Below are positions 1 through 64,000 of a stretch of 64,000 nt of DNA, one piece after another (the first letter of the stretch is position 1; each line of letters opens with the position of its first letter). The stretch lies in the NCBI RefSeq assembly GCF_009914755.1, contig NC_060932.1. One strand, given 5' to 3'. The notes beneath the pieces are model-generated. The model searched no databases, had not been told where the DNA came from, and saw only the letters and a list, made by a program, of their open reading frames with translations. A program made the position numbers and the translations under genes. Source of the stretch: the human T2T-CHM13v2.0 reference genome, Homo sapiens.

Positions 1-321
1 TGAAATCCCTCCTCTGGTGATAGCATGAAAAGGTGGGGCTTTCTGGGAAGTGATATGTTCAGGAGGATGGAGTCCTCATGAGTTGCATTAGTGCCCCTGA
101 GGAAGAAGCCCCAGAGAGCTCCTTCATTCATTCCCTCAGGTGAGGAAGCAGTGAGAAGGTAGCATCTATGAACCAAAAAGCTGGTCCTCACCACACACCA
201 AATCTGTTGGCACCTTGATTTGGACATCTCAGCCTCCAGAACACTGAGAAATGTATTTTTGTTGTTTATAAGTCACTTGGTGTATGATTTTCTTTCCCCC
301 AGCATCCCACATATACTAAGA
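1..321 (+). mobile_element. MaLR LTR (MLT1A-like), 5'-truncated by the window edge
   Basis: Motifs typical of MLT1A (attagtgccc..gaagccccagagagctcc; gcaccttgatttggacatctcagcctccagaac; ttgtttataagtcac; ending ctaaga). Paralogous copies at ~8070-8250, ~19052-19335 and ~40595-40955. Confidence 0.75.
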
Positions 322-2964
322 GTGCTAGTGCCTTTGAAGCCCAGCTACAATGCTTGGAGGAAGTCTAAGCATTGCAAAAAAAGGAACTGAACCCACCTGC
401 AAGGAAGAGCTAGAGAACCCAGAGCAACCAGCTTTCTAGGAAAAACAAAACTCTGATATGCAGTGTTTGTAAATCTCTCTGGTTCAAATCCTCCTAGTTA
501 TGAGTGGGATAAAAAGTGTCACACCTATCTTTTCTCTCATGAGCTGGCATGACCTGGCCTCAGTGCATCACAGTGTCTCATCCCTCAGCCTGTCAGAGCT
601 CCCACTGAGCCAGCCCAGCACTCCCCGCTACCTGTGCGCAAGCGTCTTGGCCCTGAGGTTTTCAGCTCCCAGCAGAACCTCTCCTCTGTTGCCCATGGGG
701 GGGGCTATGTCCCAATTGCAAATGTGTGAATGACGACCTGATCGTGCTGTTTTAATTCCCTACGTTTTGTGGTGTCTTTTCACCAGCCCTAGATGAACAG
801 AGGGCATTTTCACAGTATTGCTGAGGAATTCGATTTGTACATATTTTGTGTGTGTAAACCTCAACTTCTCTGAAATACTGATAAAATAGGAAGGAATTTT
901 CTCAACTTCTTCCCAAAGCGTCACAAAGAGCCCATCATGGTGGGGGATGAAACTGTGGACTCTATGGAGTGACTGAGGAACCCTGTCTCATCCATTCTTA
1001 GTTTGAATTTTTCCTGTGTGGAGGAGGGGTAGTGGATCCAGGTGGAGTCTCAATCTCTCCACTGAGGGACAGACTCAGAGGAGGGCATGGGACTCGGGAG
1101 TTGACTGAAACAATGGAGAAATCAATAGGGGTTTTCTCCCGGAGATCAGCAACGGAGGCTGTGGGGAGATAACCACAATTCATGTGGCTGTCACTTGGGG
1201 AGCGAGCCCAAGTTATCAAGAGAAAAATGGGGGTGATAAAAGGTAAAGACAAGAAGGACTCTTATGCTTTGGGTCCTTCAATCAGGGATTTTATGAAGCC
1301 AGAATTCTTTCTTAAGTATCAGGTGTGGCAGTCAAATTGTTCACTCAGCTTGTTGTGGTTTCTTAAATTTGAATGCAAAACTCAGCTAATATGCCTGAAA
1401 ATTATATAAAAATATTACCTAGCTCAGAGAATCTGAGTTAAAGACAGTACAGTTCATAAGAACAGGAAACGAGGGTAGATGACAGGTGTTCCTGGTGCAG
1501 CCTGGGGAACAGACTCCCGGGTGATTCCCCGGCACGTTTCTGTGGGAGAACAGCCTTATCGATGCTGATCAGCAGGGAAGGAGGGACTGCTACTGGAGAG
1601 GCTGGAAGTACAGCGGGTGAGTCAGCAACAGGGACCTTCATACTTGATATTCAGAGATGCAGGAATTCCAGGTGGTGGCAGGAGCATGGGGTGGAGGGCT
1701 GGAACAAAAGTGGGCGTCGCTGTCAGCCAGGAGGATCCAGCACTGAGAGGTTGGGAGGGTGACTGAGAGGAAATGTGAGAGTGGGCTCTTTCCCTTAGGT
1801 TCTTCATGAGTTGTTTGTTTCTTAGTGAAAAAGGAAAAATTTCAGATACTCATAAAATGGAATGAGTACTTTTCAGATCCCTTTCCTTCTGGTTTTGCTT
1901 GTAAGCCGAGTTTAGAAAATCAGAAAAGAAATAGCCAAAGAAAACTATTTCATTTATTGTACAAGAAAAAATTCACCAAGACGTCGCAGAAATGTGAAGG
2001 AAGCGCTTATTGAAGACTGGTGAAATAGGAGTCAGAACGTTGCAATAGGGAGAGCCGTTGGCCTCAACTTCCCTGAAGACAAAGGCAGGAAAGGTGAAAC
2101 CCTGGGTGAGCTAGGGGAAATGCACTGGAGGTTGGCACCCACTCTGTCCTCCTTGGGATCTGCATGGGCTTCCCCATCCATGCAGTGTCTCAGTGGGGTG
2201 CCTGGACCCCTGAGCTGCCTCAGCACCCTGCAGCAACAAGAAGGCTACCCTTTTCCTGGTGAAGTGCTTTCCCGGCCTCATCCCTTATCCCCTCTAAAGC
2301 TGTATTTTCCAGGCAGAATCAGATTCTCAGCGGCTTTAAGGCAACAGAGGAGAGTGCGTCTTGCAAAGTGTAGTGGAGCATTTGTGCTTGTGTGTTTTCT
2401 GGGTGTGAAGACAACTTTATGGGTGTGAAATCCAGGTCTTAGTAGACCTGGCTGGAGGGTGCTTTTAATGTGGACATCCCAGTGTGGGCCGCTGTGCTTT
2501 CTGTTCCATGCATCCCGCCTTTGCTAACAACCCATTTCCCTCTTGAAGTTGTTTCAGTGAATCTCCTGTAACCCAATGGCTTAAAAGGCAAATGTGTGAC
2601 CTGGACACGTTCAATAAAACCCCAGTTCTTTGGGACAGATGATGCTGGTTTCTCCTGAGGAGGAATGTTTTTGTGACTGCGTGAACTTTAAGCTGACACT
2701 GATTATTTGCCCAGCACATGGGAGCTCTTTGAGAGTGGATCCAGAGAAAATGAGGCAGAGTGAAAAGACAGAGCAGTGGATGGGGAGATGGGTGGTATGA
2801 TTTGGGCCTTCATTTCCATTTGAGTCTGAAGCTCAAACGCCTGCTTGAAATTCCTAGAATTTCAAATTTTATTTTGTTTAAAAACTTAGGATTCTGGTAA
2901 GTGCATCCCAAGTGTCTTGAGACACAAAGACACATCAAATGTGAAAGAGATGTAAAGAGAGAAA

Positions 2965-5510
2965 TCTTGCAACAAGGTATTTATTTTGGATGAGAAAAGG
3001 AAATGGAGGACAAGGTACAGGAGTAACAAGAATTTCTTTTAACTCTCAAAGTAAATTCTGAGCTTATTTTTCTTGATTCTGCAAGCTCAGCGGCAGCAGA
3101 CCCGGTGGAGTGTACCACGAAAGGCGCAGGACCCAAAGCGACGTTATAACAAACGGCAAATTCCTCTTCCGCAAATGCACCTCAAGCCTCTCGCTGAGTC
3201 TGAGGACACAGGGAAATCATCATAAATGGATCAGAAGGTCAGCAGTGATGGTAAAGGGAATCTTGGATAAGTCATGTGCTAGGTAATGAGTGATGTTGGC
3301 TGCATTGGGGCCAGTAGCATGAACAACCTCAGTCAATAGGAATAAATACACAGAGCAGTGCTGGTCACACAGGATTTGAGACTCATTCTCATTTGAGCTC
3401 ATTTTTGTGCTTCTGCCCCGTCACACACACAGCTGAACACACTCTTGGGCTTGGCTCTACTTTTTAAAAACTATTCTACAGATACAGTAAAATATTCTCC
3501 TTGTAATGAAGTCTACTTGTGTGAATCCAGAAAGAACGAGTCAGACTGTCTCTTCATATCTAAAACCTACTGAATTTCACAGACATATCTTGACGTCAAG
3601 TTTTATTTTTCAATTTTATAGATTTTCTGAAGTGAAAGGATTGTTAAGGAAGTAAAGGAATAAAAGAATGGTTACTCTCCAGGCAGAGCAGCCTCAAGTC
3701 TTTAAAGACAGAAAGATTTATTTGGCTCTCTATTCAATTTATAGATGAGAAAACCAAGGCCCAGAGATGCTAAATGAAGCCCCCGAAGTGACATGGACAT
3801 TGAGACTCGATTCCACACTCTGTCTCCCATCCATCCCACTAGACCCTGCAGTTCTGCATGCCGGCCTGTCTCACCTGAAAGCGGAAGAGCGGCACTTTCA
3901 TGCCATGTAAAGGCATGAGCCATTTCCTGATCATCTGCTCCAGGCTGCTCCTGGGCTGCAGCTTCATCAGCTCTTGCCTGAAGTGGCTCCGCCTGAGCCT
4001 ACAGGGCCACCAGGAGAAGCATGGCAGTGAGGAGGGCGAAGGTCCTCATGGCTGGGGTGACCTGGAGGAGGGAGAGCAGGAGCAGACGAGTCGGGAGAGA
4101 GGAGTTAGCCTGGATATATAGGTCTGCAGAGAGAAGGCTCGGAGACAAGAAACCTGGAACCCTCTCAGAGAAAGGAGGTGTGCATTTCGTTGGAGACTGT
4201 GTGGGATCCCGTTGGTCTCAATGTCCCTGTTTTCTTCCTTTGCTCTCCCAGCTTTCACTCTAGTTTGAATCTCTACGTGTAGTGTTTGTGCTGGGTTGGA
4301 GAGGATGGTGACGACGAGGATCCTGGCATGTTTTTCTTGTTTCTCACTTCATTGTATATTGACTTTTTACTATTCTACCAAAGGATAACAGCAGTGCTTT
4401 TGTTCAATAAGCTCAGGATACAAATGCCTCTTTTCCTGCAGATGGCCCCACTACTCTGTACAGTCTACACTCTGGCAGCAGGCATGAATTCCTATCAAGT
4501 GAAGAGTCATTTGTTGCAGGCATCAAGGGCGTGACCACTCTCATGAAGGCATGGGGTGAGTAGCCTCCTGTAGGGGCCAGTGTGAAGAGGACAATGACCC
4601 TATCAGGCGATAGGTGACATGAACACAGTGATATTAAGGTAAAAAGTTCATCTACAGCCAAAAATGTGTTTCCGGCTCTATTGAGATATGAATAAGAATT
4701 TAAAATGGTATATATCTCCTGTATACCACCTTAGGATTTGATGTTCATGTACATGTGGTTTTTGATCATATACTATATACACAAATCAACTCAAAATGAT
4801 CGAAGACCCAAACATAGACCTGAAACCATAAAATGACGAGAGGAACATATGAAGATAACGCTTTGTCATTGGTGTCGGTAATGATATCTTTGCTATGACA
4901 CCAAAGACACAGGCAATAAACGGGAAAATAGACAAATGGGGCTGCACTGACCTCTAAAGCATCTGCACGTCAAAAAACAAACCAACAAACAAATAATCAA
5001 CTGAGTGAAAAAGCAACCCAGAAAATGAAAGACAATAATTGCAAACCCTAGGTGGTAGAAGGGGCAAATATCTAAATACATAAGGAAGTCAAACAACTCA
5101 AAAGCAAATAACAAGTAACCTGTTTGAAAAACAGGCCAAGGAGCAGGATAGGCTTCTCTCCAAATAAAAGGATGTTCTAAGGAGCTATTGTTGTCTGTAT
5201 TGGACGTGTCAAGTAGGACACGTAGATTTAGAAGGAAATTCCTTGAGGTTCTCTATTAATTGAGCCGGTAGCTAAAGCTCCCAGCAGCCACCAGAGGTTC
5301 AGAGAGAAATGCGCAGCAAGAGATTCACCCACAAGGTCCCTCTGGGGTGGCCCAGGAGTCAGAGGTCAGACTGGGGGCACAGGTTCAATGTTGAAACCTC
5401 AATGTGAAAGTTTTAAGTCTTGGGTTACTTACAGATCCTCAAGGTAGGCAGAGTGAAGAGGGAGGGCAGACAGCAGTCCTCTGTCCCGGGTCTCCTGTAG
5501 CAAGAGCAGC
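2965..5510 (-). pseudogene. DEFT1P2: Theta-defensin (retrocyclin) pseudogene, 3 exons: ~5510-5433, 4061-3875, 3199-~2965
   Basis: Spliced frame [57 protein letters not shown]|DSARGLRCICGRGICRLL*. ATG 4049-4047; premature TAG at codon 17 (4001-3999); nonapeptide RCICGRGIC 3182-3156; stop TAA 3146-3144; GT/AG sites intact; AATAAA 2985-2980. DEFT1P versus DEFT1P2 is assigned from position only. Confidence 0.93.
4770..5170 (+). mobile_element. Old L1 ORF2 fragment in intron 1 of the theta gene
   Basis: L1-like sequence (atcaactcaaaatg..agacctgaaaccataaaa..gctatgacaccaaag..gagtgaaaaagcaaccc). Same fragment at 14240-14630, 26880-27220 and 36790-37330. Confidence 0.8.
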
Positions 5511-5524
5511 CGTGCACAAACAGG

Positions 5525-5635
5525 AGAGGACTTCCCTATTTAAGAGTCATTTGGGATCAGGTGTCCTAATAACCTGGGTTACTTTCCATTGGGTTTATTA
5601 AATAACTCTGGTGGGAAGGACAGTTGAGAAATTTG
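5525..5635 (-). promoter_or_regulatory. Myeloid-type promoter of the theta gene
   Basis: TTAAATA box (5543-5537), adjacent GGAAGT ETS core, and overlapping MYB/C/EBP motif GACAGTTGAGAAAT (5619-5632). Homologous to the DEFA1 promoter. Confidence 0.7.
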
Positions 5636-5699
5636 ATGGGAAGCTGGGGTTCGGACAGGAGTCCATGGAGGGTCCCCTCATCTGCCTTTGTCAACCTTG

Positions 5700-7495
5700 C
5701 CCAGGCCCAGGCAGCAACCAACGATGGATTCTCCATGACTCCTAACACAATGGACCCCGAGATGCCTGTGCTGGTGGCTGATGCTGAGCTAGTTGCAGCA
5801 AGGGAATATTTAAAGCCCCCAGGAGAGCCTGGCCTGCATATCACAGGACACACTCTGTTAGAGAGACAAGTTCAAGTTTGACACCCATGCACAGGAGAGG
5901 ATGAGGAATCTTCCCCTGAACCAGCCTGCCCAGTACTTGAGCTCTAACCATAACAAGACACCAAAGCCGATTGGTGGGCTGGGATGTTGCAGACCACCTG
6001 GTTGAGACTGAATCCCACGTGGGCTTGTGTTAGCAGGCAGGGCAGGTTTTGCTGGGTTCGTTAAGGATGTGCACACAGTATGTGGTTCCCTGGAGTGGAC
6101 AATTGCCTCACTGCTTGGGCAATGGACAGTTTAAGGCCAAACGAGTGTCTAGGACCACTGGGGCCAAGAACTCCTGAGTTTCCTGCTGGAGACCTAATGT
6201 CTCTTGAAAGTCTCTCAGGGAGGCGGCCAAGGTGGCAGTGAGTTTGGTGTTAGCTTGCATCACCTGGTGCTCTGTGCTCCAATGCCTTGCTCTTAAGCCC
6301 ATTCTGGGCAGGCTTAAGAGTCTCCATGCACATAGCATGAGTGGGATGATCAGTGGTCGCTTGAAATATGCAGGATCAAACTCCTGTGGTTCCTCCTGTG
6401 TTATTTGAGGAGAATTCCTAAGAAGACTAGAGCACATTTTAAAATGTACCACTATCCACCGTCCTCCTCCTTCTCCTAGTCAGGTAGATGGGGTAAGGTT
6501 TCTGGAGATGAGAAAAGAATGCAGTCGCTCGAGAGGCAATAAATACCTGTGGTGAGGTTGCTGAACCCAGTGTGCACGCCGGGCAGCCCCTGCCACCATG
6601 GGAATGTCGTGCACAGCGCTGGTCCCACAGGCTGGGTGCTCAGGGCCCCCCCTGCAGCTCTGTGTGAAGGCAGCAGGCATCGGCCGGTGGAGGCCTGGGG
6701 GCAGTGGAGTGATAACTAAAGCATCTCCCTCAACCTTAAGGTAGAGGAGGCATCTCAAGCTTTGCTAGAGGCGGTCGCTGTGGCAGAGCAGTGGGGTCTC
6801 CTGTCCCTCTGAGGAAGCAGTGAATTCCTGATGTGTGGCAGGCCCAGGAACTTCAGCTTTGGAGGAAGTGAGCACCAGTCTCACCCCAGCATAAGAAGAA
6901 ATTTGGGCTCTTTGGGGAAACTGAGGCTCTGGTGACAGTTTTAGCTTCCAGGGCATTAGTAGGTGCCTGTAGGGTCGCAATGATGAGGTTATAGGGACTA
7001 AATATGAAGGGGTGTATATGAGCGAGAGGAAGATCTCCGGGTTCTGGAAATGTCCCATGTCCTGCGGAAGTGAAACCTGGACCTGCTTCCTGCACACAGA
7101 GCACACTCCAGTCCACAGGCATTTCCGCAGCACTGCATGAGCGTTATCACTGGAGAGCTGGTGAGATTCGGGCGTGGTATTCTTACACACAGTTCTCCCA
7201 AGTCCATAGTTTTCCGTAGCTTGTAGGGCAGCTTTACAATCTCACTGAGGCTCTATGGGTTCCTTGCACCATAAAGTAATGGGCTTATTCTGAAAGCAAA
7301 TGGTGATCTCAGCAAAATTCCACTCTAATGAGGTCATTTTTGGGGTAATCAGCAAAGCATGAGGTCAGGGAAGCAGCAAGTCAAGGGTTTGGGTAGTGGC
7401 CATGAGCCAGCACCGTGTACTGGAGATGGCGAGGTCCGTATTTGTAGCAGTAAGGAAAGGCTGGTTGGTGGTGATCTCGTGGTCAAAGTGATTTT
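5700..7495 (-). mobile_element. Degenerate ERVL-like internal (pol/integrase) sequence
   Basis: Minus-frame peptide GSPGGFKYSLAATSS (ORF 5566-5853) resembles the retroviral integrase core P-S-x-G-Y-K-Y-x-L-T. Homologous to ~37850-39640 and partly to 15150-15640. Confidence 0.45.
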
Positions 7496-7499
7496 CCTC

Positions 7500-8065
7500 T
7501 ACAAGGGACTTAAACAAATAAGTAAGCAAAAAAGAAATGACCCCTTTAAAATGCGTGCCAGGGCATGAACAGATACTTCTCAAAAAAAGACATACAAGAG
7601 GCCAAGAAACATGAAAAAATGCTCCACATTACTGATCATTAGAGAAATGCAAAATAAAACCTCAAAGGGATACCAGCTCACACTAGTCAGAATGGCTGTT
7701 ATTGAAAAGTTAAAAAATACTGATATTGGCAAGACTGCAGAGAAAGAGAACGCTTATACACTGTTGAGGGGAATGTTAATGAGTTCAGCCATAGTGGAAA
7801 GCAGTTTAGAGATTTCGCAAATAACTTAAAATAGAACCAGCATTCAACCAAGGAATCTCACTACTGGGTATATATCCAAAGGAAAACAAATTATTCTGCC
7901 AAAAAGACACATGTACTCGTATGTTCATGGCAGCATCATTCATGCTAACAAAGACATGGAGTCAACCTAGATGGCCATCAGTGTTGGACTGGATGAAGAA
8001 AATGTGGTACATATACATGATGGGATACTACATTCATAAAAGAGAATGAAATTATGTCGTCTGCA
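7500..8065 (+). mobile_element. L1 (L1PB/L1MA-like) ORF2 3' end and 3'UTR fragment
   Basis: MKKCSTLLIIREMQNKT...LVRMAVI (ORF 7611-7829) is the L1 ORF2p C-terminal region; aaaatgtggtacatatacatgatgggatacta. Confidence 0.9.
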
Positions 8066-8069
8066 GCGA

Positions 8070-8250
8070 GTTGGATTCAGTGAGAAGGTGCCGTCTATGA
8101 ATCACAAAACTGGTCCTCACCAGACACCAAGTGTGTTGGCACCTTGTTTTGGACTTCTCAGCCTCGAGAACACCAAGACATATATTTCTGTTGTTTCTAA
8201 GTCACTTGGTGTATGGTATTTTTTTCCAGCACTCCACATACACTCAGATT
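8070..8250 (+). mobile_element. MLT1A-like LTR, 3' half
   Basis: Aligns by eye to 150-320. Confidence 0.7.
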
Positions 8251-9125
8251 GCTTGTGTCTTTGAAGCCCGGATACCATGCTTGGAGGAAGTCTAAGTGTT
8301 GCAAATCCTGCTAGCTATGAGTGGGATACAAAGTGTCACACCAATCTCCTCCTTCATGAACCAGCATGATCTGACGTCAGTGCCTCACAGGGTCTCATCC
8401 CTGAGCCCTGTCAGAGCTGCAGCTGAGCCAGCACCCCCTGCCACCTGTTCACAAGTGTCTTGGGCCTGAGGTTTTCAGATCCCAGCAGCACTTCTCCTCT
8501 GATGCCTGTGGAGAGAGCCACCTCCCAATTGCAAAAGTGTGAATGAAGACCTGATCATGTTGTTTTAATCCATTAAGTCTTGTGGTGTCTTTTCATAGAG
8601 CCCTAGATGAACAGAGGGCAATTTTCACAGTATTGGTGACAAATTGGACTTGTACTTTGTGTGTGTAAATCTCAGCTTCTCTAAAATATTGATGAAATAG
8701 GAGAGAACTTTCTCAATTGAATCCCAAAGTGTCACAAAGAGCCCATTGTGGTGGGGGCATGGAATTGTGGACTCTTTGGAGAGACTGAGGAACCCCGTCT
8801 CACCCATTCTTAGTTTGAATTTTTCCTGTGGGGAGCTGGGGTAGTGTGGGATCCAGGTGGAGTCTCAACCTCTCCCCTCAGTGACAGACTCAGAGGAGGG
8901 TGTGGAACTCCAGAGCTGGCTGAAACAACGGAGAGAGAAGTAGGGGTTTTCTCCCGGAGATCAGCTATGAAGTCCCAGGGAAGATGACCATTATTCACAC
9001 GGCTGTCATCTGGGGAGAGACCCCAAGTTAAGATCAAGAGAAAAAAGTGGGAAACAAAATGGTAAAGACAACAAGGTAACTCATGCCTAGAGTCCTTGGA
9101 TCAGGCATTTTATGAAGCCAGAAGT

Positions 9126-9463
9126 CTTTCTTTTCTTTTCTTTCTTTCTTTCTTTTTTTTCTTTTCTTTTTTTTTTTTTTTTGAGGCAGAGTGTAGATCT
9201 GTCACCCACGCTGGAGTGCAGTGGCGCGATCTTGGCTCACTGCAACCTCCACCTCCCAGGTTGAAGCGATTCTCCTGCCTCAGCCTCCTGAGTAACTGAG
9301 ATTACAGGCACCCACCACCACACCCGGCTAATTTTTCTATTTTTAGTAGTAGAGACAGTTTTCACCGTGTTGCGCTGTCTGGTCTTGAACTCCTGACCTC
9401 ATGATCCACCCTCCTTGGCTTCCCGAAGTGTTTGGATTACAGGTGTGACCCACTGTTCAGGTG
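9126..9463 (-). mobile_element. Alu (AluS-like)
   Basis: T-rich tail followed by gctggagtgcagtggcgcgatcttggctcactgcaacctcc..ggattacagg. Confidence 0.95.
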
Positions 9464-11229
9464 GGGCATTCAAAATGTTAATTCAGCTTGTTGTGGTTTC
9501 TTAAATTTGAGTGCACAACTCCGCTAATATGCCTGAAAAAGATACAACAAAAATTACCCAGATAAGAGAAGCTGAGGCAAAATGGTGCAGTGCATAAGAA
9601 TAGGAAATGAGAGCAGATGGCAGGTGTCCTGGGTGCAGCCTGGAGAAGAGACTCCTGGATGATTCCCATGCACAGCCCTGGGGGAGAACAGCCTTATTGA
9701 TGCTGATCAGCAGAGAAGGAGGGACGGCTATGTGAGAGGCTGGAGGACAATGGGTGTGTCAGGGACAGGAATTTCATAAGTGATGTTCAGAGATGGAGGA
9801 ATTCCAGGTGGTGCAGGAGTTAGGGAGTAGCCATGGGGTGGAAGGCTGGAACGAGGTGGCAGTCCCTGTTATCCAGGAGGACACAGAATTGAGATGTTGG
9901 GAGGTTGACTTCTAGGAAATGTTAGAGTGAGCTCTTTCCCTTAGTTTCTTCATGAGTTATTTGTTTTTTTCGTGAACACGGAAAAAATACAGATATTCCT
10001 AAAATGGAATGAGTTCTTTTCAGATCTCTTTCCTTCTGGTTTTGCTTATAAGCCGAGTTTAGAAAATCAGAACAGTAACAGCAAAAGAAACCTATTTCAT
10101 TTTTTGTACAAGTAAAAATTAACCAAGACCTTTTAAAAATGTGAAGGAAGCACTTATTGAAGACTGTTGAAATGGGAGTCAGAACGTTGCAACAGGGAGA
10201 GCCGTTGTCCTCAACTTTCCTGAAGCCAAAGCGGGAAGGTTAAGGCCTGGGTGAGCTAGCGGAAATGCACTGGAGGTTGGTAGTGGGAGTCTTGCAGTGT
10301 GATTGGGCCATCTGCGTTTGCTAGTTTGTGCTTATTGGAGTTAGGCTCCTGCCTGCCTACAGAGACAGGGCTGCTGTCCCCTTGAGTAGTTACATTTAAA
10401 GGGATGAGGCATCTAACTTATTCCTTATTTCCTTGTCCTGCCGCATGAATGGCTCATTTCTGGTAGAATAGTTCTTGCATGTCATCACTAATCCTAGAGT
10501 GTATGTGCATCCCAGTAAACAGTGTTGTGCCTCATTTGAGGCTAAGCAAGTTGCCCTGGTTGTTTGGAGACCCTCACACCTCTCCCTGAATTCTCCGTCC
10601 CTAGAGTTTGCAGCAGTCATCGCCCACCCTAGACTGCAGTAGCAGAAGCCACATGTGGTGCTCCCAGTGTGCCTTTATCCACACAGAGGAGCAGGGAGGC
10701 TCCGTCCTCATTTGCCCCTTTCCCTTGAGTTGATGGATGCCTCTCAGCACATCAGCATGAATTCTACTCCGTCCTTCTCTCTGGCAACATCCATTCCTCT
10801 GAATTCAGTGGAGGTCCACCCTCATCCTGCATAGCTCTTGCCCTGATAGCATTCTGTCCACCAAACATTTCATTCTACCTCTGCTTTTAGTCATTCCATG
10901 TTTTAAACATATTGATGTTGTACTTGAAGATTCACATGAAATCTTTTTGCCTGCTTTAGCCGGAATGGCCTGCTTCTTCTAAGGTCCTAAAGCTTCATGA
11001 TGCCAAATAGTACCCATGATGTTTTTTCATGTTTCAGCCTTGAATACTTTTATTTATTTTGTTTTTTAAAGGTGTGCTGTCATAGGGTCTAGAAAATGGA
11101 CTGCTCTACCTCTGTTGAATTTAGTTTTTTCCTATGGAATTTAGGAATAACAATTAATAAATCATTTTATATTGTTATGTGCTATTAGATGCAATTAGTT
11201 AATGTAATCAGAATTAATTTAGTAACCCC

Positions 11230-11500
11230 CTACTTTATGTTACAGTCATCCATGCACTCTGGTACAACAATAAGCAAAACATGCAGCTTCCCTTCTGGAG
11301 TAAGGAGGCAAATGTTACGTTTAGTAAGTGAAGTGTACAGGGAGTGAGACGGTTGCAATTCTATAGTTAGCAATGAGGAAAATCGGAGAATGGAGGTCAG
11401 CAGGGGGATCTTGTTGCAATTTAAGGTTGAGAGATCAGAAAAGACCTCAGTGACCAAGTGAAGTTTTAGCTGAGACCTCAGATGCTTGGGAGAAAGTCAG
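11230..11500 (-). mobile_element. L2 3' fragment (paralogues ~22340-22650, ~43740-44030)
   Basis: cctactttatgtt..gcactctggtacaacaataagcaaaaca..tcagaaaagacctcagtga..ttttagctgagacct is an L2-type 3' end. Confidence 0.55.
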
Positions 11501-12550
11501 GTGGACCTCTGGCAGATGCCCCAAGATGCAGCCATCTTGATCCAGTTCATAGTTCAGAATACTATGGAAAGTTAATTCGGGGACCACATGATTCCAAGTC
11601 CGTGGCAGTCACAGGAAGCCAAAGAAGGCTCCTGGGCTTCACACCGTGATTCCCTATTTGTGTCCTTCATCATCTAAACAAGAAGAAGTCTGGGATCATT
11701 ACCCACTCTGTCCTCCCGGGGTTCTTGGTGGGCTTCCATATACATGCAGTGTCTCAGTGGGCACCTGGGCCCCTGGGCTGCCTCAGCCCCCTGCAGCAAC
11801 AAGAATGCTACCATGTTCCTGGTGAAATGCTTTCCCTCCCTCTTCCCTTATCCCCTCTGAAGCTGTATTTTCCAGGCAGAATCAGGTTCTCAGCAGCTTT
11901 AGGGCAACACAAGAGAGTGCGCGTTGCAAAGTGCGGTGGAGCATTTGTGTGTGTGTGTTTTCTGGGTGTGAAGACAACTTTATGATTGTGAAATCCAGGT
12001 CTTAGTAGATGTGGCTGGAGGGTCCTCTTAATGAGGACGTGCCAATGTGAGATGCTGTGCTTTCTGTTCCATGTATCCCGCCTTTGCTAACAACCCATTT
12101 CCCTCTGAATGAAAGTTTTTTCCGTGGATCTCATGTAACCCTACGTCTTAAAAGGAAAATGTACAATCTGACATTGTTCAATGAAACTCCAATTCTTTAG
12201 CACAGAGGATGGATTTTTTTCCCGGAGAAGTAATGATTTTGTGACTGCATGAAATGTAAGCTGACACCGATTGTTTGCCCAGCACACGCGAGCTCTTTGA
12301 GAGTGGATCCAGAGAAAATGAGGCAGGGTGAAAAGGCAGAGCAGTGGGTGGGGAAATCAGTGGTGTCATATGGGCCTTCTTTTCAATTTGGATCTGAAGC
12401 CCAAACTCCTGCTTGAAATTCCTAGAATTTGGAATTTTATATTGTTCAAAAATTTGATTTTGCGTTTTGGTACGTGTATCCCAAGTGTCTTGACACAGAC
12501 ACATATCACACATTAAAGAGGTGGAAACACAGAAATCTTGTAACAAGGCA

Positions 12551-12556
12551 TTTATT
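12551..12556 (-). terminator. Polyadenylation signal of DEFA1
   Basis: AATAAA on the minus strand ~100 nt after the stop codon. Confidence 0.85.
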
Positions 12557-12656
12557 TGGGATGAGGAAAGGAAATTGAGCAGAAGGTACAGGAGTAATAG
12601 CAATTCCCTGTAGCTCTCAAAGCAAATTTTGAGCTCATTTTTCTTTTTCTGCAAGC

Positions 12657-13521
12657 TCAGCAGCAGAATGCCCAGAGTCTTCCCTGGTAGATGCAGGTTC
12701 CATAGCGACGTTCTCCTGCAATGCACGCTGGTATTCTGCAATAGCAGGCCATGTTTTTCCTTGAGCCTGGGACAGGGAGAGCATGAGAAATTGAGTATGG
12801 AGTTAGCAGTGGGTAAGAAAAAGAATCTCGGGGAAGTCACATGCTAGCTGACCGGTGATGCTGGCTGCACTGCAGCCGGTAGCACGAACAACCTCAGTCG
12901 ATAGGAATAAACACGCAGAGCAGTGCTTGTCACACAGAATTTGAGACTCATTCTCCTTTGCTCTCATTTTTGCATTCCTGCCCCATCACACACACACCTG
13001 AACATACCCGCAGGCTTGGCTGCAGTTTTTAAAAGCTCTTCTGTAGATAGAGTAAAATGTTCTCTTTACAACTAAGTCTACTTGTTTAGATCCAGAAATA
13101 ACTAGTCTGTCTCTTCATATCTTAAACTTAGTGAATTTCACAGACGTTTCTTGGAATCAAGTCTTTGGAGAAATAAAGTTTCTCATGTTTATTTGGCTCT
13201 CTGTTCAATTTCTAGATGAGAAAATCAATGCCCAGAGATTCTAAGTGAAGCCACCTCAGTGACATAGACTGCTGAGACCCAACTCTGGAACCTCTCTCCC
13301 GTCCTTCCCTCTAGACTTAGCAGCTCTGCATGCCTGCCTCTCTCACCTGGATGCTTTGGAGCCAAGCTTTCGTCCCATGCAAGGGAAACAACCACTTCTG
13401 GGATGTCCGCTGCAATCTGCTCCGGGGCTGCAGCAACCTCATCAGCTCTTGCCTGGAGTGGCTCAGCCTGGGCCTGCAGGGCCACCAGGAGAATGGCAGC
13501 AAGGATGGCGAGGGTCCTCAT
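12657..13521 (-). CDS. DEFA1: Neutrophil defensin 1 preproprotein (HNP-1), 94 aa; join(13521-13347,12766-12657); non-coding exon 1 ~14968-14893
   Basis: [58 protein letters not shown]|[36 protein letters not shown]. 175+110=285 nt; canonical splice sites. First mature codon GCC (Ala, 12749-12747) gives HNP-1, not HNP-3. Confidence 0.98.
13200..13300. mobile_element. MIR fragment in the defensin intron (also ~3720-3820, ~25850-25940, ~35750-35850, ~53000-53090)
   Basis: MIR core-like tttctagatgagaaaatcaatgcccagaga..ctaagtga at the equivalent intron position in all five genes. Confidence 0.65.
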
Positions 13522-14239
13522 GGCTGGGGTCACCTGGAGGAGGGAGAGCAGGAGCAGCTGTGTGGGGAGGGAGGAGCCAGCCTGGATTTATAGCTCTACT
13601 GGGAGAAGGCTCGGAGACAAGAAACCTTCCTCAATCTCAGTGAGAGGAGGTGTGCATTTTATAAGAGAGGCCCATTGGTCTCAAGGTTGCTCGAATGCTC
13701 CTGTTCTCCCAGTTTCATGCTAGTATACATCTGTACCTTTAATGTCTGTGCTAGGTTGGAGCTAATAATGACAAGAAAGACCCTGCTATGTTACTCGTGG
13801 GTTCACCTGCTTAAATATTATGATTCACTTTTTAACATTCCAAAAAGAATAGAAATTGCACTTTGATTCAACAGGCTCAGGGAACAAATGCTTCTTATTT
13901 TCTGAAGATGGGTCCTGCTGTTCTCTGGAGGTCTAGATTCTGGTGTCCTATATGAGTTCCAATGGAATAGCGAGTAATTCACTTCAGGATTCAGGTGACT
14001 TACCATCCTCATGAAGAGGTTTTTGAGGTTATGGGGTGAGTAGTCTCCTGTAGGAATCAGGGTGGAGAGGACAATGATTTTATCAGGCTAAAGGTGAAAT
14101 CAGCTCAGTGACACAGAGTGGTTTAAGTAAAAAAAAGAAAGTTTATTATTTCCACCTCTACTTAGACTTGAGTAACAATTAACAATTGTATATTTATAGT
14201 GTACACTACCTCATGATTTTATATATGTATGTATTTAAA

Positions 14240-14630
14240 TCTTTATCTCACACCATGTAGGAACATCAACTCAGAATGAATTGAAAACCTAAATGTAACA
14301 ACTGAAACCATAAACTACTAGAAGTGTATAGAAGGATAAAGCTTTTGACATTGATGTAGGTAATGATTTCTTGGCTATGACACCAAAGGCACAGGCAATG
14401 AAAGGGAAAATAGACAAGTGTGGCTTCATTTAACGCTAAAGCATCTGCACAGCAAAGGAAACAATCAACCGAGTGAAAAGATAACCCAGAAAATGAGAGA
14501 AAATATTTGCAAAACCTACATGGCCGAAGGGGCAAATATCTGAATACATAAGGAATTCCAACAACTCAATAGCAAAAATCAAACAACCTGATTGAAAGAC
14601 AGACCAAGGACCTAAATAGGTTTCTCTCAA
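14240..14630 (+). mobile_element. L1 ORF2 fragment in DEFA1 intron 1
   Basis: atcaactcagaatgaattgaaaacctaaatgtaaca..cacagcaaaggaaacaatcaaccgagtgaaaaga..agaaaatatttgcaaa. Confidence 0.85.
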
Positions 14631-14984
14631 AAGAATGTTCCAAAGACCTGTGATAGTCTCTACTGGACATGTCAACCAGGACATGTGTTTTTAGAAGGAA
14701 ACTGCTTGAGTTTCTCTATTAAGTTAGCTGGAAGCCATCGTCCCCAGCAGTCACCAGAGGTCCGGACAGACGTTCCTAGCAGGGATTCACCCGCTGGGTC
14801 CCTCTGGGGCGGCCCCACAGTCAGAGGTCAGATTGGAGGCATAGCTTCAATGATGAAAACTCAGTGTAAAGTTTAAGTTTTGTAGTACTTACAGATCCTC
14901 TAGCTAGGCAGGGTGACCAGAGAGGGCAGACAGCAGTCCTCTGTCCCAGGTCTTCTATAGCAAGGAGCAGCCGTGCACAAGTGG

Positions 14985-15090
14985 ACTTCCCCTATTTAAA
15001 GGTCTTTTGGGATGAGGTGTCCTAATTTCCGGGGTTACTTTCTGTTGGGTCCATTAAATAATTGTGGTGGCAAGGACAGTTGAGAAATTT
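14985..15090 (-). promoter_or_regulatory. DEFA1A3 myeloid promoter
   Basis: TTTAAATA box 15000-14993; ETS cores GGAAGT (14990-14985) and CCGGAAATT (15032-15024); RUNX-type TGTGGT 15063-15068; overlapping MYB/C/EBP motif GACAGTTGAGAAAT 15075-15088. Confidence 0.8.
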
Positions 15091-15149
15091 GGTGGGAAGG
15101 TGAGGTTAAAGTAGAACTCCACAGAGGAACCTCTCATCTACCTTGGTCA

Positions 15150-18100
15150 GCCCTGGCCAGGCCCAGGCAGCAACCAACTATGGATTCTCAATGGCTCCTA
15201 ACACAGTTGACCCTGTGATGCATTGGCTGTGGCTAAGCTGAACTACCTGCACCAAGGGAATATTTAAAGCCTCTGGGACAACCTGGCTGCGTATCATAGT
15301 ATACGCCCTGCAAAGAGACTAGGATAGGAATGCCACCTGCACACAGAGGAGGATTTGGAATGTGTTTCTAAAGCAGTGTCCCGAGGACCTGAGGTCTAAC
15401 CATAAAAACTAATGAAAGCCATTTGGCTGAGCTGGGATGTTGGAGAACACCCAGGTGAGACTGAGTGCTACCTGGGCTTCTGTTGCTATGTGGAACAGAC
15501 ATTTTTGGGTTCTCCTGAGTACTGGATGTACACGCGGCATGTGGTTCCCCAGAGGTGACTATCACCTGTTTGCTTGGCCAATGAACAGTTTAAGGTTAAA
15601 CAATTGTCTAGGATCATCTGGGCCAGGAACTGGTCTGAGGCATTAGCCATCAGGGTGGGAGTGGCCTTTCCAGATGGCCACCCAAGAAGGGAAGTGGGAG
15701 TCTGGGCATTCACTTTACTGCTGGTGTTGGACAGCCTCTCAGCCCTTGTGGGTCTTCAGAGAAGCATTTAGCAAAAGCTTGAGTGGTGCTTTCTGGGAGG
15801 CATAGGAGTTTCCATCCTTAACTGGTACCCATCGGAGAACAGGCGTATCCCTTAGCCCATGATCCTGTCTGGATGCTTTATGTGAATGCAAGGCTCCAAC
15901 TCTTCAGGCTGCTGTCTGGGTGTGTGCTGCGGCATTGTTAGCCCATTTGGATTGAAGCCTATGCATCCAGAGAACTACCTCCTCATCCTTAAAACACGAT
16001 CTGTGGTTGTGAGGGCTGCTGGTGTTTAAGCATTGGTGCCATGGGACCCATTCAATATCTAAGGGTTGAGTTGCCCACCTTGGACAGAGGTCAGGTTGTA
16101 TTTGGGGTACAGCCCCTCTAACAGGGCTTACAGGGAATTCCCCAGTTTTCCAGTCTGGGGTACAAATTCTGACTAGGGCTGTCTTGTTCCAGCAGCCCTC
16201 TAGGCTGCCAGGCCTGGGTTAAACAGCTACCCCACAAGCCATTTGTACATAAGATACCAAGCAAGGCCAATCATAGAGAACACTGACATCTTGTCACTCA
16301 GGGCTTTCTTCCCAGTGCTTCTATATTGACACTGATGATGGGGTTGGCTGGCACCCACTTTTCCTTGGAGCCTTTCTCCCCCATGGCCACGTTTGGTGAT
16401 GGCACTTCCATATGGTCTTTGCCTGACGTAGTTGGTGTCTCTAGTTTGAAGGCTTCTTCTCCTCGTTACTGCCTCTGACTGCACCCTCGGTGGGTTCTGG
16501 AGCAATAATCCTTACTTCCTGCCAGGAGGAGTAAGTGGGAAATATTAGCTAACCTTTAAAACCGGTAAAAAAGGGAGCTTTTGCCAGAAGCTGCATGTGA
16601 AATGGAGAGGTGTGGTGTAGCAAAAGCCTCGTGGTCCTGCTGGGTGCCAGTGGGCCTGGGGGGTTATCCTCAGAAGATCGTGGTTTACTATCCATCCACA
16701 GTCCATTGTTCAGTACATGTTTGATGTTGAGATGGTGGATGTCTTGTGATGATATGGGGAGGTCTCATTATTGGAGAACATGTAAATGATGTTATCTGTA
16801 AGGGAAAAAAGAAGCTAACTCTTCTGTGATCACCAAGATAGGCACCAAAGTGGGTCTAGCCCAATTGTGATGAGGCAGTGGTGGCCATGGGGTTGAGAGT
16901 TAAAAAAGTGACGGCCCTTGGAAGGACCTTGGTGCCTTGGGTGTCCATAGCACATCCAGAGACATTAATAACCATGACTTTAGGAGGCCACCGTGCTGCT
17001 TGAGGAGGCTGGTGACTTGGGGACGATGGACTAAATGAGTCTCCCTTAACCCACCCTCGTGTTGTGATATCCTGAGGTGGGAGCCTCCATCTGAATCAAT
17101 GATAGGTGTGGTTCTAAAGGAGATAGTGAAGAAATGCCACGTAAAGAGAACACCTGCTCCACGCAGGGCATAAGGAGCTACGGTCCCTGGAAGACTACAC
17201 GTGCAGAAGCTCATAGTTAGGACAGGTGTGCTTTGTCCAGAGGCTCTGAGAGTTGTGGTGGACGGTAGTGAGGGCCTCCCCATGAAACTCAGAACCCGGG
17301 ACCCGGGCATGGTCTAGAATCACCTGCTGGTCCAGCAACAGACTGTATCCTGCTGTGGCCCCAATGGATGTGAAGGGCTTCTGGGTGATGGCATTTGTGG
17401 GCCCCTGCAGAATGGACAAGTGGGGTATAGCTGTCTCCAAAGACACCATGTCCCAGTACATGGAGGGCCTACTGCAAAGTGGCTAGGACACTAGTGGTGA
17501 GGATTTGGTTTTTAACTGCAAGGGGACTTTGTCAGCCCACTGACGACAAATTGATGCCCAGAATCTTTACAACAGTGCTGGAGGGGCCATGAGTGTGTCC
17601 TGCAGAAACCTGGTCACTGTCCAGGAAGAGGGAGAGCGGGTGCAGCAGACCTGCCCGTGTGTCCTGGCCCAGGCGGTGGCTTTACATGCAGCACCCAGAG
17701 CGATTTGGGGAGCTGAGGGAGAACAGAGACCCTCCAGCTGGCTCAGAGTCACGGGTGGCTCCTGTCCCTGGAGGGGTGGCCTTCTCTGCCCCAACCCAGT
17801 CTTGTGCTCTCCTTCCCTGCCATTCTTGGCTGCAGGACTGGGAACCATCTGCTGGGACGTTGCTCTGTGTCTCCCTCATGGCCATGCTCCCATCCTTGCC
17901 TCCTCCATAGACTGCGGTCAGGACTCGGCAGCCCAGAGCCCCAGAAGGGTCTCAGTCTGCGCTGAGGTCACACCTAGGCATTGTCGCCATCCTCCCGCAG
18001 GTGATTCTCAAACTCCAAAACTCAAATTAGAACAGAGAGATTCTTCCCTGTGGTCCTTTTCACCTTTCTCTTTGGGCTGCACCAGAACCTTGGCAGAATT

Positions 18101-18810
18101 TTGTGGTTTAAACAAAAAAGGTGTTATGTCTACAGATTTTTTACAGTACTTTCACTTCCATGTTGATCCATAGTCCCCAACCCCAGCCTGATGTTTTCCA
18201 CTGATTGCAGCCAGTGTAGACAATCAGTGTCCACACTGTGGACACTATATGTAGATGCAGCTGAAGCTGTTTTTTCAGACACACGCATTTGAATTTTAGG
18301 GAATATTGAAGCGAGTCTAGACTCAATAAAAACCTTGACATCATTAGGCTGGGGTAAACATTCTGGAGAAGCTGTGGGTGGGGTTGTAGGTGTGAGAGGA
18401 GAGAAGCTTCCAGGAGCAGCACACATATTCTCACACATGTTTATGGTGTCTGGTGGCCCCAGCAGACAGTGTGTGTGGACCTTGGGCGGGGCCCTGGGGT
18501 TATGGTTTTGACCCAGCAGGAAAGGGTAGTCATGGAACACAGCATGCGTGTTACCATGGGGCACAGCGGGGGCTACGCAGAGGTGAGCTCTGAGGAGGAC
18601 CCTCCACCTCCCAGCTCCTCAGAGTGCATCGTGCTCTCCCTCCCCTCAGCCCTTTGTCCACTGTCCTGCAGGGAGGGTCCTGGTGCTGCCTGTGCCACAC
18701 AGTCACTCCCGGGCCTGCAGATCCAGCTGGGACAGGTAGGAGCTCCAAGTCCCTGCCCTTTGTCTGCCTTTCCCAGCCGCCTCTCACAAGCTGTCTGTGT
18801 GTCTGGTGTT
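15150..18810 (-). mobile_element. Degenerate ERVL-like internal sequence upstream of DEFA1
   Basis: GC-rich decayed coding-like DNA; integrase-like block near 15250-15300; protease-like DVLWTPKAPRSFQGP (ORF 16900-17310). 18170-18810 is homologous to 39740-40350. Confidence 0.4.
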
Positions 18811-18861
18811 GAGGATTGCAGCAGGTTTATTTTACAATAAACCATAAGGAAATAGCTTCCT

Positions 18862-19640
18862 TGAGCTGTTTTAAAATATGTTCCCTAAATTCTTTTATTA
18901 TTTTTTATAGAAAGAAAGGTTTCTGTTCTCTCCTGTTAGGTCTAGGATGGGTAACATTTTGACCAACAGACTACATGGAACTAGATGCCATGCTGTTTTC
19001 TGGGATCAGGCGCTAGTGAACTGGTGTCTTTTTCTATCTCTCTTTGGATGGTGCTGTGGTCTGAGACATTTTTCCTCTGAAATTCATATGTTGAAGTCTT
19101 AGACCCTAGGATGATAGCATTAAAAGAAAGGGTCTTTTTGGAAATGAGGAGGTCAGCATGGTGGAGTCCTCATGAATGGAATGAGTGCCCCTGTAGAAGA
19201 GGTCCCAGAGAGCTCCTTCATTCCTTCCACCAGATGAAGACACAATAAGAAGATGTTGTATATGAACCAAAAAGCTGGTTCTCACCAGACACTGATTCTG
19301 CTGCCACCTTGATTTGGACTTCTTAGCCTCCACAGGGGATTCCGAATGGTGGCAGAAGTTAGGGTGTGGCCATGCGGTGGAGGGTTGGAACAAAGAAGAT
19401 GAAGGGTCACTGTTGTCCCGGAGGACAGAGCGCTGAGAGGTAGTGAGGGTGACCTTCCAGGCAATATTAGAGTAACTTAGTTCACGACATTTTGAATTTT
19501 TTTTAGCAGTCCACATGTGCTTAGAGGGCTGGTGCCTTTGGAGCCCAGATACCATGCTTGGAGGAAGACTAAGCATCCCACAGGGAGAGGAACTGAGCCC
19601 ACCTGCAAGGATGGGCTAGAGAACACTGAGCAACCAGCTT
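18862..19640 (+). mobile_element. Older MLT1 (E/F/G-like) LTR with a nested MLT1A-like LTR (19052-19335)
   Basis: tgttttaaaatatgttccctaaattcttt.. start, interrupted at ~19052 by tgtggtctgagacatttttcctctgaaattcatatgttgaa.., resuming at ccatgcttggaggaag..gagaggaactgag. Same nesting at ~40410-41070. Confidence 0.6.
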
Positions 19641-22600
19641 TCTAGGAAAAAAGAAAACTCTGATTTGCAATGTTTGTAAATTTCTGTGGTTAAAATGCTC
19701 CCAGCTATAGACAGTTTAAGAATCATCACACAAAAACTCCTCTCTCATGAGCTGGCCTGATCTGACCCCAGCACATCACAGGGTCTCATCCTTCAGCTTT
19801 CTCAGAGTTTCCAGCTGAGCCAACACCACCTGCCACCTGTGCACGAGTGTCCTGGCCCTGAAATTTTCAGATCTCAGCAGAACCTCTCCTCTTATGCCCG
19901 TGGAAGGATCCAAACCCCAATTGCAAATGTGTGAGTGAAGACGTGATCATGCTGTTTCAATCCACTACTTTCTGTGGTGTCTTTTCGCACAGTCCTAGAT
20001 GAACAGAAGGCACGGTCTTGGTGAGAAGTTGAATGTGTGCATTTTTTGTGTGTGTAAATCTCAGCCTCTCTATGATATTGTTGAAGTAGGACAGAACCCT
20101 CTCACCTTATTCCCAAAGTGTCACAAAGAGCCCATCTTAATGGCAGCGTGGAATTGTGGACTCTTTGGAGTGACTGAAGAACCCCCGTCACCCATTCTTA
20201 GTTTAAATTCTTCCTGTTCAGAGCAGGGGTGGTGTGGGAGCCAGGTGGAGTGTCAACCTCTCCCCACAGTGACAGACTCAGAGGAGGCCACGGGACTTGG
20301 GGGTTGGCTGGAACAACATGGGAAGAAGTAGGGATTTTCTCCAGGAGATTAGCTACAAAAGTCATAGAGAGATGATGATGATTCACATGGTTGTCACCTG
20401 GGGAGAGAGCCCAAAGTAAGTTCAAGAGAAACAAAGGGAAAAAAAAGGTGAAGACAACAGTGTAACTCATGCTTTGATTTCTTGGATCAAGCAATTCCTG
20501 AAGCTAGAATTCCTCCTCAATTCCAAGATATAGGAGTCAAAATATTAACTTAGCTTGTTGTTGGTTTCTGACATTTGAATTCAAGACCCCATTAAGAGAT
20601 CTGAAAAACATCAAAAATACCAGACTCAGAGAACCTGAGGCAAAGATGGTGCAGTGCACAAGGACAGGAGATGAGAGCAGATGACAAGTGTCCCGGGGCA
20701 GCTTGAGACCAGATGACAGGTGTACCAAGGGCAGCTGGGGCATCAGGCTCCCTGGTGATTCCCATGCACAGCCCCGGGGCAGAATAGCCTTGTTAATGCT
20801 GATCAGCAGGGAAGGAGGGGCAGCTATGTGAGAGGCTGGAAGGACAGCAGGTGAGTCAGGGATGGGGAGCTTCATAGTTGATGTGCAGAAATGGAGGAAT
20901 TCCAGGTGATGGCAGGAGTTAGTGGGTGGCCGTGGGTGGAGGGCTTGGGCAAAGAGGAGGGGGTTCACTGTTATCCAGGATCTCAAAGCATTGAGAGGTA
21001 GTGAGAGTGACCTTCTGGAAAATATTAGAGTGAAAAATAACTTCTCATAATCTTAAGTTTCTTCGTGAGTTACGGGGCTTTTAGCAGCAAAAGACAAAAT
21101 ATGCCAAAGTTCAGAAAAGGGAACAAGTACTTTTCTCATCTCTTACATTCTTGTTGTAAACAGAGTTCAGAATATCATATAAACAGGCACAGAATATCAA
21201 CAGCAACAATAACGAGGCAGTATCCTTTGTTTAAAAGAAAAATTGCACCAGATACTTTTATGAAATGCCAAGGAATTGGTGTTGAGGAATGTCCCAATAG
21301 GTGTTAACTCTTTGCAATAGGGAGAGCAGTTGAACTCAACTCTCTTGAGGCCAAACACAGGAGAGTTTAAGCCCTAGGGTGAGCTGGTGAAAAAGTACTG
21401 GAGGTTGCTGGCAGGAAGGTTGAGCAGTGTGATTGGGCCATCTGTGTTTCCCAATTTGTATTTATGGAAGGTAGGCTCCTATCCTCCCACAGAGAAAAGG
21501 GTACTTTCTTCTTGGAAAATGACATTTCAAAGGGTTAGCTTCATATTTGACTTATTCTTTATTTTCTTCTACTGTATGAGTGGCTTATTTAAGGTAGAAA
21601 TATCTCACTGGCATTCCATAAATGTTCTGTGTGTGTGCATTCCAGTAATAAGCTTTGGGTTTTATTTGAGGCTAAGCAAGTTGCTCCCATTGTTTGGAGA
21701 CCCTCACACCTCTCCCTGCATTCTCTGTCCTTAGTGTTTGCAGCTGTCATCGCGCACCCTAGACTGCAGTAGCAGAATCTTAATGTGGTTCTACCAGTAT
21801 GCCTTTATCAACACAGAGGAGCAGGGATATTCCATCCTCGTCTGCCCCTTTCCCTTAAATTGATGGATGCCTCCGAGAATATCAGCTCGAATTACCAGTT
21901 CATCCTTTTCTCTTGCAACATCAATTCCTCCAAATCCAGCAGACTTAGACCCTGACCTTGCATATCTCTGTCCCTGATACCATTATCTCCAGCAAACATT
22001 CTTCTCTAACCCTCCTTTTAATCTATTCAGTTGTAAACATCTTTATGTTCCGGTTTAAGATACACCATAAAATCTGTCCTTGCCACTCCAAGACAAAATG
22101 ATCTCTTCTTTCTAAAGTCCTAATGTTACTTAAAGCCACATTTTACCAGTGATATTCTCCTATATTTCATTCTTAAAAGATTTTAGTTTTTGAAAGGTCT
22201 GCTGTCACATGAACTGACATACAGAATTTTTTCTTCTGCAGGTTTCAGCTTTTTTTCTATGAAGTTGAGTAATAATAATGCAATTTTGTAATAGTATGTG
22301 ATGTTGGGGATAATTAATAACTCAGAATTAATTTGTTGATCCCCAGCTATGTGTTAGGCAGTCATCTGGGCACTGTGGTACAACAATGAGCAAAACATGC
22401 AGCTTCCCTTCTAGCATAGAGAGACAAATGTTACCGAGAGTAAGTGAAATGTATAGGATGCGAAATGGTTTGAAATGCTACAGTTAGAAATAAAGAGAAC
22501 AAGGAGGATGGAGGTATCCAGGGGAACTTGTGGCAATCTTAAGTTGGGAAATCAAGAAAGATTTCAGTGACCAAGGGATGTTTTAGCTGAGACCCCAGGA

Positions 22601-23870
22601 GCTGGAGGAGTGAGCCAGGTGGACTTCTGGGTGAAGGGCAGCTGCCCCAAAATGAAGTGATCCTGGCCCAGTGGACAGTTAGGAATAATTTGCAGTTAGT
22701 TCAAGGACCACATGACTCCAACTCCAAGGCAGTGACAGGAACCCAAGGAAGGTGGCTTGTTTTTCACCCCCTGAATCATAATATGTGTCCTTCACTGTCT
22801 ACACAAGGGGGAAGATCTGGGAGCATTTATTTTGTCAGACACCAACCCACTGTGTCCTCCTTGAGGTCTGCAGTAGGTTCCCCAGCTGTGCATTGTCTCA
22901 GTGGGGTGCCTGGAACCCTGAGCCGCCCCTTTACACAGGCAGAGCCTCAGTCTGGGACTGAGACCTGCTCGGAATCTGCATGGATTGGATGTGGACAACA
23001 CCTGCTTCCTTCTCCTGGGTGCTGGGCATTTGTGGTTGGTGTTGGTGGTCACAGCTGTGTCTAGACTCATTATATTGTTTTATTCAAGAATGGTGAATAA
23101 TCCACTTGAAACACTATTTCTTCCTTTGCAAACTATGGTCTCTCTGTCACTGTAAGGGTTCTTGGGGCATTTTACCAGTACCACCCAATAAGAGTAGCCA
23201 AGGCTTGAACAGACATATTTTTATTCAAAAAATGTATTGTGGAATCACAAACTAGCACTACTAAATTTAAAGTAAAATAAAGACTCTGGGGCTCACGCTA
23301 GAATACTTCCCGGGGCTCTGGGGCTCACGCTGGAATCCTTCCTGGGCCTTTGTGGTCATGTTCTCATAGGGTATTTGCAGGATATGTTGAACTAGTGTTC
23401 AAGGTTCAATGGGTGCCTAGAGAAGGAAAGAGAAGAGATACAGGAAGGGTCACATCACACCTCAGCAAGATGTCAGCCTGGCCTCAGGGACACCGGTAGC
23501 GACCCTGTCCTCTTGGAGGAGAGGAGAAAGACAGGCTCAGGAAGGTACATACCCAACGTGTGCTGTGCCTGGTGGGGAGGCTGCAGTTGGAGGCAGGACA
23601 ACAGGGGGCGCTGTGGTCTTCCAGGTAATTGCTCTGAGCATCTCAGAGGGCGCTCAACTCCTGGTTCATTCCCTTTCCGCAGACCTGGTTTCCTGCTCAC
23701 TGGCTGATGTGCAGCACTTTCTGAGTATCAGAACCTCAGCGCCCTGCACCACCAGCCGGGACGCAGATTACTTCGATAGCTTTTCCCTCACTTCTGTTTT
23801 CCCGGTGCCCCTTTAAAACTGTATTTTCAGGTAGAATCAGGTCCTCTGCAGTTTTAAGGGAACACAAGAG

Positions 23871-24208
23871 TGTTACCAGATGGAAGATCTTGACTGTGAG
23901 TTGTCCAGATTCTTAGTGCATTGAACAAATAATTCAACAAAACGTACAAACAAAGCAACAAAAGAACAAAGCAACGGAAGACAAACCAAAGCAACATGAG
24001 AATGCAGTAACGAAAGTACAGATTTATTGACACACCACAGAGTGGGAGCCAGTTCAAGCAAGTGGCTCAAGAGCCCCCCACTTAGTGTTTTTATTAAGCT
24101 CAAAGAATTTGGTGTGCTGCCTAATCTTGCCTGGAACTGGCTGCACCTGGTGTTCTTTTCCTTATGCCTTAACCCTTGATTATCCTATTTCCCTATTCTC
24201 CTGTCTCA
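23871..24208 (-). mobile_element. Solo ERV1 LTR (MER51-like)
   Basis: TG..CA termini; minus strand starts tgagacaggagaatagggaaatagg..agggttaagg and contains AATAAA; flanks agag/aggg (near 4-bp TSD); absent from the paralogous sites at ~2350 and ~11915. Confidence 0.8.
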
Positions 24209-24279
24209 AGGGTGCATCTTTCAGAATACAGTTGAGGAATCTGCGTTTTGTTTGTGTGAAGACAACTTTATGAATATGA

Positions 24280-24727
<448 letters not shown>

Positions 24728-25189
24728 CATTACAGCTTTCTTAACTGTTCATTCCAATCTCAATTAAATTTTTTTCAATAGAGCTGTGACAACCCCAGGT
24801 CTTCAAAGGCAGATGTGTGACCTGGGTCTGTTCAATGAAACTCCAACACTTCAGGAAAGAACATGGTGGTTTTTTCCCTAAGAAGTAGCGATGTTATGAT
24901 TGTGTAAACTGAAAGCTGATAATGACTGTTTTTCCTAACACATGGGAGTTACGTTTGAGTGAATCCAATCAAAGTGAAGCAGAGTGAAAAGACAGAGAAG
25001 TAGAAGGAGAAATTGGCAGCATAATTTGTGCTTGTAAATCAGTTTGTGTCTGAAGCCAATGTTTGTCCTTGATATTCTTAGAATTTGGAGTTGTATTTTG
25101 CTTAAAAAGCTTAATTTAGGATTCTGGTGCTTGCATCCCAAAGAGTCTTGACTAAGAGGTGCATTAAACACCAAACAGGTACAAACACA

Positions 25190-26172
25190 AACTTGCTACA
25201 AAGACTTTATTAGGAATAAGGGAAGAAATTGAAGACAAGGTAAAGGAGTAATAAAAGTTCTCCTCTAGATCTCAAAGCAAATGATGAACACATTTTCCTC
25301 TGTGCTCCATGATCCCACTATTGGTGCAGGTCCCATAGCGGTGTTTGGAAAAATGACAGCCTGATATTCTGCCATAGCAGACCAAGCCCGTCGCTGAGCC
25401 TGAAGACACAGAGAAAGCATCAGGCATTGGGACTGGGGTCAGACGCGGTTGGTAAGGAGAATCCCCGTGCAGTTACTTACTGGGCTGATTGCATTCATCA
25501 TGGTGGCCACACCACAGCAGCAGCAAGATCAGCTCAATCAATAGGAATCAACGTACACAGCAGTGCTGCTCACAGGCAGGATTAGAGACTTATTCTCATT
25601 TGCTCACTTTTTGTGATGCTGCTTCTTCACACACACATTTGAGTACACCCTTAGGTCCCTTCCCATTTGTGAAGCTCCTCTAACAAACAAAGTGAAATAT
25701 GTTTCTTTCCAAGTGGGTTCTCATCCTCGATGCCAGAGAGACTCCCCAGCGTGTTTCCACATAGCATAAGATTACTAAATTTCACTGACTTTTCACAGAA
25801 TCAAATACCTTTGGAGGAGCAATGTCCATTGAATATCATCTGATTCTGTCTTTTCAGTCTACACTTGAGGAAATTGAGGCCTGGAGAGGTGATCACCTAA
25901 GAGAAAGAACCAGCTATTGGGTCTGATTCTAGCGGTGCCTGGTTTTCCTCTCTAGACTCCTGGCTCTGCAGTGCTGGTGGCTCTCACCTGAATCTCTAAA
26001 ACCTGAGCTTATGTCCCCTGTGAAGGAGATGGCAAAGTCCTGGTGGTCTGCCCCAAGCTGCTCCTGGGCTGCAGCCTAGTCAGCTCTTGCCTGGAGTGGC
26101 TCAAGCCAGGGCCTGGAGTGACACCAGGAGAATGGCAGCGAGGAGGGTGAGGGTCCTCATGGCTGGGGTCAC
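25190..26172 (-). pseudogene. DEFA11P: Disabled alpha-defensin (exons 26172-25988 and 25399-~25190)
   Basis: MRTLTLLAAILLVSLQALA* (1-bp insertion gives TGA at 26103-26101); second stop TAG 26078-26076 in the restored frame. Last exon GSATGLVCYGRISGCHFSKHRYGTCTNSGIMEH.. has Cys2>Gly, conserved Glu>Lys and no terminal CC. AATAAA 25211-25206. Symbol from gene order. Confidence 0.88.
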
Positions 26173-26225
26173 CTGGAGGATGGAGAGCAGGAGTGGATGT
26201 GTGGGGAGTGAGAAGCCAGCTTGGA

Positions 26226-26365
26226 TTTATAGCTCTGCTGGGAGAAGGCTCAGAGACAGATGCTGCAGTGAGAGGAGGTGGAGCATGTGATTGGGGAAGG
26301 GAAGGGCTGCCTTTGCCATCAAGATCCCTTTGATGCTCTTCTGTTCTCCGAGCTTTTATCATAGC
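26226..26365 (-). promoter_or_regulatory. Enteric (DEFA5-like) promoter remnant of DEFA11P
   Basis: TATAAA 26231-26226; TCF/LEF motif CTTTGAT 26328-26334 in the same context as DEFA5 53481-53487. Confidence 0.6.
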
Positions 26366-26879
26366 ATGAGTCTGCTTATCGAGTGTCTGTTCTGGGTCCA
26401 AGCCAATAGTGATGATTAGGATCATGCTATAATTTCCTGTGTCTCATCTGCTGGAACATTTACTTCTTAATATTCAAAAAAGAAAAGAAACACTGCTCTT
26501 ATTCCATAAGTTCAGGCAATAAATGCCTCTTATTTTCTGAAGATGAGCCCTGCTATTCTTGGTGGTCTAGACCCTGAGGCAAGACCTGGACCCCAGCATA
26601 GAGAGTAATTCATTGCAGGATTCTGGGGCATTTCTACCCTCATGAAGGACGCTTTTGAGGTTCTGGAAGGCATAGTCTTCTGCCACTGCTAGTGTGGAGA
26701 GGACAATGGCCTCATCAGGCTATCAGTCAAATAAGCTCAGTGGGATACTAGTTAAAGAGTTGGTCTGAATAAGGTTAAAAATTTTTTTTTATTTCCAACC
26801 GTATTGAGAGGAGTGACAATTAGAAATTATATCGGTTGAAAGTACACAACCTGATAATTCAACGTATATCTACATTTGT

Positions 26880-29570
26880 ACCCTTATCTCACACCAAATG
26901 TAAAAATCAACTCTGAATGAATTGAAGACCTAAATATAAGTCTTGAAATCATAAAACTTACTAGAAGAACCCATAGGGATAAAGCTTCCTAACGTTGAAC
27001 TGGGAGATTATTTCTTGGATATTACATTAAAGGTAGAGGCAACTAAAGCAAAAATAAACCAGTTGGAGTTCATTTAACTGTAAAACATCTGCATAGCAAA
27101 GGAAATCATTAACTGAGCAAACAGGCAACCTAGCAAGAGAGAGAAATATTTGTAAACGATACATGTAATGAAAGTAAATATCTAAATATATAAAGAACTT
27201 AATAGAAAAAAACGAGTATTAATGATAAATGTGACTAAACAACTAAAAGAAACCATTATTACATAATTAAAGGAAACTGTGATGACAAAATCTTTTCAAG
27301 GGCAGAATATAATAAAGTGAAGTTACGAAGAAACACATGAAATTCTGGAATTGAGAAGTACAATAATCGAAATGTAAATTTTATGAACGGCTGCTCAATA
27401 GTATACTTAAACTGGCAGAACCAAGATTTAGGAAATGTGTGTACAGATAGATAAAAGATTATATAGTCCAGAGAACAGAGAAAAAAGATGAAGAAACAAG
27501 AATACAGTTAGAGAAAAGTGAGATACTATTAGGCATGAAAACACTCACTGGGTTGAGAGGTGAACTCTCAATCTGTTAAGGCAGCAGTCCCCAACTTTTT
27601 TGGCATCAGGGACATCTATGAAAAACTTACAACTAACATCATACTCGGTGGTTGAAAAAAAAAAAAAGGATGCTTTCCTACTGAAATTAGAAACCAGCCA
27701 AGGATATCTGAAATCAGCACTTCTACTCAACATTGTGCTAGAGGTTCTAGGGCAGTCAGGCAAGAAGGAAAAATTAAATGACATCCAGGTTAGAAAAGAA
27801 GTTGTTAAATAATCTCTGTTTGCAAAGACATGATCTTTTATATATAGAAAATCCAAAACAATTTATTAAAAAACTATTAGAACTAATAAGGGAGTTTAGC
27901 ATGGTTGAAAAATAGAAGACCAGTGCACAAAAATCAATTGTATTTTTTCTTTCATAATAAACTTTTCAAAAATGAAGCTAAAAACTCCTTTTACAAGTAG
28001 TATCAAAAGGAACATAGCTAGTCGTTGAATTTAAAAAATGTGCAAAACTTATACTCCCCAAACCACAAAAAGTTGAAGTTTTTAAGAATATCTAAATAAC
28101 TGGAAAGAGATCTTATGCTCAGGGATTGTGAGGTTTAATGTGAGATGTCAGTGCTCCCCAAACTGATCTACAGATTCAGCTCAATCTATTTCAGAATCCC
28201 TAATGACTTCTTTGTAGAAGACTTTCTTTGTAGAAACTGACTAGGTGATTCTAAAATTTATATGGAATAGCAAGGATCCCAGAATAGCTAAATAATCTTG
28301 AAAAAGAAGAAAAGATTCCTGTTTTCAAAGCATCCTACAAAGAAACGGTAATCATGACAGGGTGGTACTGCTGTAAAGATAGACATAGATCAGTGGAATA
28401 GAATTGAGAGTTCAGAAATAAAAACGTGTCTATGGTTATTAACTCACTTTCTGCAGTGGTGCCAAGGGCATTCAATGGAGGCAAGAAAATTCTTTTCAAC
28501 AAATGGTGGGGTAAACTAGATGGCCACAAGCATTAGAATGAGTTGGACCCTACCTCACACTATATTTAAAAGGTAATTCAAAATGGGTTAGAAATCTAAA
28601 TGTAAAATCTAAAAGCATAAAACTTTTATAAGGAAACATAGGGGTAAGCCTTCATAACCTATGTTTGGCAATGGATTCTTAGATATTATATCAAAAGCAT
28701 GAGCAACAAAAGAAAAAAACAGGTAATTGGATATTATCAAAATTAAAATCTTTTGTATTTCAAGTGACACTATCAAGAAAGCGAAAAGGCAACTCACAGA
28801 ATGAGAGAAAATACTTACATATCACGTATCTCATGAAAGACATGTATCCCATGTATCCAGAATATATGCAGTCCTCTTATGATAAACACTTAAAGCTAAA
28901 TAAACAAATTTATAAACGGGCAAAGGATCTCCTTAGACATTTCTCTAGGGAAGATATACAGATAGTCAATAAGCACATGAAAAAATTCTTGGCATCATTA
29001 TTTATTAGGAAATTCAAATCAAAACCACAGTGAAATACCACTTCATATCCACCAGGGTTTTTTAGAATCAAAAAGGCAGATAATAGACAAAACCTCTCGA
29101 GGATGTGGAGAAATTTACTGCTGTGGTGTAAAATGGGGCAGTCTCTGGGGAAAACAGTTTTATTGATTCTTTAATAAGTTAAACATAGAATTACCCTGTG
29201 AGCTAGGAATTCCACTCCTAGGTATATACCCAAAAGCTATGAAAGTGTATGTCCACACAAACAGTCATGGGGAAGGGCAAGAAGCCAGACATAAAAGACC
29301 ATGTATTACATGATTCTGTTTATACAAAATATCCAGAATAAGCAAATCTATGGGGACAGAAAATAGCTTAGTGGTTGCTCAGAGGTAGAGGGATGGGAAT
29401 ATCGGAAGGGAGGAATGGAAAGTCCTTGGGTTCTTTATGAAGTGATGAAAATTAATTTGAATGTGGTTATTGCTGCACATGTCTGTGAATATACTAAGCG
29501 CCACTGAATTCTGCACTTTAAATGTGTGAGTTGTACATCATGTTAATTTTATCTCGATAGAGTGGCTTTA
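26880..29570 (+). mobile_element. Old L1 (L1M) fragments with a short MER1-like piece at ~27578-27613
   Basis: ORF2-like peptides DAFLLKLETSQGYLKSALLLNIVLEVL and DIQIVNKHMKKF; L1M 3'UTR ending near 29570. Confidence 0.85.
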
Positions 29571-29919
29571 AAAAACAAAATAACACGAAAAATGATATAA
29601 CCAATTTTTTTTTAAGTTACCAAATGCATTTCCTTTCTCTATATATGGTGCACTACTGGTTTGGGGCCAAATATAAAATAAAATATGTTGGCATGATGGA
29701 AATTGTGTTATATTGCTACATTAATTGTGGTTTATTATGTGACCTGGATTAGTGTAATCTGAGAGATATTTGTCGTTACGTTTTTCCAAGCAAACCTTGT
29801 TTACTCAAATGTGGAGGCAATTATTACCACTTTTCTTCACTCCCAACTTTTTTATAAGATCGTGTATTCAAAAAGCTGTTTTGGGACAACTAAAATGTTA
29901 AATATTTTATGCTATATGA

Positions 29920-30237
<318 letters not shown>

Positions 30238-30939
30238 TATCATTTATTTTTATTGTGTGTGTTGTTACAGTTCAATGTAATCGTCAATTATAAAATGCCT
30301 CTCCCATTTCACATTTCATAAGAGTAAAGAGTTTTTTTAAAAGAGACTTTCTAGAATAGAGAATGTGACATAATTTTATTCTCTTTTGATATTGGAAAAG
30401 TAAGGATTTTTAGAAGATTTCTAGGCAAGGCAGAGAACTCAGTTGTGCTTTAATTGGATTTACGGCATGGGGACTTTTTCTCAGCATCAAGGTGAAGGTG
30501 AGAACAGTATAAAATTGATGTGGGCTTAGCATTTGGCATTTGCCCAGAGAGATAAGAGAGTGGGGGGAAAGGAACGAAGTCCTCATTCAACAGTGATTAA
30601 GTGATGGAACATAGACCAGGGCTGGATGTGAAAGAATTAAAAGAGTTTGGACAACTGATTGGGAAATAGTGGTGTTCCTAGAGAATGGAAGTGTTGACGA
30701 CACTGAGTGACAGTATGGGAACGGCTGAGTCAGAAAGATTGAGGGGTGGGGACGAGGCAGGGTAGGATGCTGGAATCTGCATTTTTAAGGTGAGAGTATC
30801 TCCAAGTGATAAGAAGATTGATGTTATGGCTGTGGATTGGGTGAACAAAACAGAGTATAAGGGAGGTTTCTGAAACCAACAGGTCAAGGATCCCTGAGGT
30901 TGTTGGGAGCCATGTGAGAGCAATGCCATTTCCCACACC

Positions 30940-31090
30940 ACAGCAGTGTTCTCAAAGCCGGAGCTCTGAACCAGAAGCACCTGCATCACCTGGGAACATG
31001 GTAGCAATACAAACTCCTGGATCCCACCTCAGACCTATTGAATCAGAAACTCTGTGGAATGGGTCCTAGCAACAGTGTTTTACTGAGACC
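30940..31090. mobile_element. MER5A-like hAT DNA transposon fossil (L2 remnant at ~30500-30900 upstream)
   Basis: cagtgttctcaaag..gcatcacctgggaac..cccacctcagacctattgaatcagaaactctg. Confidence 0.75.
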
Positions 31091-31386
31091 TCTGCAGACC
31101 TAGTGGAGGTTTACTGCTCATAGACCATCATCACTCAGGACAAAGACTCTTTCTCCCAGGTCCTTAGAAAAACAGTGGACATAAATGCTTTCTGTTAAAT
31201 CCCATTGCTGAAGTCCGTTCAGAGTGAAAGAATTCTGAAACTTTTCAGCCATTTCCAGAGATGTGCCTTTTGTGTGTAAATGCATTTGTTTTATATTTAC
31301 TTGAACTTGGCATTCATTTATCCACTGTGAGGTGGCCTTTTAACCAAGGCCCAGGTTTCCAATTAAACCTGCCTCCTTCACCCCAA

Positions 31387-31702
<316 letters not shown>

Positions 31703-32681
31703 TGAATTAAAGGTGTCCACATCACTTTCCCTACTTGCTCAAGGGGAAGACAACAATTACCCTATCACCTGGCAATCCTTCCCAGGAGCTATTCCTAAGC
31801 TACCCTGATCTATCTAAGAGGACAAGATTCTTCTAAGGGTAAGTGGTCCTGATTTCCTGGTCTTGACCTAAAGGGGAATTCTGTAATTGTCTGATCTACC
31901 TTTGGGAAATAATAAGTGGCCCCAGCTTACTCTGTGGAATAGAAGATAACACAGCCTAGTCCACATGGTGGTTGGTAAACATATAGACAGACGGGAAGCA
32001 GGGACTCTTATTGGGATCCATATCACGACTCATGAAATCATCAGAGGCACCAAGCAAATAGATGGCACACCTGGAATAAGAAGAACATCAAAGGGCTTTG
32101 GAGACAATAAGGGAACTTCAAATGGTTTGCTTTCCTCTCTTCCCTCTCCTCCCAGCCCCCATACTCACATATGGACAAATGTCCAAGCCCTATTCAGCAA
32201 AGCCCATTACTCTTGGGTCCAGCTTTCAATGAACAAATGCAAACACAGGATGGGTATATTTCTCCCTCATTAGCCATCAGGCTTGTGCAGCTTCGTGAGA
32301 AGAAACGACTGTCCCCTGTGATGACCGGTAGTCATGAGGACCTTATCTCTGCTCAGCGCCCTTCTCTCCTTCACCCCACCCCACCCCACATCGAAGCCAG
32401 AGCATTTTCACTGAAGTTCAATCTGTTTGTGCCAAGGGCTCTTTCTTCTTTTTCCTCAGTAGCTTCAGTATGTTTCCACCTTGAGATGTCCTCAGTTATC
32501 AGAGGGCGACTTAGCAGTGCCCATGCTATATTCCCAGTCAAGGAGAACCTGCTCTGACAGAAAGCTGGGCCAGCAGAGCCACAGTAGCACCTTAAGGACA
32601 GCAGGCGGCGCTCCTGCCCCTTATAAAGTTACCCTGGAGGAACTGCATAGGTACACTACTGAATAGCGGTGTCCAGCAAAT

Positions 32682-32683
<2 letters not shown>

Positions 32684-32714
<31 letters not shown>

Positions 32715-33005
32715 GTTGTTGTTGTTGAGACAGAGTCCTGCTCTGTCGCCCAGGCTGGTGTGCAGTGGCGCGTGATCTCGGCTCACTGCAACCTCGCCTC
32801 CCAGGTTCAAGCGATTCTCTTGCTTCGGTCTCCCGAGTAGCTGGGATTACAGGCACACACCACCATGGCAGGCTAATTTTTTTTGTATTTTTAGTAAAGA
32901 CCAGGTTTCACTATGCTGACCAGGCTGGTCTCGAACCTCAGGTGATCCGCCCACCTCTGCCTCCCAAAGTGCTGGGATTATAGGCATGAACCACCAGGCC
33001 CGGCC
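32684..33005 (-). mobile_element. Alu without a recognisable TSD
   Basis: Long T tract followed by antisense Alu; sits at the border between unique DNA and the DEFA7P duplication unit. Confidence 0.93.
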
Positions 33006-33897
33006 TGGAACCATTTCTTGGTTGGACACAGACCCACTCTGTCCTCCCTGGGATCTGTATTGGGTTCCCTAGCTGTGTAGTGTCTCAGTGGGGTGCCTGG
33101 ACCCTCTGCCTAGCTGAAGCTGCCTCTTCAGACAGACAGAGCCTCGGTCTGGGGCTGAGACCTGCTTAGAATCTGCATGGGGTGAATGTGGAGAACACCA
33201 GCTCCCTTCTCCTGAGGTCTGGGCATTTGTTGGCGGTGTTGGTGGTCACAGCAGTATGTGGGCCCGTTGAATTATTTTAGTCAAGAATGGTAAATAACTC
33301 ACTTGATATTCTGTCTCTTTGCAAACAGTGGTCTCTCTATCAGTCTTGGATTTCTTAAGGCGTTTTACCAGAGCCCACCTGATAAGAGTAGCCTTGGCTC
33401 AAACAGACATATTCTTATTCCAAATACGTGTTGTGGAATCACAAACTGAAACTGCTATATTCCAGGTGAAATAAGGAGCTGGCACTCACGCTGGACGCCT
33501 CTGTGGGGTCTTGTGGTCAGGGACTGACAGGCCATTTGCAGGACACGTTGGATAACTGCTCAAGGGACAGTTGGAATCTGGGGAAGGAAACAGAGGGGAG
33601 ACAGGAGGAAGAGTCACATTACACCTCAACAAGATGTCAGCCTGGCCCTACAGAGACACCAGGTTTAGGCAGTGACCATGTCCTCTTGGAAAGGAAGAAA
33701 AAGACAAGCTCAAAAGGACACAGGCCCCAAGAGTGAGATATGAAGATGAGCAACAGTTGGAGACAGCCTGGGAGGGAAGCCGTGACCATCCCGGTACATA
33801 CTCTGAGGACCTAAGAGGGTATTGCTGTTGCTGTTCCTCCTGGAAGGTCCTGATAATGAATCTATCACAGTGTGGTGTTCCTGGGCTCTTTGTTTGA

Positions 33898-34428
<531 letters not shown>

Positions 34429-34770
34429 TAGCTAAAGTTGTTTCAATAGAACTGATATAACCCCCAAACTTAAAATGTAGATGTGTGATCCAGTTTGGTT
34501 GAATAAAACTCCAACAATTTTGGAAACAGCATGATGGTTTTTCCTGAGAAGGAATGATTTTGTGATTGCATAAACTTTTAGCTGACACTGATTGTCTGCC
34601 CAGCACACAGGACTTCTTTGAGACTGGATCCAGTGAAAATGAGGCAGAATGAAAAGACAGAGCAGTGGATGGAGAGATCAGGGGCATCATTTGACCTTTC
34701 ATATACATGTGTCTGAAGCCAGAATTCTTCCTTGAAGTTCCTAGAATTTGGATCTTTATTTTATTAGATC

Positions 34771-35095
<325 letters not shown>

Positions 35096-35197
35096 TTATT
35101 TGGGATGAGGACAGGAAATCGAGGACAAGGTATAAGAATAACAATTCCCTTTAATGCTCAAAGCAAATTATGAACTCTTTTTCTCTATTCTGCAAGC

Positions 35198-36066
35198 TTA
35201 GTAGCAGCAGATTGGGTAGCGTTCACCAAGGATGAAGCAGGTCCCACCAACATGTTCTCCAAAAAGGCAGTGTAGTACTCTGCAATGGCAGATCAAGCCC
35301 TTTGTTGAGCCTGGGGACCCAGAGAGAGCATCAGAAATTGAGTACGGGGTCAGCAGTGGGTGGTAAAGGGAATCTTGGAGAAGTCACATGTTGGCTGATG
35401 AGTGATATTGGCTGTATTGCAGCCGGTAGCACAAACAATCTCAGTCAACAGGAATAAATACACAGAGCAGTGCTGGTCACACAGGATTCGAGACTCATTC
35501 TCCTTTGCTTCACTTTTCTGCATTCCTGCCCATCACACACACACCTGAACACATTCTTAGGCTCCTCTCCAGGTTCTAAAACCTCCTATATAGACAGGGT
35601 GAAATATTTTCTATATACTTAAGCTTGTTTGTCTGGTTCCAGAAGGAACTAGGTAGCATCTCCTTATATCTTAAATCTAGTGAATTTCACAGTCATATCT
35701 TGGAATCAAGTTTTTGGAGAAAGAAAAATCTCTTAGATTTCTTTGGTTCTCTATTCCATTTAGATATGAGAAAATCCAGGACCAGAGATGTTAAGTATAG
35801 CCACCTAAGTGACATCTGCCACTGAGATCCAATTCCAGAGCCTGTCTCCTGTCCTTCTGTCTAGTCTGTAGCTCTGCATGCTGGCATCTCTCACCTGGAA
35901 CCTGAAGAGAGCAGCTGTCATCTCCTGAAAAGTAAATGACCACATCCTGGTCATCTGCTGGAGGCTGCTTCTGGGCTGGCATCTCATCAGCTCTTGCCTG
36001 GAGCGGCTCTGCCCAGGCCTGAAGGGCCACCAGGAGAAAGGCAGAGAGGAGGGTGAGGGTCCTCAT
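35198..36066 (-). CDS. DEFA7P: Intact alpha-defensin preproprotein ORF, 94 aa, at the locus usually labelled a pseudogene; join(36066-35895,35310-35198); exon-1 homologue ~37675-37592
   Basis: [57 protein letters not shown]|GSTKGLICHCRVLHCLFGEHVGGTCFILGERYPICCY*. 172+113=285 nt; GTGAG donor and CAG acceptors intact; AATAAA 35100-35095. The ORF is certain; expression is unknown. Symbol from gene order. Confidence 0.75.
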
Positions 36067-36789
36067 AACTGTAGTCACCTGGAGGAGAGGAGGGAGAGCA
36101 GGAGTGGATGTGTGGGAACGGAGGAGCCAGGCTGAATTTATAGCTCTGCTGCGAGAAGGCTCAGAGATGGATGCTGCAGTGAGAGGAGGTAGGCATTTCG
36201 TTGGAGAGGTTGCAGGTGTCCATTGGCCTCCACATCCTTCTGAGACTCCTCTGCTCTCCCAGCTTTCATTCTAGCGTGAATCTCTAGGTTTAGTGTCTAT
36301 GCTAGCTTGGAATTCACGGTGATGATAAGGACCCTACCATTATTTCTGTTTTTACCTGTTTAAATATTTACTTTTAATATTGCAAAAAGTAATCGAAACA
36401 GTGATTTAATTCAGTAATTTCAGGGAATAAATCCTGCTTATTTTCTGAAAATGAGACCTCTTCTCTTCAGAGATCCAGACCCTCATAACAGACCTGAATT
36501 CCACTGTAGTAGAGAACTAATTCATTGCAGGATTCAAGGGCATTATCACCCTCATGAAGGGGTTTTTGAGGTTAGGGGATGAGCAGTCTCCTATAGGAGC
36601 TGGGGTAGAGAGGACAACAACCTCATCAGGCTATAGGTGAAACAAGTTCAGTGAGATAGAGATAGAGTTGATTGAAAGATAAAAATATGTTTATTATTTT
36701 CAGCTCAATGTGTGTAAATAGACACATTGTATGTGTCTAATATATACTACCTTAGAATTTGAGATATGTATACATGTGGTCTTTTTTCT

Positions 36790-37330
<541 letters not shown>

Positions 37331-37689
37331 TAAAATGATGTTTTAGCAGCTATGAGTATGATCATCTCTGTTGGACACGTTAAGTAGGACATGTGTGTTT
37401 GGAAGGAAACAGCTTGAGTTTATTAACTGAGCTCATAGCCACTGCCCCTAGCAACCAACAGTCCCAGATGGCAAAATATTCCCTCACTGGGTCCCTCTGA
37501 GGTGGCCCCATAATCACGGGTCAGATTGGGAACACAGCTTCCTGGGTGGAACCGCAGTATGAAAGTTTAAGTTTTGTATTGTATTACTGACAGATTGTTA
37601 AGCTACGTGAGGCTACCAGAGTGGGCAGAGGACAGTCCCCTGTCCCAGGCCTCATGTTGCCACATCAGCAGCTGTGCACAAGCAGGAAA

Positions 37690-37795
37690 GGACTTCCCCT
37701 ATTTAAGGGTCTTTTGGGAACAGGTGTCCTAATTTTCAGGGTTACTTTCTATTGAGTAGTTTAAATACCTGCTGGTAAGAGCAGTTGAGAAATTT
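37690..37795 (-). promoter_or_regulatory. Myeloid-type promoter of DEFA7P
   Basis: TTAAATA 37706-37700; GGGGAAGT ETS site; CAGTTGAGAAAT MYB/C/EBP motif 37782-37793. The distal CCGGAAA and TGTGGT motifs seen in DEFA1 are altered. Confidence 0.65.
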
Positions 37796-37849
37796 GTTGG
37801 GAAGCTGGCATTAAAATAGGAGTTCACAGAGGGATGCCTTGTCTATGGT

Positions 37850-40350
37850 CAGCCCTGGCCAGGCCCAGGTAGCTACCAACTATGAATTCTCCATGACTCC
37901 TAAGACAATTGACCCTGTGATGCCTACACTGGTGCTGAGGCTGAACTATCTGGACCAAAAGAATATTGAAAGCCACTGGGACAGCCTGGCTGTGTATCAT
38001 AGTATCCACCCTGTAAGGAGGCTAGGCTAAGAATGCCACTCACACACAGATGAGGATTTGGAATATGGCCTGAACCAGCCTCCTGGGAACCTGGGGTCCA
38101 ACTATAAAAACAAATCAAAGCTGTTTGGACAAACAGGTGTGTTGGAGAATGCCCGGGTGAGAGGAGTACCACCTCGGCTTGTGTTGCTAAGCAGGGCAGG
38201 TTTGTTGGACTTTCCGGAATTAAGGATGTACATGCAACATGTGGTTTCTTAGAGGGAGCAACCACCTCTTCTCTTGACCTTAGAGAGTTCAGACTGAACA
38301 ATTTTTTAGGACCGTTTGGGCCTAGAAATCCTGAGATTTTTAGGTGAGACCTAATGTGTCTCAGAGGTCTCACAAGGGAGGGGGCCAAGGTGGCAGCAAG
38401 ACGGTGCTGTGTGCTCAAACACCTTGTTCTAAAGCCAGTTCAGGGCAGGCTTAATGGCCACCATACACTCAGCATGAGTGGGATGATTACTCTATGCTTG
38501 GGATACACAGGAATGAGCTGGTATGGTCCCTCCTGGGTTATTTGAGGGGGAGTCCTAGGGAGAATAGTGCACATTTTAAAATGTACCACTCTCCACCCTC
38601 CTCCTCCTCCTCATAGTGAGGTAAATGGCATCAGTTTTCTGGAAATGGGAAAAGAATGCAGTCACTCCTGAGGGAATAAATACCTACAGCGAGGTTGCCA
38701 AGCCCAGTGTGCAGGCCGGGCAGCCACTGTTGCCATGGGAGGGTTGTGCACAGCGCTGGTCCAGCAGGCCGGATACACAGGACCTCCCCTGCAGCTCTGT
38801 GTGAAGGCAGCAGGCACCGCGCTGTGGAGGACTTGGGGCAGTGGAGTGAGAGCTGAAGCGTCTCCCTCAGTCTTAAGGAGGCAAGAGGCATCTCAAGCCT
38901 CGCTAGGGGTGGTCGCTGTTGCAGAGCAGTGAAGTCGGCTGCCCCTATGAGGAAGCAGTGAGTTCCTGATCTGTAGCAGCCCAGCAATTTCACCGTTGGA
39001 GGAAGTGGGCACTGGACTCATTCCAGCAGAGGAAGAGATTAGGGCCATTCAGGGAACTGGGCCCCAGATGATGGTTTTAGGTTCTAGGGCATTAGTAGGT
39101 GCCTGAAGGGCCCAGTGGATATGGATGTAGAGGCAAAATGAGAAGGGGTGTGTGTGCACGTGGGGAAAGTCTGCTGGTTTTGGGAAACGTCCAGTGTCCT
39201 GCAGAAGTGAAACCTGGACCAGCCTCCTGCACACAGAACACACTCCAATCCACAGGCATTTCCTCAGTAACACATGAGCGTGCTGTTATGGGGAGAGCTG
39301 GTTAAATTTGGGTGTGATGTTGTTACGCACAGGTCTCCCAAGTCCATAGTTTTTGCATAACTTGTAAGGCAGCCTCATGGTGTGACCTAGGCCCTATGGT
39401 TTCCTTGCACTAGAGGGTATAGCTAATGGGGTTACATAAAGACAAATGGTGTTCCCAGCAAAATACCGCTCTATGAAGTCACCTGCAGGGTACGCAACAA
39501 AGCATGAGCTAAGAGAGCAGCTAAGCAGGGGTCCAGGTACTGGATGTGAGCCAGCACCATGTCCTGGCGGTGGTGAGGTCCCTACCCTGTAGCAGTAAGG
39601 AGAGGCTGGTTTAGTGGTGACCTCACCATCAAGGTGAGATTCCTTGGAGTCCCCTGGTTCTGGTGAGGCTGTTGTTTTCCTTGACAACCCTTGGGTTGGG
39701 GCGCTGTGGTCTGAGGCTGTTGCCATCCATGACCCCTACCCCAATCGATTTTTCCATGAATTTCTACAAGTGTAGACTTCCAGTGTAGACGTGGTTGAAA
39801 CTGTTCTCTCATACACATGCATTTGAATTTCCAGAGAATATTGAAGTGAGCCTGCGCTAGGTTGGAGCTGACCATAAGAGCCTTGACACCATCAGGCTGG
39901 AGTATATATTCTGCGGAAGCTGTGGGTGGGGCTGCAGGTGTGGGTGTGACAGGAGAGAGGGCTCCCGGAGCAGCAAGGATATTCCCACACAGCTGAGGCT
40001 GTCTGGTGGCCCCAGCAGACACAGGGTGTGTGGACCTTGGGCATGGCCCTGGAACATCGTTTTGACCTGGTAGGGAAGGGCAGTCTTGGAACCTAGCGTG
40101 CGTGTTAGCGTGGGGCAGGGCGGAGGCTGCGTGGGGGTGAGCTCTGAGGACTGTCCACCTCCCAGCTCCTCAGAGAGCACCACCCTGTCCCTCCCCTCAG
40201 CCCTTTGTCCACCCGCCTGTGGGGAGGGTCCTGGTGCTGCCTGTGCCACACAGCGACTCCCACGCCTGCAGATCCAGCTGGGACAGGCAGGAGTTCCAAG
40301 TCCCTGGCTTTTGTCTGCCTTTCCCAGCCACCTCTCACAAGCTGTCTATC
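37850..40350 (-). mobile_element. Degenerate ERVL-like internal sequence upstream of DEFA7P
   Basis: Homologous to 5700-7495 and 18170-18810. Confidence 0.4.
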
Positions 40351-40594
40351 TGTCTAGTATTGGCGTCTGCAGAAATTTTACAAAAAACTATGAGGGAATA
40401 ACTCCGTTGAGCTGTTTAAAATGCGTCCCTAAATCATTGACTCTCCTCACACAGAAAAGGAGGTTTACTTATCCCCTATTGAATCGAGACCTGGTAACAT
40501 CTTGACAAATTGAGTGCACCTGACTTAGTGCCATGCTGTTTTTCTGGGATCGGGCCTGATGAACTGGTATCTTTCACTTCCTCTCTATTGGATG

Positions 40595-40955
40595 GTGCTG
40601 CAACCTGAATATTTTTGTCCCTCTGAAATTCATACGTTAAAATCTTAAACCATTAGTTGATAGTATAAGAGGTGGGAGCTTTTGGGAGTTAAGAAGGTCA
40701 GAAGGGCACAGGCTTTATGAGTAGCATTAGTGCCCTTATAGAAGATGCCCCAGAGAGCTCCCTCTCTGGTGAGAGGGCTCACTAGATGAGAATACAGTGA
40801 GAAGATGCCATCTATGAGTCAGAAAAGCAGCTCTCATGACACCAAATCTCCTGGCACCTTGATTTAGACTTATCAGTCCATGAGAAACACATTTCTGTTT
40901 TTATAAGCAGCTTGGTTTATGGCATTATTTTGCTAGCAGCCCAGACAGACTAAGA
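40595..40955 (+). mobile_element. Full-length MLT1A-like LTR
   Basis: cctgaatatttttgtccctctgaaattcatacg..gcagcccagacagactaaga. Confidence 0.75.
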
Positions 40956-43900
40956 GCGCTGGTGACTTTGGAGCCCAGGCACCATGCTTAGAGGAAGCCT
41001 AAGTGTTGGACAGGGAGAGGAACCGAGCCCATCTACAAGGACTGGCTAGAGAATGCAAAGCAACCCGCTTTCTGGGGAAAAAAAAAAAAAAAAAAAAAAA
41101 ACAAGAAACAAAAAACAACTCTGATTTGCAGTGTTTTTAAATTTCTATTCTTAAAATTCTCCTAGCTATAGATCATTTAACAATTATTTCACAAAAACTC
41201 CTCTCTCATGAGCCAGCATGATCCGACCCCAGCATATCACACAGTCCCGTCCCTCAGTCTTGCCGGAGCTCCCACCTGAGCCAGCACTGCCTGCCCCTGT
41301 GCAGGAGTGTCTCAGCCCTGAGATCTTCAGATCCCAGCAGAACCTCTCCTCTGATGCCCCTGGAGGGAGCCAGGCCCCAGTTGCAAATGTGTGAGTGAAG
41401 ACCTGATGGTGCTGTTTCAATCCTCTGAATTTTGTGGTGGCTTTTTACAAAGCAGCAGGTGAACAGGGAGAGAAGTTCTCATTGTCATGGAGAGAAGTTG
41501 GACTTGTGCACTTTTTGTATGTAAACTTTTGCTTCTCTAAAATATCGATGGATCTTCTCACTTTATTTTCAAAGTGTAACACAGAGCCCATTGTGGTGGG
41601 GGAATGGGATTGTGGACTTTTTCCAGTGACTGACTAATCCCCTGTCAACTGTTCTTAGTTTCAATTCTTCCTTGGGGAGTGGGGCGATATGGGACCCAGG
41701 TGTGGTGCCAACCTCCGCCCTCAGTGACAGATTCAGAGGTGGCCATGGGACTTGGGTGTAGGCTGGAACAATGGGAAGGAAGTAGGGATTTTCTCCAGGA
41801 GATCAGCTATGAAGGTCACAGAGAGACGACCATGATTCACATGGCTGTCACCTGGGGAGAGAGCCCAAAGTAAGATCAAGAGAAATAAATGGGAAAAAGG
41901 TGAAGACAACAATGTAACTTATGCTTTGAGTCCTTAAATCAAGTATTTCCTGAAGCCAGAATTTCCCCTCAATTCCAAGATATAGGAGTCAAAATGTTAA
42001 GTCAGCTTGTCATGGTTTGACTTTTGAATTCAAGACCCTACTAAGTTGTCTGAAAAACATCAAAAATACCAAACTCAGAGAACCTGAGGCAAAGATGGTG
42101 CAGTGCACAAGGACAGGAGATGAGAGCAGATGACAGGTGTACTGGGGGCAGTCTGGGCATCAGGCTCCCTGGTGATTCCCATGCACAGCCCGGGGGAGAA
42201 CAGCCTTGTTGATGCTGATCAGCAGGGAAGGAGGGACAGGTACATAAGAGGCTGGAAGGACAGCGGGTGAGTCAGGGATGGGGAGCTTCATAGTTGATGT
42301 TCAGAGCTGGAGGAATTCCAGGTGGTGGCAGGAGTTACTGGGTGGCCATGTGGTGGAGAGCTGGGACAAAGAGGACGGGGAGTCACTGTCATCCAGGAGG
42401 ACAGAGCACTGAAAGGTTGGGAGGGTGATCTGCCAGGAAATATTAGTGTGAACTCTTTCCCTTAGTTTTTTTTTTAATGAGTTATTTAGCTTTTAGTGGC
42501 AAAGGAAGAAATACAGAACTTCAAAAAAGGAAACGAGCACTTTTCTCATCTCTTACATTCTGGTTTTGTTTGTAAGCAGAGCTCAGAACAAACAGTGATA
42601 CAGAACAAAACAACTCTGTACTTTTCTTGTAAAAGAAAAATTTCACCAAGACTTTCAAGAAATGTCAAGGAAACGTTTATTGAAGACTGTTGCAATAGGA
42701 GTCAAAACGTTGTAATAGGAAGAGCCGTTGGACTCAACTTACCTCAAGCCAAAGGCAGGAGAATTTAAGCCTTGAGGGGAGCTAGCAGGCTAGCTCTGGA
42801 GGTCGTTAGGAGGGAAGTTGGCTAGTGTGATTGGGCCATCTGTGTTTGCTAATTTGTGCTTGTTGGAATAAGTCTCCTATCCTCTCACAGAGACAGGGCT
42901 GCTGCCCTCTTGTGTAATTACATTTATATGGATGAGGCATCTGACTTATTCAATATTTATTGTTCCACCACACGAGTGGTTCCTGGTAGAAAATCTCTTG
43001 TATGTCATCAGTGAATGTAGAGTGTTTGTGCATCCAGTGAACAGTTCTGGGTCTTACTTGAGGCCGAGCAAGTTGTCCTGGTTGTTTGGAGACCCTCAAA
43101 CCTCTCCCTGAATTCTCTGTCTCTAGAGTTTGCAGTAGTCATAGCCCACCGTAGACTGCAGTAGCAGAAGCCACATGTGGTGCTCCCAGTGTGTCTTTAT
43201 CCACACAGAGGAGCAGGGAGGCTCCGTCCTCATCTGCCCCTTTCCCTTGAGTTGATGGATGCTTCTCAGCACATCAGCCTGAATTCTACTGCATCCTTCT
43301 ATCTGGCAACATCCATTCCTCAATTCAGTGGAGGTCGACCTGACCCTGCATATTTCTTGCCCTGATATTTTTCTCTCCACCGAACATTCTACTGTACCCC
43401 TTCTTTTAATCTACCCATGTTTTAAACACCTCTGTGTTTCACCATGAAATCTTTTCTTGCACTCAAAACCAAAATAGTCTGCTTCTTTCTTCTAAACTCC
43501 TATTGCTTCATGAAGCCACATTTTCCCAAGGATATTTTTCTATATATCAGCCTTCAATGTTTTTAATTGGCTTTTTTTTCCATGCTGCCACAGAAACTTG
43601 ATATATGGACTGCTTTGTGGCTGTAGTTTTCATTTTTTCCTATGCAGTTTAGTAATAATAATAATCTAATTTTATATCACTATGTGATATTAGATATGAT
43701 TAATTAATTTTATCACAATTAATTTGATGATCTCTTACTATGTACTAGGCAGTCATCTGGACCCTGTGGTACAATAATGAGCAAAACATGCAACTTCCCT
43801 TCTAGAGTACGGAGGGAAATGTTACAGAGAGTGAGTGAAGTGTACAGAATGTGAGACCGCTACAATTCTACAGTTAGAAATAAAGAGAACAGGTGGGATG

Positions 43901-44589
43901 GAGATTGCCCAGGAAAGTTGCTGCAGTTTAAAATTGAGAAATCAGGAAAGACCTCAGTGACAAAGTGAAATTTTTTAGCGGAGACCCCAGGTCTGGGAAA
44001 TGAGCCAGGTGTACTTCTGGGTGAAATGCAGATGCCCCTGGGTGGAGTCAGCCTGGCCCAGCCGACAGTTTGGAAAAATACGGAATGTTAGTTCAGGGAC
44101 CTCAGGACTTTGAAGCAGTGGCAGTTACTAGAAGCCAAGGAAGCCTCCTGGCCTTCACAATCCAAAGTTCTGTGTGTGTCCTTCACCGTCTAAACAAGGG
44201 GAAGGTTGGGATCATTTGTCTGTCAGAATGCCTTTGTCCTCCCTGGGATCTGTGTTGGGTTTCCTGGCCGTGCAGTGTTTCAGTGTGGTGCCCGGACTCC
44301 TGAACTGCCTCTTCAGACAGGCAGAGCCTCAGTCTGGGGCTGAGACCTCCTCAGAATCTCATGGGGTGGACATGGGAAACACCAGCTCCCTTCTCCTGGG
44401 CTCTGGGTGTTTGTGATTGGTGTTGGTGGTCACAGCAGTGTCTGGCCCTTGAGATGTTTTGGTCAAGAATGGGGAAAACCCACTTGAAATGCTGTATCTT
44501 TCTTTGAAGTCTGTAATCTCTCTGTCCCACTCAAACTCCTTGTGTCATTTTATCAGTGACCACCTAAGAGTAACTGTGGCTTCAATATA

Positions 44590-47095
<2,506 letters not shown>

Positions 47096-47284
47096 AGGTA
47101 TACCGAAGACTAAAGGATGGGCTGCCATGTACCAGGCCTCCATTTCTTAATCTCTCAAATCTAGATAATTGTCTCCTACCTCATGTGTGGTAGGGAAAGC
47201 AATTGGTGTGATGCCTAACACAATGGGGACAATGAATGGATATTAACCAATATTGCCATATTTCCTTGATCCTAAGATGGTAGC

Positions 47285-47692
47285 TGTCTTATATTATTTT
47301 TTTCTTTCCATAACTGAATACCTAAGACTGGGTAACTTACAAAGAAAATACATTTTTTTCTTACAACTCTGAAGGCTGGGAAATCTGAGATTTAGAGGCT
47401 GCATCTGGTGAGGGCCTTCTTGCTGATAAGGAATCTCTGCAGTCCTCAGTTGTGCAGGGTATCACATGGTGAGGCGGGACACACTGAGAGGAACTGGCTT
47501 TTACAACAGACTCACAGCAGACTCACTCTTGTGACAATCTACTAACACGTTAATTCATGAATGGGTTAATCCATTCGGGGGCATAGAGCCCTCAGAACCC
47601 CATCATCTCTTAAAGACCCCACCTTTTAATAGTGTTATATTGAGGAGTAAGTCTCAACATGAACTTTTGGAGGACATACTCAAATTATAGTA
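47285..47692 (-). mobile_element. MaLR LTR (MST-like)
   Basis: aatacctaagactgggtaact..gcatctggtgagggccttcttgctg..tcaacatgaacttttggagg. Confidence 0.75.
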
Positions 47693-47792
47693 ATACCAAT
47701 TACATAATTATAGAAGTTTATCAAAGTAAATCAAAGCAAAACCACTATCAGATTACATTTACACATAGGTGTAAGATGCATCAAAAGTTTCA

Positions 47793-48121
<329 letters not shown>

Positions 48122-48271
48122 CCCAACAACAGTTTCAAGAATTTAATCTGTGAAAAACGTGATATAGAATATGATAGAACTAGGATATTATTAAAGTCCT
48201 TCTAAAGAACTGGAACAAGATTGAAATACAGAGAAGACTTAGAAGATTGCTCAGTAAAACTGAAGGTCTAA

Positions 48272-48689
48272 TGTGATGGTTAATTTTATGTGTCAACTTG
48301 GCTGTTTTGCAGTGGACCAGATATTTGGTCAAACATTATTCTGGGTATTTATGTAAGGGTGTCTTATTGGATGTGATTAACATTTAAGTTGGTGGACTTT
48401 CAGTGAATTAAATTGTCTTGCATAATGTAGGTGGTCCTCATCCAACCAGCTGAAGGCTTGAATAGGGAAAAGGTTGACCTTCCCTGGGCAAGAAAGAATT
48501 CTGCCAGCAGACAGGCTCCAGAGTTGAACTGCAACTTTGACTCTTCCCTGGGTCTCCAGGTTGATGGCCCATCCTGAAGATTGTTGACTTGCTAGCTCCT
48601 TAGTCACATGAGGCATTTACTTAAAACAAATCTCTCTATACATACACATTCTTTTGGTTCTGTTTCTCTGGAGATCCTTGATCAAGACA
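48272..48689 (+). mobile_element. MLT2 (ERVL) LTR
   Basis: Starts tgtgatggttaattttatgtgtcaacttggc; ends ttggttctgtttctctggaga..aca. Confidence 0.9.
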
Positions 48690-49300
48690 TACAGTTTATG
48701 TAGACACTTCATTTGTGTGGTCACCTGAATTTTGTGCAGCAGAGAACAGGAAGCTCTGCAGTTAGACTGATTGGGGTTGGGACATGAGAATGAGGATGTG
48801 TGGGATGGAAAGATGAGGAGATATATGAAGGACATGGTTAAAATGAGAGTGAAGTGCCTTTTATCACACCTTTTTGTTTAGGTCCATGCTGAGCCAAGAA
48901 TTTCCATGAACAGAAAAAGCTTCCCGTTGCCTGAAGGAAGGGTGAAGAACATCTTCTGTCTATCTTGGTTTTTGCATAACTTGCTGTCCTCCTGACCAGA
49001 GACTTGATGCTCACTTTAATAGCTTTGGGCCCGAGGAAACATTTATTTTGTTTCTTACTGTAAGTTTTACTCAGGATAGTAGAGAGTAGGGTATTCTCCC
49101 CCATGACCTTGGAGTCCTACTCCATGGAAGTTATTCATATTGCTTGATCACTGTGCTAATATAAGACAAGAGTCTTAGCTTCAAGGGAAAACTGGACATT
49201 GAAGAGATCTGCCTGGAAAACCTAGGGTTGTTTATACTGTAGCTTCTCAGAATGGAGCAGCAGAGCCTCTAACAAACTCCCACGCTGTAACTGATGTTTA

Positions 49301-49660
<360 letters not shown>

Positions 49661-51429
49661 ACACCCAAAAAACAAAAAGCAGAACACATCAAAAAGAAAG
49701 GCCAGAGACCAACCGACTAATCAATTTTGGCTGTGAGTAAAGCAGTTAAATAGAGGAGCATCACAATGACTTTTAGGCAACCAGGTGGGACCTGGAAAAT
49801 CCTTCCCTTTCACCCTACACACCAACCTGACCTAAGTTCACAGACTTTGTAGAGTGACCTTAACTTCCCAAAAGATGTACTTGTATAGAGCATCTGAGGT
49901 CTCCCCACTCCCCATTCTGGTTCCTGCTGTCGGAGACCCTCACCTCTTGGGTGGTGCATGAGAATGCTCGCCTTCCTCTATCATGCTCTCTTGCTGGCCC
50001 TCCACTTCCAGGACCAGGTGTGACAGCAAAAGTGGAAGAGAGTCCTGCTAAGAAAGGTTGCTGAGGCAGAGAACCAGCCCCTACCACCTATCTCCCAGTA
50101 AAGTGGAGAGCTCTCACCAAGGACCATCAGATGAGGAAAGGCAGCACCAGTCTGCACTAGCCTGGTAGGTTCTTTAATATTGGAAGGACTTTGGGGCACA
50201 GAGAAAAATCTCACCACTATTTACACTAAGTTTAAACCAGTTCTTGAGTATTAAATATTGATACAAAGGTGATTATTTAAATTCCCTTCATCTATATTGA
50301 TGGAATACATTTAGTATGCCTAATTGTTTTTAAACACATCTAATACCTTAAAGAATAGATAAACATATTCCTGAAAGACAATCACAAACTTATTCATTCA
50401 TTATACCAAAAATGATACAGAAGGGCCCATATCATGGATTTGACATCTTTTCTCATTTGTTTTGAGTTTACTCCTTCCTATGATTTTTGTGATCTTCCGA
50501 GACCCCAAATGACTAAACGAGGTTGCAAGTCTAGGGCCAAATAGCTGACCCTTGATCAGGAAACAGTGCTTTGCATGTGTCTAAGATGAATCAAACCCAG
50601 ACTACTTGTTATTTATTATCAGGCTGAGACTTTTTGTTGTTGTTGTAATAAAAATGTTTGGTTTTTTTTGTCATGTCATGACACTGTTCAATCCCTGTCT
50701 TTTATATAAATTTTAATTCTAGAAACTTGTTTTTCTCACAAATACGTCGTTCTTAAGTTTTTGCATAGCCCTAAGTGTATGGCCAATTTTCTTATCATTA
50801 TGATGTATTGACTTGGTTCATTGGCATAATTAAAAACATATTAACATATATTTTCTCACTAGCATTTTATTAAAATGAGTATAGCTTTATTATAATAAAT
50901 AGAGTTCATATGCTTGAAGGGATGGAGAGTTGAGACCAACTCCTTCATTAAACATTGGTCTAATTAACCTTTTGGGGACCAGTGAGGGACCATTTGTCTC
51001 ATTGGTTATTGGGCCTCGTCCTCTATGGTCACCAGCTTCTGAGCTCCTCTTCTATCTGGTTATTAATTGAGATCACTGATGCTTGTCAGTCTTTCTTGTT
51101 TTGGGCACAGTTTTAACTTTTTCCTTGTTAAACTTTATTTTATTCTATCTTGTTGATACAGTTATATATCACCAAAACAGAGTGAAATAAAGCTTAATGT
51201 AAAGTGTATATATTTAACACATCTGCTTAAAATTTCAAAAATTATGTATAGCAATGCTTTCCCACTTTTTAAAATTAAAGGACAAGTAAACATAGCCCAT
51301 TAGATCTATCTTTCCTTTGAGCCAACAACCACTTTTTGCCTCTCATTGTAAACTTCTACTTTTTGAGTATCATTAGGAATGCATTGAATTTTTAAGTTTC
51401 AAACTATTCCAATTAACACTTATATCCTG

Positions 51430-51730
51430 TCAGGAATGGTGGCTCAAGCATGTAATCCTAGCACTTTGGGGGGCTGAGGAGAGCAGATCACTTAAGCTCA
51501 GGGGTTCGAGACCAACCTGGGCAATATGGTGAAACCCTGTCTCTACAAAAAAATACAAACCATTAGTAGGGTGTGGTGGCACATGCCTGTAGTCCCAGCT
51601 ACTCAAGAGGCTGAGGTGGGAGGATCATTTGAGCACAGGAGGTCAAGGCTGCAGTGAGCCGAGATTGCACCACTGTACTCCAGCTTGGGTGGCTAAGTTA
51701 GACACTGTCTCAAACAACAACAATAAAAAA
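51430..51730 (+). mobile_element. Alu (AluJ-like)
   Basis: gaggatcatttgagcacaggaggtcaaggctgcagtgagc. Confidence 0.92.
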
Positions 51731-52052
51731 CCCAATTATATTCATTTTTGTTATTTTGTTATTGCTCTATGATGCTCAAATTGTGCATCATTGGAATGCA
51801 AAGACCAGTTAACTTAATGTAGATCAGAATTCTCAATACAAAGGAACCATACAAACCACCATATAACAAAGCAAAAGAAAAAAAAGGAAAAAGAAAAGAA
51901 AATTAAAAAGGTCAAACACACTAAGTTTAATGCTTGAACTTTATTTTGGAGAGAGAAATTTAGAAAGACACAAGGTACACAGAGTAAAATGTTTTTCTTT
52001 TTTCAGGACCTTGAACTGAATCTTGCACTGCTTTGGTTTCTATCTAGGAAGC

Positions 52053-53316
52053 TCAGCGACAGCAGAGTCTGTAGAGGCGGCCACTGATTTCACACACCCC
52101 GGAGAGGGACTCACGGGTAGCACAACGGCCGGTTCGGCAATAGCAGGTGGCTCTTGCCTGAGAACCTGTGGAAAGAAGAGAGGGTCAGGCACAGCGAGGG
52201 AGGTGGGAAAAAGGACAAGCACAGCCAGACTAACTGAGATAGTCTAAATAAGAGACACTGTATCAGTCATGTTAGGATGGAGAAAATTCATGTCTTTGTC
52301 GTAAGTGACAAGAAATCTTACTAGCTATGTGTTAGTCATGCAAGATCATAGTTTTTTTCCCCATGTGAGTCTATCCAGGATGTATTTATTACCTGCTCCC
52401 TGGTCCAACAATATACCTCTCAACCTCAGGGTTACCTACTCTTCATTCTGCTTCATCCACACGCCTAATCTTGACCTCCATGTGTGATTTCCAGGTCCTA
52501 ACAAGGCTCCCTAAAGCACCTGAATCAGTTTCTGAAATGCCGCATTGTGCATGCTAATGTCATGGACCAAATACTTTGGTGCTCAAGGAGTCTTTGAAGA
52601 CTTTCCAAATTCAAATTCTTCATTCTCTGTCTCTCCTTTTTTTTTTTTTTTTTTTTTTAACATTTTACATATTTACTTGTTTTAATTGACAAACAATAAT
52701 TGTGTATATGTATGAGACACAATATGATGTTTTGATCTAAGGATGTATTGTAGAAAGATTTAATCAAGCCTATTAGCCTACATCAAAACACACCTATAGG
52801 TTCCTCTCTAGGTTCTAAAAGCTTTTCCAATGGACAAAGTAAAACACTCTCTATATAACTAAGTCTGCCCATTTAGATCTACAAAGAACTAGTCAGTGTA
52901 GCTCTTTCTATCTTAAAAGTAGCAAATTTCACAGAAATATCTTGGAGCTGAAAGTCTTAGAAAAAAGAAAATCTTTTAGATTTATTTGGTTCTCACTGAT
53001 TAATTTATAGATGAGAAAATCAAGGTCCAGGAAGATTAAGTAAAGTCACTCAAGTGAGGTAGACCTTTCCACACTTGACTCCAGATCCTTTCTCCAATCC
53101 TTTTTTTCTAGATTTTGCAGATGTGCAAGATTGATGTCTCCTACCTGAGGTTCTAAGAGCAGAGAGTCCATTTCCTGCAAAGGAGATAGCAAGGTCCTGG
53201 TTGTCTTCCCCAGACTGCTTCTGGGTTGTAGCCTCATCAGCTCTTTCCTGGAGTGACTCAGCCTGGGCCTGCAGGGCCACCAGGAGAATGGCAGCAAGGA
53301 TGGCGATGGTCCTCAT
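52053..53316 (-). CDS. DEFA5: Paneth-cell alpha-defensin 5 preproprotein (HD5), 94 aa; join(53316-53145,52165-52053)
   Basis: [57 protein letters not shown]|[37 protein letters not shown]. Two exons; AATAAA 51945-51940. Confidence 0.99.
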
Positions 53317-53381
53317 GGCTGGGGTCACCTGCAGGAGGGAGAGCAGGAGTGGATATGTGGGGAGTGAGGAGTCAGCCTGGA

Positions 53382-53570
53382 TTTATAGCTCTGCTGGGAG
53401 AAGACCTGAGACAGAAGCTGCAGTGAGAGGAGGTGGGCATGTGATTGGGAGGGGAAGGACTGCCTTTGTTCTCAAGATCCCTTTGATGCTCCTCTTTCTC
53501 CCAGCTTTCATCAAAGCGTGAGTCTGTATGCTTAATGCCTCTTCTTGATCCAAGGTGTTAATGATGATAA
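53382..53570 (-). promoter_or_regulatory. DEFA5 promoter with TATA box and three TCF/LEF (Wnt) motifs
   Basis: TATAAA 53387-53382; CTTTGTT 53464-53470, CTTTGAT 53481-53487, ATCAAAG 53510-53516; GATA-type TGATAAG ~53564-53570. DEFA5 is an established beta-catenin/TCF target. Confidence 0.85.
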
Positions 53571-54471
53571 GGGTATTACTATCCTGTTCTGTTTCCCATC
53601 TGCTTGAGTATTTACTTTTATATATTCAAAAAAGAAAAACAACAGCGCTTTCATTCAAGAAGTTTGGGGATCAAATGCCTCTTGTTTTCTGAAGATGGTC
53701 CCTGGTACTCTCTGGATGACTCTCTGGGGGCAGACCTGGGACCCAGTGGAGTAGAGAGTTAATTCATTGCAGGATTCAGGGATATTACTAACCTCATGTA
53801 GGAGGCTTTTGAGATCTCGAGGTGAGTAGTCTCCCGCTGGTGCCAGTATGGAGAGGTCAATGACCTTATCAGGCTATAGGGGAAATGAGTTCAGTAAAAT
53901 AGTAGGCCAAGTTTATCAGATTAAAATAAAAATTCGGATTTAGTTCAAGGAGTTGGTGTGATCTGAATGCATCACATAAAATGTGTAGCGGGTACTTCTC
54001 TCCACTTTGGGGAATATCAAAGTAATTTAGGTGCGTACAGCCCCTTTCTGAGATTTTTTTTTTAGTTTTAGAAAATTGTAAATCATGCACAAGGAACAAC
54101 ATTCAAAAGGTAGAAGTCATGAGCTCTCATTTCTACCCCCAGGCCTTCAGTTCTGACCCAGCAAACCATCACTATTAACAGTTACACATAGTATTCTGCA
54201 CTTCGCTTTTTTCACCTGTAACATTGGCACTTTGTATATCAAAATACATGGAATGCTATTATAATTTTAATAGCCTTATACTATCCCAGGGTTTGTATAT
54301 GCCATCACTTATTTTTTGTACTGATAAAATATTATAAAATTATTACAATTTGGTTATTTTTAAACTTTTGCAGTAATAAGTAAAGTTACAGTGATTATCT
54401 TGTATATATGTTCTCTTACCTATATGGATAAACTTATAGAAATAGAATTGCTGTGTCAAAGAATGCATCTT

Positions 54472-54602
54472 AAGCCAGCATGGTGGTACATGCCTATATT
54501 TCTAGCTATTTGAGAGGCTGAGGTGGGAGGATCACTGGAGACCAGGAGTTCGATACCAGCCTAAAAACATAGTGAGACCCCTTTCTCTTAAAAAAAAAAA
54601 AA
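54472..54602 (+). mobile_element. FLAM/Alu monomer
   Basis: gccagcatggtggtacatgcc..ggaggatcactggagaccaggagttcga..A tail. Confidence 0.85.
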
Positions 54603-54729
54603 GAGACTATATCTTACACATTTTTAAGATATTACTACATATTTCCATAATATCACCATATTTGATCCAAATCCTTTGGGGCTCAGTGGGCCCTTGGAGA
54701 GTCTCTATATTTGAATTCCTCATTTAATT

Positions 54730-56885
<2,156 letters not shown>

Positions 56886-57752
56886 GTGGGCTTCTAAACC
56901 TTTGTGCCAGTCCAAACTCCTGTCTTTATTCTTAGTGACTCCTACAAAATTAGAAAGTGTCAAGTCATGCTATTGCCTTGAGAGAGTGGGAGAGAAGCCA
57001 GACCTTTAGAATACAGTGGAGAGGTTGGGGTGTTTGATATGTGTTTCAGTTTTTTCTTTCTTTGCAGAGAAACTGATAGAGTTTATCTCCCACTTATTCT
57101 GCCTTATGAAAATGAGAGGATCTGAATTAAATCTGTAATATCTATAATATTTATTTGAATTCGTGAATTAACAGGGAGCCTGGGAGGGACTAATTTCCTG
57201 CATCAGTGATTCCAGGTTTCATGGCCCTTGTTTTGCCCTGGTGGCCATTTAGCACCAGGTTTTAAACCATCTGTATTTGTACTGCTTCTCTATTTCTCAC
57301 TGGACATTGCTAAGTTTGTAGATAGCGTTCCACAATTGTTTCCTAGCCTCCGTCTCTCTGGCATTGTCTCTCTGAATCTCTAGCAATGACTGAAGAAACA
57401 ATTTGGGACATTTTTGTTCCAGTTCTAACCTTTCTCCATGAATTCTCTCATGTGTTTGATCACCCAGAGTCCTTATTATTTGGAGAAATTGATATCTTCA
57501 GTCTCTCTTCATCCTTCTCTGACCCCAAAATTAATTGGGTGAGCAGAAAATCTGGAAAGATAAATGGGTGGTTTAAAAACCACTGTCCAGGCCCTGTGGT
57601 GTGAGAGGCAGAGCTGAGCACTGGCCAAGCCAGAAGATGCCCGGTGGCCCATCTTCCCAGGACCAGGCCCTCACCGGCAGCCCATTGCTCAGCCTTAGAC
57701 ACAACTCTGTTGCCAGTCAAGTTTCTCATTATCTCTGGCAGAAGTATTTCTA

Positions 57753-58121
<369 letters not shown>

Positions 58122-58844
58122 TTAATGCGTTTGTAAATAATCATTTAGAATAAAATGCCTTTCCTGTTCCCTTTTTTCTTTAACTGTAGCAAAGTGCCCA
58201 TTATCTATTGTCCCCTTGACTTCAAACGTGCTGTCATTTAAAATAAAGTCTGAAAAACTATTTTTCTTGTCCTTTATTCTGAGTCCAATCTTGCCTCTCC
58301 TATACTCAGCGCTGGGACAAAAACAGGATTTCCATCCATAATATGGACATTCACTCTTAATTTCCATACATAATATGGACATTCACTCTTAGAAGGCATG
58401 TACTCCCTGGGCGATGATTTAATTATTTAACATAAAAATTAATTTAACTGTGCTAAAAACTAAAGGGCAAGGGAATTGGCCTGAAAGAAAATACTTCAGA
58501 TAGCAACAGAATCTGGTTTTATAATAGAGGTTTTGTATTCCAGGATATTCCAGGGGACAAACAATGCTTAGATGTGTGTTTATTACTGGTAACAGTCAAG
58601 CAGATGGGAGACAGGGAGAGTGATAGGGGCCTTCATGAACGTGAAGAGCAGGTGTTTCAGTGCAGCTGCTGGATTGGAGAATCATCAAAGGTCTGAACCA
58701 TCAACCCAAAGGATACCTCTATCCCACAGCCACGCAGGTTTGGGGTAGCTCATTGCCCTGGGATGCTGCTTCCTCCAGATATCACAGAGCTGGGGTCTTT
58801 TTACTCCCCTTGGTCCTCAGGCTCCTTCGGTCCCTTGAGAGACA

Positions 58845-59007
58845 GTGACCTCTAGGAGGCTCACAGCCCTGAGAGCCTTTCCCCTTGTCCTTCTCTGGAG
58901 CCTCTTGGAGAAAGCTCACCAGGTCCTAGCCTTGCAGCAGCCTGGGACAGAGGACCCAGATGTAGCTGTCCCCTTTGCAGGAGTGAAAACTGCATTATGG
59001 GCTTCGG
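58845..59007 (+). pseudogene. Degenerate alpha-defensin signal/pro-segment exon on the opposite strand
   Basis: gtgacc followed by RRLTALRAFPLVLLWSLLEKAHQVLALQQPGTEDPDVAVPFAGVKTALWAS g|GTAAG. Matches the prepro exons in this window (..[21 protein letters not shown] g|GT) with the same phase-1 donor. No ATG. Confidence 0.68.
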
Positions 59008-59429
59008 GTAAGACAATGTGCTGTCTGTTGGGAGCTGCAGTCTCAGTGGTGCCATCAACTAGCTGTGGGATCATTAGTGCATGACTTCACCTATCATGGC
59101 CTCTGTCTTTCAACTCTAAATTGGGGGCAATAGAGTCTCTCCAAGGGGTCTTGGGTGCAAGACCTTGAAACCCTTGAAAGATTAATGTATGCAGTTCATC
59201 CCGCAGGCACGAGCAGACAACTAGGCAACAAATAACAGCCACTTAAAGCTTTCTTAGCCTAAGCTGCTTTCAGAAACAGCCTGTCAAAGTTTCTCCAGGC
59301 TCTACGGTGCCTTTGAATATCACATTTTTAACCCCAAAGTCCATGTAATTCATTCTGGCAATCACCCAATATTATTCAAATTTCATGTAGTTCATTCAGG
59401 CAATCACCCAATATTACTGAAATTTTAAT

Positions 59430-60050
59430 CTTCTCTTAGAATACTCATTCTCCATGAAATCTTTTCCAAATGTATAGTGCTAAATGCTGTCAATTTCAGA
59501 ATGATTCCTGCATTTATATCTTCAGCTCCAACCACCCAGCTGAATTCCAGACTCTGGAACACATTTCCTGTCATGTGCGCTAGAATCTCCAACAGATTCC
59601 TCACCCCTAATGTCCAAAACTAAACTCTTCACTGTACATCTCCCCAGCTTGCAGGCACCACACACACATACAGGTGTTGTCATTTCAGAAAATGGCACCA
59701 GTGTCTCTGCAGTTGTTCAGGGCAAAAAATAAAAATATTCTTCAGATATCCTAATATTCCATATTCTTACATCAGCAACTTCTGTTGCTTCTGTACCTTC
59801 AATATAAATTTTGAATGGGGCCATTTCTTATCCCCTGCACTGCCAGCACCCTGGTGCAATATACACTGGCTTCTCATCTGGGCTTCCTCAGCCCCCTTGT
59901 AACTGGGCTCCCGCTGATACTGGGCTCTGTGCTGCCTCTGAGCACCCGTTTTCCAGAGCTGGTCAATACCCCTGTCTAGCGAGGTTCTTTCCCAGCCATT
60001 TTCAAGATGCAACACCCAGGTACTAAGTCCTGACAGGCACTAATCTCCAC
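59430..60050 (+). mobile_element. L2 fragment
   Basis: tatatcttcagctcc..ctgaattccagact..aatgtccaaaactaaactc..aatggcacca.. L2-type motifs. Confidence 0.6.
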
Positions 60051-61269
60051 GGTTCTCCAGGAATGAACAAATAAGGGAATAACCACACATATCCCATGTA
60101 TCCACAAACGTAGTGCCTTTTTTTTTTTTTAAAGAGGATGGGTAGCTCATTGTCCTTTCTTAAAGAAGCACTACGTTTGTGGATACATGTGGATACATAG
60201 CATGTCCCCAAAGCTATGCTCTTGCAATTGGTGTCCAGCAGCCTCTGAACAAGTGAGGAAGGTTCATCCAATAGTGCAAAACTGGGCTGTAGGTGCCCAC
60301 CAGGAGGAGCCAGAGGTCCTCATGTTCATGAAGGCCCTTATCTCTCTCCCTGTCTCCCATCTGCTTGACTGTTACCAGCAATAAATATGGTCATGTCTAA
60401 CCATCATTTGTCCCCTGGAATATCCTGGAATACAAAACCTCTATTATAAAACCGGATTCTGTTGCTATCTTATTTTCTTCCAGGCCAATTGTCTTGCACA
60501 TTACTTTGTAACACAGTCAAGTTAATTCCTATGTTAAATAATTAACTCATCCGTCAGGGGAGTACATACATTCTAAGAGTGAATGTTCATATTATGGATG
60601 GAAATCCTGTTTTTGTCCTGGCCCTGAGTGACCTGGACAAGTAGATCTTTCTACCCTGAGATCCAGCTCCTCAGGGTAGAAAGTGCAGAGCTGACATCTC
60701 TATGAAAATGACCAGGGCAATAGAAACAAAAAGGTAAGAAAAAAGGTAAAGAAAAAAATAAGGTAAAGAAAAGGGGGGACTACATGGCCCAAATACATTG
60801 AGCTTACTGTGAAAACTCATTTTTGGAGATAGAGAGAAGATAAAGAACAAGGAAGAGAGACTAAATTGTTCGTTTCCAGGTTTTCAAATGGAATCTTGTC
60901 CTGATTTGGGTCTCAATTAACAAAGCACAAGGACAGCTGAGCCTGTAACAGGTGTTGCTGAGGATACAGGACCGAGAGTGATACTCAGTGGCAACATGCA
61001 GGTCTGCAACTGCAGGTGCCTCTCACCTGGTGACCTGCAGGAAGATGGAGGAGCATATTGGGCACAGTGCTCGGTTTGGGGGTACGGGAAATCAGATCAG
61101 AGCAGCCCAGAGGAGGACTGTGTTCTAATAGAGCAGGTTCTAATAGAGCAGAATAAAGAGATCATAACTGGCCATCTGTCGGCCATTCAAGATCTGGTGC
61201 TTCCTTTCATGTTTTCTGTCATTTATATCACACAGTCCCCACTCCCTGCACACAGGCACTGAGACTCAG

Positions 61270-61410
61270 AGACATGCACATGCACGTCTATAACACATAC
61301 ATCCCCAGTTTCCACCTCACAACACACTCCACTCACCACACAGGCGTGCACATACCTGCACAATATAAACATACAAACATATGCACAGGTGCACGCATGC
61401 ACACACACCC
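61270..61410. repeat. CA-rich low-complexity tract
   Basis: Degenerate (CA)n/(CACATG)n. Confidence 0.7.
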
Positions 61411-61471
61411 TGAAGTGCAGACTCCAAACTCTAATATATCTGGTTTAGTCTCTGAGGCTGAAGCTGCTCAG

Positions 61472-64000
61472 AGGGCGCCTCCCGCGATGCGGGGAGTAAT
61501 ATCTCCCCCTCTCCCCCCCGGGCTATTACCAGCCACATCACAGGGGGGTGAGGGCGCCCCCCGCGATGCGGGGAGTAATATCGCCCCCCTCTCCCCCCTT
61601 GCATATTACGAGCCACGGTGGTCACACAGCGTGTTGACATTATTGTCAATAATATCTTCTCTCCCTCTGGAAATGACCAACTAGATCACAGACCGGTGTA
61701 CATCCTCTTCACTATTTGTAGTAATAGCATCCTCTTCCCCCTGGATATTAAGAACAGTATCACAGGAGTCTTTCTACCCCCAGCGGCATTGGGTGTAGTA
61801 TCGTCCTCTCCCACGTTGAAATTATGAACTATATCACTGGGGGTGTGTCCACCCCATGCGATATTGATAGTAGCATCATCCTCTTCTCTCCTGGATCAGG
61901 GGAGCAATGTCACTGGGGTGGTGTACACTTTCTGCGGTATCGGCAGTAAGATCATCCTCTCCGCCTTGGAATATGAAGGACCATATCACAGGGGGGCTGT
62001 ACACACCCTGCGCTATGAAGACGAATATTATCCTCTCCCACCCTGCACATGAGAAAAAATATCACAGGGTGGGTGTACACCTTCTGCGATATGGGGGGGA
62101 AATATCTTCTCTTCTTCTGGATAGTAGGAACAATATCACACGGGTTTGTACACTTTCTGTGATATTGGGAGTAATATCAACTTCTCCGCCTTTGAATATT
62201 AAGAACAGTGTCACAGACTGGATGTACACCCCCTGCGATATTGGGAGTAAAATCAGCCTCTCCTCTCCATGGATATTAGGAATAATATCCCAGAATGGGT
62301 GTACACCTCCTGCTGTATGGGAAGTCATATCTTCCTCTCCCTTCCTGGCTACTAGGAACCATATCAGAGGGTGGGTGTACACAGCCTGCGATATTGCGAG
62401 TAATATCACCCTCTACCCCTCCGGATATTAGGAACAATATCACAGAAGGGGTGTACACTTTCTGCGATACTGGGAGTCATAGCATTGTCTTCTTCCGTGA
62501 ATATTAGGAGCAATTTCACCGGGTGGATGTACACCCACTGCTCTATTGGGAGTGACGTCATACTCCACCCCCTGGAGATTATATTCGGATCAATATCACT
62601 GGGTGGGTGTACACCTACTGCAATATTGAACATAATATCATGCTCTCTCCCTCCCTGGACATTAGGAGCAATATCACAGGTAGGTGTACACCCACTGAGG
62701 TATTAGGCGTAATATTCATATTCATTATTCCTCATTTATTAGTCACATGAATATGAATTACCAATATTAATATTAATAACAAATTGCTGATAAAAAGTGT
62801 TCAAAATATTAATATTAATTATTAGGAGCTAATATTACTGTTTTCTAATGTATAAGATCAATATCAGTTATTAATATCAGGCATTATTAATCATTAATAT
62901 TAATCATTTATTGTTATCATTCGTATAACTATTTAATATTAATTATCATTATTATTGGTATTGATGTTAAAAATTATATTATCAGTTATTAATGTCGATA
63001 ATTATTAGTATCAATTAATAATGGATGTTATTAATTGCGATAAGTAATATTGATATTAAAATCGATATTATTGATTATCAATTATTAATTGCGATAAGTA
63101 ATATTGATGTTGAAATGGATATTATTTATTATTAATTATTAATTGCGATAATAATATTAATTGCGATAAGTAATATTGATATTGAAATTGATATTATTAA
63201 TTGTGACAAGTAATATCGATATTAAAATGGATATTAGTGATTATTAATTATTAATTGCGATAATGATATTATTAATTGCGATAATGATATTAATTGCGAT
63301 AAGTAATATTCATATTAAAATTGATAGTATTAATTGCTATAAGTAATATTGATATTAAAATTGATATTATTAATTGCGATAAGTAATTTTGCCCCATTCC
63401 ACATAATATCTGTGATCTTGTTGCTAATACCCAGGCGGGGAGAGGACGTTATTAATCCCAATAATCCGGAAGGTGTAGACCTCCCCTGTGATATTGTCCC
63501 TAATATCCAAAGGTGGAGAGGGAGATATACCTCCCAATTTCGCAGGGGTTGTACACCACCCCTGTGACATTGTTCCTAATGTCCAGGGGTAGAGAAAATG
63601 ACATGACTCACAATAAGGCAGGGGGTGAACACCCCGTCCATGATATTGTTCCTAATATTCAGGGGGGAAGAGTATGATGTTACTCCCAATATCACAGGCG
63701 GTGTACTCCCCATATCCCAGGTTGTGGATAGTATCCCGATCTGTGATAGACTCCGCCACGATGTGGGGAGTAATGTCATCCCCCTCTCCTTCCCTCGGTA
63801 TTACGATACACATCGCAGGGGGGCGGGCGACCCCTACGATGCGGGGAGAAATATCACCCCCCACCCCTGATATTACGAGCCACATCGCAGGGGGGTGGAC
63901 ACCCCCAGTGATGCGGGGAGTAATATCTATCCCCCTTCCCCATGGATATTAGGAGCCACATCACAGGGGCGTGGACACCCTCCGCTGATGCGCAGAGTAA
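61472..64000. repeat. SATR1/SATR2-type satellite (~75-76-bp unit) with an AT-rich core (62710-63385)
   Basis: Unit ~GGATATTAGGAACAATATCACAGGGGGTGTACACCCCCTGCGATATTGGGAGTAATATCATCCTCTCC recurs at 61741, 61817, 61891, 61966, 62043, 62117, 62192, 62269, 62345, 62421 and 62497. This satellite is typical of OR7E-type segmental duplications such as 8p23.1 REPD. Confidence 0.88.

What the first reader, a model, noticed from the sequence alone, without database searches (positions are those of the whole stretch)
14660..15300. The myeloid defensin promoter and exon 1 look like a co-opted retroviral LTR
Seen: a ~470-bp block (DEFA1 ~15125-14660; DEFT ~5670-5195; DEFA7P ~37830-37370) occurs only in the three-exon genes. 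It lies directly downstream of co-oriented integrase-like DNA (GGFKYSLA) and abuts an L1 fragment on its other side. Its order is: transcription-factor sites, TATA, a short transcribed segment, then a donor followed by what resembles a decayed poly(A) signal (GTAAGTACTACA / GTAAGTAACCCA / GTCAGTAATACA; compare GTRAGTAATAAA in ERVL-class LTRs), then an end such as ..gtgtccaaCA. Inference: a U3-R-U5 layout, i.e. an ERVL-like 3' LTR whose poly(A) signal decayed and whose donor splices into an older two-exon enteric gene, giving neutrophil expression. No matching 5' LTR is evident.
Basis: inference. Interest (0 to 1): 0.72.

Follow-up and report, generated by a model that had tools for sequence, protein, structure and literature searches.

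The report
Neutrophil defensin promoter is an old LTR
The promoter, first exon and first splice donor of the human neutrophil alpha-defensin genes lie inside one copy of an old retroviral-type long terminal repeat that also occurs on other chromosomes, so these abundant immune genes appear to run on a borrowed retroelement promoter.

Summary
The core of the finding holds. A 520-bp element (window 15205-14686, minus strand) contains the DEFA3 TATA box, transcription start, all of exon 1 and the exon-1 donor.

**It is a dispersed repeat.** The genome holds 9 copies in the defensin cluster and 8 on other chromosomes (6 full length), 65-70% identical to DEFA3, with the same ends (TG...CA). A related family of about 640 bp, with at least 122 candidate loci, shares its last 210 bp.

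**It behaves like an LTR.** With ends fixed by alignment, 5 of 17 dispersed copies have perfect 5-bp target-site duplications, against 1 of 272 cross-copy controls. The TATA box, a GGAA site and the GTAAGT donor also occur in dispersed copies, so they came with the element.

**It tracks the myeloid genes.** Cluster copies sit only at myeloid-clade genes and form one clade (support 1.000).

**The old gene structure survives.** The enteric-type TATA box is intact in intron 1, and the exon-2 acceptor already exists in the DEFA5 5'UTR.

**Not supported:**
- the "integrase-like" upstream DNA;
- a 3' LTR of a provirus;
- a clean empty site;
- a target-site duplication at the defensin copy.

The family name could not be assigned because no Dfam library was available. 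Seven literature searches found no paper describing this origin.

The parts
14686..15205 (-). LTR-type repeat copy at DEFA3 (family A): starts TGTGTTAGGAG, ends TTCTAAAAACA
   Evidence: Four full-length copies on chr15, chr16, chr4 and chrX match window about 15209-14689 at 66-69% identity. Ends located.
14969..15205 (-). Promoter part (U3-like), 237 bp upstream of the annotated start
   Evidence: Aligned to dispersed copies over its whole length.
14985..15000 (-). TTTAAATA (15000-14993) followed by GGGGAAGT (14992-14985): TATA-like box with an ETS/PU.1-type GGAA site
   Evidence: Located. TTAAATA is exact in 3 of 8 dispersed copies and one base off in 5. The GGAA core is present in 2 of 8. 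Function is taken from a passage in PMC3101357 citing Yaneva 2006.
14893..14968 (-). DEFA3 exon 1 (non-coding), entirely inside the repeat
   Evidence: RefSeq annotation supplied with the finding; alignment.
14881..14892 (-). Donor GTAAGT plus hexamer ACTACA
   Evidence: Located. GT[AG]AGT is present at this column in 4 of 6 full-length dispersed family-A copies and 6 of 11 family-B copies. The hexamer reads AATAAA in the chr15 copy.
14686..14899 (-). 3' part shared with the related, more numerous family B
14636..14685 (.). 50-bp spacer between the repeat end and the neighbouring high-copy repeat
14235..14635 (.). High-copy interspersed repeat fragment (L1-like by recall) in intron 1
   Evidence: 3875 first-look candidates, 40 scored, about 72-77% identity outside the cluster.
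13584..13594 (-). Retained enteric-type TATA box GCTATAAATCC in intron 1
   Evidence: Same string in DEFA5 upstream of its annotated start at 53358.
13528..13542 (-). Exon-2 acceptor CTCCTCCAG|GTGACC, 12 nt before the ATG
   Evidence: DEFA5 has CTCCTGCAGGTGACC inside its exon 1.
5223..5749 (-). Same repeat at DEFT1P2 (exon 1 at 5495-5433 lies inside)
37396..37907 (-). Same repeat upstream of DEFA7P
15206..17710 (-). Upstream DNA specific to three-exon genes; not a repeat and not ERV-like
   Evidence: Only defensin-cluster matches, plus one marginal 51-bp hit on chr2. Pfam gave 0 hits.

Best explanation
One copy of an old LTR retroelement lies upstream of an older two-exon alpha-defensin gene, in the same orientation. 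It became that gene's promoter and non-coding first exon.

The element's own TATA box, with the adjoining GGAA (PU.1-type) site, sets the start at 14968. Its transcribed segment is exon 1. Its own GTAAGT, just before its poly(A)-type hexamer, serves as the donor. That donor splices to an acceptor that already existed in the old 5'UTR, 12 nt before the ATG, bypassing the old TATA box that still sits in intron 1.

The hexamer is no longer AATAAA in any defensin copy. The gene then duplicated into the whole myeloid clade: DEFA1/3, DEFA4, DEFA8P, DEFA10P, DEFT1P and DEFA7P.

Shown: the repeat nature of the block, its ends, its shared motifs, its distribution, and that the cluster copies form one clade.

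Inferred: that the element, rather than later changes or the upstream unique DNA, caused expression in neutrophil precursors, and that the copy is a solo LTR.
For: - Dispersed copies: the 641-bp query gave 22 matches, 9 in the cluster and 13 on 12 other chromosomes. Searches with the chr16 and chr4 copies found the defensin copies back and added two more copies.
- Common ends: four full-length copies stop within a few bases of window 15209 and 14689. Flanks are unrelated; 120 nt upstream gave z between -1.3 and 2.1 for defensin against dispersed copies.
- Termini are TG...CA.
- Target-site duplications: 5 of 17 dispersed copies are perfect 5/5 with ends fixed by alignment columns, against 1 of 272 cross-copy controls.
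- A related family shares window 14899-14690: 122 first-look candidates, 40 scored, 47 matches (alignment).
- The TATA box, GGAA site, donor and hexamer are shared with dispersed copies.
- The 7 aligned cluster copies form one clade (support 1.000, stem 0.134), while the dispersed copies form a star. Mean K2P is 0.405 among dispersed copies and 0.216 among defensin copies.
- Copies occur only at genes that PMC4018336 (passages read) places in the myeloid clade.
- The old TATA box and the acceptor are as described.
- A passage in PMC3101357 cites Yaneva 2006: PU.1 plus a TTTAAA element create the operational, cell-specific TATA box of the defensin-1 promoter. Both lie at 15000-14985, inside the element.
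Against: - The defensin copies show no target-site duplication: 1-3 of 5 bases match.
- There is no clean empty site. DEFA6 matches DEFA3 at 13305-14110 and 17711-19330, but holds 2.25 kb of unrelated DNA where DEFA3 holds 3.6 kb. The element therefore sits in a larger myeloid-specific segment that could also carry regulatory DNA.
- No proviral copy, internal region, primer-binding site or polypurine tract was found, so 'retroviral' rests on LTR features alone.
- The hexamer is AATAAA in only 1 of 6 full-length dispersed family-A copies.
- Most family-B copies read ACTAAA at that site and carry a canonical AATAAA about 110 nt upstream, so the U3/R/U5 borders are uncertain.
- No family name was assigned because no Dfam library was available.
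- No expression data on dispersed copies were examined.
Confidence: 0.85

Rival explanations
1. One reading: the block is the 3' LTR of a 5'-truncated ERVL-type provirus whose decayed integrase lies directly upstream.
For: The peptide strings GFKYSLG (15271-15251) and PGGFKYSLAA (DEFT1P2 copy) are present and co-oriented. The defensin copy lacks a target-site duplication, as a lone 3' LTR would.
Against: - Pfam gave 0 families at E<=1 in 6 frames of 15200-19500, and no integrase in 6 frames of two paralogues.
- The PDB search gave no integrase.
- Window 15200-17800 has no copies outside the cluster apart from one 51-bp hit at E about 1e-4, unlike the LTR itself.
- Upstream flanks of the dispersed copies are unrelated to the defensin flank.
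- The motif lies only about 45 bp from the LTR start, leaving no room for the rest of pol. No polypurine tract is present.
Confidence: 0.05
2. The element is present but incidental. Myeloid expression depends mainly on the myeloid-specific unique DNA upstream (15206-17710) or on changes made after insertion, and the LTR supplied only raw sequence for the start site and exon 1.
For: - The LTR sits inside a 3.6-kb segment that differs wholly from the enteric layout.
- DEFA4 and DEFA8P share the unique upstream DNA with DEFA1/3.
- The leading T of the TTTAAA form is seen only in DEFA1/3 and DEFA8P; other copies read CTTAAATA.
- The clade has a long stem (0.134) in which changes could have accumulated.
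Against: - The TATA box and GGAA site are at the same columns in dispersed copies.
- The experimentally defined cell-specific core element lies inside the LTR (citing passage only).
- DEFT1P2, DEFA10P and DEFA7P share upstream DNA only as far as 15631 yet keep the same exon-1 structure.
Confidence: 0.1
3. The dispersed copies are not a mobile element but old copies of the defensin promoter region, or a non-LTR repeat.
For: Family A is small (8 dispersed copies found) and no internal region is known.
Against: - Copies have discrete TG...CA ends and 5-bp duplications.
- The tree is a star, with the defensin copies as one derived clade.
- A sister family with at least 122 candidate loci shares the 3' part.
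- The copies span promoter and intron, so they are not retrocopies of the mRNA.
Confidence: 0.02

Closest known systems
LTR-derived tissue-specific promoters with an LTR-encoded first exon, for example placental CYP19A1, salivary amylase and IL2RB (examples recalled, not checked here)
   Same: A sense-oriented LTR upstream of an older promoter supplies the TATA box, start site, a non-coding first exon and a donor that splices to the original gene. The old promoter remains downstream.
   Different: Here the LTR promoter is the only annotated start of the selected transcripts of a whole gene clade. It was multiplied by gene duplication, giving 9 cluster copies. No paper describing it was found in 7 searches.
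ERVL / ERVL-MaLR (class III) solo LTRs
   Same: Length of about 520-640 bp, TG...CA ends and 5-bp target-site duplications. The class rule is recalled.
   Different: No pol-bearing or MaLR-type internal region was found, and no match to a named family could be run. Class assignment is therefore only compatible, not shown.
Enteric alpha-defensin genes DEFA5 and DEFA6 (two exons)
   Same: Coding exons, about 600-800 bp of upstream DNA, the TATA box GCTATAAATCC and the CAG|GT site are shared with DEFA3.
   Different: The enteric genes start transcription at the old TATA box and carry no copy of the element.

Membership tests
LTR retroelement (solo LTR) | Dispersed copies with the same discrete ends and unrelated flanks | tested here: met
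   13 matches on 12 other chromosomes. Four full-length copies end within a few bases of 15209 and 14689. Flank similarity is not above shuffles.
LTR retroelement (solo LTR) | Terminal TG...CA | tested here: met
   DEFA3 runs TGTG...ACA. Most dispersed copies of families A and B do the same.
LTR retroelement (solo LTR) | Target-site duplication of fixed length | tested here: met
   Met at family level: 5 of 17 dispersed copies are perfect 5/5, against 1 of 272 controls. The defensin copies themselves match at only 1-3 of 5 bases, so it is not met at this locus.
LTR retroelement (solo LTR) | Promoter, transcribed segment and poly(A) signal in one orientation (U3-R-U5) | tested here: inconclusive
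   The TATA box is shared. The hexamer is AATAAA in 1 of 6 full-length family-A copies and a variant in the rest. Family B has another AATAAA upstream, so the borders are uncertain.
LTR retroelement (solo LTR) | Proviral copies: two LTRs flanking an internal region with a primer-binding site and polypurine tract | tested here: not met
   No paired copies appear in the match lists. Nothing is shared next to the LTR in 12 loci with 3-kb flanks.
ERVL (class III) LTR | 5-bp target-site duplication | tested here: met
   That 5 bp marks class III is recalled knowledge.
ERVL (class III) LTR | Match to a curated ERVL LTR or contiguity with ERVL pol | not testable with these tools
   No Dfam/Repbase library was available. 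Pfam found no pol next to the defensin copy.
Exapted LTR promoter with LTR-encoded first exon | Annotated start, first exon and donor inside a sense-oriented LTR, spliced to the coding exons | tested here: met
   RefSeq exon 1 (14968-14893) lies within 15205-14686, with the donor at 14892. The same holds for DEFT1P2 exon 1 (5495-5433).
Exapted LTR promoter with LTR-encoded first exon | Experimentally defined promoter elements lie in the LTR | tested here: inconclusive
   The TTTAAA plus PU.1 element named in the passage of PMC3101357 (citing Yaneva 2006) matches 15000-14985 by sequence. The primary paper was not seen.

The most novel reading that the evidence does not exclude
A single LTR capture, before the primate-treeshrew split and possibly earlier in placental mammals, created the neutrophil branch of the alpha-defensins. 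It did so by supplying a PU.1-dependent TATA module that the element already carried. Other surviving copies of this small LTR family, for example the chr15 copy that keeps both TTAAATA and GGGGAAG, may then still have promoter or enhancer activity restricted to myeloid precursors.
Probability: 0.35. Interest if true: 0.75.

Novelty: new member of a known kind. Interest (0 to 1): 0.6.

Why it matters
HNP1-3 are among the most abundant neutrophil proteins. How the three-exon myeloid genes arose from two-exon enteric-type genes has been described mainly as duplication and divergence.

An LTR origin gives a concrete mechanism for the change of cell type and for the extra exon. It places the published cell-specific TATA/PU.1 module in a retroelement. 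It also makes the question testable, by comparing species, by assaying dispersed copies, and by deleting the element.

It is one more case of a well-known process, not a new kind of process. Standard repeat annotation probably already marks the element, though I could not see that annotation.

Tried and rejected
- **Integrase or provirus upstream:** rejected. Pfam found nothing in 6 frames of 15200-19500 or in 6 frames of two paralogues. The PDB phmmer search found no integrase. The upstream DNA is not repeated elsewhere.
- **Shared internal sequence between the chr15 copy and DEFA3:** blastn ran 28 bp past the LTR start, but the local score was no better than shuffles (z 0.9, 72 of 300 shuffles as good).
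- **Empty site in enteric genes:** none found. DEFA5 and DEFA9P homology stops at about 14110-14132 and DEFA11P at 14555. DEFA6 resumes at 17711 with unrelated DNA in between.
- **Pfam on the neighbouring repeat (14150-14751, 6 frames):** 0 hits. Its L1 identity therefore rests on copy number and my recall.
- **Shanahan 2011 (PMC3019906),** on vestigial mouse myeloid defensin genes, is not held.
- **Literature:** searches gave no paper linking these genes to an LTR. Supplements of catalogues of transposon-derived promoters were not searched and may list it.
Full report
**What was checked.** The finding claims that the promoter and exon 1 of the three-exon (myeloid) alpha-defensin genes are a co-opted retroviral LTR, lying next to integrase-like DNA. 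I read the region on the gene strand. I then asked whether the block occurs anywhere outside the defensin cluster, which is the test that separates a mobile element from unique promoter DNA.

**The block is a dispersed repeat with discrete ends.**
- A search of the window's own genome with 14660-15300 gave 22 matches.
  - Nine are in the chr8 defensin cluster: DEFA3, DEFA1B, DEFA1, DEFA8P, DEFA4, DEFT1P2, DEFT1P, DEFA10P and DEFA7P, assigned from the coordinates in the annotation supplied.
  - Thirteen are on 12 other chromosomes.
- After fetching those loci, blastn showed four full-length copies, on chr15, chr16, chr4 and chrX. They match window about 15209-14689 at 66-69% identity.
- Searches starting from the chr16 and chr4 copies recovered the defensin copies and added copies on chr5 and chrX.
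- In total I found 8 dispersed copies of this "family A": 6 full length and 2 with only the 5' part.
- In the alignments the element starts with TG and ends with CA. In DEFA3 it runs 15205-14686, 520 bp.
- Homology stops at those ends. The 120 nt upstream of the defensin copies score no better against the upstream flanks of dispersed copies than against shuffles (z from -1.3 to 2.1).

**A larger sister family shares the 3' part.**
- Six further hits match only window 14899-14690.
- Among themselves these hits share a different 5' part of about 430 bp.
- A search with one such "family B" copy gave 122 first-look candidates, of which 40 were scored, and 47 matches.
- Related LTR families commonly share the R-U5 part and differ in U3. 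That is general knowledge, not something tested here.

**Target-site duplications.**
- I fixed the ends by alignment columns and compared the 5 bases outside each end.
- Four of 11 family-B copies and 1 of 6 full-length family-A copies have perfect 5/5 duplications: CCCTT, CTAGG, CTTGC, CACTA and CCAAG. One more copy matches 4/5.
- Pairing the upstream flank of one copy with the downstream flank of another gave 1 perfect match in 272 pairs.
- This is strong evidence for integration with a 5-bp duplication, which fits class III (ERVL/MaLR) elements by recalled knowledge.
- The defensin copies themselves show no duplication (1-3 of 5 bases).

**The functional motifs belong to the element** (coordinates, comparisons).
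- TTTAAATA lies at 15000-14993 and GGGGAAGT at 14992-14985, with the annotated start at 14968.
- In the 8 dispersed copies, TTAAATA is exact in 3 and one base off in 5. The GGAA core is present in 2, and the rest are one change away.
- The donor GTAAGT (14892-14887) is GT[AG]AGT at the same column in 4 of 6 full-length family-A copies and 6 of 11 family-B copies.
- The next hexamer reads differently across copies:

| Copy | Hexamer |
|---|---|
| chr15 | AATAAA |
| chrX (second copy) | AATTAA |
| chr5 | AATCAA |
| chrX (first copy) | ACTAAA |
| DEFA1/3 | ACTACA |
| DEFA4, DEFA8P, DEFA10P | AACACA |
| DEFT1P2 | AACCCA |
| DEFA7P | AATACA |

- One caution: most family-B copies read ACTAAA at this site and carry a canonical AATAAA about 110 nt upstream. 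That upstream signal aligns to DEFA3 exon 1, so the exact U3/R/U5 borders remain uncertain.

**Link to published promoter work.**
- A passage in PMC3101357 cites Yaneva et al. 2006. [quoted passage not shown] I did not see the primary paper.
- By sequence, that module is 15000-14985, inside the element.
[quoted passage not shown] I did not map that site.

**Distribution and history.**
- Cluster copies occur only at genes that PMC4018336 (passages read) places in the simian myeloid clade: DEFA1/3, DEFA8/10/DEFT, DEFA4 and DEFA7.
- None lies at the enteric clade genes DEFA5, DEFA6 and DEFA9/11.
- That paper mentions neither LTRs, transposons nor promoters (0 occurrences each).
- In a FastTree tree of 13 copies (the two truncated copies left out), the 7 cluster copies form one clade with support 1.000 and a stem of 0.134. 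The dispersed copies form a star.
- Mean K2P distances are 0.405 among dispersed copies and 0.216 among defensin copies.
- With a recalled neutral rate of about 2.2e-9 per site per year, the family would have been active roughly 90 million years ago. This is a rough figure.
- The long stem means one capture well before the duplications that produced the human paralogues.

**The older two-exon layout is still visible**.
- The enteric TATA box GCTATAAATCC, upstream of the DEFA5 start, is intact in DEFA3 intron 1 at 13594-13584.
- The exon-2 acceptor CTCCTCCAG|GT corresponds to CTCCTGCAGGT inside DEFA5 exon 1.
- The new transcript therefore splices into a site that already existed in the old 5'UTR.

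**What is not supported.**
- The "integrase-like" DNA. The peptide strings are real, but no integrase similarity was found.
  - Pfam found nothing in 6 frames of 15200-19500 at E<=1.
  - Pfam found no integrase in two paralogues.
  - The PDB sequence search gave one unrelated hit at E=0.99.
- The upstream DNA as ERV internal sequence. Window 15200-17800 has no copies outside the cluster except one 51-bp hit.
- A simple insertion could not be shown. DEFA6 matches DEFA3 at 13305-14110 and again at 17711-19330, but has 2.25 kb of unrelated DNA where DEFA3 has 3.6 kb.
- The element therefore sits in a larger segment specific to three-exon genes, which may also contribute to regulation.
- No proviral copy, primer-binding site or polypurine tract was found.

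**Neighbouring repeat.** Window 14235-14635 is a high-copy repeat, with 3875 first-look candidates of which 40 were scored. A 50-bp spacer separates it from the element. I call it L1-like from recall only; Pfam gave nothing.

**Novelty.**
- LTRs that supply tissue-specific promoters and first exons are a well-known kind.
- I found no paper stating this for the neutrophil defensins. Seven searches were run, two of which returned 0 papers.
- Standard repeat annotation probably marks the element, and supplements of promoter catalogues were not searched.
- I rate it a new member of a known kind, of moderate to good interest because of the prominence of these genes and because the origin of the myeloid branch becomes testable.

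Noticed in passing
window 13584-13594 and 13528-13542; DEFA5 about 53358-53400: The enteric-type TATA box is letter-for-letter intact in intron 1 of DEFA3, DEFT1P2 (TATATATCC variant) and DEFA7P. The myeloid exon-2 acceptor is present inside DEFA5 exon 1. The old promoter might therefore still be usable in the myeloid genes.
   Followed up: partly
window 26876-27202 (DEFA11P upstream) against 14243-14555: DEFA11P belongs to the enteric clade and has no LTR copy, yet it shares the high-copy repeat fragment at the collinear position with the three-exon genes. DEFA5, DEFA6 and DEFA9P do not. This looks like an intermediate or recombinant upstream structure.
   Followed up: partly
L015, L016, L029, L034 (family-B copies), middle of the element: Family-B LTR copies carry a (CT)n(GT)n microsatellite of very variable length between their AATAAA and the GTAAGT motif.
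   Followed up: no
L017 (chr1:20495100-20495406): Two partial copies of the shared 3' part lie head to head (inverted) and overlap by about 15 bp.
   Followed up: no
L003 (DEFA1) against window 14680-14686: DEFA1 has a short duplication (ATGTCAC ATGTCC) just outside the 3' end of the element that DEFA3 lacks. Otherwise the two LTR copies are 99.8% identical.
   Followed up: no
L023 about 3255-4636 (DEFA4 locus): DEFA4 has about 1.4 kb inserted at the point corresponding to window 15631-15634. That is the same point at which homology with DEFT1P2, DEFA10P and DEFA7P ends, which suggests a recurrent breakpoint.
   Followed up: no
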